Shown: positions 1-64,000 of the stretch, one piece after another
Layout of the letters: every line of letters starts with the position of its first letter
Position numbering within the stretch: the first letter of the stretch is position 1
Assembly (NCBI GenBank): GCA_965215195.1
Contig: CBDCDC010000002.1
Coordinates: 1,088,001 to 1,152,000 of the forward strand
Length of the DNA: 64,000 nt
Source: Candidatus Latescibacterota bacterium
GTDB lineage: Bacteria > Latescibacterota > UBA2968 > UBA8231
Direction of reading: 5' to 3'
Notes under the pieces: model-generated
What the model was told of the DNA's origin: nothing
The model's input: only the letters and a program-made list of their open reading frames with translations
Database searches by the model: none
Translations under genes and position numbers: made by a program

Positions 1-644
1 GCCACAGCGCGCTGCAATTCAACGATGGCCGCGGCGTACTCGCGGCGTTTGTACAAGGCCGTGCCGAGGCCATGGCGGTACTTGGCCACGGTCGAATCGG
101 CCGCTAGGGCGCGGTTATATGCCGCTTCGGCCGCGGCGTACTCGTTGAGCTTGAGATGAGCCTCGCCGAGGTTGTACCAAGCCTCGCCGTAGTCGTCTTG
201 CAGGGCGACGGCGCGGCCATGCGCGGCAATGGCCTGCTCGTACTGGGCTTGGCGAAAGTACAGCAGCCCGAGCGCCATCTGGGCCCAAGCGTAATCCGGG
301 GTCGCGCGCGTAACCTCCTCTAAGAGGGCGAGGGCCTCGGCGTGGCGATTGAGGCGGGTCAGCACAATGGCCAGTTCGGTCCGCGCCTTGGCGTAACCGG
401 GTTGCAGCGCGATGGCCTGTTGGTAGGCTGCTAGGGCCTCGGTCAGCTTGCTGTCGCGTGTATAGGCGTCGGCAAGGTTGCGGTGAGCTACCGCAGAATT
501 CGGATCGCGTTCTACGGCGCATTTCGCGGCTTCTATGGCCGCGGCATAGGGACCTTGATGCACGGTTGGGCGCGGCTGGCGGTCGTTGGGAGGTTCCTGA
601 CAGGCGACGAGTATTAGGATCGACAAGTAGCAGAGTGGGAACAT
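1..644 (-). CDS. TPR-repeat lipoprotein (runs off the window edge)
   Basis: Translated by hand from ATG 644: MFPLCYLSILILVAC (lipobox), then repeated TPR units (AHRNLADAY, AWYNLGEAH, YRHGLGTALY). No stop before position 1, so it is absent from the ORF track. Confidence 0.85.
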   Translation of the reverse strand, partial: MFPLCYLSILILVACQEPPNDRQPRPTVHQGPYAAAIEAAKCAVERDPNSAVAHRNLADAYTRDSKLTEALAAYQQAIALQPGYAKARTELAIVLTRLNRHAEALALLEEVTRATPDYAWAQMALGLLYFRQAQYEQAIAAHGRAVALQDDYGEAWYNLGEAHLKLNEYAAAEAAYNRALAADSTVAKYRHGLGTALYKRREYAAAIVELQRAV

Positions 645-851
645 ATTGAGGGTGGAGGGGTATTCAATTTTAGCTCTCAACTGTTTAAGTATGTCGCTTC
701 GCCGTCTCCGTGTCCACCGTGGGCATACGGAGTGCCTAGGAGGCGCTAAATAAAATCGCAAGGACCGAGCAGCGGCGGCTTGACAGGTAGGACGCTTTTG
801 CTAGGTTCGGGGAAGAAGGTTCCTTCCCCATCTGCCCTTGTGGAGATTCCC

Positions 852-1400
852 ATGACGACTACCGATTTGATCACCGCCGACGAGTTGTTGCAGATGAAGG
901 ACGATGGCTTCCGCTGCGAACTGGTCCGAGGAGAATTGATAAAAATGAGTCCCGCCGGCCACCAACACGGCAGAATCGCGCTCAATTTCACCACGCCCCT
1001 AGACCAGTTTGTCCGGGCCAACGAACTTGGTGCGGTCTATGCGGCCGAAACCGGCTTCAAACTGGCCACGGATCCCGATGTGGTGCGGGCCCCAGACGCG
1101 GCCTTCGTCCGGCGCGAGCGGGTCGAGGCGGTGGGCCTGACCACCGGCTTCTGGCCCGGTGCCCCCGACCTAGCGGCCGAGGTCGTCTCTCCGGGCGATA
1201 CCTACGCTGAGGTCCAAAACAAGATCGCCGATTGGCTTGACGCGGGCACCCGCTTGGTCGTGGTCGTCAACCCAAGCACTCAAACGGTCGCTTTGTACCA
1301 CTCGCGCCACGACATCCGCATCCTGACCATTGACGACGTACTCGACGGCGGCGACGTGGTGCCGAACTGGACCCTGCCGGTGCGAGATATATTTCTCTAA
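852..1400 (+). CDS. Uma2 family (DUF820) PD-(D/E)xK endonuclease-like protein
   Basis: Motifs ELVRGELIKMSPAG..H, RAPDAAFV and PDLAAEVVSP; GGAG precedes ATG 852. Confidence 0.9.
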   Translation: MTTTDLITADELLQMKDDGFRCELVRGELIKMSPAGHQHGRIALNFTTPLDQFVRANELGAVYAAETGFKLATDPDVVRAPDAAFVRRERVEAVGLTTGFWPGAPDLAAEVVSPGDTYAEVQNKIADWLDAGTRLVVVVNPSTQTVALYHSRHDIRILTIDDVLDGGDVVPNWTLPVRDIFL

Positions 1401-1533
1401 ACAGAGGTGGATGAAAGGGACTGCGCGAGACGAAGCCCACGAACTGGCGAGGGTGCTGAGCCACTAGCGCCCCGGTCTGAGCCGAAGCAAAACATAAATA
1501 GCGAAGGCGCGACGATCCTTTAGCGGCGCACGT

Positions 1534-2154
1534 TCAAGTAGCGCGATTGCCGCGGCGGCTTGAGCTATATGGATGCTCGTCCCAGTCGGATTTTGCGATG
1601 TAGCGCATGATCGGGAATGCGGTGATACCCGACTCCTGTAGGCGTCGCCGCAGCAGGGGGATTACTCCGACCATCCGCTCGCCGCGCAATTGCCCAGCGA
1701 CTCCGTCGTAGATTGCCTTGATTTCGATAAATTCGTCGTCGTCCCACTCTTCTATATCGGGCTGGACGGAACCCATCAAGCGATATAGCCAAAGCATTAG
1801 CGCAAGGGCTAGCACACCCCCAGCGAGACTCTTGCGGCGGGCTAAAGGCAGCGCCAGCCAAGCGCGGCCCAACCGACTCGGAGAACACGCCAAGCCGAGG
1901 GCCAATGGGACGAGGAAAAACGCGAAGGGATGGTAGTGCCAAGCGCCGGCGAGGTTGCCTTGGGCAAGGGCTATGCAGGCGCGCCCCATGCCGCAGCCCG
2001 GGCAGGGCAACTGGGTGAGGAAGCGGAAGGGGCACAGAATCGGCCAAGCCGCGCCGAGCACGGGGCCAAACCACGCCGCAAATGCCGCAACGAAAGCCAG
2101 CCCGACGAGGAAAACTCGCGCGAGGTGAACTGGACTAACTGTCGGCACTTTCAC
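1534..2154 (-). CDS. DUF2752 domain membrane protein
   Basis: CPFRFLTQLPCPGCGMGRA motif plus transmembrane segments. Confidence 0.8.
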   Translation of the reverse strand: MKVPTVSPVHLARVFLVGLAFVAAFAAWFGPVLGAAWPILCPFRFLTQLPCPGCGMGRACIALAQGNLAGAWHYHPFAFFLVPLALGLACSPSRLGRAWLALPLARRKSLAGGVLALALMLWLYRLMGSVQPDIEEWDDDEFIEIKAIYDGVAGQLRGERMVGVIPLLRRRLQESGITAFPIMRYIAKSDWDEHPYSSSRRGNRAT

Positions 2155-2517
2155 CGTAGAACTTGTTGATTTCCCACTGCTGGATGGCAGTAGCGGCCAC
2201 GCCGAGGGAAAAAATAGAAACTAGGACGCAGATCAACGCTAGCTCTCTGTTGGCGCGCAGACCATTGTTCTCCTGAATCTCATTGATGCCCTGCGCCATC
2301 TTGTACTCGTAGTAAATCTCAAAGATGCTGCACGTCAGGATAAGAGGACGAGCCAAAGCCAGAAGTTGTACTCCTCCCGCCCCAGCCACGCATTGAGCGT
2401 TTCCATCTGTTTGTATTGCCAATAGAAACAGTAAATCCCACACGTCAGAATGCTGACGACTATTCCCAAGACAATGCTTCTCACTCCGTCGTATGCTGGA
2501 TAGGGGTAGCTCTGCAT
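2135..2517 (-). pseudogene. DUF4234-like membrane protein, frameshifted near 2340
   Basis: The 5' half (ILTCGIYCFYWQYK...WLVLLS*) and the 3' half (ILTCSIFEIYYEYK...QQWEIN) are in different frames. Confidence 0.7.
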
Positions 2518-2810
2518 AATTGGCCCTCCGGCTATGGGATGCGATCATGCGGGAATATAGCCTCTGGCCGCGGCCTTCATCAAGCACGTATCTGAGGCTG
2601 GGGCTGTCACCCGCGTCCTCTTTTTGGTCGACCAGCTCTCACTGAAAACTTGACCAAGTGGAGAGAGGATGTATTAAGAGAATGGCACTTGCGAGCGGCG
2701 GAAGCGGATCGCCCCGTAGTTCGATAATACCCAAATTTAGCTTGATTCTGTGATGCAGGGATATTACTTTGCCACTCCCCTTTGCGAACCGGAACTTGGA
2801 TCCTATAACC

Positions 2811-3566
2811 ATGGCCAAATTCTCGCCAAATTCGCTTACGTTTGAGATTGACGGTCCACGGATTACGGCCCAGCGTTTCAAAAAAGGCTTTAATGCGTTC
2901 TTGCAGATGGCCGATGAGGTAGCCGATAGCGTGGCCGGGAAGCCTCACGCTGTAGAGTGGCTTCTTTCTGTCGAGCCGGGTAGCGTACGCGTACACATCG
3001 CTCCAGAAGCAAACCAGATCCACCCCGAACAGATCCCTGTAGCCATTGATGCGATTCAAACTGGACTTGCGGCTCTTGAGGTAGGAGATGATATCTGGCC
3101 TGAGCATTTTTCGGAAAAAGCATTGGAGGCTGCCAAGACGATGGGCGAAGTGCTCTCCAGATCCGCGGGGGAGTTAAGTGCAGTACAGGTCCGATACAAT
3201 GGACAGGTTGCTAAAATGTCGTCTCAATCCATTGCGTCTGTCGATCAGTTACTGCAAGGAAAATACGTTGATTACGGGACAGTCGAAGGACGGATTCAAG
3301 TACTCAGCAGGCGAGGCAAGATGCGCTTTTCCATTGATGACGATCTATCGGGCCGCAATATCAACTGCTATTTCCCTAGTGAATTGTGGGACGATGTGCT
3401 GCAGTCCTTTGATCCTAAGATGGATCGGCGCGTGTCCGTTTCAGGGCCTATTCTGTATCGGCACGATGGCACACCGATCAATATCACTGTTGAGGAGTTT
3501 AGAGTATTGAGCCCAAAAAACGAATTGCCATCTTGGAACGATGTACTGGGTATTTTCGCTGAGTAA
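2811..3566 (+). CDS. Hypothetical protein paired with a PIN nuclease (C-terminal region possibly OB-fold-like)
   Basis: 251-aa ORF in an AT-richer insert, ending 6 bp before the PIN gene. Confidence 0.7.
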   Translation: MAKFSPNSLTFEIDGPRITAQRFKKGFNAFLQMADEVADSVAGKPHAVEWLLSVEPGSVRVHIAPEANQIHPEQIPVAIDAIQTGLAALEVGDDIWPEHFSEKALEAAKTMGEVLSRSAGELSAVQVRYNGQVAKMSSQSIASVDQLLQGKYVDYGTVEGRIQVLSRRGKMRFSIDDDLSGRNINCYFPSELWDDVLQSFDPKMDRRVSVSGPILYRHDGTPINITVEEFRVLSPKNELPSWNDVLGIFAE

Positions 3567-3572
3567 ATCTAT

Positions 3573-4034
3573 ATGAGGAAAGTATATTGCGATGCCGACG
3601 TATTTCTCGGATGGTTCAACAGAGAGCAGGATAGAGTAGAAGCCTGTCGCGGATTAGTTGATGCCTCAGAGCAAGGAGAAGTGCAAATAATCACTTCGGC
3701 ATTGACCTTGACGGAAGTTATAAAGATCAAAGGCCAGCAATCATTGCCTCAGAGCAAGGAAAAGATCATCAAGGGTTTTTTTGAACAAGAGTTCATCGGT
3801 ATCGTCAACGTGGATCGACGAACGGCCGAATTTGCTCGCGATCTTATATGGCGCTACGCTCACCTTAATCCCAAGGACTCCATTCATGTAGCAACAGCCT
3901 TGATCGCTGAAGGCGTTGACGTGTTGCATACTTTTGACAAGCACCTTTTGCGATTGAATGGCCAATTGGGAGAGCCTCCTCTGCAGATTTCCACTCCAGA
4001 TGTACCTGATCAGCTTTCTATTCCGTTTGCATAA
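3573..4034 (+). CDS. PIN domain (VapC-like) nuclease
   Basis: Acidic PIN motifs VYCDADVF, TLTEV, DSIHVATA and TFD. Confidence 0.85.
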   Translation: MRKVYCDADVFLGWFNREQDRVEACRGLVDASEQGEVQIITSALTLTEVIKIKGQQSLPQSKEKIIKGFFEQEFIGIVNVDRRTAEFARDLIWRYAHLNPKDSIHVATALIAEGVDVLHTFDKHLLRLNGQLGEPPLQISTPDVPDQLSIPFA

Positions 4035-4051
4035 CTCATTTTGACCCACCC

Positions 4052-5650
4052 CTAGCCCCCCTCCTCAACCTTCACATACGTATCAATCGGCAAGTCAGCC
4101 AACCGTTGTAGCACTCCGCTCGGCCAATAGATGTGCAGCGAATCCGCCCGGCCGGCCGCGCCCAAGCCAAAATGCACGCGCCGGTCGCCGCTGCCCAAAA
4201 AGCTCTCGCCGCAGAGCACGTCTTGCCGCTGCCTTTGGCCGCCGCTCCACAATACGACCTTTGCGCCGACGGCCTCGCGGTTTTTTCCCGTGCCCACAAG
4301 GCGCAGGCCGAGCCAGTGGTGCTCAGCGGTCGTCTGGTTGTGCAGCAGGGAGGGCCGGCCGTTGAGGTTGGTGACGAACAGATCCACGCGGCCGTCGTCG
4401 TCAAAATCCCCGGCCACCGCGCCGCGGCTGACCGCCCGACCCTCGCCCAGATCGACGAGGCGGAAATGGCCAGCGTCATTGGCGAACAAGTGATTCGCTT
4501 GCGCGTAGGTCGCGCCGCTGCCCGGGCGTTCGATCTGCGGATACACGTGCCCGTTGGCCACGAACAAGTCTTGGTCGGCGTCGTTGTCGAAGTCGAGAAA
4601 GACCGCGCCAAACCCCACGTAGGGGAGGCTGATGCGGCCCAAGCCCGCGGCAAAGCTCACGTCCGCAAAGGTGCCGCCGCCGGTGTTGCGATAGAGCGTG
4701 TTGTAGTCGTCCTCAAAATTGGTGACCAGCAAATCGCCGTCGCCGTCGTTGTCGTAATCGCCCCAAGCCGCACCCATGCCAGCCTGCGCTAAGCCCGTTT
4801 CCCCCAGCGCGGCATTGGCCTGTAGCCCCACTTCGGCAAAGGTGCCAGCCCCGTCGTTGCGGTAGAGGAAATTGGGCGTTGAGTCGTTGGCGACATACAG
4901 GTCCAAATCCCCGTCGTCGTCGCTGTCGATAAACAGCACGGCAAACCCATAGCCCGGGTCGTGGCGACCGAGGCCGCTGACCGCGGTCACATCGGCAAAG
5001 GGGCCAGCCCCATCGTTGCGGTAGAGCGCGTCCGGCAACGCCGGCAAGCCCAGCGGGCCGACGAATACGTCCCGGCCCTTCCACTGCGTCCCCAAGGGCT
5101 GCACCGCGGCCGAATCAAAATCCGCGTAATTGGCCACGTACAAATCCAAGTCGCCGTCCAAATCCGCATCGCCCATGGCCGCGCCAGTACTCCACACCGG
5201 CAGGACCAGCCCGGCGCGGGCCGTGGCATCGGCGAATTGCTCTAATCCGTCGTTGCGATAGAGGATGTTTTCTTGCAGGCAGGTGATGTACAGGTCGGCA
5301 TCGCCGTCGGCATCGTAGTCCGCGCTCAGCGCACCCATGCCCCAGCCGCGACCCGAGGCCCCGGCCGCGGCCGCTCTATCGACAAAGCCCCGGCCGCGGT
5401 CGTTGCGGTAGAGGGCATTGTCTCCGCCCTCCCCATTGACCCAGTAGATGTCCAAATCGCCGTCGCCATCCGCGTCGAGGAGCGCGGCCCCGCCGCCTTT
5501 GGCTTCGACGATATAGCGCTTTTCCGCGCCGCCGCCGACGTGGGAGTGCTCTAAGCCCCAATCGCCAGCCTTGTCGATGAAAGGAGGACCATCCGCAGGC
5601 GCGCAGGCCACCATGCACAGCAGAAGCCCACCCCACTTCAATCGCGCCAC
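4052..5650 (-). CDS. CRTAC1-family lipoprotein (FG-GAP/VCBS repeats plus ASPIC/UnbV)
   Basis: Many DxDxDGDxDL repeats, a C-terminal HFGLG...IYWPSG, and lipobox MVAC. Confidence 0.9.
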   Translation of the reverse strand: MARLKWGGLLLCMVACAPADGPPFIDKAGDWGLEHSHVGGGAEKRYIVEAKGGGAALLDADGDGDLDIYWVNGEGGDNALYRNDRGRGFVDRAAAAGASGRGWGMGALSADYDADGDADLYITCLQENILYRNDGLEQFADATARAGLVLPVWSTGAAMGDADLDGDLDLYVANYADFDSAAVQPLGTQWKGRDVFVGPLGLPALPDALYRNDGAGPFADVTAVSGLGRHDPGYGFAVLFIDSDDDGDLDLYVANDSTPNFLYRNDGAGTFAEVGLQANAALGETGLAQAGMGAAWGDYDNDGDGDLLVTNFEDDYNTLYRNTGGGTFADVSFAAGLGRISLPYVGFGAVFLDFDNDADQDLFVANGHVYPQIERPGSGATYAQANHLFANDAGHFRLVDLGEGRAVSRGAVAGDFDDDGRVDLFVTNLNGRPSLLHNQTTAEHHWLGLRLVGTGKNREAVGAKVVLWSGGQRQRQDVLCGESFLGSGDRRVHFGLGAAGRADSLHIYWPSGVLQRLADLPIDTYVKVEEGG

Positions 5651-5656
5651 AGCCCT

Positions 5657-8600
5657 TCAAGACCCAGTAACCGGCGCGACCTTGGCGGATTCTTCCGCGA
5701 CCAACCGCCCCCAAAGCCCCTGTACTCCCACCAGCAGGCGCATTCCCACTGGGACGCCCAGCAAAATGATGAAGGTGGCAAAGAGGATGCCAAAGCCCAA
5801 GCTGACGGCCATTGGGATCAAAAACTGCGCTTGGAGGCTTTTTTCGAGGATCATCGGCAGTAGGCCAAAGAAGGTCGTCAGGGAGGTCAGCAGGATGGGG
5901 CGGAAGCGCGCGGCCCCGGCTGAGACTAGGGCTTCCTCGTGCGACGAGCCCTCGCGCAGCAGCTGATTGTAGAAGGTCAGCAGCACCAGCGAATCGTTGA
6001 TCACCACGCCCGAGAGCGCGACGATCCCAAACAGGCTCAAAAGCGCCAAGTCCAAGCCCATGATAAGATGCCCCCAAACCGCGCCAATGATGCCGAAGGG
6101 AATCGCGCTCATAACGACGAGGGGCTGGCTGTACGATCTGAATGGCACGGCCAGCAACACGTAGATGGCGGCAAGAGCGATGATGAAGTTGAACAACAGG
6201 CTCTGTAGCGAGTCCTGCTGCTCTTGCTGCTCGCCGCCGAAGCGGTAGCGCAGACCGGGGTAGTCTTGGACCAGCGCGGGCAGGAAAAACGATTCGAGAT
6301 CGCGATTGATCTCGTCGGCGTTGGCGACTTGGTCATCTACGGAGGCACTCACCCGCACGACGCGCTGGCCATCGGTGCGCTGGATGGAAGCATAGGCGTG
6401 GCCGATGGCGACGGTGGCCACCTCGGCAAAGGGCACCTCAGCCCCCGCAGGTGTGCGGACGCGCATTGAGCGCACGTCGCCTAGGTTCCGGCGCTCGTCT
6501 TTGGGGTAGCGCACCATCACCCGCACGTCGTCCGAACCGCGCTGAAAGCGCAGGGCTTGGTCGCCGTAGAAGCCCTGGCGCACTTGGCGGGCTAGATCGG
6601 CGAGCGTGAGGCCGAGGGTGCGGGCTTGGGGCTTGAGCTGGAGCTTCATCTCCAGCTTGCCCTCCTCAAAGCTGTCTTGGATATCGCCGACGCCGGCGTA
6701 CTCGGCGATTTTGCCCTTGAGGCGCTCGACCGCCAACAAGAGCTGGTCGAAGTTGTCCGCGGCTAGCTCGACCTCAATGGGATTGCCAGCGGAAAACAGC
6801 GACGAAGAAAAAACAATGGATTCGGGGCCGGGCACCTCGCCGACCCGTTGGCGCAGCCGCGACTCGATCTCCGCGCCGTCGATATCGCGCTCCTCGGAAG
6901 GTAAAAGCTCGATGGTAACTTCGGCGAGATGTCCTTGGCCGCTGGCACCCGGGGTGGCCGAAAAGGAGGAACGCCGGGCCGTGGGTTGGTCGCCGATGTA
7001 GGTAAAAACATTGCGGTAGATTGAATCCCCGCCCCCGCGCTCGGCATCGATCTGATCGCGCAGGACGAGGGCCTGTTGCTCGACGTGTTGCACAATTTTG
7101 GCGGTCTGGGTCGCCGTGGTCCCCTGCGGCATGTTGACCGATATCCTCACCCAATCGGACCCGATCTCGGGCATGAACACGAACTTGATATGGCCGCCAT
7201 AGACCAGCCCGGCCGTACACAGCATCAGCGATAAGGCTAGGGCGGCACTGGAGAGCGGATGGGCCAGCGCCAAGCGCAGGGTGGGCTGATAGGCCGTGCG
7301 GATGACGTACTTGAGGCCGCGGTCAAAGGCGACGACGACCCGGGCGTGCCAATCAAGCGGGCGCATGAAGACCCAGCGAAAGAGGCGGCTGAGTGGCCCG
7401 TGCCCTTCAGAAGACAGGTGCGCCGGCAGAATGAACAGGCTCTCGATCAGCGACAGCAGGAGCACGGAGATGACGATCACCGGGATGACCGACATGAACT
7501 TACCCATCATGCCCTCGACGAAAAACAGCGGCATAAAAGCCGCAATTGAGGTCATAATCGAGAACGTGACCGGCGTACCCACTTCGAGTGCCCCGTCAAT
7601 GGCGGCGCGGCCAAAGGGTTTCCCCTGTACGCGGTGGGAAAAGATGTTTTCGCCGACGATGATCGCGTCGTCCACCACAATGCCCAAGGCCACGATAAAG
7701 GCGAACAGCGAAAGCATGTTGATCGAGGCGTCGAAAGGCTCCATCAGCACGAAGGCCCCCAAAAAGCTGATGGGAATCCCCATCATCACCCAGAAGGCCA
7801 AGCGCAAGTCGAGGAAGAAACTCAGACAGATAAAGACCAGCACCAGCCCGAGGCGGGCGTTGCGGATCAGCAAATCAATGCGGCTGCGCAAGATGCGCGC
7901 GTCGTCGCGCGCGTAGCCGATGTGGATCCCCGCCGGCAGGGTCGGGCGTTTGTCCTCGATGTACTGGTGGACGTAGGCGGAGATGTCAAGCGCGTTCTGG
8001 TCGCCAATGCGAAAGACCTGAATCACGGCCGCTGGCTGGCCGTTGAAGCGCGAGATGATATCGGTATCCGCAAAGCCATCGACGACCGCGGCCACGTCTT
8101 TGAGCTTGAGGGCGGTGCCGTCGGGGCGGGTGAGGACGACGACCTCTTCGTATTCGCGCCCGGTGCGCATCAGCCCCTGCGTGCGGAGCAAGATCGCGCC
8201 GTCCTCGTTCTCGACGCTACCGGCGGGCAGGTCAATGCTGGTGCGGCGGACGGCGTCGGCGACCTGCGCGAAGGTCAGCCCGTAGCGGCGCAGGGCCTCT
8301 TCAGAAACTTCGATGGCAATCTCATCGACGCGCACGCCCTTGAGCTCGACCTGCGAAATGACGCCGCTGCTGCGCAGGTCGTCGCGCACTAGTTCGGCCG
8401 CGACTTTGAGTGCCTTCTCCTCGACATCGCCGTAGAGCATCACGTCAATGGCTTGATTGCGGCGGGTCAGCTCCTTGATGACCGGCTCCTCGATCTCGGC
8501 CGGGAAGGTGTCGATGCGGTCGATTTCGCTTTTGATGTCGTCGAGGAGTTTGTCCATTGCAGCACCGCGCTCTAGCTCGACGCTGACTGCCCCCATGCCC

Positions 8601-8860
8601 TCAGCGGCTGTGGAGCGCACCCGGCGCACCCCCTCTAGGCCGCGGACCCGCTCCTCAATGCGCTTGCAGACGGCGTCTTCGACTTCGGCCGGAGTCGCAC
8701 CCAGATAGGGCACTTGGATTTGCACTTGGTCGAGCGACATCTCGGGGAAGGTCTCTTTCTTGGTCTGCATCATGGAAAACAGGCCGCTCAATATGATGAA
8801 ACCCATCAGCAGATTGGCGGCGACGTGGTTTTTCGCCATCCAAGATACGGGTGCTTTCAC
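5657..8860 (-). CDS. RND efflux permease (AcrB/AcrD/AcrF family)
   Basis: 1067 aa with GIVVDDAIIVGEN and RFRPILLTSLTT. Confidence 0.95.
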   Translation of the reverse strand: MKAPVSWMAKNHVAANLLMGFIILSGLFSMMQTKKETFPEMSLDQVQIQVPYLGATPAEVEDAVCKRIEERVRGLEGVRRVRSTAAEGMGAVSVELERGAAMDKLLDDIKSEIDRIDTFPAEIEEPVIKELTRRNQAIDVMLYGDVEEKALKVAAELVRDDLRSSGVISQVELKGVRVDEIAIEVSEEALRRYGLTFAQVADAVRRTSIDLPAGSVENEDGAILLRTQGLMRTGREYEEVVVLTRPDGTALKLKDVAAVVDGFADTDIISRFNGQPAAVIQVFRIGDQNALDISAYVHQYIEDKRPTLPAGIHIGYARDDARILRSRIDLLIRNARLGLVLVFICLSFFLDLRLAFWVMMGIPISFLGAFVLMEPFDASINMLSLFAFIVALGIVVDDAIIVGENIFSHRVQGKPFGRAAIDGALEVGTPVTFSIMTSIAAFMPLFFVEGMMGKFMSVIPVIVISVLLLSLIESLFILPAHLSSEGHGPLSRLFRWVFMRPLDWHARVVVAFDRGLKYVIRTAYQPTLRLALAHPLSSAALALSLMLCTAGLVYGGHIKFVFMPEIGSDWVRISVNMPQGTTATQTAKIVQHVEQQALVLRDQIDAERGGGDSIYRNVFTYIGDQPTARRSSFSATPGASGQGHLAEVTIELLPSEERDIDGAEIESRLRQRVGEVPGPESIVFSSSLFSAGNPIEVELAADNFDQLLLAVERLKGKIAEYAGVGDIQDSFEEGKLEMKLQLKPQARTLGLTLADLARQVRQGFYGDQALRFQRGSDDVRVMVRYPKDERRNLGDVRSMRVRTPAGAEVPFAEVATVAIGHAYASIQRTDGQRVVRVSASVDDQVANADEINRDLESFFLPALVQDYPGLRYRFGGEQQEQQDSLQSLLFNFIIALAAIYVLLAVPFRSYSQPLVVMSAIPFGIIGAVWGHLIMGLDLALLSLFGIVALSGVVINDSLVLLTFYNQLLREGSSHEEALVSAGAARFRPILLTSLTTFFGLLPMILEKSLQAQFLIPMAVSLGFGILFATFIILLGVPVGMRLLVGVQGLWGRLVAEESAKVAPVTGS

Positions 8861-10104
8861 GGTTGCCCTCCTGCGTTGTCGTCCGCGAGGCGCACCTGCA
8901 TCCCGTCGGTAACGCCGCTGAGCTGAGAGACGATGACCCGCTCTTGCGGGGCCATGTCGATATAAGCGAGTACTTCATCTTGGAGCGTGCGCACCACTTG
9001 CACTGGGCGGATGCTGAGGACGCCGTCGCGGCCCACCGTCCACACGCGATCGCCTTGGCGCAAAGCGACGCCGGGCAGGACGCGGACGCCATCGACCGTG
9101 CGGCCGGCAATGGCCACGTCCACGAACATCCCCACCGTCAGCGGCGGGATCCCATCGGCAATGCGGCCGTAGGGCGCTTCGACCTCTACGACTAAGCGGA
9201 CCATGCGGCTTTGCGGATCGAGCTCGCCTTCGGTGCGCACCACGCGCCCGCTCCACTGGTGCCGGCGACCGGCAAAGGCCCCGCTGACCACGGCGCTGGC
9301 CCCCTCGCGGCTAAAGGCAAAGGCGCGGGAGCGGCCCTCGGCGTTGAGCTCGGCAACAGGGTTCGCGTTCGGTGTACTGGCCGCCGCGATGTCGATGGGC
9401 AGCGGCAGGGTGAACCACCCGAGGTCTTCGTCGGGGACCGGGACGACGATCTCGGCCTTTTCAATACTGTATATCTGGGCGATAGCTTGGCCGGCGTTGA
9501 GGTGCTGGCCCACATCGACGCGGGCGGTGCGCACCCGGCCGGCAAATGGAGCGTACACTTTGGTGCGGTCGAGGCGCAGCCGCGCTTCGGCGAGGCGCGC
9601 TTCCGCTCCTTGGAGACCGGCCTCGGCCGCGCGTAGCTGGGGTTTGCGCAGCACCAAGTCGGTGGGAGTTTCTTCGGCGTGGAGCCGCTGCCACTCCTCT
9701 TCGGCAATGGCGGCTTCCTCGCGGGCCAAGTCGAGTTGGTAGCGCGCCTGGGCCACTTGGGCGGCAGCCTGTTGGACAGCGAGCTCGTAGTCGCGTGGAT
9801 CAATCCGAAAGAGCAACGCGCCTTTGGTAAAAGTGCCGCCGGGTTTGAAGTCGGCGTCCTTCCACACCACAATACCCGCGACCTGTGGCACTAGGTCGAT
9901 CTGCGCGTCGGGGCGCACCGTGCCCTGCCCCTCAACTACGACCTGGACCTGTTGCAGCGGGACAGCGGTGGCTTTGACGAGCGGGCCGACATAGGAGCGG
10001 GAGACGCGCTGGGGCGGCTCGCGCATCGAGACCAGCAGTTGGAAGGCCCCAAAGCCGAGGGCGAGGATGAGGACGGGCAAGACTATTTTGAAGACGCGCA
10101 TCAT
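8857..10104 (-). CDS. RND periplasmic adaptor (membrane fusion protein)
   Basis: N-terminal TM, PQVAG lipoyl half-motif, coiled coil and APFAGRV; overlaps the permease start. Confidence 0.9.
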   Translation of the reverse strand: MMRVFKIVLPVLILALGFGAFQLLVSMREPPQRVSRSYVGPLVKATAVPLQQVQVVVEGQGTVRPDAQIDLVPQVAGIVVWKDADFKPGGTFTKGALLFRIDPRDYELAVQQAAAQVAQARYQLDLAREEAAIAEEEWQRLHAEETPTDLVLRKPQLRAAEAGLQGAEARLAEARLRLDRTKVYAPFAGRVRTARVDVGQHLNAGQAIAQIYSIEKAEIVVPVPDEDLGWFTLPLPIDIAAASTPNANPVAELNAEGRSRAFAFSREGASAVVSGAFAGRRHQWSGRVVRTEGELDPQSRMVRLVVEVEAPYGRIADGIPPLTVGMFVDVAIAGRTVDGVRVLPGVALRQGDRVWTVGRDGVLSIRPVQVVRTLQDEVLAYIDMAPQERVIVSQLSGVTDGMQVRLADDNAGGQP

Positions 10105-11519
10105 TGCAAAATCTCCGCGTACTGAGAGGCAAGAGTAAAGCCGCCGCCAAGGGCTAGGTGCAAGTCAATGCGCGTATCGAGGCGCTGGCGACGGACGGCG
10201 AGCAGGCGACTCTCGGCGTCAAAGGCCCGGCGCTGCGACTCTAGCAGGGCGATGAGATCGGCAAGCCCTCTGGCGTAGCGATCTTCGGCTAAGGCGCGCG
10301 CCGCTACGGCTTCTTCGGCGGCCGTGGCGAGGGCGCGTTCTTGGTCGGCGAGAAAGCCTTCGGCCTTCAGTGCGGCCTCCACCTCGCCGTAGGCCCTAAG
10401 GGCGCGCTGGGCGTAGGCAAAGAGCGCTTGCTCGGCCGCCGAAGCGGCCTGATCAACGCCGGCGCGCAGGCGACCGCCTTGCAGCAGGGGCTGGGCGATG
10501 TTGCCCACGAGGTTCCAGACCGAAAAATCGCCGTCGAGCAAGTCGCTCAACGCGCTCGACGAGCGGCCCGCAGAGGCCGTGAGGCTGATGCGGGGCAACA
10601 GAGCGCGCCGGGCTTGGGCCAGCCGGCGGTCGGCCGCGGCGAGGCGACGCTCAGCCGCTATGAGGTCGGGGCGTCGGCCCACGAGCTGGGCCGGCAGGCC
10701 GGCTGGAATCGGGCCGCTGACAGCGGGCAGCTCGTCCCGGACCTCAATCCGGGCGCTGGGGTAGCGGCCCAAGAGCAATTCGAGCTGGCGCAGGGCGGCG
10801 TCCCGTTGCTGGCGGCGTTGGGCGAGGGTCGCCGCGGCCGCGGCCAAGCTCGACCGGCCCAAGCGCACGTCGAGCGACGAACGCAAGCCGCGGCCATAGC
10901 GATCTTCTATCTGCTCGGTGGAGAGCCGGTAGTTTGCAACGGTCGCGTGCGCTAGCTCGACTTGGTGCCCCGCTTCGACCGCAGCGAAATAGGCCCGCGC
11001 CGTCTGCGCTGCCAGCGAGAGGCGGGCCGCGCGGAAATCAGCGGCGGCGGCATCGGCGGCGGCGAGCGCGGCTTGGGCTCCAGCGCGCAGGCGACCCCAC
11101 AGATCGGCCTCCCAACTCGCCGTCAGATCGACGCCAAAGGACGTGCTTTTGGAACTCAAGACCTGGTCCGGGTCGCGCCCGGGGATGGGCAGGCCGACGA
11201 AATTTTGTTTGCGCCGCGAGCCATTGGCATTCGCGCTGAGTTGGGGCCAGAGCGGCGCACCGGCCGCCCGGGCCTGGGCTTGAGCTTGGGCCAAGCGCGC
11301 CCCGGCGACCTTGAGATCGTAGTTGCGCTCTAGGGCCAACGCCACAAAGCTGTCGAGGCGTGCGGCCCCCAGATCGCGCCACCAGTAGTCGGCGACTGCA
11401 TCCTCGGAAACCCCAGCTGTCCACTGGTCCGGCTGGGCCAAGTCGAGGGCCGGGTATTCGATTTTGGGAGCGGAAGCACAGGCGAGCAGAAACAGCACCG
11501 GGATGCACAATGGCCTCAT
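10101..11519 (-). CDS. TolC/NodT-family outer membrane efflux lipoprotein
   Basis: Start MRPLCIPVLFLLAC (lipobox); WEADLWGRLR, RRPDLIAAE and ALGGG. Confidence 0.9.
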   Translation of the reverse strand: MRPLCIPVLFLLACASAPKIEYPALDLAQPDQWTAGVSEDAVADYWWRDLGAARLDSFVALALERNYDLKVAGARLAQAQAQARAAGAPLWPQLSANANGSRRKQNFVGLPIPGRDPDQVLSSKSTSFGVDLTASWEADLWGRLRAGAQAALAAADAAAADFRAARLSLAAQTARAYFAAVEAGHQVELAHATVANYRLSTEQIEDRYGRGLRSSLDVRLGRSSLAAAAATLAQRRQQRDAALRQLELLLGRYPSARIEVRDELPAVSGPIPAGLPAQLVGRRPDLIAAERRLAAADRRLAQARRALLPRISLTASAGRSSSALSDLLDGDFSVWNLVGNIAQPLLQGGRLRAGVDQAASAAEQALFAYAQRALRAYGEVEAALKAEGFLADQERALATAAEEAVAARALAEDRYARGLADLIALLESQRRAFDAESRLLAVRRQRLDTRIDLHLALGGGFTLASQYAEILQ

Positions 11520-12382
11520 GGCAATTTTCCAGCGGAAGCAGCAAAGTCCGCGTATAGGGTTTCTATTTGCGTGGGGCCGGGGTCTTGGTCTAAGACGAAG
11601 AAGGCATAGTGCAGTTCCAAGCACTCGCCGGCTGTCAGCTCTAAGTCGCCTTCCATCAGCAGGCCGGCGCCCAGCAAGTTTGCACGGGTAAACCAAGTGA
11701 CCGGGTGGCGCGGGTTGGCCGGGTGGTCCATGAGCGCGACCAAGCCGCCGCTTTTCCCGCGCGCCCCGACCCAACGGGCGCGTTGCCCCATGATGTTTGC
11801 GTGGCCGCGGCGTCCCTCGCTGCAATAGTGATCGGCCGCGGCAAAGGAAGGCCCCATGCGCAGTTCCAGCCCCGAGTAGCGCGCCGCCCGCGAGGCCCCC
11901 ATCACCAGCCGATCGCCGGCTGGCTCAATGCGCGTGGATATCCGCAAGCAGTAGCCTCCCTCGGTGCTGTAAAAGCCAAAAGCGCGCGACTCCCGCGCCA
12001 TGAGCTGGTCGCGGCCATTGAGCCAAGAAAGCGACTCGGCCACATAGTCCGCGCTCAAGGCCGTGAAGCAATCGTGCTGCTGCACGCCGTGGCTGTTGGC
12101 GACGTGTTCGTATTTTTTTGTTTCCGGCAAATACCAAGGCCCGCCCCACAAGTTCGCGTCGTCGACGTGGACCCAGCCAAAGTACAGCCCGGTGTGCCAA
12201 GCGTGATCGGGCGGGCGGTATTCGGTCACAAGCTGGCCGGAAGGCGTGTACAGGGGCGCGAAGCAGGGCTTGGGGGATTCGCTGCGGGGCAGTTCCTCGG
12301 TGGCGCGGTACAGGGCGAGCAGCCGGTTGGCCGCGTGGATTTCGAGGCCGAGGGCGTTTTCTCGCAGATCAAAGGCGCACAT
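11516..12382 (-). CDS. PmoA-family/DUF6807 hypothetical protein
   Basis: KPCFAPLYTPSG, DHAWHTGLYFG and DHPANPRHP..W motifs. Start placed at MCAF. Confidence 0.7.
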   Translation of the reverse strand: MCAFDLRENALGLEIHAANRLLALYRATEELPRSESPKPCFAPLYTPSGQLVTEYRPPDHAWHTGLYFGWVHVDDANLWGGPWYLPETKKYEHVANSHGVQQHDCFTALSADYVAESLSWLNGRDQLMARESRAFGFYSTEGGYCLRISTRIEPAGDRLVMGASRAARYSGLELRMGPSFAAADHYCSEGRRGHANIMGQRARWVGARGKSGGLVALMDHPANPRHPVTWFTRANLLGAGLLMEGDLELTAGECLELHYAFFVLDQDPGPTQIETLYADFAASAGKLP

Positions 12383-12384
12383 AG

Positions 12385-13320
12385 CTAGTTCTCCAATTTT
12401 CGTTTGAACCATGCAATGGTCCGGCCCAACCCTTCGTCCGGCCCCACGCAGGGCGTCCAGCCGAGTAGCGAGCGGGCCTTGGCAATGTCGGGCAGGCGCA
12501 CCCGGGGGTCGTCCTGCGGCAGATCGCAAAAGGCGATGCGGCTCTTGGCCCCGGTCATGGCGATGATCGTGCGGGCCAGGTCCAGCATGGTGATTTCACA
12601 GGGGTTGCCGAGGTTGACCGGGGTGGTCACGTCGGACAACATGAGCTTGTACAGGCCGGCGATCAGGTCGCTGTAATGGCAGATGCTGCGCGTTTGCTGG
12701 CCATCGCCATACACAGTCAGATCGCGGCCCTTGAGGGCTTGGCTGATGAAGTTGGGCACGGCCCGGCCATCGTCTTGGCGCATGCGCTCGCCATACGTAT
12801 TGAATATGCGCGCAATGCGCACGTCCGTGCCGTGCAGGCGGTGGTACGCCATGGTCATGGCCTCGGCAAAGCGCTTGGCCTCGTCGTACACGCCGCGGAT
12901 GCCAATGGGGTTGACGTTGCCGAGGTATTCTTCGGACTGGGGATGTACCAAGGGATCGCCATAGACTTCCGAAGTGGAGGCCAGCAGGAACTTGGCCTGC
13001 TTGGCCACGGCCAACCCCAAGGTCTTGTGCGTACCTAGCGAGCCAACTTTGAGGATGTTGATGCCCAATCGCTCGAAGTCGGCCGGACTAGCCGGGCTGG
13101 CCAGATGCAGGATGAAGTCGAGCGGACCATCTACGTGGATGTAGTTGGTGACATCGTATTGAACAAACTGGAATCGCGGATGGCCGAGCAGATGGGCGAT
13201 GTTTTCGGGCCGACTCGTGAGGAAGTTGTCCATGCAGATGATTTCGCAGCCTTCCTCTAGCAGCAGGTCGCTGAGGTGCGACCCCAAGAAACCCGCGCCG
13301 CCGGTGATCAGCACGCGCAT
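12385..13320 (-). CDS. UDP-glucuronate decarboxylase / NAD-dependent epimerase-dehydratase
   Basis: [40 protein letters not shown] and [10 protein letters not shown]. Confidence 0.9.
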
Positions 13321-13478
13321 TGTGTAGCCTCCTTTCTCTGCTAGCGGGCCGACCATTGGCCGCTCGTTCCACTTCTGAGTTAAACAGCACAAAAATGTAT
13401 TGCCGTCTTGAGAACCTTTCAACCGCGACGCGGGGGTGCCGCTTTAGAATGCTGGAAGGTCAGGGCATTTTGAACTAC

Positions 13479-13505
13479 ATTTGTGATTTATTATGAATCA
13501 CAAAT
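13479..13505. promoter_or_regulatory. Palindromic operator upstream of the TA operon
   Basis: ATTTGTGATT-N7-AATCACAAAT, 13 bp before the antitoxin ATG. Confidence 0.65.
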
Positions 13506-13518
13506 ATGAGGTAAAGAT

Positions 13519-13758
13519 ATGGAATCTCTGACTATCCACATGGACGATGCCTTGGCCCAACTCATACGCAAGAAGGCCGCCGCTGAGGGAAAAAGTCTAA
13601 ACAAGACTATAAACGGCGTGCTGAAGGAGGCCTTGGGTCTGCAGCCGACGAATCACCGAGCGGACTTTTTGGATCAGTGCGGCGTGTGGAGCACCGAGGA
13701 ACGGACTGCATTCGACGCCTTGACTCGCCGCCAAGTAGATCCTGAGGACTGGCAGTGA
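13519..13758 (+). CDS. Ribbon-helix-helix antitoxin (FitA/VapB-like)
   Basis: MESLTIHMDDALAQLIRKKAAAEGKSLN; stop overlaps the PIN gene start (GTGA). Confidence 0.8.
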   Translation: MESLTIHMDDALAQLIRKKAAAEGKSLNKTINGVLKEALGLQPTNHRADFLDQCGVWSTEERTAFDALTRRQVDPEDWQ

Positions 13759-14157
13759 AGGTCCTGTTGGATACCAATGCGTTAAGTGCCCTGTGGAGCG
13801 GCGACGAGCGCGTACTCGAAGCCTTGGGGCAGGCAGAGTGCGTGTTTATGTCCATCATCGTACTCGGCGAATTGTTCGCCGGTTTTCGCGGGGGGACGCG
13901 GATAAAAGAAAATCGCGTCCGTCTGGAAGGGTTTTTAGCCAAACCCACTGTGCGCACACTCGAACTTTCTACTGAGACGGCCGAGGTTTACGGTCAAATC
14001 AAGGACGCACTCAAGAGGGCCGGTACGCCTATACCTTACGCCTATACCTATTAATGATATCTGGCTATCGGCGCAGGCCATTGAAACCGGCTCGGTTTTG
14101 ATCACTTTTGACCGCCACTTTGGCAACGTGCGAGGCATCCGCCTGTGGGACCCATAA
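13755..14157 (+). pseudogene. vapC: VapC PIN toxin frameshifted by a 13-bp tandem duplication
   Basis: TACGCCTATACCT occurs twice (14024-14049). Removing one copy restores GTPIPINDIWLSAQAIETGSVLITFDRHF...DP*. Confidence 0.9.
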
Positions 14158-14192
14158 CCTCATAGGCGTTCTTCCGAGTCGCTTAGTTCTTA

Positions 14193-14403
14193 GAAGCGGT
14201 CTGCTTCACCGCGCCTTTAGGCGTGACAAACCCTCGGCGGAACGCGTTGAGTAGCGGTCAAGCGGCCCTCGGCTGGCGCGGTTTTCGAGGGCGAGACGCC
14301 CTCGCCCCTAGTCGGAGGGAGCGTTTTTCGAGGGCGAGACGCCCTCGCCCCTAGATTGTTTGCTGCACACAAGGGACGGTTCGCGGAATTTTCAGACCGC
14401 TTC
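14193..14403. mobile_element. MITE with IS5-family-like ends (211 bp)
   Basis: Ends GAAGCGGTCTG...CAGACCGCTTC with TA on both sides; the inverted match extends to 17 bp (14187-14203 / 14393-14409). No ORF. Confidence 0.7.
14282..14354. repeat. Two direct copies of a REP-like hairpin
   Basis: TTTTCGAGGGCGAGACGCCCTCGCCCCTAG at 14282-14311 and 14325-14354. Confidence 0.8.
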
Positions 14404-15164
14404 TAAGAAGTCTCCAGCCCCATGTTCTGGTGCTGGCTTTGCAGGGACTCTTGGTATCTGCGCCGGCCTTCCTCATCGACTTTGCAACTGACGCCTTCAA
14501 AGACCATGGCAAAAGCGCGGCGGTGGCGCTGCGACGAGCGATTGGGGTCAGCGCGGTGGATGACTTCGCCGTGGTGGACTACCGCGTCGCCGGGCTGCAA
14601 ATGCACTGCGACTTCATGGGCTTGGTCTTGGGGGCCGTAATCGGCAATGCCCTGCGAAAAGCCCAGCACCGAGGTGCGGTTGTGCGGGCGGATGCCTTGG
14701 CGGTGCGAGCCGGGGCTATAGCGCAGGCAGCCGTTTTCCTCGTCAACCGGGTCGAGGGCCAGCCAAATGGAGGCGACGTTGGGCGGCGTGAGGTTGAAGT
14801 AGAAATTGTCCTGATGCGGCGGCGTGGGGTGTTGGGTCTGCGGCGGCTTGTTGAACCACTCGGGCTGGCTCACCTGCGCGGCTTCGCCGATGAGGGTTTG
14901 GGCTAGGGCCTTCCAGCGCGGCTGGTCGCGGTACGCGGCGAAGAAGGCGTCGTAATCGCCCATCTTCTGTAGTTGTTTTAGGGTTTCGGAGCGGTCCCTG
15001 TCTTGGTAGAAGGCGGCCTGATCGGGCAGAGCAGGCACCACGTCGCGGATGTAGCGGGCGACTTGAGCCATTAGGTTTGCGAGTTCGTCGGGGGGCAGGA
15101 AGTTGCGCACGAGGACGAAGCCGTCGCGGTCGTAAGCGGCTTTATAGGAAGTGTAGTCGGGCAT
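14403..15164 (-). CDS. Phytanoyl-CoA dioxygenase (PhyH) family protein
   Basis: YDRDGF, FNKPP, TPPHQD, WLALD...ENGCL and GDAVVHH...IH...N.S...RRA. Confidence 0.9.
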   Translation of the reverse strand: MPDYTSYKAAYDRDGFVLVRNFLPPDELANLMAQVARYIRDVVPALPDQAAFYQDRDRSETLKQLQKMGDYDAFFAAYRDQPRWKALAQTLIGEAAQVSQPEWFNKPPQTQHPTPPHQDNFYFNLTPPNVASIWLALDPVDEENGCLRYSPGSHRQGIRPHNRTSVLGFSQGIADYGPQDQAHEVAVHLQPGDAVVHHGEVIHRADPNRSSQRHRRAFAMVFEGVSCKVDEEGRRRYQESLQSQHQNMGLETS

Positions 15165-15217
15165 GGTGGCACTCCTTAGTTTTTCGGTCGCTCTGCGACT
15201 CGTCGTATCATTCTAAC

Positions 15218-15368
15218 CTTAGTACACGACCCCTAAAGTAGGCACCCTTACTTTGAGTACGCCTTTTCTGCTGTTTCCGCTGGGTGCGGGATCGAGGGCG
15301 TCTTGCTCTCGACGAGGGCAAGATGCCCTCGATCCTTGGCAGGCTGACGGCTGGTGTCGTGTAGTAAG
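15218..15368. mobile_element. MITE with IS4-family ends (151 bp) carrying REP-like hairpins
   Basis: Ends CTTAGTACACGAC...GTCGTGTAGTAAG; 9-bp target duplication CATTCTAAC at 15209-15217 and 15369-15377. Confidence 0.85.
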
Positions 15369-15411
15369 CATTCTAACTAATTCCATCGCAAAATGACAGT
15401 CAATGCGATAG

Positions 15412-15460
15412 TTGACGAGCCGAGTGCCATCGAGTATTTTCAACTAAATTATTAGTTGAA
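15412..15460 (+). promoter_or_regulatory. Sigma70-type promoter with a BlaI-type operator
   Basis: TTGACG-17 bp-TATTTT, followed by palindrome TTCAACTAA-ATTA-TTAGTTGAA (15439-15460). Confidence 0.8.
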
Positions 15461-15470
15461 AGGACTTGCC

Positions 15471-15878
15471 ATGGCGCTCAGAGAAAAATCCGACAAGAAG
15501 CTAACCCCGCTCGAAACGCTCATTATGAACGTCCTGTGGGACGAGTCGCCCGCGGCCGTCAAGCAGGTGCAGGAGCGGCTAACGGCCGTCAAGCCAATGG
15601 CCTACAATACCGTGCTGACCATAATGCGCATCCTGCGCGATAAGGGCTTTGTGGTCTCGGAGCGCACAGGCCGGGCCGATCTCTATCGCCCGGTGGTCTC
15701 GCGCGAGGACATGGGGCGGCGCTCGCTGGGCGAAGTCATCGACTCGTTCTTTGCCGGCTCGGCCGAAGCGCTGGTCAGCCAACTGCTGAACGGCCAGTCG
15801 CTTAGCGACGAAGAGTTGACGGCGATCCGGGCGGAGTTAGACCGAGCCCTTGAGAGCAGAAAAGGGGGTCGGCGATGA
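15471..15878 (+). CDS. BlaI/MecI/CopY family repressor
   Basis: LTPLETLIMNVLW, AYNTVLTIMRILRDKG and FFAGS; AAAGGA RBS before ATG 15471. Confidence 0.92.
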   Translation: MALREKSDKKLTPLETLIMNVLWDESPAAVKQVQERLTAVKPMAYNTVLTIMRILRDKGFVVSERTGRADLYRPVVSREDMGRRSLGEVIDSFFAGSAEALVSQLLNGQSLSDEELTAIRAELDRALESRKGGRR

Positions 15879-17437
15879 ATGCGGCTTTGAACGGACTGGG
15901 CAGCTATCTATTCGGCTGGTTTAGTCAGTTAAGTATTGAACTAGCGGCGTTGGCGGTCTTAGTCCTAGTGGCCGGTCGCTTGTTGCCGATAAAGTCGCCG
16001 GCCTTGCGCCACCTGTTGTGGGCTATCGTGCTGCTCAAGCCGCTCGTCGCCGTTGCGGTCAGCTCGCCCTATACGCTCTTCACGCCGTTGGTGCCGTTCG
16101 CGGATCACTATTGGAATACCGTCGCGTCTTTGCGCGTTGACCATCCAACGGTACACGTAGCGACTTCTCCAACAATTGCCACAAGTAGTGTGCGACTTAC
16201 TACAGCCGGTTGGGGAGCGATCCTGTGGATGGTAGGCGCAGCGTTGCTCATCGGGCGGATTCTGATCGGCTGCGGCATCGTCTGGTGCTTGCGGCAGCAG
16301 GCGCAAGTGCAACACAACGGCCCGCTTTGCGACGCCCTGCGGCAAGCGCGTCAGACCCTCGACTGCTATCCCAAGGTCGAGGTGGCAACCTCCCCTTCTA
16401 TTGGCTCGCCGATGGCGCTGGGCATCCTGAGACCGCTCATTGTCTTTCCCGCCGATCTTGTGGAAAAACTACGCACCGACGAACTCACGCTGATCCTCAT
16501 GCACGAGCTGGCACACGTGCGCCGCTGGGACAACCTCACGATGCTGCTGCACCGACTAGTCTCCGCTGCATTGTTCTTCCATCCCGCCGTATGGCTGTGC
16601 GGCCATAAGTTACGGCAGGAAACCGAACAGGCCTGCGACGATCTCGTGGTATGCGCCACCGGCCGCTCAGAAGCCTATGCGCACGGCCTAGCTCACGTCG
16701 CTGAACGAGCGGCCCACTTAAACCCTTTGATAAGTAGAATCCCCACGATGAACGCTTTTGCAGCAGAATCGGATTTGGCACTGAGAATCCGCAGGGCGCT
16801 TGGCGGCAGTGCGCGCCGGATGGGTACGCGGGCGCGCGTGTTGGCGGCGGTACTATTGTGTCCCTTAGCTGCTGTGACGCTGCCCTCTTGTGGCACTGCT
16901 GACAACAGCACGGGTGGCGACCTGTCAGCGGCTAAAGTCGCGCCTGAGTCAAGTCGGGATAACGAAATCTGGCGAGAGACGATGGCGACCAATCCAGACG
17001 AATGGTCCGACGAACTGAAAGCCCAGCTTCTCGCGCTTAAACCCGGCAGCACCATCGAAGAAGTCGCCGAGGAGGTCCGGCGAAAGGCATTCGCCGAGGA
17101 GGTCCGTCAGCGCATGCCTTGGCGAGAGGCGACCGATCCGGACAAATGGCCTGACGAACTGAAAGCCCAGCTTCTCGCGCTTAAACCCGGCATCCCGACC
17201 ATCCCGTATGAAATAGCCACCGCTGCATCGGCTGAATTAGCTATTTATAATGTGGCTGGACAGACCGTTCGAACCTTTGTTTTAGGCCATCAGAGTCCCG
17301 GCAAACATAGCATCGTCTGGGACGGGCGGGACGATGCCGGCCGCGAGCTCAGCAACGGCATGTACTTCTGTAAGTTGCAAACCGACGCAGAGGCGGAGGG
17401 CAAGATGATATTCGGTAAGATGATATTGGTTAAATAA
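15875..17437 (+). CDS. BlaR1/M56 metallopeptidase sensor with an internal repeat and FlgD-Ig-like C-terminus
   Basis: HELAHVRRWD and EQACDD; C-terminal IYNVAGQTVRT...WDGRDDAG...SNGMYF. Confidence 0.88.
   Translation: MNAALNGLGSYLFGWFSQLSIELAALAVLVLVAGRLLPIKSPALRHLLWAIVLLKPLVAVAVSSPYTLFTPLVPFADHYWNTVASLRVDHPTVHVATSPTIATSSVRLTTAGWGAILWMVGAALLIGRILIGCGIVWCLRQQAQVQHNGPLCDALRQARQTLDCYPKVEVATSPSIGSPMALGILRPLIVFPADLVEKLRTDELTLILMHELAHVRRWDNLTMLLHRLVSAALFFHPAVWLCGHKLRQETEQACDDLVVCATGRSEAYAHGLAHVAERAAHLNPLISRIPTMNAFAAESDLALRIRRALGGSARRMGTRARVLAAVLLCPLAAVTLPSCGTADNSTGGDLSAAKVAPESSRDNEIWRETMATNPDEWSDELKAQLLALKPGSTIEEVAEEVRRKAFAEEVRQRMPWREATDPDKWPDELKAQLLALKPGIPTIPYEIATAASAELAIYNVAGQTVRTFVLGHQSPGKHSIVWDGRDDAGRELSNGMYFCKLQTDAEAEGKMIFGKMILVK
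16984..17192 (+). repeat. In-frame 65-bp repeat in the M56 gene (ATxPDxWxDELKAQLLALKPG twice)
   Basis: Copies at 16984-17048 and 17128-17192. Confidence 0.85.
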
Positions 17438-17567
17438 CCATTAGGCGCGCATCCACAAGATGGTCAAGCTCCAATAGGAGTGTCCGTCTCTGTTGCACTC
17501 CTGCTAGAGGAGTTCGCCGACTCCAATACCTCGTAGGTGTGCTTCTCTGAGTCCTTCAGGAAAGTAT

Positions 17568-17791
17568 ATCGTAAAATGACGGTCAATGCGATCTATCTCC
17601 GACTCTTTTTGTATCAACTAAAAAATTAGTTGACAAGTCAAGTGCCGTTGAGTATATTCAACTAAATTCTTAGTTGAAAAGACTTGTCATGACGATCAGA
17701 GATAATCCCGCAAAAGCTGATCCCGCTCGAAACGCTCATTCAGTCGCCTGTTGCCGATAAAGTTGCCGGCCTTGCGCCACCTGTTATGGGC
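17568..17791 (+). pseudogene. Deleted duplicate of the blaI promoter plus blaI and blaR 5' fragments
   Basis: 17568-17740 aligns by eye with 15385-15524, and ~17743-17791 with ~15975-16023. Confidence 0.85.
17614..17678 (+). promoter_or_regulatory. Sigma70 promoter with two BlaI-type operators
   Basis: TTGACA (17630)-17 bp-TATATT (17653); operators TCAACTAA-N4-TTAGTTGA at 17614-17633 and 17658-17677. Confidence 0.85.
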
Positions 17792-17901
17792 AAAGCGGAG
17801 ATGATCCGCAAGATAGGTCTAGGCACGATGGTTCATGTTCACGCCTCAAGGCACGGTGGATTTGGCAATTGTGAACGAAATCTCTGGAATGGAGAACCAT
17901 T

Positions 17902-18492
17902 TTGGGTGAGGTTAAAAGGGGGATTCTCCTACGGATTTTATTCTACACGGTTGTCGGTCTCGTTTTCGTCAACATAGCAATCGTCAGCGGAACGTGTGCT
18001 CTATACATAGAGCTCTGGCAATTGAAGGATCTGGAGCAAAGTCGCTTGGAAGCGGTCTTCCCCCGTTTACCAGACGAAAGACTAAGAGAGTTATTAAATC
18101 GATTTTTCCCGGGGTTCACGTCCTATCGCCGTGAGACGCGAGCAAACTTGGTTCGATATGAGGTCTCCCAAGGATGGACCTCATTAGGGGTTGCATACCA
18201 AATTCGCGAGGATATTTCGTGCCCAGTGTGTGCGGATGTCAGGGCTCTTGTCGAGGTTCGAAATGGGAAAATAGGAAATATCATTCTTATTGATCCATTT
18301 CACCTGTATGGCAAACCCATGCCAGCGGAATTGCAGCAGTCCTTTATTGCCCAATTCGAGAACAAGGAAATAAAGGAAAGAATGCTGGTTGGATTCAATG
18401 TGGATGGAATATCGGGAGCGACTAAAAGTTCTGAGAAGTTCGCAAACGGTATTTACAGAATCAAACTGGATATGGCGGGAGGTTCCAGATGA
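17902..18492 (+). CDS. Membrane-anchored FMN-binding domain protein with CxxC
   Basis: N-terminal TM, CPVC and the flavinylation motif VDGISGAT. Confidence 0.8.
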   Translation: MGEVKRGILLRILFYTVVGLVFVNIAIVSGTCALYIELWQLKDLEQSRLEAVFPRLPDERLRELLNRFFPGFTSYRRETRANLVRYEVSQGWTSLGVAYQIREDISCPVCADVRALVEVRNGKIGNIILIDPFHLYGKPMPAELQQSFIAQFENKEIKERMLVGFNVDGISGATKSSEKFANGIYRIKLDMAGGSR

Positions 18493-19085
18493 AAGGGAAA
18501 TCATATTTTTGGAGATTTGCTTTGATCGCTTTCCTCGTCAGTTCAGGAACTTTTCTTTGGGATCTCCAATCCAGTCTTCACCTCGACATTCTGAACGTGA
18601 CTAAACGGCTGGAATCCAAAGATACAATGAATTGGACGAAGTCTGTCCCCATTGGTTCCACCATGCCACACTTTGAATTGTCTTCACTAAATGGCGATGT
18701 AGTCTCTTCTGGGGCACTCAAAGCACAACTGATACTACTTGTATTCTTCGCGCTAGACGATTGTCCTGCGGGTCTGTTAGAGGCGAAGCTTTGGAGGGAC
18801 ATAGATCGGACCTATGAAGATTCCGATGTAGCCGTTCTCGGCATCACTACGTCTCCAATTGACACCTACAAGATGACAATCTTCAAAAGAGGAAGACATA
18901 TCGAGTTCCCGATACTTCTAGACCCGGCAGGAGAATACAAAGACACTTTTGGAATTACAAATACACCAACCAAAGTTTTGGTCGATAATCTTGGGAGGAT
19001 CATAGACGCCAGTGCTTCAGGACAGTCACTAGTTGAGCATAAACTATATAAGGAGAAAATTGTCCGTTTACTCGAAATATTATGA
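18489..19085 (+). CDS. TlpA/peroxiredoxin-like thioredoxin-fold protein
   Basis: IGSTMPHFELSSLNG, FFALDDCPAG, FPILLD and cis-Pro motif TPTKVLVD. Confidence 0.82.
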   Translation: MKGKSYFWRFALIAFLVSSGTFLWDLQSSLHLDILNVTKRLESKDTMNWTKSVPIGSTMPHFELSSLNGDVVSSGALKAQLILLVFFALDDCPAGLLEAKLWRDIDRTYEDSDVAVLGITTSPIDTYKMTIFKRGRHIEFPILLDPAGEYKDTFGITNTPTKVLVDNLGRIIDASASGQSLVEHKLYKEKIVRLLEIL

Positions 19086-19187
19086 ATCTGAGTTAAGAAT
19101 ACTTACCCGAGTGAGAATGAGTTTCATGCGAAATTGCCATGCCCATTGGCCTATTCACAATATGCACACAGAAAGGAGGTGATACCT

Positions 19188-19385
19188 ATGAGACGCTTTT
19201 ATGCCTTCGGAGTGCTAGTAGCAACTGCGGTAGCGGCTGCGCTTGGCCTCAAAGTTACTGAGGCTCGTGCGCACGGTTGTGATGTTCCGGAGTGTCTAGA
19301 GCCGTGGTTATACACATTTAACTGCGGATCCGATATTTGCGGTAATAAAGATTTTACGCTTCGCTGTGGATACTGTATTCCCTGA
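19188..19385 (+). CDS. Secreted Cys-rich peptide (65 aa; 6 Cys in a predicted 37-aa mature part)
   Basis: Strong RBS AAAGGAGGTGA; signal peptide ending ARA; mature HGCDVPECLEPWLYTFNCGSDICGNKDFTLRCGYCIP. Confidence 0.8.
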   Translation: MRRFYAFGVLVATAVAAALGLKVTEARAHGCDVPECLEPWLYTFNCGSDICGNKDFTLRCGYCIP

Positions 19386-19481
19386 GTTCTCTACTGAGAC
19401 TTGAGACTTAGGCAAATGTAATTGAGGCCAATGGGCATGGCATACCTAACATACCTAAGAAAATATCACAAGGAGTTGAAA

Positions 19482-20522
19482 ATGAGATCGTTGGTTTGTA
19501 CTTTAGGAAGCCTTTGCTATTCCATCATTATTTTTTTCATTTCAGCCGGATATGGTTTCGCAGAGACTTCGCTTCCAGAAGATCATCTGTTCCAGCAACA
19601 ACTTGCTATTGGAACAGATGATATAGACCAATCGAATTATAACTTCGGGAAGATTGGTGGTATTACTACGGATACGATAGGCAACATTTATGTTGGAGAT
19701 AATGGCCTATATCGGATTCTGAAGTTTTCCTCTGGCGGTCAATTCCTTCACTCGTTTGGGACTGGGAATGGAGTTGAACCTGGAGAGTTTATGGATCTCA
19801 GAGGCATTGCAGTGGATGAGGACAATAATCTTTTTGTTGCGGATTTTAAGATGAATCGAATTACCGTTTTTCAGGAGGACGGCACTCTTTTAAGAACCAT
19901 AGAAACATCTATGATGCCATATAGACTAATTATAGACAAAGAGGGAGCATTCTATGTGATAGGAATGCCATTGTCTTTCGAAGGTCCTTTGATTCATAAA
20001 TATGATGCCTCCGGTCAATTCGTCCTAGCTTTTTGTGATCGTGAAGGGGTCCATGATTTGGCACTTCAGTCGGGGAATATGGGACGCATAGCGATTGATA
20101 GCGACCAACACATATACTACGCCTTACCCTATCCATACGAAATACGAAAATTCTCATCCGATGGCAAATTACTTGCTACCATCGAGCGTCCCGATGCGGG
20201 ACTTGGACCTCCCGTAGAGGATGAAACGTCGCCTGGAATCAGCATGGGTTGTGCCTCAAAAGGGTTGGCTGTCTTACCGGATGGAAAAATTGCTAATGTA
20301 TTCACCCGCCTTATAGACCGCCAGAGTAATGAGATGGAGTATTATTTTGATCTGTTCTCCCCGAAGGGGGATCTATTGTTGACGACATCTCTATCCGATC
20401 ACATCGAGCATTATAGCAGAAGCTTGCATTTTCATGCCGACAAAGACGGGTATGTATATTTGGACCAGTTTGGTACTTATCCATCGATTGTGAAATTCGC
20501 TTTGAATTATTATCACGACTGA
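19482..20522 (+). CDS. 6-bladed beta-propeller (NHL-repeat) secreted protein
   Basis: GNIYVGD...RILKFS, GEF...GIAVD.DNNLFVAD...RITVF; signal peptide; AAGGAG RBS. Confidence 0.85.
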   Translation: MRSLVCTLGSLCYSIIIFFISAGYGFAETSLPEDHLFQQQLAIGTDDIDQSNYNFGKIGGITTDTIGNIYVGDNGLYRILKFSSGGQFLHSFGTGNGVEPGEFMDLRGIAVDEDNNLFVADFKMNRITVFQEDGTLLRTIETSMMPYRLIIDKEGAFYVIGMPLSFEGPLIHKYDASGQFVLAFCDREGVHDLALQSGNMGRIAIDSDQHIYYALPYPYEIRKFSSDGKLLATIERPDAGLGPPVEDETSPGISMGCASKGLAVLPDGKIANVFTRLIDRQSNEMEYYFDLFSPKGDLLLTTSLSDHIEHYSRSLHFHADKDGYVYLDQFGTYPSIVKFALNYYHD

Positions 20523-20560
20523 GTTTTTATTGTCCTCTTCTGTCAGGAGCTGGGCTGGGT

Positions 20561-23283
20561 ATGCTACTCAGTTACTTAACGTTGGCACTGCGAAGCCTAC
20601 TTTGCTACAAAATGCACTCGTCGATCAGTGTGTTTGGACTCGCGATCGGTTTTGCCTGCTTCATTATCGCGTTTGTCTTTATTGCACATGAGATGAGTTA
20701 CGATGCCTTCCACGAGAACGCGGAGCGACTGTATCGAGTTAGAAGTGATAAGATCGAAAAACGGACGGGCATCCGGCATAGTTATGCTGCGATCTGGCAC
20801 TCCATAGCCCCTTTATTGAAAAGTGATTTTCCAGAAATCGAAGATATTGTACGCGTCCGTCTCTTCTACGAACAGAGCTGGTCCGTTCACTATCAGGACA
20901 AGCACTTCTTGGAAGATCAGGTTTATTTTGCAGACCCGATGTTTTTTGATTTTTTCTCCTTTTCCTTGAAGGAAGGCGATGCCCAAACGGCGCTGGAGGC
21001 TCCCTACTCCATTGTGTTGACGGAACAGACCGCCTCGAAGTACTTCGGGAGCGACAATCCTGTGGGTAAAACCCTGCACATCGGCCTAGATAGTAATAGG
21101 ACATACGAATACCTTGTTACGGGCGTGGTCCAGGATCTTCCGTCTAATACACACTTCAAATTTGATTTTGTCGCGTCGATAAAGGAATTCAAGCTCCGCA
21201 AGGGGTATGAGACCTATTGCCATACCTACATTCGATTGGCTGAAAATGCCTCGCCAGAGAGCTTGGAGAACAAATCTTCTGAGTTTTTGGAACGGTACTA
21301 CAACATAAAAGAATGGGAATGGACGATGCAACTTTTTCTTCAATCTTTACAAGACATCCATCTCCATTCCCATTTCAAGTGGGAACTGAGTCCCAACCAA
21401 GATGTGCGATACCTGTATCTTTTGATGGGCATTGCACTGGTCATCTTGCTTATGGTGTGCATCAATTACGTAAACCTATCAACTTTTCGATTTACCCAAC
21501 GGGCGAAAGAAGTGGGGCTGCGGAAAGCACTGGGCGGGGTGCAATCACAACTAGTTCAGCAGTTCTTGGGTGAAACGCTTCTTTTGACGTTCCTTGCGTT
21601 TCTGGTCAGTCTGGTGCTGGTACTGTATTCATGGCCTTATTTAAGTAGATTTTTTGCGGATGTAGAGATAGATACTTTTCGGCTTGCGATAGACTATGGC
21701 CCCTGGCTGATCGCTTCTATCGTGTGCATTGGTCTGATTGCTGGTTTGTATCCCGCCTTTTTCCTAGCCAAGTTCAACCCCGTGGATACCTTGGGGGGGC
21801 ACACCCAAAGTGGGGCTACGGTCGGTTTCCTGAGAAAAACGCTGGTCATTTTCCAATTCGCGCTCTCCATCGTTCTCCTTATCACCACGCTTGCCTTGCG
21901 CCATCAGTTAGCATTTATGAGAAGTCAGGACTTGGGATTTGATCGGGAACAGGTGGTCGTAATTCCCGCGAAGACCTTCCAGCCAACGCGTATTGCCGAG
22001 TATTTGCAGGATCCGAGAATTTTGAACCTATCAGGTACTTTCGGGTCACCCGGTGTCTTGGATATGGAGGGCAGGTTTATTCCGGAGGGACAGGATAAGG
22101 TAAGTATAAATACTATTGATGTCGGTTATACCTATCTGGAAACCATGGGCTTGGAACTGGTTTCCTGAGAAAAACGCTGGTCATTTCCCAATTCGCGCTC
22201 TCCATCGTTCTCCTTATCACCACGCTTGCCTTGCACAATCAATTGGCATTCCTGAGAAGTCAGGACGTGGGGTTTGATCGGGAACAGATAGTCGTGATTC
22301 CCGCGAAGACCTTACAGCCAGCGAGCATTGCCGAGTATTTGCAGGATCCGAGGATTTTGAACCTATCCGGTACTTTCGGATCACCCGGTGTCTTGGATAT
22401 AAGGGGCAGGTTTATTCCGGAAGAACAGGACGCCGTACGTATGAATACTATTGATGTTGGTTATACCTATCTGGAAACCATGGGTTTGGAGCTGATCGCC
22501 GGGCGCAATTTTTCAGCAGACTTCCCCTCGGATGAGCATGATGCCTTCATAATCAACGAATCGGCCGCTAAGTTCTTGGGATGGAAAAACCCGGTCGGTA
22601 AAAGCTTGGTCACCTCTAGGCCACAGCGTCGGTCCGCTTCAAGCAAGGTTATCGGCGCAGTCAAGGATTTTCACTACCAGTCTTTGCATCATTCTATCGA
22701 ACCGCTGGTCATTGGTCTGCGGTGGAATATGCAGAACGTGCTTGCTATTAAACACCTTACGGTCAGAATCGACTCAAGAGACATATCGGGTGCCTTGGCG
22801 TTTCTCAAAGCCAAGACGCGCGAGTTCGTACCCGACGAACCCTTTCAATACTATTTCCTCGACGACGTTTTCGATCAATTCTACCGGGAAGAGGAGCGGA
22901 TATTCCGTCTGATCGGCTTTTTCAGCGCCCTGTCGATTGGGATCATTTGCTTGGGTGTGTTGGGGCTGGCCTCCTTTTCGGTTGAGCAGCGCATGAAGGA
23001 AATCGGCATTCGCAAAGTGTTGGGGGCCTCTTCCTCGGGTCTGGTGTATTTGCTGATGAAACCCGTTTTGGTCTGGCTGGTCGTCGCCAATCTGCTTGCT
23101 TGGCCTGTCGCTTATATGACCAATCAAGCCTGGTTGCAGCATTTTGCGTATCGAAGCGATTCCGCTGGGTGGGCGTTTTTGCTGGGTAGTCTGATTCAGG
23201 CCCTGACTGTTATGATCACCATCGTTTTGCAAACCAGCAAAGCGGTGCAGATAAACCCGGTTCAGACACTCAAGAGCGAATAG
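20561..23283 (+). pseudogene. MacB/FtsX-type ABC transporter permease, split by an out-of-frame repeat
   Basis: SYDAFH, NYVNLST...RAKEVGLRKALG and LRKTLVIFQF in the first ORF; KEIGIRKVLGAS and NPVQTLKSE in the second. Stop at 22168. Confidence 0.85.
21824..22493 (+). repeat. Diverged 335-bp tandem repeat
   Basis: Units 21824-22158 and 22159-22493 both begin GGTTTCCTGAGAAAAACGCTGG. Confidence 0.9.
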
Positions 23284-23447
23284 TGGTTTATGGGAAGCCG
23301 TGCAAGAGCTATAACCGAGGAGGGCACTGAAGGCAACTCGACAGTCTCATAAAGCAGCCCGGCGGGGGTTTTAAGAACACCTTCTGAGAATTGGCTGATC
23401 GCATTATGCCGACACAACGGGAAAGTTCTGCCAATCGTCGCCGAATA

Positions 23448-24599
23448 CTATACCAATTCCCCGATGTCCCGCCATCCCAAGACGATCCCGTGGGCGCGTT
23501 CTTGGCGCTCCTCGCCGCCGTAGATCAGATAGTAGTTCTGCTCCACCGGCAAGTCCGTTGCCAACTTTTTATAGTAGCGCAAACCCTTAAACTGGTCCGT
23601 CCCCAGCGTCGCACCCGCCTTGATTTCGACCACCTGCCGCCGGCCGCCCCGTTCGTAGAGCAAATCCAACTCGTTGCCGATGTTGTCGCGCCAGAAGTAG
23701 AGGTCTGGACGACGGCCCGCGTTGACGTGCTGCTTGATTACCTCGGCGATGACCCAATTCTCAAAAATCGCTCCGCGCAAATAGTGGGTGGCGAGTTGGT
23801 CGGCCGACTCCAGCCCCAAAAGCGAGCAAAGCAGGCCCGTGTCGTAGAAGTAGAGCTTGGGCGACTTGATGAGCCGCTTGGCAAAATTCTCGTGATGCGG
23901 ATAGAGCAGGAAGGCGATATAACTGGCTTCCAATACCGAAATCCAAGCGCGCACCGTCTTGTAGTTGCCGAGGCCGCTCAAGTCGAGCAATTGGCCGACG
24001 CGACCGGCACAGACCCGCAAAAAGCGCTGGAAGGCGCTCAGGTCGCCGATATTGCGCAGGCTCCTCACGTCGCGTTCGACATAGGTCTGGATATAGGCCG
24101 GATAGTACAAGGGCGGGGGGACGCCGCGATCGTAGAGGACGGGATAGCCGCCTTTGAACAGGCTTTCGTCGAGGCTTAAATGAGTGCTAGCCGCAAGCTC
24201 CTGGTGGGAAAAGGGCAGCAGCGTGTGCGGGGCGACGCGCCCGGCCAGCGACTGGCTGACCTGCTCCAACAGCAGGAAATTCTGCGAGCCAGTGAGGACG
24301 AATTGGCCCATAGCACCGCGCTCGTCCACCAGCACCTGCAAATAGGAAAACAACGCCGGAACCTTCTGCGCCTCGTCGATGATCAGCCCCCGGTCCTCGT
24401 ACTGCGCTAGGAAGCGCCGCGGATCTTCTTCGGCAGCTAAACGGTCGTCGAGTCGTTCGAGATTGACGTAGGCGTAGTCGGGGAAAACCTCGCGCACGAG
24501 CGTGATCTTGCCCGACTGACGCGGGCCGGAGACCGAGAGGATTGGATAGAATGGGGCCAGCTTTTTGAGCTGGGAGCTGAGCTGACGTTGAATGTACAT
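23448..24599 (-). CDS. AAA_14 ATPase with DUF4143
   Basis: GPRQSGKIT, IIDEAQ, LTGSQ, SLAGR, KSPKLYFYDTGL and FWRD..GNELD...EIK. Confidence 0.9.
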   Translation of the reverse strand: MYIQRQLSSQLKKLAPFYPILSVSGPRQSGKITLVREVFPDYAYVNLERLDDRLAAEEDPRRFLAQYEDRGLIIDEAQKVPALFSYLQVLVDERGAMGQFVLTGSQNFLLLEQVSQSLAGRVAPHTLLPFSHQELAASTHLSLDESLFKGGYPVLYDRGVPPPLYYPAYIQTYVERDVRSLRNIGDLSAFQRFLRVCAGRVGQLLDLSGLGNYKTVRAWISVLEASYIAFLLYPHHENFAKRLIKSPKLYFYDTGLLCSLLGLESADQLATHYLRGAIFENWVIAEVIKQHVNAGRRPDLYFWRDNIGNELDLLYERGGRRQVVEIKAGATLGTDQFKGLRYYKKLATDLPVEQNYYLIYGGEERQERAHGIVLGWRDIGELV

Positions 24600-24632
24600 T
24601 CTTTACAAAATAGGATCTGAAATCCTATTTTG

Positions 24633-24712
24633 CTAAGTACACGACACTAAGGTTTCCGCGAGGTGCGCGGGCAGCTTGCCCGTCAACAGGGGCTGAGGGG
24701 TCGTGTACTTAG
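24633..24712. mobile_element. 80-bp MITE with IS4-family ends
   Basis: Ends CTAAGTACACGAC...GTCGTGTACTTAG; 8-bp target duplication CTATTTTG at 24625-24632 and 24713-24720. Confidence 0.9.
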
Positions 24713-24738
24713 CTATTTTGTAAAGAAATTGGAACACT

Positions 24739-26229
24739 CTATTCCGATTCCTCCAGCACCCCGTCGTAAGAACCGGTCAGTGCTTCGCCTTGGGCTCTGA
24801 TTTCTTCCAAGCGGCGCGACAGACTGCGCACGATATCCGGGTGCTGGTCGTACAGATTCTGCCGCTCGGCAATGTCGTCTTTGAGGTTGAACAGTTCCCC
24901 AGGGAAATCGTGGTCGCTATAGCCCCGCTCCACCTTGAACCAGTCCGGCTCGCGGTTGTCGTCGCCGGAAGGAGCGTCAATAAAGACCCAGTCGTCTTGG
25001 CGCAGGGCAAAGCGGCCCGAACAACTGTGATGCACGGCTGAGCGGCGCACCGGCGCGTCAAGCTGGCCCTGCAACAGGGGCAATATGCTAATGCTGTCCT
25101 CGGCCGCTCCCTTGGGCAACTGAACCCCGGTCAACTCGGCGCAGGTGGCCATAAAATCGCCCAACAGAGCGAGCTGGCCGCAGACCGATCCAGCCGGCGC
25201 GACCCCGGGCCAGCGAGCGATAAAGGGTACGCGGTGGCCGCCCTCCCAAGTGTCGCGCTTAGCGCCGCGCAAATGGGCCATGCTGTAGTGGCCGAATTGG
25301 CGCACGTGCTCGTAGCAGCCGCCGGCCGCGGCCGGAATGCACTCGGGGCCGTTGTCGCTGGTGAAGATGAGCAGCGTGTCGTCGGTCAGCCCCTGCTCGT
25401 CGAGCGCGGCCACGATTTCCCCGACCACCCAATCAACTTCGCAAACGAAATCGCCGTACAGGCCCGCCCCACTGCGACCAATAAACGGTGGGTTGGGGAC
25501 AATCGGCGTGTGCGGCGAGGTCAGCGGCAAATAAAGAAAGAAGGGGTCGGCGCCAGCTTCGGCGATGTAGGCGCGGGCGCGGCGGACGAATTCGGGGACC
25601 ATGTCCGCCAATTTCCAGCCCGGCTTCATGGCCCCGGGCAGGCCGAACATCTCCTCGGGCTTTTGCGCGGTCGGGGCCGCGGCCAGCCGGTCCTGCTCAA
25701 ACCAAGTGTAGGGCGGAAAATTCGGCACATCGACGCCAAAGTAGTAGTCAAAACCGCAGGCTAGGGGGCCGCCGCCGATGGGTTGGCTGTAGTCGATATT
25801 GCGCTCTAGGGCTTGGCGCTGCTCGCGGTTGAGGCGGCCGATGGGAGCGTCTCCGCAGGCTGGTTTGCCGTCCTTGGTCGCCCATTCCCAGCCGAGGTGC
25901 CACTTGCCGATGCAGGCGGTGCGGTAGCCCTGCTGGCGCAGCAGCTTGGCCGCGGTGAGGCGGTCGGGCTCGATCAAGGGCGGATCCCAAGGCCACAGGA
26001 CGCTGCTTTTGAGCGGGGTGCGCCAGCAATAGCGGCCGGTGAGCAGGGCGTAGCGGCTGGGCGAGCAGACGCTGGAGGAAGCGTGCGCGTCGGTAAAGCG
26101 CATCCCCTCGCCGGCGAGGCGGTCGAGGTGGGGCGTGGGGATTTTGCAGCCGGGGTTGTTGCACCCCATATCGCCGTATCCCATGTCGTCGGCGAGGATG
26201 TAGATGATATTGGGTTTTTGCCGGGGCAT
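24739..26229 (-). CDS. Arylsulfatase (Cys-type)
   Basis: PNIIYILADDMGYGD, CSPSRYALLTG, GKWHLG and SDNG. Confidence 0.95.
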   Translation of the reverse strand: MPRQKPNIIYILADDMGYGDMGCNNPGCKIPTPHLDRLAGEGMRFTDAHASSSVCSPSRYALLTGRYCWRTPLKSSVLWPWDPPLIEPDRLTAAKLLRQQGYRTACIGKWHLGWEWATKDGKPACGDAPIGRLNREQRQALERNIDYSQPIGGGPLACGFDYYFGVDVPNFPPYTWFEQDRLAAAPTAQKPEEMFGLPGAMKPGWKLADMVPEFVRRARAYIAEAGADPFFLYLPLTSPHTPIVPNPPFIGRSGAGLYGDFVCEVDWVVGEIVAALDEQGLTDDTLLIFTSDNGPECIPAAAGGCYEHVRQFGHYSMAHLRGAKRDTWEGGHRVPFIARWPGVAPAGSVCGQLALLGDFMATCAELTGVQLPKGAAEDSISILPLLQGQLDAPVRRSAVHHSCSGRFALRQDDWVFIDAPSGDDNREPDWFKVERGYSDHDFPGELFNLKDDIAERQNLYDQHPDIVRSLSRRLEEIRAQGEALTGSYDGVLEESE

Positions 26230-26329
26230 GGCCGATCCTTTCTGTGGATGTTGGTTGGCGAGTCGAGTTCGAGTGCCAGTGCATTAGCCGCTGCTAGGAC
26301 GAAGCCATCGCGCTTATAAGCAGCTTCGT

Positions 26330-27001
26330 TCACAACCAAGCATAGGCCCGACGCAGGGCCTCGGGTGCGCCGCTTTCGACGACATGGCCGTGGCCGACGA
26401 TGAGGCGGTCGAAATCCCAAGCCAATATGTCGTTCAAAGACGCTTTCATGGCCGTCCGGTCCTTGATGAACAGCTTGAACAGCCGCGAGGGGGCGATTCG
26501 GTCGTACACGCCGTTGAGGCGCTGTAGGCATCGCTCGGTCCAAGAGCCGGCCTCGAGATTGAAGACCAGATCGGCGACGATCAAGCTGCGGCTGGCCGGG
26601 TGGAAAAAAACCGCTTCGTTGAGCCGGGGGATACCGCCGATTAAGGCATAGGGCAATTCCTCTTCCCACTCTTCGGCATCGCCGGCCCCCAGAACGCGGT
26701 CCACCGGCCAGTCGCCGTGCTCTTCGGCCAGACCCGGCACGGCGACCAAACGCGCCTCTGGGTAGCGGCCAAACCACGCCGGCAGGTACAAGTCGTGGAA
26801 ACGGCTGGGGGCGACCAAGTACTCCACCGGCCCCAAAGATGCCAAGGCCGCCTCTATTGCCTCGTCTAGCTCCACTGGTGAGTGGACCCACAGACCGCCC
26901 GATTGCAGGCGCACCACAGTCATGCGGTGCCCGAGATTGAGTCCGATTATCCGCAGAGGCCCGCTCGCGGCCCATATATTTTGGCTCAAGACTGTCAACA
27001 T
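26330..27001 (-). CDS. DUF4336 domain protein (MBL-like)
   Basis: RMTVVRL..GGLWVHSP, APSRFH, EAVFFH...LIVADL and WDFDRLIVGHG. Confidence 0.85.
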   Translation of the reverse strand: MLTVLSQNIWAASGPLRIIGLNLGHRMTVVRLQSGGLWVHSPVELDEAIEAALASLGPVEYLVAPSRFHDLYLPAWFGRYPEARLVAVPGLAEEHGDWPVDRVLGAGDAEEWEEELPYALIGGIPRLNEAVFFHPASRSLIVADLVFNLEAGSWTERCLQRLNGVYDRIAPSRLFKLFIKDRTAMKASLNDILAWDFDRLIVGHGHVVESGAPEALRRAYAWL

Positions 27002-27013
27002 ATAGCCCTCTTT

Positions 27014-27334
27014 CTAGGTGGAAATCGTTACCGCTAGGCTGAATACCCGATCGACAGCGCCGTTCGGTCCGGGGGCACCGGGCGCGATGGCTACGCGATT
27101 GGGACGATCGCGAATTTGGTCTGCGAAAGTCAGTGCCATGTCCAGTGGGCTGGGCGGATCGAAGATGCGGCTGTGGGTAGCAATGCGGAGAAAGCTGGAC
27201 ACCACGAGGTCGGTCAGGCCGTAGGCCTGGGGACTGTGGATCAGTTCTTCCAGCCAAGCCCGATAAGCTGGGTGGTCGGGGATTTCCTCGCGGTGGGCGT
27301 AGAGCAGGACATTGACGTCAAGTAGGACCACCAT
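27014..27334 (-). pseudogene. vapC: VapC PIN toxin, C-terminally truncated
   Basis: LLDVNVLLYAH...FLRIATH..IF..P, similarity ends after APG; the distal acidic PIN residues are absent. Confidence 0.75.
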
Positions 27335-27569
27335 CCCGCTCCATCAGGTCGAGGAGAGACGAAGTATCATCCAAATCGACGCCGGGTTGCACACCTCGCC
27401 CTTTGCAGGTCTTCAACGGGACGCGGGCCTGTGGCCGAATGGCCTCCGTGTGCGCTAGGGCTTCGCGCAGCGCATCCTCAATTACCGCCTTGAGTGTGCG
27501 CCCCGTCTGCGCCGCGCACTGCTTGGCCTCTGCCAGCAACTGATCATCCAACTGTATCGTCGTTTTCAT
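27318..27569 (-). CDS. vapB: VapB-type antitoxin
   Basis: MKTTIQLDDQLLAEAK...TLKAVIEDALR...PGVDLDD; overlaps the vapC start. Confidence 0.85.
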   Translation of the reverse strand: MKTTIQLDDQLLAEAKQCAAQTGRTLKAVIEDALREALAHTEAIRPQARVPLKTCKGRGVQPGVDLDDTSSLLDLMERDGGPT

Positions 27570-27596
27570 ACATAAAGACATACGATATATACATAA

Positions 27597-28756
27597 GGAA
27601 TCTCTGATTAAGTTTTCTTTCGAGTTCTTTTTTGAGAGTCCATATTCTAAGAAAAAAGGCGATAACTCGCGATGACTCAACTCAGTTTTTCCGATGCCGC
27701 CTACACCTACAAGAAGAAGACCCCTCGCAAAGAACGCTTTCTGTCGGAGAGGAACGACCTGCTGCCGTGGGCCGACCTGCTCCAACCCATTGTGAGCAAG
27801 TACCCGAAACCCGGTAATGGCCGTCGTCCGATCCCGGCTGCGGTGATGGTACGGGTCTATTTCATGCAGCACTGGTATGGCTTGAGTGATCCAGCGCTGG
27901 AAGACAGCCTGTATGATGTCGAATCGATGCGCCGCTTTGCAGGCGTGCCCTTGGATAGCATTCCGGCTGAGACGACGATCTGCAAGTTCCGCCACTTCTT
28001 AGAAAAGCATTGTTTGACGGAAGCCCTGTTTCGATGCACCGCGCCGTATTTGTCGGAGCGGGGTATGCTACTCCGCGAAGGCACGATGGTGGATGCGACG
28101 ATCCTTCACGCGCCGGCTTCGACGAAGAACCGGGACAAGGCACGAGACCCGCAGATGGGGCCTACGAAGAAGGGGACGACGTGGTATTTTGGCCTCAAAG
28201 CACATGGGGGCAGTGATCGTCAGGGGCGGGTGCACAGCGTCGTGGTGACCCCGGCGTCGGTGCATGATTGGGTGGTGATGGACGAGTGGTTACACGGCGA
28301 GGAACAGGTCATCTATGGCGCTAAAGCCTATGCCCGTGCCGAACGCAAAGCAGACGCCGAATCGGATGGTATGGAGGGGCGGGGGCTTCGTAAAGCCAGC
28401 CGAAGCCGGAAGCTGACGGGTGCCGATCGCTCGTTCAACCAAAAGAGCAACCGTGTCCGAGCCCGGGTTGAACATGCCTTTGGGGTCATCAAACACCTGT
28501 GGGGCTATCGCAAGGTGCGTTATCGAGGCTTGGCCAAGAACGCCGCCCAAGTCGTTACCTTGTTGGCGCGGGCCAATTTCTATCTGGCGCGTAGAGCATT
28601 GGCGACGAGGTAGGGAGCAGTCCGTCCCGAGCGCAGACCGGGACGAGGAACGGGGAGAAGCACGCCTGAAAATAGAGCCATGTTCCCACTTTATAAGCAA
28701 ATATAACACTCAGAGGCTTCTGTTTTGTTAAAAAAGCTGACTTGACCAGAGGTTCC
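27597..28756 (+). mobile_element. IS5-family element (transposase 27672-28613)
   Basis: Ends GGAATCTCTGATTAAGT / ACTTGACCAGAGGTTCC; ATAA duplicated; VDAT, WYFGLKAH, RARVEH and RYRGLAKN. Confidence 0.92.
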
Positions 28757-28905
28757 ATAAATATGGCAAATCCCTTGGCAGAATAGATCAGCGAATTTTC
28801 CACTCAGCGGTTCGCTCGTTCACCGAGGGGACGTCAACCCCAAATTCTGGACACCTCCTATCCTAACGTTTTGATTTAGATTAAACCATCCAGCAGGAGG
28901 TGACC

Positions 28906-29553
28906 ATGCAAGCAAATCTCGTGACGTTGATCCGAATATTCTTGGTGTTTTTGGTGATTGGGTTGTACAAAGTCAACACCATCGCCTGCGGTGTGGCGGT
29001 CTTGCTGACCATTGCCACCCTCTACATGGACGCGCTCGACGGTATCATTGCCCGCCGCCTCGGCATCGAATCCGATCTGGGCGCGATGTTCGACATCGCC
29101 GGGGATCGCATCGTAGAGAACGTCTTCTGGGTCTATTTTGCGTCGATCGGCATGGTCAGCTTCTGGGCTGCGGCCATCGTCGTCGCCCGGAGTTTCCTCA
29201 TCGACTGGCTGCGGACGCTGGCCTTTGTAGATGCGGGCAAGACCCCATTCGGCAGTAAGACGATGATGCGCAGCCGATGGGCAAAGGCGCTCGTGAGCTC
29301 TCGCTTGAGTCGGGCGCTATACGGCTTTACCAAGGCGGTCGTGTTTGTCTATCTGGGCGCGGTGCTGCTGATTCAGTCCGCACAAGCCGAGTACGGTTGG
29401 TCGGTCGGGGTGTCCACGGAGTTGCTGCTGCTGGTCGGGCAGGCAATCGTCTGGTTGACGGTGGTGATGTGTCTAGTGCGGGGCGTCCCGGTGGTATGGG
29501 ACAGTCAGGACGTTCTGTTTCGCAAAATGTTTCCCGGCTTGCTGCGAGATTAG
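28906..29553 (+). CDS. CDP-alcohol phosphatidyltransferase (PgsA-like)
   Basis: ANLVTLIR and DALDGIIARR...SDLGAMFDIAGD; AGGAGG RBS. Confidence 0.9.
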   Translation: MQANLVTLIRIFLVFLVIGLYKVNTIACGVAVLLTIATLYMDALDGIIARRLGIESDLGAMFDIAGDRIVENVFWVYFASIGMVSFWAAAIVVARSFLIDWLRTLAFVDAGKTPFGSKTMMRSRWAKALVSSRLSRALYGFTKAVVFVYLGAVLLIQSAQAEYGWSVGVSTELLLLVGQAIVWLTVVMCLVRGVPVVWDSQDVLFRKMFPGLLRD

Positions 29554-29561
29554 CTAGTCCC

Positions 29562-30200
29562 GTGATAGCTGCGATATTCGATCTGGACGGGACCCTGCTG
29601 CCCGGTACCAGCGCTGAAAGGGAGTTCATCCGCTTCGCTCTGAAGACCGGCCAGCAGACTGTCCCACAGGCGGTTCGCGCATTCCTGTCTTGGGCCATCC
29701 GCATCCCTACCCGCGGCGTCCGATCCAACAAAACCCACTTCGGCGGCGTCGAGATGGAGCTGCTCGCGGAGATGGCCGAGACCTTCTGTCGCCAGCAACT
29801 AACGCGCCGAATTCCAGCTCGGGCCAAGCGGCTGATCGCAGCACATCGCGCCGCCGGGGATTGTCTCGGCATCGTGTCGGGAGCACCGCAGTTCCTGATC
29901 GCACCACTGCAGGACCTCCTCGATTTGGATTTCGTCGTTGGGACCAAGCTAGCCTATAATCAGGGACGCTTGACGGGCGACTTGGACGGCCTTCTTGTAT
30001 CCGGGCCTGAGAAGGTACGCCAATCGGATGAAGTAGCGTACGCCCACGGATTCGACCTGCGCCAATCCACGGCCTACGGAAACGCCTTCGCTGATCGCTT
30101 CCTGCTGGCAGCGGTCGTTCGTCCCGTCGTTGTCAATCCAGACGGCCGGCTGGCGCTGCTGGCTCGCAAGAAGGGCTGGCCGATCTGTGTCTGCTCTTGA
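29562..30200 (+). CDS. HAD-IB family phosphatase
   Basis: AIFDLDGTL, IVSG, K and AYGNAFAD...VNPD. Confidence 0.85.
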   Translation: MIAAIFDLDGTLLPGTSAEREFIRFALKTGQQTVPQAVRAFLSWAIRIPTRGVRSNKTHFGGVEMELLAEMAETFCRQQLTRRIPARAKRLIAAHRAAGDCLGIVSGAPQFLIAPLQDLLDLDFVVGTKLAYNQGRLTGDLDGLLVSGPEKVRQSDEVAYAHGFDLRQSTAYGNAFADRFLLAAVVRPVVVNPDGRLALLARKKGWPICVCS

Positions 30201-30367
30201 AGGATAACCCAAGGTCAGAGCAGATTCAATCCGAAATTAGGTGGCGGGGTTGATGAAGAAAAACCATTCAGGTATGCTTAGTAAACGATTCCGCTGTTAG
30301 AATATATCCTACTAGTAGTCATGAGTCGGCATTATAACACATCTCTCGAAAAGAGCAACCCATTTGC

Positions 30368-31532
30368 CTAAGTACACGACAGTAAAATGGGTTCATATTG
30401 TTGGGCGTGTTTAGGCTGCTCACGCACTTGGTGTATGATGTGTGTGAGTTGATCGAGTCCTCGTCGAAACAGACTTATGGCGGGTCGTCCGTGTTTTTTT
30501 AGGGGGATAGGTTTTCTTTGATGGAGTTGCTCGCCCAGCAGCAGGCCCCACAGCAGCGTCCATGCCAGCAGTCCTAGCAGCAAATGGATGCGTTGAGGAT
30601 GGGTCAGGTGGGTATCTTCGAGATTAAATCCTCTCGATTTCAAACAAGCAAAGGTCGTCTCGATAGCCCAGCGCTGGCCATAGAGCGCCAGCACCTGTTG
30701 GAGGTCGGTTCGGTTGGTAATCAGCAGGATGCGTTCGCCGCGGGGGGGGCGGTGGCACACCAGATTCAGCGTCAGGCCATTATAGAGGGCCGTCTGTGGA
30801 TAGTATCGGGTGGTGTTTCGGGGCATCCGTTCATTAAAGGTGGCCGCATAGCGCAACCGACCATCGTCGAGCGTAAGCGAGGTATGGCCGCTCAGGCGAA
30901 TGACAAAATCGATGGGTTGCTCCAACAAAAAAGCAAACCAATCTCGACCGATAAACTCGCGGTCGGCGACTAAACAACAGGCGCTGGTATCCAGATAGGC
31001 CGCTACTTGGGTCAGCAGGTGTTTCCGTGCGTCGGTATGGGAGTTGCCCGGCTTTTGTAACGACTGATAGACCAACGGAATAGACTCTCCTTGATAGACC
31101 AAGCCGACACATAACAGATTCAGATCGGTGCGACCCCGCTTCCAATGGGTACGATCCATGACCAACACTTGCGGCTGACCGGGGCCCACTAACTTGGAGA
31201 CGATCAACTGAGTAAACACGGCGGGGGAGAATCCGCTACTGAAAAACCGCTGCAGACGGCGATATTGACTGTCTATTTGCGCCATGCCAGGCAAACTACA
31301 CGCCCGTTTTCTCAGATTGACCGAACGCACTTGCATCAGCGCACACATCAAGCCACTAAGCAGGTCCATGCGGTGGCGCGTGAGGGATACGGACCCTTGC
31401 ATGAGGGCTTGCTTTAGCGTATGAATAAGCACGGTACAGCTCCTGTATTTAGGATTTAGATGCAATCTTGGCGATTACAAATAAACCTAAATCGGGGCTG
31501 TACCACAACTTACATTACTGTCGTGTACTTAG
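30368..31532 (-). mobile_element. IS4-family element (transposase 30368-31465)
   Basis: 18-bp TIR CTAAGTACACGACAGTAA; 9-bp duplication CCCATTTGC; MDRTHW, ADREF and Y..RWAIE..F..LK (YREK). Confidence 0.93.
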
Positions 31533-31580
31533 CCCATTTGCAATCATTGGTTTACAGAATAATTCTTAACGAGGGCTGAT

Positions 31581-31848
31581 ATGACCAATAAACTCAAAAA
31601 TGCTTTCGACAAAATCTCAACTTTAAGCGAAAAAGAGCAGGACGCTATCGCGGAAGCTCTCCTAAGCGGTAGTAGATGATACTTGGGGTCCAGAGGACGA
31701 TACGGACGAAGCCGAATGGGATGCCTTGGTGAGATCAAAAAAATCTCATACTTGGTTAGACAAAATGGTAAAGCAAGTTCGGCAGGATATTCAAGAAGGG
31801 AAGGTCTATGATTTTGATCCCAGCGACTTGAACATATCAAGTCCATGA
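31581..31848 (+). pseudogene. Frameshifted antitoxin-like gene followed by a toxin 5' stub (31845-~31866)
   Basis: MTNKLKNAFDKISTLSEKEQDAIAEALL continues in another frame as ...EAEWDAL...QDIQEGKVYDFDP; ATGA overlap with MRSKTHP. Confidence 0.6.
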
Positions 31849-31858
31849 GATCAAAGAC

Positions 31859-32005
31859 TCACCCCGGCGTCCTGAAGGCTCGCACCTCCTTTTCACCGGC
31901 CTTTTCATGGGCCGGCGCGGTCAGTGCAACGACGAGCGCGGCCCCTACCATCCAGAGGAGCCGTAGGTGTGTACGGACGCGCTTGATCGCAGATGCGGTG
32001 TTCAT
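31859..32005 (-). pseudogene. 5' fragment of a secreted protein
   Basis: MNTASAIKRVRTHLRLLWMVGAALVVALTAPA...EVRAFRTPG*; stops at the junction with the TA remnant. Confidence 0.5.
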
Positions 32006-32034
32006 AATCACCGCAAAGCCCTATCCATTCCTAA

Positions 32035-33583
32035 TCAGGTAAACTGCAAGATCCCATACACCGACCTGTCGTAGAGATTCCTGCCACCGCCGCCAGACCA
32101 TACTATAGTGGATTTTATTCCTTCCTCGGGGGTGTCGCAGTCTTCGATCTCGATGTCGAAAAGGATCTCTTGGCCCTCATCCGGTTCTAGGTCTAGTTCC
32201 ACAAAGGGAAGTTTAGCGTACAGCCTGTACCCTCCTCTGCCCAACTCACACGTCACCTTTGACTCGGGGATGAATTCACAATCTCCAGTCTTCCTGTTTC
32301 GCTCCATGAATGCGGGATTAGGACCGCGCTCTGCGGTTGGGAACATAATGCAGACCTTGGGGTCTTCACGTACGTCGAATGAGGCAAAGTACACCCGCAC
32401 ACCGTCCCGTGACAGGTGGTCCCTCAACCTGTCGCCTTCCACGCATAGTACGACGTCGTCCTTTACTTCTATATCAAGGTGGAGATAATTTTCATCCCAA
32501 GCCACCCGGCAACAGGCACTTAGAGCCTATACGAAAATTGATTTTTTGTTGATACAAAGGTCTTGGCGACCTACGCTTTCCGTACCATTTGACCCTCAAC
32601 CAAGAGGAAGAAAGCCATGGCCACCAAGACCGATTCGCCGGACACGATCTGGCATACCCCGGATGCCTTGTGGAATCTAATCGCCCCGATTCTGGGTCCG
32701 GAAAAACAACCCGGCACCGTCGGACGTCCGCCCACACCCCACCGTGTCCTTTTTGACGCCATGATCTTTGTGTTGCGCAGCGGCTGCCAATGGCAGGCCA
32801 TTCCGCGGGCAGCCTATGCACCCGGCTCGACCGTCCACGGTCGGTTCCGCCAGTGGGTGAAACAAGGCGTGTTTCTCCGAGCTTGGCAGACGCTGCTACA
32901 CTACTATGATAAGCAAGTGGGCATTGCTTGGAAATGGCAAGCCCTCGATGGGGTGATCACCAAAGCGCCGTTGGGCGGCGAAGCGACCGGTCCGTCGCCG
33001 GTCGATCGGGGTAAAAAGGGCACTAAACGGTCGGTGTTGACCGACCAGCGAGGCGCACCGCTGGCCGTGGAAGTAACCGCAGCCAATACGCATGACAAAA
33101 CGGTAGCACTGGCGACGTTGGATGGCCTCGTCGTGGAAAGACCCAAGAAAGTCGTCTATCGGCTGCACCATCTGTGTCTGGACAAAGGCTATGACTACGC
33201 CGAGGTTATTGAAGGAGTCGAGGAACGCGACTATCACCTACACTTGGCGAAAAGTCAAGCCGACAAGGCCTCTATACCCGCGCAAAAGAAACATCCGGCT
33301 CGTCGATGGGTGGTTGAACGAACCCATGCTTGGCATAATCGATTCCGTCGTCTGTTGGTCCGATGGGAGAAAAAGAGTACCCATTACGAAGCATTCATTC
33401 AGGTCGCTTCGGTGCTTATCATTTTTCAAATCGTCGAACGGTTGACATGATTTCCGTATAGGCTCTAAGGTCGTTCTTGTCTTTCGGAGGGACTCCATTC
33501 TGAATATGCGTCCCAAAGGGTTGCCAGTCGGCTACATTACTCTCGGATATACGGATGAGACTATCCTCTTCTGTGCATGTCAT
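32035..33583 (-). pseudogene. CBM9/DOMON-like sugar-binding protein interrupted by an IS
   Basis: AWDENYLHLDIEVKDD...DGVRVYF...FDIEIED.D...YGILQF; the upstream part MTCTEE...PPKDKND lies beyond the IS. Confidence 0.65.
32523..33465 (+). mobile_element. IS5-family element, IS427-like (transposase 32617-33450)
   Basis: Ends GAGCCTATACGAAAAT / ATTTCCGTATAGGCTC with TA flanks; LRSGCQW, DKGYD and RWVVERTHAW. Confidence 0.9.
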
Positions 33584-33600
33584 AGTAGGGGATTGTCCTA

Positions 33601-34532
33601 AGAAGCGTTCTTAAAACTCATTTTGTGTTAGGCTTGTCTTGAAAGGACGTACCCATTGATTGACCTTTAGGTTTCCTCACAAAACCAGAAAGGTTGTCTA
33701 TTAATGAGTACGTCCCGTCGAGAATATGCGACCGATTTGACCGATGCACCATGGCAGGTGCTTCAGCGGTGGCTGCCGACGCGTCGTTGGCGTCGCGGCG
33801 GTCCGGGTCGGCCGCCTTGTGCTGTGCGCTTGGTGATCAATGGTATCCTCTACCGCGCTAAAACCGGGTGCCCATGGCCTGTGTTGCCTTCGTCGTTTGG
33901 CTGTTGGCAGACGGTGTATGGCTACTTTACTCCGTGGCGGCGTCAAGGGCATTGGAAACGGATCATGGACACGCTGACGAAGCAGGATCGCCTTGAGCAG
34001 GGGCGTGTTTCGACCCCGTCGGCGGGTCTTGTCGACGCACAGAGTGTCAAGACGGCAACCCAAGGGAAAACAGTTGGATACGACCCGGGAAAGAAAATCA
34101 AAGGCCGCAAACGCCACCTGTTGGTCGATACCCAAGGCCCTGTCCTCGAATGCGTGGTGACCGCCGCTTCAACCTCGGATGCCGACGGCTTGAAAAGGCT
34201 GTTGAGTCGCTATTTTGCGCCGAAGGTGCAACGGCTTAAGAAGCTGTGGGTGGACGGCGGCTATCGCGGGGAAGCGCTCAAAGCATGGGTCGCCGGTTTG
34301 AAAAAGACCCACAAAATCGACTGGGAGGTCGTGCAAAAACAAGAGTCCGGCTTTCAGGTATTGCCGCGTCGCTGGGTCGTCGAACGGACGTTTGCTTGGT
34401 TATCCAATTATCGAATCCATGCCAAAGACTACGAAGTCTTGCCTTGCAACAGTGAGGCGTTTATCCACATTACCATGATGCATCTGCTGCTCAAACGACT
34501 CGCTAACCGAAAGGGGTTTTGAGACAGCTTCT
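33601..34532 (+). mobile_element. IS5-family element, IS1031-like (transposase 33704-34522)
   Basis: Ends AGAAGCGTTCTTAAAAC / GTTTTGAGACAGCTTCT with TA flanks; YATDLTD, DAQSVKT, KKIKGRKRH and RWVVERTFAW. Confidence 0.9.
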
Positions 34533-34839
34533 TAGCCTGCTCGTCCAACACATAAAGCCCCTCACCGAGTATATGCATCCTCCGTAAGGGGCCGGAAATA
34601 GTTCCCCAAGTACGCTTGAACCCTTCCAGATCGAGCAAGTTGCCCATCTTGTCCCATTGCCTGACACCGTATCGCTCAGCAAGTTCCTCCTTAGACCAGA
34701 GCAAAAGCTCCACACTATTTCCTACATTTTGACTCCCACCCTTCCTAAATCCTGCGAAATCAATCGGTGTTCTGTAGTGCCGGCCAAAAACCGTGACAGA
34801 ATTGTACTCTGATCTGGGAGCCATAGCAATTATCCCCAT
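34533..34839 (-). pseudogene. IS-interrupted hypothetical gene downstream of the lasso cluster
   Basis: The ORF runs into the IS end at LYVLDEQA. Confidence 0.45.
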
Positions 34840-34904
34840 AAGCCTTTTTAAAACTCGCGTTGGACCATAAAAGAGTGATAACCTAACTAGGTCGAAAATA
34901 TCGA

Positions 34905-35420
34905 CTAGTCCACGACGTCAAACTTCACTAAGCCTTCTTGTGTATCTCGAATAGTATCTATGGTGGTTTCTCCACACTCTACCCAAGCGTGTGGCCTCAA
35001 GCTCAACCCTTCAACACCAATAACCATCTTGGCAGAGAAGCCTCTCCTTTTTAACATCGAGCAGATTGCAAACGATCTCGGCAAACACAAAGCACGCCAT
35101 GGAAGGATCAAGCACGCTATTTGAACGGCATCTCTACACGATTGAAACACGTCGGTCTGATCAAAATCGGACTGGGGCACTCGAGATAGTCGGGTCACCT
35201 TGAGACTGTGACTATACATAGAGTCGAATTCCAACACACGACTCATGAGCCCTACGTACAACAGAGTCAGGAAAGCCTCTGCTGCTACCAAGTGCAACGG
35301 TAATTTCCTAAGATGCCGTCTTAAAACCTGTTGTGGCCTAGCTAAGCCTTGGAAGGAAATATTCATTAGGCAACCTTTGAATTTCACCAAACAGTCCGCT
35401 CCAGTTAGTGCATATTCCAC
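34905..35420 (-). CDS. Lasso peptide leader peptidase (B2, transglutaminase-like)
   Basis: CLPRS...LKRRG...VIGV...HAWVE with catalytic Cys and His. Confidence 0.92.
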   Translation of the reverse strand: MEYALTGADCLVKFKGCLMNISFQGLARPQQVLRRHLRKLPLHLVAAEAFLTLLYVGLMSRVLEFDSMYSHSLKVTRLSRVPQSDFDQTDVFQSCRDAVQIACLILPWRALCLPRSFAICSMLKRRGFSAKMVIGVEGLSLRPHAWVECGETTIDTIRDTQEGLVKFDVVD

Positions 35421-37262
35421 TTACTTCTCAACGACTTGGGCTCCAGCGTAACGGGCCGACTGGACATTGAAGAACTCAGCATAGATTCCACTCGCGCCAA
35501 TTAGATCTTCGTGTTTTCCTTGCTCAACTATTCTTCCGTTGTCTAGAACGATGATACGCGTAGCAACCTGCACAGTGCTCAGTCTGTGTGAAACTATGAG
35601 GCACGTTCGATCTTTCGTCACATCCTCCATCAGTCTTAGTAGTCTCTCCTCTGCCTCTACATCCATTGCTGCACTGGGCTCATCCATAACCAGCAAACCC
35701 GCTTGGCTCTTGAATAGAGCCCTAGCAAGGGCAATATGCTGCCACTGCCCTACAGACAAATCCACTCCGCCAATTTCCCGCCCTACTACTTGCTCATTCC
35801 CACCACTTAAATCTTTCGAGATTGCATCGACACCCGATTTGGCAAGTACTTTCTGCAAGAGCTCGGAATCTCCTTTTCGGTCTATATCACCAAGTTCAAC
35901 ATTTTCTCTAATTGTCCCGTCGTACCTAGCGAAGTCCTGAAACATGGCAGAGACAATTCCACGCCGCATTGCGGCATCGTCAAAAGTCTTCCCCTCTATA
36001 GATAACAGCACATCTCCTCGACTATGCGGCAACAAGCCACAGATAATTTTCACTAGAGTCGTCTTGCCAGCACCGTTTCTTCCGACCAAGGCTATCCGTT
36101 CACCTTTTTTTATTTCTAAATCAACCATCTGCAAGGCATCTTTATTTGTGCCAGGGTATCGATAGCACACATTCCTTAGTTGTAGGAGCGTATTTACTGA
36201 ACTCCCTCTGCTTGTTGTTGGAGTGAAAATAGGTTCCTTGTCCTCACTCAGTTCCATGAAATCGAAAAAATCACTAACAAAGAAGGAACTCCTGAACACT
36301 TGGACCACCGCATGGCCGAGCCCTCGTATTGCCTCTCTAAGCTGAACGGTTCCAGCAAGTCCAAGAGCAACTGAACTCAGATTTATCACGCCTTGAACGG
36401 CAAGCCAGACTACGTACATGTAAACAGCCGCTGCCGCTACCATGGCGGGTAAATCCCAGAACAGAACGCTCCTATTCTTGCTCAGAAATAGATGTCTCCG
36501 TCTATCATAGCATTCCTGCCAAAGAGACTCATACTTATCTAGCCAATGATCTTTATAGCCAAACACCCGTAGTTCCTTCGCGTAATCACGACTACTAAGC
36601 ACCTTTGAGTAGTAATTTAACTTACGACGGTCGGAGCTCTGATGTTTGAACAGATGATGTCCATCTACTATGTAGAGCATTTGACAAATCAGAAATGGCA
36701 CGGAAACCAGAATAAGTAGCGGGCTTATCCAAATACTAATTGTCGCGACTACAAGAGCCGTCGATATGACTCTAACTAACATTGAAATAGACGAAAAGAA
36801 AAGTATCGACGTATACTCAGGCCATTCCTGTGCACGTTGTGAGGCCTCTATCTTGTTGTAAAATCGTGGATCCTCATATTGATGATATGGGAGCCGACTC
36901 GCCTTCTCCGCTACTCGTTTTCTGGCAATATGCGTGGCTCGCTCCCCTAATATCCCTGTCATTGGTCTCCAGAGCACTTCTGCCATTGAAGCAACTCCCC
37001 ATATCAACACTTGTAGACATACTAAGGGGCCCACGCGTTCCAGATCCCATCCACTAGTTACGAGAGCCGCGGCCTCGTCAATTATCAGCTTCATCACCCA
37101 AAGAGACACCGCACCGGCTGCACCATCATAGACGATTAGTGCCAATGCTAACACCAAGTATGAGCTTCCTGCCTCTCGATACATCTTCAAAACGAGAGGA
37201 AGGCGCAAGACGAGGTTCTTTATACCGCTGTAAAATTCTAAGGTACGGACTTGCCAAGACAT
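35421..37262 (-). CDS. ABC transporter (fused permease-ATPase), probable lasso exporter
   Basis: AKELRVFG, GRNGAGKTT, LSVGQWQHIALARA, MDEP and SHRLST. Confidence 0.9.
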   Translation of the reverse strand: MSWQVRTLEFYSGIKNLVLRLPLVLKMYREAGSSYLVLALALIVYDGAAGAVSLWVMKLIIDEAAALVTSGWDLERVGPLVCLQVLIWGVASMAEVLWRPMTGILGERATHIARKRVAEKASRLPYHQYEDPRFYNKIEASQRAQEWPEYTSILFFSSISMLVRVISTALVVATISIWISPLLILVSVPFLICQMLYIVDGHHLFKHQSSDRRKLNYYSKVLSSRDYAKELRVFGYKDHWLDKYESLWQECYDRRRHLFLSKNRSVLFWDLPAMVAAAAVYMYVVWLAVQGVINLSSVALGLAGTVQLREAIRGLGHAVVQVFRSSFFVSDFFDFMELSEDKEPIFTPTTSRGSSVNTLLQLRNVCYRYPGTNKDALQMVDLEIKKGERIALVGRNGAGKTTLVKIICGLLPHSRGDVLLSIEGKTFDDAAMRRGIVSAMFQDFARYDGTIRENVELGDIDRKGDSELLQKVLAKSGVDAISKDLSGGNEQVVGREIGGVDLSVGQWQHIALARALFKSQAGLLVMDEPSAAMDVEAEERLLRLMEDVTKDRTCLIVSHRLSTVQVATRIIVLDNGRIVEQGKHEDLIGASGIYAEFFNVQSARYAGAQVVEK

Positions 37263-37418
37263 AGGTAAAAAGTCCTTCTTAGCTCGATTGCATCCCCCAA
37301 GGTATTTTTATGAGGCAGTATTGTTTCAGCGAGGCGGTCTGAGGCGGTCTGGACTTTCTAGATCACCACGGTTTAGAGTTGTACCGCTACCTCACGCGAA
37401 AGGCACGTTGAGAATAGC

Positions 37419-37556
37419 CTAGGCCTCCTTAAAGAATTCGTCCTTTCCGCCAACCGTCTCACTCCCGGCCGATGTTCCGCCCTTGGTGAGTTCGTCAACT
37501 TTTCCATACTCGATCACTCGAGGTTTTTCGTACTTTAGGGTTTCGTTAGTTTTCAT
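37419..37556 (-). CDS. Lasso peptide precursor (45 aa)
   Basis: Hand translation MKTNETLKYEKPRVIEYGKVDELTK-GGTSAGSETVGGKDEFFKEA*. Leader has YxxP-x-V, G and Thr at -2; core has Gly1 and Glu8. Confidence 0.93.
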   Translation of the reverse strand: MKTNETLKYEKPRVIEYGKVDELTKGGTSAGSETVGGKDEFFKEA

Positions 37557-37642
37557 AAGCTATATCTGCTTTCTGTGGCTTACTCTAACGAAAGGATCCA
37601 GATTCGCCTCAGACCTCCTGTAACTGCAACTGATTGTCCTCA

Positions 37643-39460
37643 TCAAAATGAAAATAAGTCCGTATTATCCGATAACCATTTGTCCATGCTTAAATAGCAC
37701 AGGGCCGTTCGACACGATTTTTCGCACCCGTAAAATGCACGCTCCAGACCGGCTCTATAAATCTGCCGGTCAGCGATACCTAGCCTTACAAGTATTGAGT
37801 TCATCCAAAGATGTTCTACTCTGATCCACTCCTTGCGAAAAGCAAGGGACAAGGACTCAAAATTGCCACCTTTGCTTCTCCTGTTTAGAACCCGTTCCGG
37901 AAGAACATCTCGTAGAGCTAGCCTTTGTAACCCGCGCGTATCTAGTCCGTTTACTCGCATACCTGGCGGCAGAGATAAACAGCGTCTCACTAGAAAACTA
38001 TCGAAGAATGGATGCCGGGATACCACCCCGAGGTCGCTTGTTTCACCTGTGAAGTTACGTATCTCTCTAAACAAGGCATCTGCAATAATCGCTGACTCAA
38101 GATATGGCATTTCTGAAACCATCGACCACTGTGTGCGAAGCAAGCGTCTGGCATGTTGATCATCCTGCATATCAGTAAGCCAATTTACAGAACTAAGTGT
38201 CAGCATGCCCGGACGAAATGGCTTTATTAGATACTTCCAGACTCCCCGAATCAAGGGTTCATTTTTGCGCTCACACCACATCCTTAAGTGCGATGCTGTT
38301 TGCTTCACGTGGCCATTTCGTATTAAGTCACGCAGGCCCCATGGTCGAGCACAGAACAATTGGTCCCCTCCTAATCCGGTCAACAGAAGATCAACACCGT
38401 TATCTTGGCATATTGATCGGACCTTCTCGGTTGCTGCTTCCTGAAGAGTGCTGATGCTTGGTTCTGGTAGACGAAGAGATTCGTCCAGTGGTTCCTTTAA
38501 ATGCCATGCGTCACCTACATCAATTTCAAAGCACTCAACCCCTACTTTCCTCACTATTTCCCTAGCATAATCCAATTCATTGCAACCTACGACATCATTT
38601 CGATAAGTCGTCAATGCACATAAGCCATGTCTTCCACTTCCTTTGCTTTGCAAGGCTGCAAGCGCAAGAATTGCCGATGAGTCTAGCCCCCCACTCAACG
38701 AAACACATGGTCGCTCCGCTACAACGGTTCGGATTCTAACAGCTCGACCTAAGTCTGAGAGCATTTTCCTTGATAGATCTTTGGGATTAGTCGGCAATAT
38801 ACAGTCTGCTTCTTTCCATACGCTAATTGTCTTTGTCCTCACTGACCGGGACACCACTTCAAGGGCTGTGCCAGGTACTAAGGCTTTTATCCCTTCAAAT
38901 GGAGTAAGTTGATACGAACTTGGTGCTTGTTTCGGGAGCACTGTGCTCAAGTAGGCAAGGACGTACGTATAGTTTAGATTCAATTCTATTCCTGGAAGAA
39001 ACGTCATTGCACATATATCTGTGGAAATGAATAGATAGCCATTTAATTCTGTATAGTAGATCGGGCGGACACCGCGGAAATCTATACTAACCCATACACG
39101 TTCATCACGAGGAGCCACAACCATCAGACAAAACTCACCGACAAGGGTGCTAAATACTAGCTCTGGACACCAACTACGAGGCACGTGAATCTCGTCCGCT
39201 GAAACTTGGCTGCACTCCTTTTCCGATTCGGCAACTCTGAACGCAGGATCAGAAAGAACAACAAACGGCTCCGTTCTTGCTGGAGTCTTTGTCGATTTCG
39301 ACACCGAATATGCTAACCACGCGTCGTTTCCCAATCCACTTGGCACAATAGCAACATCACCACCTTGACTTCTCACCCATCCCTGTGCTGAATCCGAAAT
39401 ACGATTCGCAGACAGAGAAATACATATACAAAGCGTATTGCTAGTTCTAGGCCTTCTCAT
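37643..39460 (-). CDS. Lasso cyclase (asparagine synthetase-like, C protein)
   Basis: SLSGGLDSS, LTGLGGDQLF, RHPFFD and RRSKG. Confidence 0.92.
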   Translation of the reverse strand: MRRPRTSNTLCICISLSANRISDSAQGWVRSQGGDVAIVPSGLGNDAWLAYSVSKSTKTPARTEPFVVLSDPAFRVAESEKECSQVSADEIHVPRSWCPELVFSTLVGEFCLMVVAPRDERVWVSIDFRGVRPIYYTELNGYLFISTDICAMTFLPGIELNLNYTYVLAYLSTVLPKQAPSSYQLTPFEGIKALVPGTALEVVSRSVRTKTISVWKEADCILPTNPKDLSRKMLSDLGRAVRIRTVVAERPCVSLSGGLDSSAILALAALQSKGSGRHGLCALTTYRNDVVGCNELDYAREIVRKVGVECFEIDVGDAWHLKEPLDESLRLPEPSISTLQEAATEKVRSICQDNGVDLLLTGLGGDQLFCARPWGLRDLIRNGHVKQTASHLRMWCERKNEPLIRGVWKYLIKPFRPGMLTLSSVNWLTDMQDDQHARRLLRTQWSMVSEMPYLESAIIADALFREIRNFTGETSDLGVVSRHPFFDSFLVRRCLSLPPGMRVNGLDTRGLQRLALRDVLPERVLNRRSKGGNFESLSLAFRKEWIRVEHLWMNSILVRLGIADRQIYRAGLERAFYGCEKSCRTALCYLSMDKWLSDNTDLFSF

Positions 39461-39713
39461 TGACTATTAATCCTAAATTAACGAGTTCTTGCAAAAACTC
39501 CTGTGCATCCTGTCTTACCAGAGACCGTGGTTGCTCATAGATATCGGCCACTTGGTCGAGTGCATCCCACCTCTTGTTTTTTGCTACAATGTTCTTCCAA
39601 ATCTTTGCTGCTACTCCTTCTAGGCCAAAGTATTTTCCGGAATTGCAATCCAGAATGACCAAACCCTCTTCATTTTCTGCTACGTAGACGCCCTCAGCTA
39701 TCCTATAGCTCAT
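39447..39713 (-). CDS. PqqD-family RiPP recognition element (B1)
   Basis: 88 aa: LVILD..SGKYFGL.GVAAKIW...D...FLQEL...GLI. Confidence 0.92.
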   Translation of the reverse strand: MSYRIAEGVYVAENEEGLVILDCNSGKYFGLEGVAAKIWKNIVAKNKRWDALDQVADIYEQPRSLVRQDAQEFLQELVNLGLIVNEKA

Positions 39714-39715
39714 GA

Positions 39716-40771
39716 CTAGTTCCCACCTTTCTTAGAGAGTTCTCTAGCTGGTTTAGGCCTAAAGTACTTTAACCAACCGCGTTCAAACATAGCTTTGCAT
39801 ACCACCAATTTCAAAGCAGATGGAACCTCCCCTGGAAGATTCTTAATTAAAGTAGGAGTCTTACTTCGCACCATGTGCTCAACAAGTCTAATTGAGTCCC
39901 TTGGCAGACGAAGGAGAGTATTAGCTGATGTAACTAAGCCCTCTCCTTTCACGACTAACTGTTCACCACAGTTATCGTCAAATGATAATCTTATACCACT
40001 CTCTATTACTATGCAGCCCTCCAATGACATAAAAGAGGCCGTTTCAATATCGAGATCAAATCTATTCTTCGGGCAATTATGCCATGTTGTCCGACCTTTA
40101 GCAATAAGCCTTATCGCTTCGATCATTTTATTAACCGACTCAATATCATTTCTAACAAGATCCATCAATTTGTCACAAATACAAACGTTCTCCTCGCCGA
40201 TCGAAGACGCAAGAATCGCCAAGGGAGTAGATAAGATTGATGCTCCTTCACGATGAGATAATCTCATCTGTCTTACCAAGACTTCTAACGTCAGTGCCTT
40301 GAATCCTACAGTTAAATGTACGGATGGTTCTCTTCCCGCTCTGGCTTGATGCTTAGCACCTTTGGGAATATATAATGCGTCTCCCACTCCAAGCTCCTTT
40401 TCAATCACTGCTGAAATATGAGCATCTATAGGCTCGACTACCCAGTTTTTTGATCCCTCGCACTGAATTGCAAACACATCATAATTATCTTTATGGGCAT
40501 GTAAAGTTTGTTTTCCGTTGGGGGTCATATAACAATTAATGTTTGCATTCCCCAGAAGATGATTTTCAAGTGAACTTCGCATCACAGACAATACTGGAAC
40601 CAAGCGATCCAATCCTCGAATGACTACGGACTTTCCTCTTTGAAATGCATCTAGAGCTGCCCTAGCGTTGCAATTCGCATCAACTTCTAGTCGTCTTTCA
40701 CTAAGAACCTCTACATGGTTGTTGGGATCTGAACCTATGGCCCAGATCAACTTTGTAATCTCCTCATACAT
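39716..40771 (-). CDS. JmjC/Cupin_4 (YcfD/NO66-like) Fe(II)/2OG oxygenase
   Basis: NCYMTP...HAHKDNYDVFAIQCEGSKNW...GDALYIPKGAKHQA...SVHLTVG. Start placed at MYEE. Confidence 0.88.
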   Translation of the reverse strand: MYEEITKLIWAIGSDPNNHVEVLSERRLEVDANCNARAALDAFQRGKSVVIRGLDRLVPVLSVMRSSLENHLLGNANINCYMTPNGKQTLHAHKDNYDVFAIQCEGSKNWVVEPIDAHISAVIEKELGVGDALYIPKGAKHQARAGREPSVHLTVGFKALTLEVLVRQMRLSHREGASILSTPLAILASSIGEENVCICDKLMDLVRNDIESVNKMIEAIRLIAKGRTTWHNCPKNRFDLDIETASFMSLEGCIVIESGIRLSFDDNCGEQLVVKGEGLVTSANTLLRLPRDSIRLVEHMVRSKTPTLIKNLPGEVPSALKLVVCKAMFERGWLKYFRPKPARELSKKGGN

Positions 40772-40799
40772 GAACTTTAACGCGTCTGGCCCTTGCTGG

Positions 40800-42143
40800 T
40801 CAGGAAACCATCCGCATCGGCATGAGCACGGCAGCGTGGTGGTCCGCCCCCGCCTCAAAGTGAAGGGGTGCCTTACCATGGTCGAGATATATCCGTATCT
40901 CCTCCGCCGCGTCTTTCAGAGCCTCCACAATCGCTTTGAGGAAGTCGTGATTGAGGCCGGCGCGGAACGATCCGCCATCCTCGATATTTGTCACATCGGC
41001 AGGGCAACTCACGGAGTACTCCCAGTCCGGTAGCTCGTCGCCGAGCAGGTCGTCCGCGTCTTCTCGGGTCCGACTGAACCCTTGATCCCGCGTCGTGCGC
41101 AGTGCCAGTTTCCCCTCTGCGCTCGACACTCGCATCTCTACGCTAGGCACGTACTCCCAGCCACTTTTCACCAGTTCGTGGCGGTCTCTGAGGAACGGCT
41201 CGATCTCCTCCACGCAGGCCATCAGGTGCTCGCTGTGCACGACCACCAAGATCGGACCGGGGGTGCCGACGGCCTCTTGGTACTTGAGGTACGGTCCGGG
41301 AATTGCAGGGAACGTCACCCTGCGGCCGTCCGAGGTCTGCAACGTGGCAGATTCCTCTTCGAGAATCAGCATTGCCGAGTCCGTCTCCGGGATCATTTCA
41401 GGGTGCAGCGAATCGAGAATCACCGGGACCGGCAGCGACGCCAGACCCTTACTCAACCAGTTGAGCAGCCGCGAGCCATCGGTTGCGACAATCCTGCCGC
41501 CGGCGTCGAGACAGACGCAGTGCATAATGGGCCGCTTGGGATCGTCGCTTGTGAAGCGAGCTACGCGGCGCAGTCCGGCCAGATCGTCCAGGCCGAGTTC
41601 GAATGTCTGGGAAGTGCTGGATTCCGCCATCGCCACGATCTCCTTTTGCAGGCGTTTCCGGGCCTTTTGCAGACGGCTCTTTACCACTCCGGTTTGGAGG
41701 TGCAGCAAGTTTGCGGTCTGCTGATATGAATAGCCCTTGAGGTAGTGGTGGACGATCACGTCGCGGTGGGGGTCACTCAACCGTCCTATCGCCTTCCGCA
41801 CGAGTGCCCTGATCTCTTGCTTCTCCTGCTCGGGCGGTGCCGCGAGGTCGAGCTGATCCAGAAGATTGAGTTGCGTGAGGCGGTGCCGCTGCCACATGCG
41901 CGCTTTGTTGTCCGCAATCGAACACAGCCAAGCACCGAACCGCTCGGGAGAGCGCAGCCTTGCTAGCTGCTGGTACGCGGCCATGAACGCCTCCTGCAGG
42001 ATGTCCTCTGCCGCCTCTTGCGAGCCCAGCCTGCGGGTGAGTCGCGCCAGTAGCCACGGCGAATGTTCCTCAACGAGCAGACCAAACGCCGTAGCGTCGC
42101 CAGCGGCCGCCTTCTGCACACAATTTTCCCCATTCCGTTCCAT
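40800..42143 (-). CDS. ECF sigma factor fused to DnaN (beta-clamp) domain II-III-like region
   Basis: Sigma2/4 motifs AEDILQEAF, FGAWL and VKSRLQKARKRL; clamp motifs SDDPKRPIM.CV, VATDGSRL, GPYLKY, GLNHDFL and terminal VLMPMRM. Confidence 0.82.
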   Translation of the reverse strand: MERNGENCVQKAAAGDATAFGLLVEEHSPWLLARLTRRLGSQEAAEDILQEAFMAAYQQLARLRSPERFGAWLCSIADNKARMWQRHRLTQLNLLDQLDLAAPPEQEKQEIRALVRKAIGRLSDPHRDVIVHHYLKGYSYQQTANLLHLQTGVVKSRLQKARKRLQKEIVAMAESSTSQTFELGLDDLAGLRRVARFTSDDPKRPIMHCVCLDAGGRIVATDGSRLLNWLSKGLASLPVPVILDSLHPEMIPETDSAMLILEEESATLQTSDGRRVTFPAIPGPYLKYQEAVGTPGPILVVVHSEHLMACVEEIEPFLRDRHELVKSGWEYVPSVEMRVSSAEGKLALRTTRDQGFSRTREDADDLLGDELPDWEYSVSCPADVTNIEDGGSFRAGLNHDFLKAIVEALKDAAEEIRIYLDHGKAPLHFEAGADHHAAVLMPMRMVS

Positions 42144-42207
42144 GTCACCCTTATACTTATAGTTGCTTCGAGGCGACAAAGGTATCCCCAGCGGGACAAA
42201 ATTCATC

Positions 42208-43494
42208 CTACTCCCGCACGAACTGCGGCCGGCCGCAGCCGTCGTTGACCACGTAGCTGCGCGCTGGAATCGCCGCTTGGTCGGGAATGACTAAATCGAG
42301 CGGCGAATCATTCTCAATGACCGTGCCAGCCCCCACGCGCACCCCGGCCCCCAATTTAATCGCTCCAGGCCGCACGGCCCCCGCCCTAATGGTGCCGATA
42401 GATACTGACACGCCGATCCGGCAATCCGGGCCAATCGCGACGATGCCGTTGATTTCGGTGTTGGCCCCAATCGCCGTGCGGTCGCCCACCTGCACCGGGC
42501 CGAAAAGCCCGGCATCCGTGCCGATAAACACGTAGTCGCCAATGGCCGGATGGCGTTGCTGCACTTTGCCGCTGAGGCCGCCCAAAGTACACGGATAAAT
42601 GTGGCATCCGCTGCCGATGATACCCGTCTGTCCGGTGGTTATGCCGCGATGGGGATGGTCGAGGAAGTTGGCGTCGCCAATTTGCGTTTCGGGATGGATA
42701 TCCGCCTGATAGTAGCGGCCCCCCAACTCGGCAATGGCCCGCGGCAGCAAGGGCACTGGCCGCCGCATCAGCCCGGATTCCTCCTCCACCGAGCCGGAGC
42801 GCGTTAGGGCGTGGGCAATGTCGTGATAGAACAGCACCCGCCACCCCGGATAGGTGCTCATCACAAGCTGCATCTGGTAGTCGAAAATGAAGTCGCACTC
42901 CAGCGCGGCGAGGAAGCGGCGATAGTGGTCAAAGTCGCGGCGGCGAATGGTCTCGTCCAAAGCGGCCCGGAAGTCAATCGCGAGCAGTTGCTCCTGAGTC
43001 AGCCCACAATTGTCGAGCAAATAGGCGTCCCAAACGGCCGGATCCCTAAGCGCGGCAAAGCGATTCCAGCGGGCGCGCACCTTGTAAGCGGGCAACTCCC
43101 ACAGCAAACAGAAGGTGTTCATCAGGGCCTTCTCTTCAGTGCCTTCGCGCTCGCCGGCTGCCGAAAGCGACTGGGCGATCATCGCGTAGAGCTGATCGGC
43201 AATCTCGCCAATGGCCTCGTCGAGCGACTGCTTTTGCTGCCCCGGCCCCAAGGCATTGTGCGATCCAGGGGCGACGCATTCGAGCAAGTTGCCCAAAACC
43301 GTTTCCAGCAGGTCGCGATTGACAAACCCGCGCCCCGAGCGCTCCGAGAGAATGTCCCGGTCAACCGCGTCGATGCGGAGCGCGGCGACCTCCTCTGCGG
43401 TGTAGATCGGCACCAGCCGCTCTAACAGCCGCTCTAGCAACGCCCACTTGCGGCGTTGATACGAAGTGTCGAAAAGCGTGGAATTGCTCATCAT
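42208..43494 (-). CDS. Divergent serine-acetyltransferase-like hexapeptide-repeat protein
   Basis: YPG..V..YH.IAH.L, DIHPETQIG..NFLDH and TLGG....RHPAIG, plus a long N-terminal extension. Confidence 0.7.
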   Translation of the reverse strand: MMSNSTLFDTSYQRRKWALLERLLERLVPIYTAEEVAALRIDAVDRDILSERSGRGFVNRDLLETVLGNLLECVAPGSHNALGPGQQKQSLDEAIGEIADQLYAMIAQSLSAAGEREGTEEKALMNTFCLLWELPAYKVRARWNRFAALRDPAVWDAYLLDNCGLTQEQLLAIDFRAALDETIRRRDFDHYRRFLAALECDFIFDYQMQLVMSTYPGWRVLFYHDIAHALTRSGSVEEESGLMRRPVPLLPRAIAELGGRYYQADIHPETQIGDANFLDHPHRGITTGQTGIIGSGCHIYPCTLGGLSGKVQQRHPAIGDYVFIGTDAGLFGPVQVGDRTAIGANTEINGIVAIGPDCRIGVSVSIGTIRAGAVRPGAIKLGAGVRVGAGTVIENDSPLDLVIPDQAAIPARSYVVNDGCGRPQFVRE

Positions 43495-43586
43495 TTGCTC
43501 CCCATTTTGCCTCCGCATAACTTTTAAGGAAACTTACGGAACGCCCGCCGGGTTGCAACCCGGCTTCACTCTTGCGGGGAAAAACC

Positions 43587-44372
43587 ATGCACCCATTTGA
43601 ATCGCTGGTAGTACGCGAAGGCGCAGTTGGCATCCACTGGTTTGGCCAGAGCACATTTGGCCTCAAGGACGCACCGGGGACCATCGTCCAAGTCGATCCC
43701 TACTACCCCCGCGAGCGGCCGGCCGAGCGCTTCATCCACGCCCGGCCCCCGCTCCACGAGGCATCGCTGCACACGGATTTTGTGCTCCTGACCCACGACC
43801 ACGGCGACCACACGTGCCCAGAGTCCATTGCACGCATTGCCGCTGCCTATCCAGCCGTGCAGCTCGTCGGCCCGGCCGAGAGCATCCAGCGCGTCCGCCG
43901 CGCGGGCATTGCGGCCGCAGCAACGACAGTTGCCGCTGGGGACGCAGCCAAGCTGGGCACTATGACGGCCCACGCAGTGTACGCCAAACCCCCGGAGGGC
44001 CTGCCCAGCGACGCCATCGCTCCCCCCGATGTGACTCACCTCGGCTACGTGGTGGAGGCCGGCGGCGTGCGCGTGTACCTCTCCGGCGACCCGGTCAACA
44101 CGTTTGCCGAGCACGAAGCACTACTCGCGCCCATCCGCGCCCTCGCGCCCGACATCGGGCTGCTGACCAATCACCCCAGCGAAGGGGAATTTCCCTTCTT
44201 TGCCGGCTCGGCCAAGATGGCCTCGGCGCTCGGCCTCAAGGCCGCTGTACCGGCCCATTACGCCTGCTTTGTCGCTCGCAATTACGATCCCCAAGAATGG
44301 GCGGCCGCGCTCGCCGGGGTCGAGCCGCTGATCATCCCGTACAATCAATCCACCGTCTATTCGCCCCGCTAG
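43587..44372 (+). CDS. MBL-fold metallo-hydrolase (UlaG-like)
   Basis: WFGQS, VDPY, THDHGDH, YLSGD and PAHY. Confidence 0.88.
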   Translation: MHPFESLVVREGAVGIHWFGQSTFGLKDAPGTIVQVDPYYPRERPAERFIHARPPLHEASLHTDFVLLTHDHGDHTCPESIARIAAAYPAVQLVGPAESIQRVRRAGIAAAATTVAAGDAAKLGTMTAHAVYAKPPEGLPSDAIAPPDVTHLGYVVEAGGVRVYLSGDPVNTFAEHEALLAPIRALAPDIGLLTNHPSEGEFPFFAGSAKMASALGLKAAVPAHYACFVARNYDPQEWAAALAGVEPLIIPYNQSTVYSPR

Positions 44373-44481
44373 CCCACCGGGGCCGAGTGTGTTGATTTTC
44401 TCGCCTTCATTTATTATTATGGCACACCAATCAACGCGCCGGAGATTTCTGGCATTCACCTCAAACGCAAGGAGTACAGAT

Positions 44482-45429
44482 ATGCGGCGATTCACAATCG
44501 CAGGCGTTTTTAGCCTCGCCCTCGTGGGGGCGGCGAACGCTCAGTTTTTCGATCCGCCCGCTCTAGCGGATCGCAATGGCAGTCAGGGTTTTTGGTTTTA
44601 CATGCTCGAAGTCCCCGATCCCGCTGCCATCACCATCGACGGATTTGGCGACGACTGGGGTTGGTTTGACCCTGAGTACACCTTGACTATGGACGAGTGG
44701 CGCGACGAAGGCGACCGCCCGGCCCCAGACCGCGACGACCTGTTCATCACCACTTTCATGGGTTGGAAGGGCGGCGACGACAACCGCTGGTACTGCTTCT
44801 TGGAAGCGGTTGACGACGTGCTGGCGCACGCCGGCACGAACGTCGCTCGCTGGGATGGCGACATGCTGCAGGTCGGCCTCGATCCGCAGGATCACGGCCG
44901 CGAGCGCAGCCCGGCTTCGGGCTACACTATGGAGTGGCTGATGGCACCGGGCGACCTCAGCCCGCCGACCAACGTCGCTTTCCGCTACACCGAGCAAGAG
45001 GCGTGGGCCGAGTACGGGGAATCGCCGTGGATTGAAATGGCCGTGCGCGTCGATCCGCCCGAAGCTTGGGCCGCCGACTTGTGGGCTGAGGGCGGCACCA
45101 CGTACTACGAGTGGAGCGTCAAGGTCCTCGCCTTCCAAGACGACGCCGGCCCGTCGGCGAGTGAAGTGTGGCAGCTAGACGCAGTGGCCGGTGAAGATGG
45201 CGCGGGCCTGCCTTTCGCCATGTGGTACGAAGACGGCGAAGGCCCGGATTCGAGTTTCTCGCCCAGTGAAGACGGCACCCCGGGCGGCCGCAACGACTGG
45301 ACCACCCGCGGACCCGAAGCCTCGGCTCGGCAGTACTACTCCATTGCCAAGCTGCTGCGAGTTGGCGAGTACGCCAGCCCCACGGCAGTCGAATCATCGA
45401 CCTGGGGCAAGATCAAGGACTCGTTCTAA
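44482..45429 (+). CDS. Secreted CBM9/DOMON-like protein with C-terminal TWGKIK motif
   Basis: Signal peptide, ITIDG.GDDW, terminal TAVESSTWGKIKDSF; AAGGAG RBS. Confidence 0.75.
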   Translation: MRRFTIAGVFSLALVGAANAQFFDPPALADRNGSQGFWFYMLEVPDPAAITIDGFGDDWGWFDPEYTLTMDEWRDEGDRPAPDRDDLFITTFMGWKGGDDNRWYCFLEAVDDVLAHAGTNVARWDGDMLQVGLDPQDHGRERSPASGYTMEWLMAPGDLSPPTNVAFRYTEQEAWAEYGESPWIEMAVRVDPPEAWAADLWAEGGTTYYEWSVKVLAFQDDAGPSASEVWQLDAVAGEDGAGLPFAMWYEDGEGPDSSFSPSEDGTPGGRNDWTTRGPEASARQYYSIAKLLRVGEYASPTAVESSTWGKIKDSF

Positions 45430-45457
45430 GCAGCAAGGCCGACCGGCCGATCTAAAC

Positions 45458-45485
45458 GTAGGGGCGGTTCGCGAACCGCCCCTAC
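45458..45485. repeat. GTAG-type REP palindrome (may also act as terminator)
   Basis: Perfect palindrome GTAGGGGCGGTTCGCGAACCGCCCCTAC followed by a T run; degenerate relatives near 55171-55198 and 61005-61028. Confidence 0.75.
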
Positions 45486-45505
45486 ATTTTTTAGGGGGTT
45501 GTACC

Positions 45506-46219
45506 GTGTACAAACGGCTCTGGGCCTGGTCCTTACTGCTAACCCTGCTGGCGGGGGCTTGCGGCCGCTACTTTCACACGCCGCTTCAGCCAGCCAGCCA
45601 CCAAGCCGAGGGCATGCTCGTCAACGACGACGGGTCTATCACCTACGCCCTCGACCGCCTGTCGATTGAGCTCAAGCCCATGACGGACGCGGAATTAAAC
45701 CGCCTCGCCCCCGGGCCAGACCTGTCCGACAACCCCTACACCTTTGGCGCGTGGACGGCCCCGGGCGACGAGTGGACGCCGCCGCGATTTACCGTCTTTC
45801 GCCTCAAGGTCAACAACTATCAATTTCCCAAAGTCAAGATCGACCCGCTCAACGCGCACATTACCGCGGCCAACACCCGCCAGTACGCGGCCCTGAGCTA
45901 CGCCCAATTATACCAGTATTTTCGCTCGTATTGGCTGGGCCGCACCGGACAAGGGCGCAAGACCTTTCAAGCCCGCACGGACGCGCTCAAGCGCACCCTA
46001 TACAGCGGGGCCTTGGTCTTCAGCGGCAGCGAAGAACAGGGGTATTTGGTCTTTCCCGTCCTCGACGACGATGTGCGGGCGATCCAAGTACACATCGAGA
46101 ACATCGTCTTGCGCTTCGACTATGCAGACGCCCCCCTAGAGGCGATTGACCTGAGCTTCTCCTTCCAGCGCGACACCCTGCAAGGGTATGACCCCTCGGC
46201 CGCGGTGCGGATCAACTGA
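45506..46219 (+). CDS. Hypothetical lipoprotein
   Basis: GTG start, WSLLLTLLAGAC lipobox; stop overlaps the next ATG. Confidence 0.75.
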   Translation: MYKRLWAWSLLLTLLAGACGRYFHTPLQPASHQAEGMLVNDDGSITYALDRLSIELKPMTDAELNRLAPGPDLSDNPYTFGAWTAPGDEWTPPRFTVFRLKVNNYQFPKVKIDPLNAHITAANTRQYAALSYAQLYQYFRSYWLGRTGQGRKTFQARTDALKRTLYSGALVFSGSEEQGYLVFPVLDDDVRAIQVHIENIVLRFDYADAPLEAIDLSFSFQRDTLQGYDPSAAVRIN

Positions 46220-48201
46220 TGACCGCGCCTGCGCCCAGATCCCTCGTCGGCACCTTCTTGGCGGTGCTTGGGGGGCTAGCGCCAAGCGATGCCCAAGTTG
46301 AGGTGTGGCACATCGGCAAGGGGGGGCTTTCGTGGGTCTCACAGGCCGAGACCCAAGTCGGTGCGCTGGACGTCGACGGTGCCCTGCAACCCTTGCAGCT
46401 ACAGGCCGGAGAAAACCTCATCAAGCTGCTCCGCGCTTCGGGTCAACGCTTTCTCAACGGCCAACCCCGCGACTTCACCCTCGGCGGCCAGCCGCGGGCG
46501 TGGTCCAACGACGGCTTCTTCAACCAAGTCGCCGGCCCCCTCGACCTGATCGACGGCGAGCCGACTACCTCCTCGTCGGGCGTGTTCAAGACCGCCCAGA
46601 GCCAAGCTGGGGCGACATTCTTCTGGGATTTGGGTGCGCCCTTCCCGGTCAACCGCATTCGCTTCTTTCCCGCTCCCGACGACGACGCCTTTGTCAAAGC
46701 CTTTGAACTGCGGGTCAACGACGGCGAAAACTTCAACGACATCAATCGGCCGCAATACGAACTCTTGCGGCGGGTAGAAGTCAACCGCGAATCCACCGTA
46801 GATATCGAATTTGCCCCCTTGCAGGGCCGCTTCCTCCAGCTACTCGTGCTGTCGAAGACAGTGTTCAACATTGCGGAGTTTGAAATCTACGGGCAGGGCT
46901 TTGTGCCGGTCGCCAGCTACGAGTCGGCTCTGCACTCCTTTGGCGGCCCGGTCAACTACGGCCGCTTGCGCGTCCACGCCACCCAGCTTGGAGCGGCCGC
47001 GAGCGCGAGCATTCAGATGCGCACCGGAGCCGACGACAGCCCGCTGGCGTACTTTCGCCGCGACCGCGACACAGGTCGTCAAGAAGAGGTGCCGGCCGCC
47101 GAATACAATACCAGCCTGCCGCGGCGCGCCCTGTTCCGCCAAGACCCAATTACTGGCGAGCTATTAGAGGAGCTGGACCGGGCCGACTATCTCAATCTGC
47201 CGGTTGAGGAGCAAGGACCGGTGCGCGATTTCTTCAAGGGCGACATCCGCGACGACGTCGACAACTGGAGCGCGTGGTCGCCGAGCATACCCATCACGGG
47301 CACGGGCACAATCGAAGTGCCCATCGGGCTGCCCAGCCCGCGGGAATTCATGCAGTTCCGCATCCTCTTTGATGGCGACGCTGAAAACGCCGTGCGCATC
47401 GACACCTTTCAGGTGGAGTTTTCGCCTCAATTGGTCAGCGAGGCCATCGGCGAAGTGGCCCTTGCCAGCGATCCCTTTCCCGCCAGCGGCCTGCTCGAAG
47501 TGGAAGGGGGCATCGACACGACCTTTACTTACGACATCCGCACCGAGTTCGCCGCTGGCGTGGCCGGGTATCGCGGCGTCCGCATCGAGGCGTTTCCACC
47601 GCCGGTATTCGAGCGCCTGCAAATGGGCGAGCCCCTCGCGACCGTAGCAGACGTTGCCTGGGCGGCAACCGAGAGCGGTTTCGACGTTTTCTTTGCGCCC
47701 GTCGCCGCCGACCACAACCAGCCCCTGCGCATCACCTTCCGCCTGCGGCCACTGGTACACAATACCCCGATCAATGCCTATCTCCTCGGCGCGGAGAGCG
47801 TCCCGCCGCATCCCATCGCCCCGGGCAATGCCAGCGAATTAGCAGGCACGAACGCGACCAACGCCTTTGCGACGCAGGCACAGCCCGAGCTGCAACTAGC
47901 GCTTTCAACGGCCGTCATCTCGCCCAATGGGGACGGCCGCAACGATGCGGTCGCCATTGACCTCGTGTTGTCCCAGTTCGCTGCGGATACGGCAGTGGCG
48001 GTTGAGATTTTCGACCTCGGCGGACGCCGGGTGCGGCAGCTAGTCTCCGAGTTGCGGCCGGCTGGATTTTACTCCGAAAGCTGGGACGGCCGCGACGAAC
48101 CGGGCGGCTTGGTGCCCCCGGGCCTGTACCTCTGCCGCGTCGGCGTGGAGGCCGACTTCGCTGCGTTTGCCGCCGTAGAGCCGATAGGGGTGGCCTATTG
48201 A
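46219..48201 (+). CDS. Secreted discoidin-like protein with FlgD-Ig/CHU_C-type C-terminus (paralog 1)
   Basis: WDLG.PFPVNRIRFFP, SPNGDGRND, WDGRD...VPPGLY and terminal GVAY. Confidence 0.8.
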   Translation: MTAPAPRSLVGTFLAVLGGLAPSDAQVEVWHIGKGGLSWVSQAETQVGALDVDGALQPLQLQAGENLIKLLRASGQRFLNGQPRDFTLGGQPRAWSNDGFFNQVAGPLDLIDGEPTTSSSGVFKTAQSQAGATFFWDLGAPFPVNRIRFFPAPDDDAFVKAFELRVNDGENFNDINRPQYELLRRVEVNRESTVDIEFAPLQGRFLQLLVLSKTVFNIAEFEIYGQGFVPVASYESALHSFGGPVNYGRLRVHATQLGAAASASIQMRTGADDSPLAYFRRDRDTGRQEEVPAAEYNTSLPRRALFRQDPITGELLEELDRADYLNLPVEEQGPVRDFFKGDIRDDVDNWSAWSPSIPITGTGTIEVPIGLPSPREFMQFRILFDGDAENAVRIDTFQVEFSPQLVSEAIGEVALASDPFPASGLLEVEGGIDTTFTYDIRTEFAAGVAGYRGVRIEAFPPPVFERLQMGEPLATVADVAWAATESGFDVFFAPVAADHNQPLRITFRLRPLVHNTPINAYLLGAESVPPHPIAPGNASELAGTNATNAFATQAQPELQLALSTAVISPNGDGRNDAVAIDLVLSQFAADTAVAVEIFDLGGRRVRQLVSELRPAGFYSESWDGRDEPGGLVPPGLYLCRVGVEADFAAFAAVEPIGVAY

Positions 48202-50249
48202 CCGCTTTGCACAACATGCAGTGGCTGGTGCTGGTCCTCGCCATCAGCAGCTCGGTGGCGGCGCAGACGCCCTCGGCTTGGGTCGTAGGAGGCGCGAGTG
48301 GCGAGCCTTGGGCCGATGCCGCAGAGCACTGGATCGCCCTCGACGACACCGTGCGCTCTGCGGCGATTCAGCCGCGGGCGATTCCCCGCGGCCACACGGT
48401 TACGCGCCAACTCGTGCGCACCGGCATTGCCACGACTCAGCGCAACCTCTTTGGCTATCGCTGGAGTTTGCACAAGGGGCCGCGCCAGATCGAGGCCGAC
48501 ACCTTAGAGGTCGGGTGGCACCCGCGCCTGTGGCTGGGGGGCGGGGCCAACGCCCTCGCCCCAGAGGTCATGCGCGGGCTGGTCGATGGCGACGAACTAA
48601 CCGCGGGCTATACCCACAGAGCGCGGGCCGATGGCCGCCCCAACAGCGCGCAGTTCATCACGCTCGACTTGGGCGTACCCGTGCCCGTTGACAGCATTGT
48701 GTTCTTTCCGCCGCAGACCGGGCTGACCAGCGACAACCAGCGGCAGCGCGAGCTGTTCGCCCGCGCCTATGAAGTCAGCCGGACCAACGTGCCGGTCGAA
48801 TGGCTGATTTTTGAGGACGAGACCGCGTCGACCGGGTCGGCGGGATACCATCCCCTCGACGAGATTCTCGCCAGCACCTTTGCCAACAACACGAGCGTCG
48901 TCTCCCTCGCAACCGAGCTGCGCTTTACCCGCTTTCTCCGCTTTAAGTTCGGGGAGGTCTCCACCACGACCTTGCTGGCCGAAATCGAAATTTTTGGTCG
49001 CGGCTACCCCCAAGAGGCCCGCTACATCTCCGCGCCCCATTCCTTCGGTCAAGCCGTGAGCTTGGGGCGGGTTGCGTGGCAATTCACCCGCTATCGCCAA
49101 CTGCCTTCCGGCGCGATCACCCCGGATCCCACCGCACCGGTGCGGCTGAACTTGCAGACCCGCGCTGGCTTCGACCCCGACCCCAAGACGTACTTCATCT
49201 TCGACGACCTCGGCCGGCTGGTGGAGGTAGATGAGAAGACCTATTTCGACTCGCCGCGGGTGGTAGAGCGGTTTTCCGAGGGGATCGCTGGCTTCCGCGC
49301 CAAGCGCGACGACGACGTGGAAAACTGGAACAACTGGTCGGTCGCGTACCAAGGGTCGGGCGACGAGATCCGCTCCTCAGACGGGGCCGAGTTCCTCCAG
49401 TTTCGCTTTACCATCACCACCGAAGACCCGCTGACTTTTGGCGTGCTCGACAGCTTGGCCTTTGAGGTCTCGCCGCTGTTGGCCGACCGCGCACTGGCGG
49501 AGATTGTCCTCGACGGACGCGCCGGCGCGGGCGGTGCCGTAGAGGTGCCCCTCGGGGTCGTCCAGCGCTTTGCCTATCACATTCGCACCGAGGCCGGCAA
49601 CCGCGCCGGGTTCAACGGCATTGAGTTAGAGGTTCCTCCGGCCACCCGCTTTCTCGACCTGACCATCGACGACCAGCCGGCGACCGAGGGCGTGGATTTC
49701 TCCCTCGCCACCAGCGACGGGCGTTTGCGCTTCACCTTTCCTTCGGCATTCCAAGAAGACAAGGCGTTTCGCGTGCGCTTTCAAGGCGCGGTCTTCCAGC
49801 CATCAGTTTTTTTAGCCAGCCGCCTTTTTAGTACCTCGGCGGCTGGCTTGCCCCAGTCCATTGAAGCTGGAGACGCCCACGCCGACGTGGCCAGCAATAG
49901 CATCCAAGTCGTCTCCAGCGACGCGGCCCTCGGCATTCTCGGGGCGATAGGGCTATCTGCGCCCGTGGTCACGCCCAACGGCGATGGGGCCAACGAGCAG
50001 GTCGCCATTGGCTTTGATTTGTTCGGCGTTGCTGGGGGCGCGTTGCGGGTGGAGGTGCGCGACCTGAGCGGCCGTCGCTGCGCCGCGATCTTGGACGCGC
50101 AGGCTGCGGCCGGGCCGTACGCGCTGCAGTGGGATGCGCGGGACGAGCGGGGGAAACTCGTGCCCGTAGGGCTATACCTAATCCGCGTTGAGGTCGCAGT
50201 CGATCGCGGAACTTTTGCCCGCATGGAAGCGGTCGGGGTCGCATACTGA
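48198..50249 (+). CDS. Secreted discoidin-like protein with FlgD-Ig/CHU_C-type C-terminus (paralog 2)
   Basis: LDLGVPVPVDSIVFFP, TPNGDGANE, WDARD...VPVGLY and terminal GVAY. Confidence 0.8.
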   Translation: MTALHNMQWLVLVLAISSSVAAQTPSAWVVGGASGEPWADAAEHWIALDDTVRSAAIQPRAIPRGHTVTRQLVRTGIATTQRNLFGYRWSLHKGPRQIEADTLEVGWHPRLWLGGGANALAPEVMRGLVDGDELTAGYTHRARADGRPNSAQFITLDLGVPVPVDSIVFFPPQTGLTSDNQRQRELFARAYEVSRTNVPVEWLIFEDETASTGSAGYHPLDEILASTFANNTSVVSLATELRFTRFLRFKFGEVSTTTLLAEIEIFGRGYPQEARYISAPHSFGQAVSLGRVAWQFTRYRQLPSGAITPDPTAPVRLNLQTRAGFDPDPKTYFIFDDLGRLVEVDEKTYFDSPRVVERFSEGIAGFRAKRDDDVENWNNWSVAYQGSGDEIRSSDGAEFLQFRFTITTEDPLTFGVLDSLAFEVSPLLADRALAEIVLDGRAGAGGAVEVPLGVVQRFAYHIRTEAGNRAGFNGIELEVPPATRFLDLTIDDQPATEGVDFSLATSDGRLRFTFPSAFQEDKAFRVRFQGAVFQPSVFLASRLFSTSAAGLPQSIEAGDAHADVASNSIQVVSSDAALGILGAIGLSAPVVTPNGDGANEQVAIGFDLFGVAGGALRVEVRDLSGRRCAAILDAQAAAGPYALQWDARDERGKLVPVGLYLIRVEVAVDRGTFARMEAVGVAY

Positions 50250-50259
50250 GGGAGATGCC

Positions 50260-52617
50260 ATGAAAACTTTACCGCTAGCAGTTGCTTCCCTCCTGCTCGC
50301 GGCCGCGGCGAGCGGCCAGAACCTGCGCTTTGCCGGGTCCGACTTTGCTTCTTGGGCCTATCCGCCGGGGCTAGTCGAGGTCTTGCCGCAGGGCATTCAA
50401 GTGAAGCACTTTGAGCAGCGGTTCAACGCGGTGGCCAACGCCCGCGAGTTTTCCGCCAAGGCCATTGGCGAATACGGGCAGCGCTTCGCGCGCACGCCGT
50501 CCAACCAGCAGCAGGCCGACCTAGCCGGCGACCAAGACCCAAACACTTGGTGGCAACCCGACCCGGACACCCCGGTGCAGTCGTGGTGGCTGGAGATAGA
50601 TTTGGGGCGCACCGTGGTGGCCGACAAGGTGCGCGTCCGCTTTCCCAACCGCGAGGGGGCCAAGCCCTTTAACTTTTTCTCGCTGTACGTCAGTCCGGGC
50701 ATTCCGGTTTTCGGCGGCCGGGCCAAGCGCATCGTCTATCGCCGGCTGGGCCGGCCGGTCAACAACAACACCGAGTCGCTAGTTGAGTTCGGCCTCGCGA
50801 CGACCGGCCTCTCTTCGGCCACGGGCGAGCACCTGAGCGCGAGCGAGGTCCTCGACTTCGACATCGTGCGCTTCGTGCGCTTTGAAGCGGCCGGCGCAAC
50901 GCCCGATGCCGCGCTCGCCGAAATAGAGGTGGACGGCATTGGCTTCAACCTCTCCTCCATGGTGCAGACCGAGGATCGCGCCGAGCACTGGGGAGGACGG
51001 ACGTGGACGTCCAAGGACCGCGACTGCGAGGGCTGCGGCAAGGGCAGCGGGGCCGAGGCCCTCATCGACCAAGACGTGGGATTTCGCGGGTGGAATATCG
51101 AGGCCTCAGACAAGGGCAACTGGCGCGATTCGGGCGTCTGGTCCGTCGTCGATTTTGGCAACGTCTTCCGCGTCGATCGCCTCATCTGGCTGCCAATTGT
51201 GTCGGGTAAAGGCCCTTTCCTCTACGGCTTCCAGCGCGACAAGCAGGGCAGTTGGCCCGACTTCGATTTCTTCGTCTCCGACGGCACTCCGAGCAACAGC
51301 GCCGACCCGGTCGTCGAAGGCCCCTTCCACTACGAATTGCTGTCGTCCGTGGCCAACTCCGGCCGCTATTTGTTCGACTTCGAGTTCGAGCCGCGCGCGC
51401 TGCGGCTGTTGTTGTGGCGTGTGACCCGGCCGCAGCAGTTCCACCGCGCCGTCCAACTCTTCGTCTTCCACAGCGAGGGCTATCCCGCGCAAGTCGAGCT
51501 GGAGTCCGAGGATATTTTCCTCGGCGGCGCTCGCAGCATGCGCTTCGTCGAATGGGACGCCGACCTGCCGCCCGGCACCCGCATCGAAGTGGAAACCCAG
51601 ACTGGAAATGGCTTCCAGACCATCAAGCGCTACTTCCTCGCCAACGGCAAGGAAGTGACCAAACAAGCCTACGAGGCCGCCAAGTCCCGCAACCGCGGCG
51701 ACATCGTCGAGGAACAGGTGCGCGACGACACCTGGAGCGCGTATAGCCAACCCCATCGGTTCTCCGGGCAGGCGTTTCTCTCGCCATCGCCGCGGCAGTG
51801 GCTGCGGGCGCGGGTGCGGCTCATCAGCGACGATCCCGCGGCCTTCCCCACCCTGCGAGCACTCGAGTTTGTGGCCAATGCGCCGGTCATCACGGCTGGG
51901 CTGACCGGCCGCGTCTTTCCCCGCGAAGCCGCCATGGACGCATTGCAGGCGTTTCGCTATACCATCGCGCCGGTGGCCTTCAACAGCCGAGACCCCGGGT
52001 TTGACCGCGCCCTCATCCTGCTCCCGCCCGGCCGCGGCCGCGATGCCGCATTCATCAGCGCATCCGTGGGGGGTGCCGAGGTCGCGGCCACTGGCCTGTT
52101 GCGCGGGGATTCGCTCGTGGTGGAGCTGCCGCCGCCGCTGGTGCGGCGGGATTCGCTCGCCATCGCCTTTTCCACGCGCCTGTCCCACAGCCCTACGGTC
52201 TTCAGCGCATTCGTCTTCAACTCGGCCAACGGCGATAACCTCCAAGGCGTCGTCCCGGCCGAGTTCGGCGCCGACTTGGTCTTCGTGCCCGAGGCGGTCG
52301 CTGGCGGCTCCTTGATCCGCAACGTCGAGCACACCCGCTCGCTAACCCCCAACGGCGATGGCGCAAACGACCACTGCGAACTGCAATTCACCGTGGTAAA
52401 GACCGAGCAAGCACCGCGAGTACAGGTCTTTACCCTAGCTGGTCGGCCCGTAGTCCAGCTCGCCAGCCAAGGCTTGCCCGGGCGGCGCGTTCGCTACGTC
52501 TGGGACGGACAAAGCGCCGGCCGCGCGGTGCCGCCCGGCATCTACGTCCTGCGCATTGCCATAGAAGCAGACGCCCGCGCCGATCGCGTTTACAGGCTTG
52601 TGCATGTTGCTTATTAA
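50260..52617 (+). CDS. Secreted double-discoidin-like protein with FlgD-Ig/CHU_C-type C-terminus (paralog 3)
   Basis: WWLEIDLGR, VDFG.VFRVDR, TPNGDGAND, WDG...VPPGIY and terminal HVAY. Confidence 0.8.
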   Translation: MKTLPLAVASLLLAAAASGQNLRFAGSDFASWAYPPGLVEVLPQGIQVKHFEQRFNAVANAREFSAKAIGEYGQRFARTPSNQQQADLAGDQDPNTWWQPDPDTPVQSWWLEIDLGRTVVADKVRVRFPNREGAKPFNFFSLYVSPGIPVFGGRAKRIVYRRLGRPVNNNTESLVEFGLATTGLSSATGEHLSASEVLDFDIVRFVRFEAAGATPDAALAEIEVDGIGFNLSSMVQTEDRAEHWGGRTWTSKDRDCEGCGKGSGAEALIDQDVGFRGWNIEASDKGNWRDSGVWSVVDFGNVFRVDRLIWLPIVSGKGPFLYGFQRDKQGSWPDFDFFVSDGTPSNSADPVVEGPFHYELLSSVANSGRYLFDFEFEPRALRLLLWRVTRPQQFHRAVQLFVFHSEGYPAQVELESEDIFLGGARSMRFVEWDADLPPGTRIEVETQTGNGFQTIKRYFLANGKEVTKQAYEAAKSRNRGDIVEEQVRDDTWSAYSQPHRFSGQAFLSPSPRQWLRARVRLISDDPAAFPTLRALEFVANAPVITAGLTGRVFPREAAMDALQAFRYTIAPVAFNSRDPGFDRALILLPPGRGRDAAFISASVGGAEVAATGLLRGDSLVVELPPPLVRRDSLAIAFSTRLSHSPTVFSAFVFNSANGDNLQGVVPAEFGADLVFVPEAVAGGSLIRNVEHTRSLTPNGDGANDHCELQFTVVKTEQAPRVQVFTLAGRPVVQLASQGLPGRRVRYVWDGQSAGRAVPPGIYVLRIAIEADARADRVYRLVHVAY

Positions 52618-52665
52618 GGTATCTGCGAAGGACGAGAAAACACGCGAGCGGTTATTGGACGACAA

Positions 52666-53595
52666 ATGATGCCTTATCGAATTACAAATGAAACAACACG
52701 CGATAAATCACATCTCCTTCAGTATTTTCGCGAGCGTGGAGGGGAAAAGCTGTCTGAGCTTCAACGAGAATTAGGAAGTGAAAATTATAAGGATATTGCA
52801 GGTAAAATAAATAAAGCATTGAGCGATATTTTACAGTCGTTTCTGGAAGTCGTCACAAGTACGGCGGAAGCGGAAAAATGGACTAGTGAAGACAGGTTGC
52901 GTTGCGTTCTCACCTCTACCTACTGTGCCCAAGTTGCAATGATCGATTTGCGAAATCGAGTTTGGCCCTACGAATATATGGCATTCTCTCGCAGAGTTGG
53001 TGAACTATGGGAGCGTTTTGTTCGCATTCCATTTTCTTATTCTGTAAAGACCGTCAAGCCATTCGCGCCTCCTCTCTTTTCAGAGGTTAGGTCAAATCTG
53101 CGAAAAGAGATTGAGGAGTACATCGCCGTTCTTGAGCTCGCACTCGACCGAAAAGCGGAACTTCTTGAATACTACAAAAAGGTTTGGATTTTAGTCGATT
53201 CAGGAGAAATCAATCTCCAGCTTGATTTCCATGCCGAGATTGATGGGAAAAAGGTGAATATTGATTTCAAGAGTGGTTTTGGATCAAATGAGAAGGGAAA
53301 TACAAATAGGTTGTTAATGGTCGCAACTATCTATCGAAATATCGGGGATGATTACGAGAATGTTCTTCTCGTCCGAGCACGAGAAAACCAAAACAATCAC
53401 TATTTTCAGATATTGAAGGGTTCTGGAGTATGGGAAGCTTACTGTGGCGAAGATGCCTATAGTAAGGTTAGTGATTATACCGGATTTGACCTGCGTGATT
53501 GGGTCACTATCAATATTAATTGGGCAGAGGATTTGCTTCCCGATACTACGAATTATTTTACGATCAATAACCTGTTGGGATATTTAGAATGGTAG
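52666..53595 (+). CDS. Putative type II restriction endonuclease
   Basis: GELWE...LDFH...NIDFKSGFGSNEKGN (PD-(D/E)xK-like); overlaps a methyltransferase gene; AT-richer. Confidence 0.6.
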   Translation: MMPYRITNETTRDKSHLLQYFRERGGEKLSELQRELGSENYKDIAGKINKALSDILQSFLEVVTSTAEAEKWTSEDRLRCVLTSTYCAQVAMIDLRNRVWPYEYMAFSRRVGELWERFVRIPFSYSVKTVKPFAPPLFSEVRSNLRKEIEEYIAVLELALDRKAELLEYYKKVWILVDSGEINLQLDFHAEIDGKKVNIDFKSGFGSNEKGNTNRLLMVATIYRNIGDDYENVLLVRARENQNNHYFQILKGSGVWEAYCGEDAYSKVSDYTGFDLRDWVTININWAEDLLPDTTNYFTINNLLGYLEW

Positions 53596-55145
53596 TTCGA
53601 GAAAAGCATAAAGATCCATACCGAGCGTTTTTCACCGCTGACGAGATATTAGGTGGATATATGGCCAGCCTTTTGTATTTGGTTGAAAATGATACCGTAT
53701 TTGAACCGGCTGCCGGTGACGGGCACCTAATCGAAGCGATTCAGAAGGTAAACTCCCATTTGTGTATAACTGCGTATGAACTTCATCCCAATCAGATTTC
53801 CAACTTACGCAAGAAGTTCTCTAAAGACCCTACGGTGCATGTGGTCAAAGGAGATACCTTACTTTGTCCAGATCTCGATATGCGCGAGAACTTTGGACCG
53901 CGCTTCAGCAAAATTATTGCAAATCCGCCATACGGAGGTTGGCAAGAGTACGAGCGTAGAGCTGATTTGAAGAAGCGTTTCCGAGGTTTCTACGTCCGCG
54001 AGACTTATACTCTTTTTCTTCTCAGATGTTTGCGTTTATTAGCAGAAGATGGAACGCTGGTTTTTATCGTGCCAAATACATTCCTCTATCTCCACCTCCA
54101 CGCACCTTTGAGAGAGTATATTATCAGAGAATTTTCTATTGAAACGATAGATGTATTCAAGTCTTCTTTATTTCCGGGTATTTCCTTTGGATATGCTGAC
54201 CTTTGTATAATTTCAATCTCCCGTAAGAAGGCCAAATCACATCACTCTTTCCGGCTCAGGATAGTTGATGAAATAAACGAATTTGCCTCGCCTCTTGATC
54301 GCGAACCGAACTCTGCTTTCATTTTACAAAAAGATGTGCTGAGAACGTACAATTACGCGATCCCTGTTTCTCCCGGACATGTCATTCTAGAAGAATCATC
54401 TGAGGAAAAATTAACAATGTCTGATATCGCTCACTGCGCGACGGGTTTTTACTCGGGTAACGACAAATACTTTTTGAGACGGGCTTCTACTTTGGTCTCG
54501 CGGTCCCGCGGTTATCAGATTGCCGATCCGAACTTGATCGAGAGTCATCCTGAAGGTGTTCCTAACATTTTGAACGGGCTTACTGGAAACCGCACTTTTA
54601 TACCTATCCTCAAGGGTGGAGGCTATCAATTTTTGAAGCCAACTATGTGGTTTGTGAACTGGAGTGAACGCTGTGTTGCTCATTACAAATCGGATCGGAA
54701 AGCAAGATTTCAGAATTCCTCGTATTACTTTAAAAGAGGAATTGGTTTCCCGATGGTCACTTCTACGAAACCAACGGCATCACTTATTCAAGAATCACTA
54801 TTTGACCAATCGATCGTCGGCATTTTTCCAAAGAAAATCAAACTGGAATTTCTGTTAGCCTATTGCAATTCTAATCCCTTTTGGGCTTGTCTAAAAACTA
54901 TCAATCCTTCCGCAAACAACTCCGCAAAATATATTTTGCGGACGCCCGTAGTTCGTCCGGAACCCGACGAGGAAGAAGCGATTGCAAGACGGACTGGCGA
55001 ATTACTCGATCTGCTCAAGACCGGAAAAAAGAGGACAGAAACGCTACAGTCTGAGATTCTGGCCTCCATTTACAAGTACATAAAAAGGAAAGAGGCGAAC
55101 AAGACTCTGGATCCAACTGTCCTCCGCGCTGTGGCTCAACTTTGA
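53589..55145 (+). CDS. N6-adenine DNA methyltransferase (gamma class, Eco57I/TaqI-like)
   Basis: FFT, FEPAAGDG, IIANPPY and GTLVFIVP; C-terminal target recognition region. Confidence 0.88.
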   Translation: MVVREKHKDPYRAFFTADEILGGYMASLLYLVENDTVFEPAAGDGHLIEAIQKVNSHLCITAYELHPNQISNLRKKFSKDPTVHVVKGDTLLCPDLDMRENFGPRFSKIIANPPYGGWQEYERRADLKKRFRGFYVRETYTLFLLRCLRLLAEDGTLVFIVPNTFLYLHLHAPLREYIIREFSIETIDVFKSSLFPGISFGYADLCIISISRKKAKSHHSFRLRIVDEINEFASPLDREPNSAFILQKDVLRTYNYAIPVSPGHVILEESSEEKLTMSDIAHCATGFYSGNDKYFLRRASTLVSRSRGYQIADPNLIESHPEGVPNILNGLTGNRTFIPILKGGGYQFLKPTMWFVNWSERCVAHYKSDRKARFQNSSYYFKRGIGFPMVTSTKPTASLIQESLFDQSIVGIFPKKIKLEFLLAYCNSNPFWACLKTINPSANNSAKYILRTPVVRPEPDEEEAIARRTGELLDLLKTGKKRTETLQSEILASIYKYIKRKEANKTLDPTVLRAVAQL

Positions 55146-55153
55146 TGTTGGTC
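55094..55153. other. Degenerate attC-like site
   Basis: GGCGAAC-AAGACTCTGGATCCAAC...GCTCAACTTTGAT-GTTGGTC, 60 bp, at the end of the methyltransferase gene. Confidence 0.45.
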
Positions 55154-55292
55154 AGAACAGCAAACTGGTGCATAGGGTGGGTTTGCAATCTCCCCTACAA
55201 ATCTCATTTCCATCACGCAACCCGATCAAAGAAAGCCATTCCGTGAGACTTCGCATTCTCCTCCTAACTCGCTTATTAAGAGGGAGCGCACC

Positions 55293-57938
55293 GTGAGACG
55301 TCGAATTTTCGCACTGCTAATTTTTCCATTCGCCTATACGCCGCCGCAAGAGGCGAGCGCCCAACGCGCCACCGGGTACGACAACCCCTATTACGCAACG
55401 GGCACTGAAGTTTCTCCGGCGACCCTCGTGCCCTCGGTGCGCAAGTGGTATCTGCCGCAGCGGCTGTACTCGCTGTACGATTGGCGGCAAGAGCAATACT
55501 CCAACTACGCCCGCGACCACTACGAGCGCTACACCGAGGTCTTCTTGGAAGGCTCGCCGTTCTACGACGTGTACGGCGATTACATCACGCAGGGCTGGCT
55601 GGTGTACGACTGGACCGAAGACTACCCAGAAGACAACGGCAGCATCATCACCAAAAATCCGCGCTTTCGTTCGTGGTTCAACAACCTGCTCGTATCGTCG
55701 AGCCATTCCGGGCAGTTCCACTCGGCCCTGATGGTCGGCGACGGCATCCGCACGACCCTGACCCCCCTGACGTTTTCCAAGCCGCGCTTCGACGGCATTC
55801 AGTGGGACCTTATGACCGACAAGTACGCCCTGACCATGCTGTCGTCGCGGGTCAGCAACACCGGGGAAATTGCCGCCAGCGAAGTCGGGGGCGGCGTCCA
55901 GGCCAATACCTTCACCGCCCTGATGGCCGCCAAGGGGCGGGTGCAGGTCGGGGATTTTGCCGCCCTCGGCGCGACCTTTGTCAATGCGGCGCATCGCAAT
56001 TCCAACCTGCCTTTTGGCGACAACTCGCTCAGCGGCCTGCTCAGCGGCCCCATGAACGCGGACTTTGTGCGCTCCATCGTGGTGCGCATTTCCGACGATT
56101 CGCCCGAAGATGGCGAGGGCGGCGCACTATTGTCGCGCTGGCGCATCTTCATCGACGGCGTCGAACACTCCAGAGACATCGTCCCGGTGGTCGAGGGCGG
56201 CATTCGCCGCGGCGGCGCGATTGTGGCCAGCGGCACGGACGTCATCACCCTGACGTACAACATCGAGGACTTCTCCCCGAGCACGGACGACGCCATCGAC
56301 GATTTCCGCGAGATCGAGCGCATTGAGATCGGCCTCGTGCTGGCCAACGACTACAAGGTCGAAGTGACCTCCAACAAGCAGACCAACAACCTCGGCACCC
56401 CCGTATTCCTGCCGGTGTTGCGCGCGGCCGGCAATGTCAAGGACGGCTCAAATCAGGCCTTTCACCGCTTCAGCTACGGCCTGCCCACCGGGACCCGCAT
56501 GTTGGGCTTCGACCTCGCCATTGCCGACCTGCAAGGCTTTGACTTGCGCGGCGAGTTCGTCCGCAACTTTCAGTACCGCCGCTTTCCCAACGAGAATATG
56601 GCCAAGGACCAGACGCTGGCGACCAACGAGGCCCAAGCCCTGTACGCGACCGCCCAGCAAAGCAACTATCCCTATACGTTTTTCGCCGAGGTGTTCAGCA
56701 TTGACGCGGATTACTCCACCCGCGCCTTCATCCCCAATGCCGAGGGGCAGGTGTTTTACGACAACGAGCAGCGGCACCTGTACGAATTCGTCGATGACAA
56801 CGACGATCAGGACGAGCTGCCGGATTGGACGCGGCGCACGTTTGGCAGCCGCGTCAACACGCGGCAGGGGCAGCAGTTGCTGACCGACGCCGCAGTCTTC
56901 CCGGGCATTGACGAGGACAACGACGACATTTCGGATTTCAATCGGAACTTCAATACCCAGCCCGACTACGCCGAGCCGTTTCTGCGCTTTGACGTGGATC
57001 CGCCGGAGTTTTTGTTCGGCATGGACATGAACAGCAACGGCGTCATCGACCGCTTTGAGGACGACGGAGAAGCCGATTACCCCTACAAGCTAGGCCGCCG
57101 GGGATTCAATACCTATGCGGCCGTCGAGCTCTTGCCGCGCACGACTGTCATGGTCGGCTATCTCGACCAGCGCCTGCTAGAGACGGCGCGGGAAAACCAA
57201 GCCGCTTACCTGCTCCTGACCGCGAAAAAGGAGTTTCCCGCAAGGGACTTCAGCGCGTGGCTGATTGCCAATCCGCGCAAGGTTCGAGACGACATTCCCG
57301 ACGACGTGCTGTTGTGGCGCGACCTGCCCGGCACGCGCGGCCGCTCGGTTTTCACGCGCGACCTCCTGCCCGCACGCGACGCGTTCGTCAACACCACGTA
57401 CCTCGAAGTACACTACGACCGCTACCTGCCCTTGACGGCCAAGGTCAAACACGAATTCTATCGGCAATTGGGCGATCAGAAAGGCGAGTTGCGCGACCAG
57501 AGCTTCTGGGGCATGGTGGTCAAAGGCGAGTACTCCACCCACATTCGCGGCTGGGCCGTGGTGCCCAAGTGGAAACAACTTTACAACAGCCGGGTGCCGG
57601 CCCAGCGCAGTGCGCTCAAAATCCGCGAGTTAACGGAAATTTTCTCCCTGCAAGCCGTGCGCCGCATCAACCGCAACATGCGCTTCATCGCCGGGGCCGA
57701 GTGCGAGCTGTTCAACAATCTCCGCCCCGCGCCCGACCCTCTGCCCTCGGGCTACCTCCTCGACGGCACGACGTGGGTGCTCGCTGGCCAAGTCGCCAAC
57801 GACTCCGCGTACTTGGGTTACGCCCTGACGGCAAATGTCGGTGCGCGCTGGATTCGCCGAGACCTCGACGGGTCGCCAGCTTCGTCCGAGCTGTTGTCCT
57901 TTATCACAGTGTACGCGGGCTTGGGTACGGACCGCTAG
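55293..57938 (+). CDS. Large secreted / probable outer-membrane protein with acidic Ca-binding-like loops
   Basis: Signal peptide; DDNDDQD, DEDNDD and DMNSNG motifs; amphipathic strand pattern ending ITVYAGL. Confidence 0.7.
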   Translation: MRRRIFALLIFPFAYTPPQEASAQRATGYDNPYYATGTEVSPATLVPSVRKWYLPQRLYSLYDWRQEQYSNYARDHYERYTEVFLEGSPFYDVYGDYITQGWLVYDWTEDYPEDNGSIITKNPRFRSWFNNLLVSSSHSGQFHSALMVGDGIRTTLTPLTFSKPRFDGIQWDLMTDKYALTMLSSRVSNTGEIAASEVGGGVQANTFTALMAAKGRVQVGDFAALGATFVNAAHRNSNLPFGDNSLSGLLSGPMNADFVRSIVVRISDDSPEDGEGGALLSRWRIFIDGVEHSRDIVPVVEGGIRRGGAIVASGTDVITLTYNIEDFSPSTDDAIDDFREIERIEIGLVLANDYKVEVTSNKQTNNLGTPVFLPVLRAAGNVKDGSNQAFHRFSYGLPTGTRMLGFDLAIADLQGFDLRGEFVRNFQYRRFPNENMAKDQTLATNEAQALYATAQQSNYPYTFFAEVFSIDADYSTRAFIPNAEGQVFYDNEQRHLYEFVDDNDDQDELPDWTRRTFGSRVNTRQGQQLLTDAAVFPGIDEDNDDISDFNRNFNTQPDYAEPFLRFDVDPPEFLFGMDMNSNGVIDRFEDDGEADYPYKLGRRGFNTYAAVELLPRTTVMVGYLDQRLLETARENQAAYLLLTAKKEFPARDFSAWLIANPRKVRDDIPDDVLLWRDLPGTRGRSVFTRDLLPARDAFVNTTYLEVHYDRYLPLTAKVKHEFYRQLGDQKGELRDQSFWGMVVKGEYSTHIRGWAVVPKWKQLYNSRVPAQRSALKIRELTEIFSLQAVRRINRNMRFIAGAECELFNNLRPAPDPLPSGYLLDGTTWVLAGQVANDSAYLGYALTANVGARWIRRDLDGSPASSELLSFITVYAGLGTDR

Positions 57939-57984
57939 CTTCAAGCAACTTTCCACATCAATGTGATTGGCGAAAGGAACTGAT

Positions 57985-58887
57985 ATGCTCGACAACGTAA
58001 TCGTCCGTCTCGTGATCCATTATGTCGCTACATTCATTTTTTTTCTCGGCCTTTGGCAGTTGTTTCCAGATATATCCATTTATATGGCCGAAGAACAGGC
58101 CCGTTCCCGAGCAACTGTTTTGTCGTCCCAGCAATTTGCAACAGATCCGAGACAGACCATTGAAGAAAGTAGTATTTTCCATCCCAAAACGTTTGTGCCG
58201 GTTTCGATATCCCTGCTGTTTTCGTTTCTCTTTGCCCTGCCTGTTACTTGGGTGTACCGCTGGACGCGGCCGCGCAAGAAATACGACCAAGCCTTTGCCC
58301 ATACCCTCCTCGTCGTGCCCATTGCGATTGCCCTCGTGGTGTTCTTAGTCAAGGGCAGTCTCGCGCTCGCCTTCAGTCTCGCGGGCATTGTCGCCGCGGT
58401 CCGCTTCCGCACGTCATTGAACGACCCCATGGATGCTACCTACATGTTTATCGTCATTGGCATCGGGCTATCGGCCGGGGTCCAGCTTGGTTCAGTGGCC
58501 GTTCTGGCATCAGTGGCTTTTAATGCCGTTGCGCTGGCCATCTGGCGCATGAACTACGGCGCACAGCCTGCCACACTATCCGGGTTTCGGCTGGTGCGTC
58601 CGGCCAAAGAGCGGTCGTTGCCCACGTCGGCAAAGGCGAGTAAGGCTACTGCCAAGCTCCGCGTCCACACAGCGCAAGTTGAGGCGGCCCAGCAGGCTGC
58701 TGTTGCGCTCTTGGCAACTTATGCCAAGCAGTGGCAGCAGGTGGGGATTGTCCAACAGGAAGACGGCCCGACGATCATTGAGTTTGATGTGCGGCTGAAG
58801 AAATCCACGGATCCGACCGCCTTTATCAGGCAGCTTGAAGAAGGCGCAGAAAGCCATATCAGCACCGTGGAGCTAAAAGAATTGTGA
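57985..58887 (+). CDS. DUF4956 membrane protein
   Basis: SLALAFSLAGIVAAVRFRT.L.DP.D..Y.F..IGIGL..G. Confidence 0.85.
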   Translation: MLDNVIVRLVIHYVATFIFFLGLWQLFPDISIYMAEEQARSRATVLSSQQFATDPRQTIEESSIFHPKTFVPVSISLLFSFLFALPVTWVYRWTRPRKKYDQAFAHTLLVVPIAIALVVFLVKGSLALAFSLAGIVAAVRFRTSLNDPMDATYMFIVIGIGLSAGVQLGSVAVLASVAFNAVALAIWRMNYGAQPATLSGFRLVRPAKERSLPTSAKASKATAKLRVHTAQVEAAQQAAVALLATYAKQWQQVGIVQQEDGPTIIEFDVRLKKSTDPTAFIRQLEEGAESHISTVELKEL

Positions 58888-59789
58888 GTACCGCGAGCCA
58901 TAAGCTCCTGTTGGGATTTTTGGGCTTCAGCGTTTTGATTTTTGCCGCGGCCGCGCTCGTGCGGGAGGACGCGACCTATGCTGCGGACCATTCAGCCAGC
59001 CTCACCTTCCCCCTCGCGAGTTACGACCTCAAAAAACCAGCGCGGCGTTTTAAGCTGCCCAAGCAGTGGCGGGAGATTTCCGGCTTGACCGTGCTCGCAG
59101 AGAACCGAATCCTCGCGCACGATGACGAAAGGGGCGTGGTATGCGAGATCGATTATCGCGCTGGGACGATTGTAAAGGCGTTCGCACTCAGCGATCGGCG
59201 CAATCCGGTCGCCGACGATTTTGAAGGCATTGCGGCGGCGGAAGGCCGCCTGTACCTCGTCTCGAGTGCCGGGCGATTATACGAGTTTGGCGAAGGGGCC
59301 GACCAAGAAACCGTTCTCTACAATCTGTACACAACCGGCATTGGACGAGACCACGAAATAGAGGGACTCGCCTACGACCCGGACCAACGGGTGCTGTTGC
59401 TGGTCAGCAAAAACCCTAGGAATCCTCAGTTAGCCGACCACATAGCGATATACCGCTGGTCCCTCGATACCAAGCAGCTCGTCGAAGATGGCCGCATCCT
59501 CATACCGGTCGCCGAGCTTGCACACCGCATTGACCGCAAACAATTCCAACCTTCGGGCATTGAGCGACACCCGCTCTCGGGAAACTACTTTGTCGTCGCC
59601 GCCCGCCAGCGCGCCATTGCCGAGATTACCCCGCAGGGACAGGTCCTCGCCGTCGCCAAGTTGGCGGCCGATCGACATCCACAGGCCGAGGGCATCGCGT
59701 TTACTGCCGACAATACCCTAATCATATCCGACGAAGGGGCGAACAAGCGTGCGACCCTGACTTTTTACCCGGTTGCAAAGGGCCGGTAA
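58884..59789 (+). CDS. SdiA-regulated (YjiK-like) beta-propeller protein
   Basis: LP...REISGL, HDDE.G, DFEGIA, EGLAYD, QAEGIAF and SDEG. Confidence 0.8.
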   Translation: MSTASHKLLLGFLGFSVLIFAAAALVREDATYAADHSASLTFPLASYDLKKPARRFKLPKQWREISGLTVLAENRILAHDDERGVVCEIDYRAGTIVKAFALSDRRNPVADDFEGIAAAEGRLYLVSSAGRLYEFGEGADQETVLYNLYTTGIGRDHEIEGLAYDPDQRVLLLVSKNPRNPQLADHIAIYRWSLDTKQLVEDGRILIPVAELAHRIDRKQFQPSGIERHPLSGNYFVVAARQRAIAEITPQGQVLAVAKLAADRHPQAEGIAFTADNTLIISDEGANKRATLTFYPVAKGR

Positions 59790-59853
59790 TTGCGACTCCG
59801 ACCGGACACCGGACGGCAGCCGGAATTTTGCGACCACCCGGCGTTGCGGTGAC

Positions 59854-61008
59854 GTGAACTGCACAAAAAAAGCGGGGTGCCGGCGCGGTTTTGGGCAAGG
59901 GATCGCTCTGCTTTTGGCCCTCGCCGTGGTCGTCGCCGGTTGCCAAGCCGGGCGGCTGCCGGGGGCAAACTACGGCGCCGGCGAGGAGCCGTACATCCGG
60001 CCGGACCTCCCAGCAGAAGCGGTCGCAGTCGGCGGGCAAGTCGCGTATCGCGTCATCTTGGTCGGCGACACCGGGGAGCCGCTTGCGGGCGATCCCACCT
60101 TAGCCGCAATCGGGCGCTGGGCGGTTCCGCGGGAGCGGGCCGCGGTCGTGTTGCTGGGGGACAACCTCTACCCGTCGGGGCTTGCAGCCGATGACCGCGC
60201 CCGGGGTGAAGCCATTTTGCGCCAGCAGCTTGCGGCCACCTCGGCGCTGCGGATTTTCGTGCCGGGCAACCACGATTGGGGATCTTCACCACAAGACTGG
60301 ACGGGAGCGCGCGTCGTCGCCCAGCAGGAGTTCGTGCTTGCGTGGCCGGAGGGCGATGTGGACTTCCTGCCCCGCGATGGATGCGCCGGCCCGGCCGTGC
60401 GCGAGTTGCTCAAGCCTATGGACGGGCTGGAGCGGGGGGTTGCGGTCGTCGCTATTGACTGGATGCCTTGGTTCTCCTCGGTCGCCGACACCAGTAGGTG
60501 CCCGGACGGGGATTTCGCGGCGCGGCTTGACGCGGCCTTTGCGGCCCTAAAGAGGCATTTCGTGGTCGTGGTGAGCCACTTTCCGCTGCGCTCGGGCGGT
60601 ACTCACGCTGGCTTTAGCCGCGGCTTCATCATCGACCGCATCATCGACTTCTATCACCTGCTGCGCCCGCGGCCGCCCCTCGATCTGGACCATCCGCAAT
60701 ACAGGGTCCGCGCCCAGCAGGTCCAAGACGCGCTCGCCAAGCATCGTCCCCTCGTCTATGCGGCCGGGCACGATCACAGCTTACAGCTTTTCGCGGCCGA
60801 TGAAGTTGCGCGGATGCACATCGTCAGCGGGGCGGGTTCGGCCGGCAAAGTGTCGCCCGTGACGGCCGTGGCCGGGACGATTTTCGCCCACGCCGTCCCC
60901 GGCTTCGCCGTACTCGATTTCGCAACCCACGACGGAGTTGACATCCCGATCGTGCGCATCGTGCAAACCGGGCGGGAAGCGCCCGTGTTCCAGATGCGCC
61001 TTCCGTAG
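59854..61008 (+). CDS. Calcineurin-like metallophosphoesterase lipoprotein (start uncertain)
   Basis: GDTG, LGDNLYP.G, PGNHDW, AGHDHSLQ and VSGAGS. Confidence 0.88.
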   Translation: MNCTKKAGCRRGFGQGIALLLALAVVVAGCQAGRLPGANYGAGEEPYIRPDLPAEAVAVGGQVAYRVILVGDTGEPLAGDPTLAAIGRWAVPRERAAVVLLGDNLYPSGLAADDRARGEAILRQQLAATSALRIFVPGNHDWGSSPQDWTGARVVAQQEFVLAWPEGDVDFLPRDGCAGPAVRELLKPMDGLERGVAVVAIDWMPWFSSVADTSRCPDGDFAARLDAAFAALKRHFVVVVSHFPLRSGGTHAGFSRGFIIDRIIDFYHLLRPRPPLDLDHPQYRVRAQQVQDALAKHRPLVYAAGHDHSLQLFAADEVARMHIVSGAGSAGKVSPVTAVAGTIFAHAVPGFAVLDFATHDGVDIPIVRIVQTGREAPVFQMRLP

Positions 61009-61047
61009 AGCCGGCCGGTCGCCCCTACAGGTGGATGACAGTACCCA

Positions 61048-63678
61048 CTAAAACATAAGCCCGGTGCGCAGGTACGCGCCGGTCAGGTCCTCGCCGTCCA
61101 TCACCGCCGCGCTCAACGTCGCCACGCGCTTGAGAAACGAAACCCAAAGCCCGCCGCCGGTGCCAATGTGCCAGCCATCGGCCTCCTCCAAGTCGGCGTC
61201 AAAAAATACCCGCCCCGCATCCACGGCCGCGAATGCGCCAAGTTCACCCGGAACCGGGAACCGGATTCGGGTCAGCCGCACCCGCAGTTCGCCGTTCCCG
61301 TAGAGGGCGGACTCGCCGGCGAAGCGGTCCTCGTGGAAGCCCCGTAGGTCGTCGGGGCCGCCGAGCGCGGCGGCTTCGTGGAACGGGAACGCGCCGCGGA
61401 CGGTTTTGCCGCCCACGCGCAGGGCGAGGGTGGGGAGGGTGGGCAAACCGGCTGACAGATACGCAGAGGCGTCGCCAGCAACGTGGCCAAAGGTCGATTC
61501 GACGTCCCACAGCGTTGGGTAGAGTTCGCCGCTGAGCCTGAACCGCACGCCCCGCCGGGCATGGCCCGGATTGTCGCGGGCGTCGTACACGAGTTCCCCG
61601 CCGACGCCGACCTGCCCGAAGGCCCCCGTCCCGTATAGCGGCGTCTCATAGGTGGCGATGAACTTCCCCTTGTTGTCGCGCAAAGGGGTGTCTGTAACCT
61701 TGAGGAGCGGCCCGCCGGTCACAGTCCACGTCCCCCGCGATGAAGAGAGCGCGGGCGCAAAGAGGAACTGCGCCTGCTCCACCTCGTAAAACGACTCGGC
61801 GTGCGGGACCGCAACGTCGTTGCCAAAGCCGTTGAAGCGAATCGCGTTGATGCCAGAGTATTCCATCTGCAGCAGACCGTCTAGGTCCCACAGCAGATGT
61901 CGAAACGTCCCGGAATAAGCAACCAAGGGCTTCGCTCCGGCGCTGGCGGCGACTCCGAGGCCGAGCGCGTGTTGCGACCTATACGGGTTCTTCCGATAGC
62001 CACGGCGTATCCGGGTGTAGAACAGCCCGGCGTAGGCACCGAGGTCCGGGCTGTAGCTGACGACCGGCAGCGCAACCGTCTCCCGGCCCCAATCGACGAC
62101 GTACCTGTCGGTGACTGCACCCGTGGGCGCCGGGCGCTTGTACGGCCGCTCGTCAATCAGGGCGGCGCGCACGTCGAAGCGGTTTTTGCCGCGTGCGTCG
62201 TAAAATCGCGTCATCCGCCGGCCAGCCCGCGACCGGTTGGCGTAGGCGTCGTCGCCGCCGCCGCCATCCACGTGGACCCTGATCTTGGCCCACTCCCCGA
62301 GGACGGCGATCTGATCGTCCCCGCCGCGTAGGTAGATCCTAACTTCCTCGGTCTCGTGGGGATACAGGGTGCGGCGGAAGTGCGGGGCGCTTTGCGTCCC
62401 GGCCAAGCGGATGCGAACCTCCAACGCGCCGTCCCCCCGGTGTTCCAGTTCGAGGTATTCGTCCTCGTCCGTCGCCTTGATCTCGACCTCTTCGCTGATC
62501 AGCGCGTAGTACCGCGCCGCAAACTCGTCGAGCTGGTCGCGACGCGCCTTCAGCGCCCGGGTGAGAAAATCTCCCACCTGCTCGTAGTACGGGTCCGGCA
62601 ACCGCCGGACGGCGTCGTCAATCACCGGGTCCGGCAGCTCGGCCTGCACCGCGGCAACCACCGAGTCCCACGCGCTCCACTCCAGCTCGGCCAGCAGCTC
62701 GCGGTCGATCTCCCAGCCGTTGCGGGGGAGTCCTCGGTGGTCCGGGTACTGCTCTTGAAAGCGGACGTACTTGGGCTCGATCCGGCGCACCAGCTTCATA
62801 AGCAGGCCATCGAAATCGATGAAGGCTTGGTCCCGGTCTTCGGGGATGGGCAACCACGTGTAGCAATCTCCGGCCGGAAACCGCGCCCAACGCCACTGGC
62901 CCGAGTGCCGGTCCTTGTCGTTGACGAGAAAATCGACGAGCCGCGCCTTGAGATAGGCGCGTGCATCCACCCGTTCGCAGGGCGTCTTTTCGAGGTGCTG
63001 GTACACCTTTTCCGTGCCGCTCACCTTGCGGGATCCGGCAAATCCCGGCTCGTCGCCGGCCGCTTCGGACGGATGTTCCTGCAAGGTGCCGATCAGCCCG
63101 GCGAACTCTTGGCGATACGCTCCCAAGCGCGGATCGTCGGGGATCACCACTAGCTGATGCGGCGCATGCAGGATTCCGGTCGCCTCCATCAGCGCATCCA
63201 CCACCAGCGCCCCGGCCGGCAGCAGGGCACTCATGAGATCTTGGATCGCATCCTCGACGACGGTCTGCTTGAGTTCCTCCATCAGCCGCTTGGATGGATC
63301 CTTGTCGAGGGAACGCACGGTGTAACGGCGGCCGTCTTGGCCCACAAAGTGCAGCGAAATGGACTGGCCGAAGCCGCCCGTGCGCAATGGCGACAGCCCG
63401 CCGCCCACTGCGTCGAGATCGAGCACCGGCACCTCAATCGGCGTCGTCCAGAGCTGGCGATAGTTGCGGCCGTAAATCCACTGCTGCAAACGGCCTGCTT
63501 TGAATCGCTCGCCCGGGACAGCCACATGCATCGTGTCGCCCTTTTGCGGGATGGAGCGGTGAATTAGCTGGCCGGCCTTGGCCACTACCGCATCAGTACC
63601 CCCAAGATGCAGGGCGACGACAAACAAAACACTCGCTCGGCGACGCAGGTAGCGGATCGGGTGCTTGTTGGGGTTCAT
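61048..63678 (-). CDS. Omp85 (BamA/TamA-family) protein with an N-terminal kinase-like domain
   Basis: GG.Q..SL and DKDRH.GQWRW in the N-terminal part; LGG.DDLRGF..DRFAG, D.GRVF and terminal GLMF in the barrel. Confidence 0.8.
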   Translation of the reverse strand: MNPNKHPIRYLRRRASVLFVVALHLGGTDAVVAKAGQLIHRSIPQKGDTMHVAVPGERFKAGRLQQWIYGRNYRQLWTTPIEVPVLDLDAVGGGLSPLRTGGFGQSISLHFVGQDGRRYTVRSLDKDPSKRLMEELKQTVVEDAIQDLMSALLPAGALVVDALMEATGILHAPHQLVVIPDDPRLGAYRQEFAGLIGTLQEHPSEAAGDEPGFAGSRKVSGTEKVYQHLEKTPCERVDARAYLKARLVDFLVNDKDRHSGQWRWARFPAGDCYTWLPIPEDRDQAFIDFDGLLMKLVRRIEPKYVRFQEQYPDHRGLPRNGWEIDRELLAELEWSAWDSVVAAVQAELPDPVIDDAVRRLPDPYYEQVGDFLTRALKARRDQLDEFAARYYALISEEVEIKATDEDEYLELEHRGDGALEVRIRLAGTQSAPHFRRTLYPHETEEVRIYLRGGDDQIAVLGEWAKIRVHVDGGGGDDAYANRSRAGRRMTRFYDARGKNRFDVRAALIDERPYKRPAPTGAVTDRYVVDWGRETVALPVVSYSPDLGAYAGLFYTRIRRGYRKNPYRSQHALGLGVAASAGAKPLVAYSGTFRHLLWDLDGLLQMEYSGINAIRFNGFGNDVAVPHAESFYEVEQAQFLFAPALSSSRGTWTVTGGPLLKVTDTPLRDNKGKFIATYETPLYGTGAFGQVGVGGELVYDARDNPGHARRGVRFRLSGELYPTLWDVESTFGHVAGDASAYLSAGLPTLPTLALRVGGKTVRGAFPFHEAAALGGPDDLRGFHEDRFAGESALYGNGELRVRLTRIRFPVPGELGAFAAVDAGRVFFDADLEEADGWHIGTGGGLWVSFLKRVATLSAAVMDGEDLTGAYLRTGLMF

Positions 63679-63714
63679 TCGCACTAATTTTAGCGGAGAA
63701 TTTTCAGAAAGCAC

Positions 63715-64000
63715 CTACTCAAACGCTTTCTCCAACGCATCTGGAAACACGTGGACCTGGCTTTTATATGCCTTTCGCAACTCGGCCAATAGCGCATCCA
63801 TAGCCTCGGTTTCGGCCCGCATTCGCAGGGCCGCGCGAATGCTCTCGCGCACCAAAGCAAAATCCACTACCCGGCCATCGGCGCGGGTAAACTGGTCGCG
63901 GTGCTGGTCGTAAAAGGCCCGCACGGCCGCGTCGCCGATTTGCCCGACCTGTTCGGCCTCGGCTTGGTAGAGCCGCTTGACCAACAGGGCGTCTCGTTCC
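63715..64000 (-). CDS. 3' end of a SurA/PpiC-like chaperone (partial)
   Basis: VRAFYDQHRDQF...FALVRESIRAAL...LAELRKAY..QV.V. Confidence 0.55.
   Translation of the reverse strand, partial: ERDALLVKRLYQAEAEQVGQIGDAAVRAFYDQHRDQFTRADGRVVDFALVRESIRAALRMRAETEAMDALLAELRKAYKSQVHVFPDALEKAFE

What the first reader, a model, noticed from the sequence alone, without database searches (positions are those of the whole stretch)
40800..42143. ECF sigma factor fused to a half sliding clamp and carrying its own clamp-binding motif
Seen: after sigma region 4 the protein continues into DnaN-like sequence (RPIM.CV, ATDGSRL, GPYLKY, N.DFL, terminal VLMPMRM), about two clamp domains long, with no room for domain I. 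The sigma2-sigma4 linker reads TQLNLLDQLDL (41844-41873). Known: the DnaN peptide pocket lies between domains II and III and is built from ATDGHRL, the FPDY region and the terminal MPMR; its ligands follow QL[S/D]L[F/L]; ring closure needs domain I. Inference: this is a non-ring clamp pocket reused as an in-cis anti-sigma. It would hold the sigma's own QLNLL until a competing clamp-binding ligand (replication protein, toxin, phage protein or peptide antibiotic) displaces it. I know of no described regulator of this kind.
Basis: partly seen in the sequence, partly recalled or inferred. Interest (0 to 1): 0.9.

Follow-up and report, generated by a model that had tools for sequence, protein, structure and literature searches.

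The report
Sigma factor fused to half sliding-clamp
A stress-type (ECF) sigma factor carries two of the three domains of the DNA sliding clamp, with the clamp's peptide-binding pocket intact, and that pocket is predicted to grip a clamp-binding motif in the sigma factor's own linker, which suggests a built-in on/off switch of a kind not yet described.

Summary
Window 42143..40800 (-) encodes a 447-aa protein: ECF sigma regions 2 and 4, then residues 175-447 homologous to DnaN domains II+III, with no domain I.

- **Homology:** family profile vs solved clamps E 1e-17 to 1e-19. AF2 model pLDDT 88.7; VIA Z 19-22 against E. coli clamp 121-366.
- **Pocket:** the clamp's peptide-pocket residues are kept across 56 family members (N320, M362 and P363 equivalents in 51, 52 and 55 of 56).
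- **Linker motif:** QLNLL fits the published motif Qφx[L/M][F/L]. Its Gln is kept in 44 of 46 fusions, down to about 25% identity.
- **Docking:** a complex prediction places Q91-L95 in the canonical pocket (ipSAE 0.71; best control 0.00). This may reflect memory of solved clamp-peptide complexes.

The fusion is single-copy in 67 of 168 genomes of the phylum, beside a normal dnaN. The lasso-peptide cluster downstream is a strain-specific insertion (0 of 32 related loci). Close relatives mostly carry efflux pumps next to the gene instead.

Best reading (about 0.55): autoinhibition in cis, as in ECF41, through a re-used clamp pocket and motif pair. The releasing signal is unknown. I found no published description. 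[quoted passage not shown]

The parts
40800..42143 (-). Whole gene: ECF sigma factor fused to a DnaN domain II+III module (447 aa plus stop).
   Evidence: ORF. Start at 42143 from the 447-aa homologs and the conserved RBS-like upstream sequence.
41886..42077 (-). Sigma region 2 (residues 23-86 of the 447-aa protein).
   Evidence: Pfam Sigma70_r2, 53.3 bits (cut-off 24), residues 44-107 of the 468-aa reading.
41805..41885 (-). Sigma2-sigma4 linker (residues 87-113), beginning with a conserved R-R-R stretch.
   Evidence: Alignments A1, A2 and A3. AF2 pLDDT about 60 for residues 91-110.
41859..41873 (-). QLNLL (residues 91-95), a clamp-binding-motif-like pentapeptide.
   Evidence: Fits Qφx[L/M][F/L] as defined in PMC11139829 (passages read). 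Gln kept in 44 of 46 fusion rows and position 4 hydrophobic in 44 of 46. Predicted to contact the pocket.
41649..41804 (-). Sigma region 4 (residues 114-165).
   Evidence: Pfam Sigma70_r4_2, 41.7 bits (cut-off 25.7), residues 135-186 of the 468-aa reading.
41280..41621 (-). Clamp domain II-like part (residues 175-288). It holds R204, T221, G223, S224, R225, L226 and L286, the equivalents of E. coli R152, T172, G174, H175, R176, L177 and P242.
   Evidence: Profile hits on clamp residues 124-270. VIA alignment. Pocket mapping. The domain II/III boundary is set from the P242 equivalent; E. coli domain limits are recalled, not taken from a call.
40803..41279 (-). Clamp domain III-like part (residues 289-447). 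It has a family-specific insert (conserved RHP, W374, G355) and the pocket residues N398, F401, V439, M441, P442, M443 and R444.
   Evidence: Profile hits on clamp residues 313-374. VIA alignment. Pocket mapping. Nearly invariant columns in A3.
42144..42200 (-). Conserved 5' region with an RBS-like AAGGGTGA. Its GGATACCTTTGTCGCC lies at 42172-42187. It may hold the promoter.
   Evidence: About 70 nt conserved upstream of the start in 21 related sequences. The 16-mer occurs once in the window. No promoter was established.

Best explanation
The gene encodes a one-component ECF sigma factor whose regulatory extension is a non-ring 'half clamp', DnaN domains II+III. This module has kept the clamp's peptide-binding pocket. 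A clamp-binding-type motif sits just after region 2.4, at the start of the sigma2-sigma4 linker: QLNLL here, and Q-φ-x-Φ across the family.

- **Shown:** the architecture, the homology, conservation of the pocket and of the motif, and a canonical docking pose in a complex prediction.
- **Inferred:** the pocket holds the sigma factor's own linker in cis. That connector has to thread through RNA polymerase in the holoenzyme, so a captured linker would keep the sigma factor off the core enzyme. This is the logic described for ECF41 and its SnoaL-like extension.
- **Speculative:** release occurs when something else occupies or reshapes the pocket. Candidates are a protein or peptide carrying a clamp-binding motif, or a small molecule that binds the clamp pocket. 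The freed sigma factor then switches on its regulon, which in the close relatives may include the efflux pumps encoded beside the gene.
For: - **Sigma part:** regions 2 and 4 score above Pfam and NCBIfam cut-offs.
- **Clamp homology:** phmmer reaches true DnaNs. PHROGs processivity factor E 1.6e-11. Profile vs solved clamps E 1.9e-17 and 1.6e-19, covering clamp 124-270 and 313-374. AF2 pLDDT 88.7. Foldseek top hits are all clamps, E about 1e-13. VIA Z 19-22 on E. coli 121-366.
- **Pocket:** of the 18 pocket residues listed in PMC11139829, these equivalents are kept in 56 family rows: R152 47, T172 46, G174 50, R176 43, L177 43, N320 51, M362 52, P363 55, R365 37. N398, M441 and P442 are among only 8 nearly invariant columns of A3.
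- **Motif:** Gln in 44 of 46 fusion rows, position 4 hydrophobic in 44 of 46, including rows at 22-35% identity. None of the 4 nearest ECFs without the clamp module has it.
- **Complex prediction:** ipSAE 0.71, 0.73 and 0.58; best of 3 controls 0.00. The runs share at least 75% of their contacts, and partner pLDDT is 51-53. Q91 touches 398, 441, 443 and 224 (subsite II equivalents). L94 and L95 touch 221, 223, 226, 291 and 439 (subsite I equivalents). In the tool's calibration the mark was reached by 58 of 80 solved complexes and 2 of 110 mismatched pairs.
- **Clade-level covariation:** motif position 5 hydrophobic goes with Ala at the V247 equivalent in 21 of 24 rows. Position 5 polar goes with V/I/L/F there in 22 of 22.
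- **Precedents:** the ECF41 extension contacts a linker motif and prevents binding to core (PMC8999054, passages). [quoted passage not shown]
- **Distribution:** one copy each in 67 of 168 genomes of the phylum, beside a normal dnaN.
Against: - AF2 on the full-length protein does not place the linker with confidence. Mean pLDDT is 62 for residues 91-100 and 59 for 101-110, and the motif is drawn as the end of helix 66-99. Coordinates could not be inspected.
- The complex tool warns that pairs resembling solved complexes can pass from memory, and many clamp-peptide complexes are solved. Partner pLDDT is only 51-53.
- Only 18 pentameric and 1 hexameric canonical motifs occur among 46 fusions, mostly in one clade. 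Distant members have E, Q or D at position 5.
- Pocket conservation would equally fit a ligand that binds in trans.
- The covariation is probably a single evolutionary event.
- No regulon or promoter motif was found.
- Gene neighbourhood is not conserved beyond the close clade.
- All sequences come from metagenome-assembled genomes, and there are no experimental data.
Confidence: 0.55

Rival explanations
1. The half clamp is an adaptor that works in trans. Its pocket binds resident proteins that carry clamp-binding motifs (polymerases, Hda, mismatch-repair proteins). This ties the sigma factor's availability or location to the replication and repair machinery. The linker motif would then be a minor or unrelated feature.
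For: Pocket residues are kept at about the level seen in true DnaN. The variable 'gate' residue (E. coli H175) matches the resident DnaN of the same genome in 7 of 11 genomes from 10 genera. It is S, A or H according to family, which suggests shared ligands.
Against: This does not explain why Gln and the hydrophobic position 4 of the linker are kept in 44 of 46 fusions, nor why 0 of 4 nearest ECFs without the module have them. The linker itself docks in the pocket in the prediction. The two readings are compatible: ligands in trans could be the competitors.
Confidence: 0.15
2. The system works like phage T4 gp55. The linker motif binds the real DNA-loaded DnaN ring and couples this sigma factor to replicating DNA, while the fused half clamp acts as a competitor or buffer.
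For: The sigma-family protein gp55 carries a sliding-clamp-binding motif and is activated through the gp45 clamp (PMC7892883, passages read). Phage Mu also uses the beta clamp for late transcription (PMC12867686, search listing only). QLNLL is one residue from the Pol V motif QLNLF (PMC11139829).
Against: In gp55 the motif is on a flexible C-terminal tail. Here it lies at the start of the region 2-region 4 connector, which runs through RNA polymerase in the holoenzyme (PMC6372665, abstract), so it should be buried when the sigma factor is active. No test was run with the resident DnaN.
Confidence: 0.07
3. The clamp-like module mainly drives oligomerisation, or is a structural relic. It might form a PCNA-like trimeric ring of two-domain protomers or pair with a DnaN monomer, with no ligand-controlled switch.
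For: Two-domain clamp protomers form trimeric rings in PCNA and T4 gp45 (gp45 homotrimer: PMC7892883; PCNA recalled). The module has family-specific conserved features outside the pocket: RHP, W374 and G355.
Against: Selective conservation of pocket residues and of the linker motif would be unexpected for a mere scaffold.
Confidence: 0.08
4. The fusion is the dedicated regulator or immunity sensor of the lasso-peptide cluster immediately downstream, and the lasso peptide is the pocket ligand.
For: The gene is co-directional with, and directly upstream of, a complete lasso cluster: JmjC hydroxylase, B1, cyclase C, a candidate precursor, an ABC exporter and B2.
Against: Cyclase, B1, B2 and precursor are found in 0 of 32 related loci at E<=1e-5, while the fusion is single-copy in 67 of 168 genomes. 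The cluster is low in G+C (0.46-0.50, against 0.62 for the flanks) and is followed by IS transposases, so it looks like a recent insertion. The predicted core peptide has no Qφx[L/M][F/L] motif.
Confidence: 0.03

Closest known systems
ECF41 sigma factors (for example M. tuberculosis SigJ) with a fused SnoaL-like C-terminal extension
   Same: An ECF sigma factor with no separate anti-sigma factor. A fused C-terminal domain contacts a conserved motif in the sigma2-sigma4 linker and holds the sigma factor off core RNAP (PMC8999054, passages; PMC7826278, passages).
   Different: The extension here has a DnaN domain II+III fold, not a SnoaL fold. The linker motif is of the clamp-binding type. Neither paper's main text contains the word 'clamp' (0 occurrences each). 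Their supplements could not be read.
Bacterial beta sliding clamp DnaN and its clamp-binding motifs
   Same: The domain II and III fold, the pocket residues, and a ligand motif that fits Qφx[L/M][F/L]. The predicted pose puts Gln in subsite II and Leu-Leu in subsite I.
   Different: No domain I, so no DnaN-type dimeric ring. Fused to a sigma factor. It has an insert in domain III with family-specific conserved residues. It scores below all Pfam DnaN thresholds. The genome keeps a normal three-domain dnaN next to recF.
Phage T4 late transcription: gp55 (sigma-like) and gp33 with the gp45 clamp
   Same: A sigma-family protein that carries a clamp-binding motif, with clamp-pocket binding used to control transcription (PMC7892883, passages).
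   Different: In T4 a complete ring on DNA activates in trans through C-terminal tails. Here a partial clamp is fused to the sigma factor, and the motif lies in the internal linker, which points to autoinhibition rather than tethering.
Extra DnaN copies as self-resistance in griselimycin and mycoplanecin producers
   Same: A second clamp-derived protein whose pocket could meet clamp-targeting natural products.
   Different: Those are complete DnaN paralogs that replace the drug target. This is recalled: here I saw only the search listing and the start of the abstract of PMC10817943. The protein in this window is a two-domain module on a transcription factor.

Membership tests
ECF (group IV) sigma-70 family | Regions 2 and 4 present and scoring above curated cut-offs, with no region 3 or 1.1. 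| tested here: met
   Pfam Sigma70_r2 53.3 bits (cut-off 24) and Sigma70_r4_2 41.7 bits (cut-off 25.7). NCBIfam TIGR02937 sigma70-ECF 90 bits (cut-off 42.9). Solved ECF sigma factors match at E 4e-14.
[quoted passage not shown] | Extension longer than 50 aa, conserved across the group, with no adjacent anti-sigma gene. | tested here: met
   The extension is 272 aa and present in all full-length homologs. No anti-sigma family was found among the neighbours scanned. Absence of an unrecognised anti-sigma factor is not proven.
ECF41 | SnoaL-like fold of the extension. | tested here: not met
   The extension matches only beta clamps, and Pfam gives no SnoaL hit.
DnaN beta sliding clamp | Three homologous domains (Pfam DNA_pol3_beta, _2 and _3) in one chain. 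| tested here: not met
   Only domains II and III are matched: model 175-446 on clamp 121-366. The protein has no Pfam DnaN hit at E<=1.
DnaN beta sliding clamp | Homology to domains II and III. | tested here: met
   Profile vs solved clamps E 1.6e-19 and 1.9e-17. phmmer reaches three-domain DnaNs. phrog_947 E 1.6e-11. VIA Z 19-22.
DnaN beta sliding clamp | Conserved peptide-binding pocket (subsites I and II). | tested here: met
   14 of the 18 listed residues are identical or conservatively replaced in the window protein. H175>S, R246>E, V344>K and P242>L differ. V344 is also variable in DnaN according to PMC11139829.
DnaN beta sliding clamp | Closed ring on DNA (head-to-tail dimer). | not testable with these tools
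Clamp-binding motif | Sequence Qφx[L/M][F/L] or Qφx[L/M]x[F/L]. | tested here: met
   QLNLL in the window. The strict motif occurs in 19 of 46 fusion rows and a relaxed Q-x-x-hydrophobic form in 45 of 46. Motif definition from PMC11139829.
Clamp-binding motif | Binds the pocket. | tested here: inconclusive
   Prediction only: ipSAE 0.71 against 0.00 for the controls, with a canonical pose. The AF2 monomer is not confident for the linker.

The most novel reading that the evidence does not exclude
The half clamp is an 'integrated decoy': a copy of the cell's own clamp pocket, wired to a sigma factor. Any molecule that attacks the DnaN pocket would displace the linker and switch on a protective regulon such as efflux. 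Such molecules include griselimycin-like antibiotics, clamp-binding peptides, and toxins or phage proteins that target the clamp.

Two observations are consistent with this:
- The pocket's variable gate residue tracks the resident DnaN (S, A or H by family; identical in 7 of 11 genomes).
- MFS, MMPL or ABC exporters lie next to the gene in 16 of 22 close-clade loci, counting the window.
Probability: 0.18. Interest if true: 0.92.

Novelty: new variant of a known kind. Interest (0 to 1): 0.78.

Why it matters
If the mechanism holds, a replication hub's peptide pocket and its short linear motif have been re-used as an intramolecular switch on a transcription factor.

- It would add a new sensor module to the ECF sigma factors that carry regulatory extensions, and a second natural link between sliding clamps and sigma factors after phage T4.
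- It would be a portable, genetically encoded reporter for ligands of the clamp pocket, which is a validated antibiotic target.
- It would give an entry point to stress responses in the uncultured Latescibacterota and related lineages.
- The hypothesis can be tested directly with peptides, point mutants and a reporter in E. coli.

Tried and rejected
- **Pfam on the protein itself** gave no DnaN domain, and phmmer against solved structures gave only sigma factors. Profile searches were needed.
- **Lasso cluster as functional partner: rejected.** Its genes are found in 0 of 32 related loci.
- **Conserved neighbourhood across the wider family: not found.** For 7 loci at 54-66% identity, none of my neighbour queries matched. 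Ten neighbours from two of them (L018, L020) had unrelated or no Pfam families.
- **Stand-alone half clamps next to a separate sigma gene** would have been a natural split control. None could be confirmed.
  - The proteins of about 280 aa come from contigs of 968-1388 nt.
  - One of them (P0053) shares a 90% cluster with a 466-aa protein.
  - The metagenome scan returned 4 loci. L057 and L058 are fusions, L056 is a broken copy, and L055 is a 2.2-kb fragment that I did not read.
- **Regulon motif.** The conserved 16-mer upstream of the gene occurs only once in the window, and 41 of 100 shuffles also gave at least one match. The sigma-70 and terminator scans were not enriched. No ECF promoter could be defined.
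- **PADLOC:** no defence-system family for the protein or for its C-terminal part.
- **Literature.** Searches for a described clamp-type ECF extension found nothing relevant. The word 'clamp' occurs 0 times in the main text of PMC7826278 and PMC8999054. Supplements were closed, and Supplementary Table S2 of PMC7826278 could list such a group without naming the fold.
Full report
**What is there.**
The minus-strand ORF ending at 40800 can be read from 42206 (468 aa). Of 40 homologs found, most are 447 aa and start at the Met encoded at 42143. About 70 nt upstream of that ATG, including an RBS-like AAGGGTGA, are conserved in 21 related sequences.

Residues 23-86 and 114-165 are sigma regions 2 and 4 (Pfam, above cut-off). 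NCBIfam's ECF superfamily model scores 90 bits against a cut-off of 42.9.

**The C-terminal 272 residues are DnaN domains II and III.**
Pfam does not see this in the protein itself, nor does a single-sequence search of solved structures. The homology is nevertheless robust:
- phmmer of the C-terminal part against 1.8 billion representatives found 77 proteins at E<=1e-3. Among them are three genuine three-domain DnaNs, aligned over their domains II-III.
- PHROGs gives 'DNA polymerase processivity factor' at E 1.6e-11.
- Profiles of the family hit solved beta clamps at E 1.9e-17 (A3) and 1.6e-19 (A4; all 55 matched sequences are clamps). There are two stretches, on clamp residues about 124-270 and 313-374.
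- AF2 with a 56-row alignment gave pLDDT 88.7 and pTM 0.72.
- Foldseek's top matches are all bacterial clamps at E about 1e-13.
- VIA-align gives Z 19-22, rmsd 2.3-3.0 A over about 233 residues, model 175-446 on E. coli clamp 121-366.

Region 4 ends near residue 172, so there is no domain I. The genome also has a normal three-domain dnaN followed by recF. That gene is only distantly related to the fused module (best BLASTP segment 18 of 42 identical).

**The peptide pocket is kept.**
I took the pocket residues of the E. coli clamp from a 2024 review (PMC11139829, passages read) and aligned E. coli DnaN with 56 family rows. The equivalents are conserved as follows:

| E. coli residue | Kept in (of 56) |
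|---|---|
| R152 | 47 |
| T172 | 46 |
| G174 | 50 |
| R176 | 43 |
| L177 | 43 |
| N320 | 51 |
| M362 | 52 |
| P363 | 55 |
| R365 | 37 |

L155, V247, V360, Y323 and M364 stay hydrophobic. H175, R246 and V344 vary; the review says V344 also varies among clamps. Three of the eight nearly invariant columns of the whole alignment are pocket residues.

**The linker motif is kept too.**
QLNLL (residues 91-95) fits the review's definition Qφx[L/M][F/L] and differs by one residue from the Pol V motif QLNLF. Among 46 fusion rows spanning 22-96% identity to the window protein:
- Gln is present in 44.
- Position 2 is Leu in 31.
- Position 4 is hydrophobic in 44.
- Position 8 is mostly hydrophobic.

Only 19 rows carry a strictly canonical motif. 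Distant members read Q-L-R-[LW]-[EQ]-x-φ-φ, which looks more like a helical, PIP-box-like variant (a comparison I recall, not one I tested). One close homolog (P0005) has a scrambled linker. The four nearest ECFs without the clamp module lack the motif.

Motif position 5 and the V247-equivalent pocket residue change together: Leu with Ala in 21 of 24 rows, and polar with V/I/L/F in 22 of 22. This is probably a single event on the tree.

**Does the motif dock?**
I gave the clamp-like domain (176-447) and the linker (80-115) to the complex predictor as separate chains, each with its alignment.
- **Scores:** ipSAE was 0.71, 0.73 and 0.58. Three controls scored 0.00. The runs share at least 75% of their contacts, and partner pLDDT is 51-53.
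- **Interface:** it is the canonical one. Q91 lies with 398, 441, 443 and 224, the equivalents of N320, M362, M364 and H175 (subsite II). L94 and L95 lie with 221, 223, 226, 291 and 439, the equivalents of T172, G174, L177, V247 and V360 (subsite I). It also includes the family-specific loop 355-359.
- **Calibration:** the mark was reached by 58 of 80 solved complexes and 2 of 110 mismatched pairs. The tool warns that likeness to solved complexes can give a pass from memory, and many clamp-peptide structures exist.
- **Against a stable pose in cis:** the AF2 monomer models the motif as the end of a long helix with pLDDT about 60.

**Distribution and context.**
Close homologs come from MAGs labelled Latescibacterota or Gemmatimonadota. 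One distant member is from Candidatus Handelsmanbacteria and is annotated only as a hypothetical protein or sigma factor.

In the phylum, 67 of 168 genomes have exactly one match, all within 4 of 14 families. Sixty-four of those matches lie in open frames of 422-510 aa and three are truncated. So this is a vertically inherited single-copy gene, not cargo of the island next to it.

In the window it is followed by a complete lasso-peptide cluster. That cluster is low in G+C, is followed by IS elements, and is absent from all 32 related loci.

In the close clade the gene sits between a SAT-like gene and an enoyl-CoA hydratase gene, with variable cassettes on either side:

| Cassette next to the gene | Loci |
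|---|---|
| MpaB-like oxygenase + MMPL transporter, mostly also with LolA-like and/or DUF1302-like genes, upstream | 8 |
| DHA2-type MFS pump upstream | 5 |
| MFS pump downstream | 1 |
| Mixed cassette (L012) | 1 |
| ABC exporter downstream, beside an MMPL cassette already counted | 2 |
| ABC exporter of the lasso cluster (the window) | 1 |

In all, 16 of 22 close-clade loci, counting the window, have an exporter beside the gene. These loci are close kin, so the count overstates independence, although three different pump types are involved. The seven more distant loci show none of these genes.

**A further hint.**
In 11 genomes from 10 genera I compared the half clamp with the resident DnaN. 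The gate residue (E. coli H175) varies among the resident clamps: S or T in one family, A in another, H in a third. The half clamp has the same residue in 7 of 11 genomes, including all 3 'A' and both 'H' genomes. That amounts to at most three independent events. It is suggestive that the two pockets see the same ligands, and no more than that.

**Mechanism.**
- **Shown:** an ECF sigma factor fused to a DnaN II+III module, with a conserved pocket and a conserved motif.
- **Inferred:** the pocket captures the start of the sigma2-sigma4 connector. In ECF holoenzymes that connector follows the same path through RNA polymerase as in primary sigma factors (PMC6372665, abstract). Capture should therefore prevent holoenzyme formation. 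ECF41 sets the precedent, since its fused domain contacts a linker motif and prevents binding to core (PMC8999054).
- **Speculative:** release by a competing pocket ligand. The efflux neighbours and the tracking of the resident pocket favour a clamp-targeting small molecule or peptide, but nothing here tests this.

**Novelty.**
The main text of the ECF reclassification (PMC7826278) and of a review of non-canonical ECFs (PMC8999054) describes extensions including SnoaL-like, TPR, Cys-rich, DUF1835 and transmembrane types. Neither contains the word 'clamp', and their supplements were closed. Five full-text searches found no description of a clamp-type extension. The closest clamp-sigma link in print is phage T4 gp55 with gp45 (PMC7892883), which works in trans and activates.

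Noticed in passing
window 34905-40879 (-): A complete lasso-peptide gene cluster lies directly downstream of the sigma gene. It comprises a JmjC-type hydroxylase (40879..39716; the annotated start overlaps the sigma gene and the true start is probably further downstream), PqqD/B1 (39713..39447), an Asn-synthetase-like cyclase C (39460..37643), an ABC exporter (37262..35421) and the B2 protease (35420..34905). G+C is 0.46-0.50 against 0.62 in the flanks. It is absent from all 32 related loci.
   Followed up: partly
window 37419-37556 (-): Candidate 45-aa lasso precursor between the cyclase and the exporter. Thr sits at -2 before a Gly-Gly core start and Glu is at core position 8, so an 8-residue ring is possible. 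The core of about 20 residues ends in DEFFKEA. It has no Pfam hit. The cleavage site and the ring are inferred from recalled rules and were not tested.
   Followed up: partly
window 30368-34522: Three IS4/IS5-type DDE transposase ORFs (33704..34522 +, 32617..33450 +, 30368..31465 -) follow the lasso cluster. This fits an inserted island.
   Followed up: no
window 42208-43518 (-), and L001-L028: The upstream neighbour is a 436-aa protein with a serine-acetyltransferase-like hexapeptide C-terminal half and a long N-terminal part with no Pfam or NCBIfam match. It is syntenic (91-94% identical) in 19 of the 21 close-clade loci. The stretch between it and the sigma gene is a hot spot for cassettes: MpaB-MMPL-LolA-like-DUF1302, an MFS pump, or a sulfotransferase.
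   Followed up: partly
window 42144-42215; L001-L028 upstream of the sigma start: About 70 nt upstream of the start are conserved. The window and L013 lack about 10 nt that the other loci have between TGTCCC and GGATAC. Several loci carry a TGTACA...TGTACA palindrome further upstream. No promoter could be assigned.
   Followed up: partly
L059-L078 with L035 (11 genomes): The pocket 'gate' residue (E. coli H175) of the half clamp equals that of the same genome's DnaN in 7 of 11 genomes. The residue is S, A or H depending on the family.
   Followed up: partly
P0074, P0117: The half-clamp module also occurs with other partners. P0074 has an N-terminal zinc-ribbon-like segment (weak Pfam hit, E 0.003) and P0117 has a C-terminal SEC-C motif. 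Both come from short or unknown contigs.
   Followed up: no
L056 2990-4095: A metagenome contig carries a broken copy: a sigma region 2 plus linker ORF, then a separate ORF for the last 225 aa of the clamp module. A second ECF-like gene downstream of it also looks frameshifted.
   Followed up: no
L022, L025 (genomes G131, G108): In two genomes the match stops within the first 60-80 positions of the clamp module, so these are truncated copies.
   Followed up: no
window residue M172 of the 447-aa protein (about 41628-41630): A Met at the junction of sigma region 4 and the clamp module is invariant in the 25-row alignment. It is also where the short-contig 'stand-alone' gene calls begin. An internal start that would give a free half clamp was not tested.
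   Followed up: no
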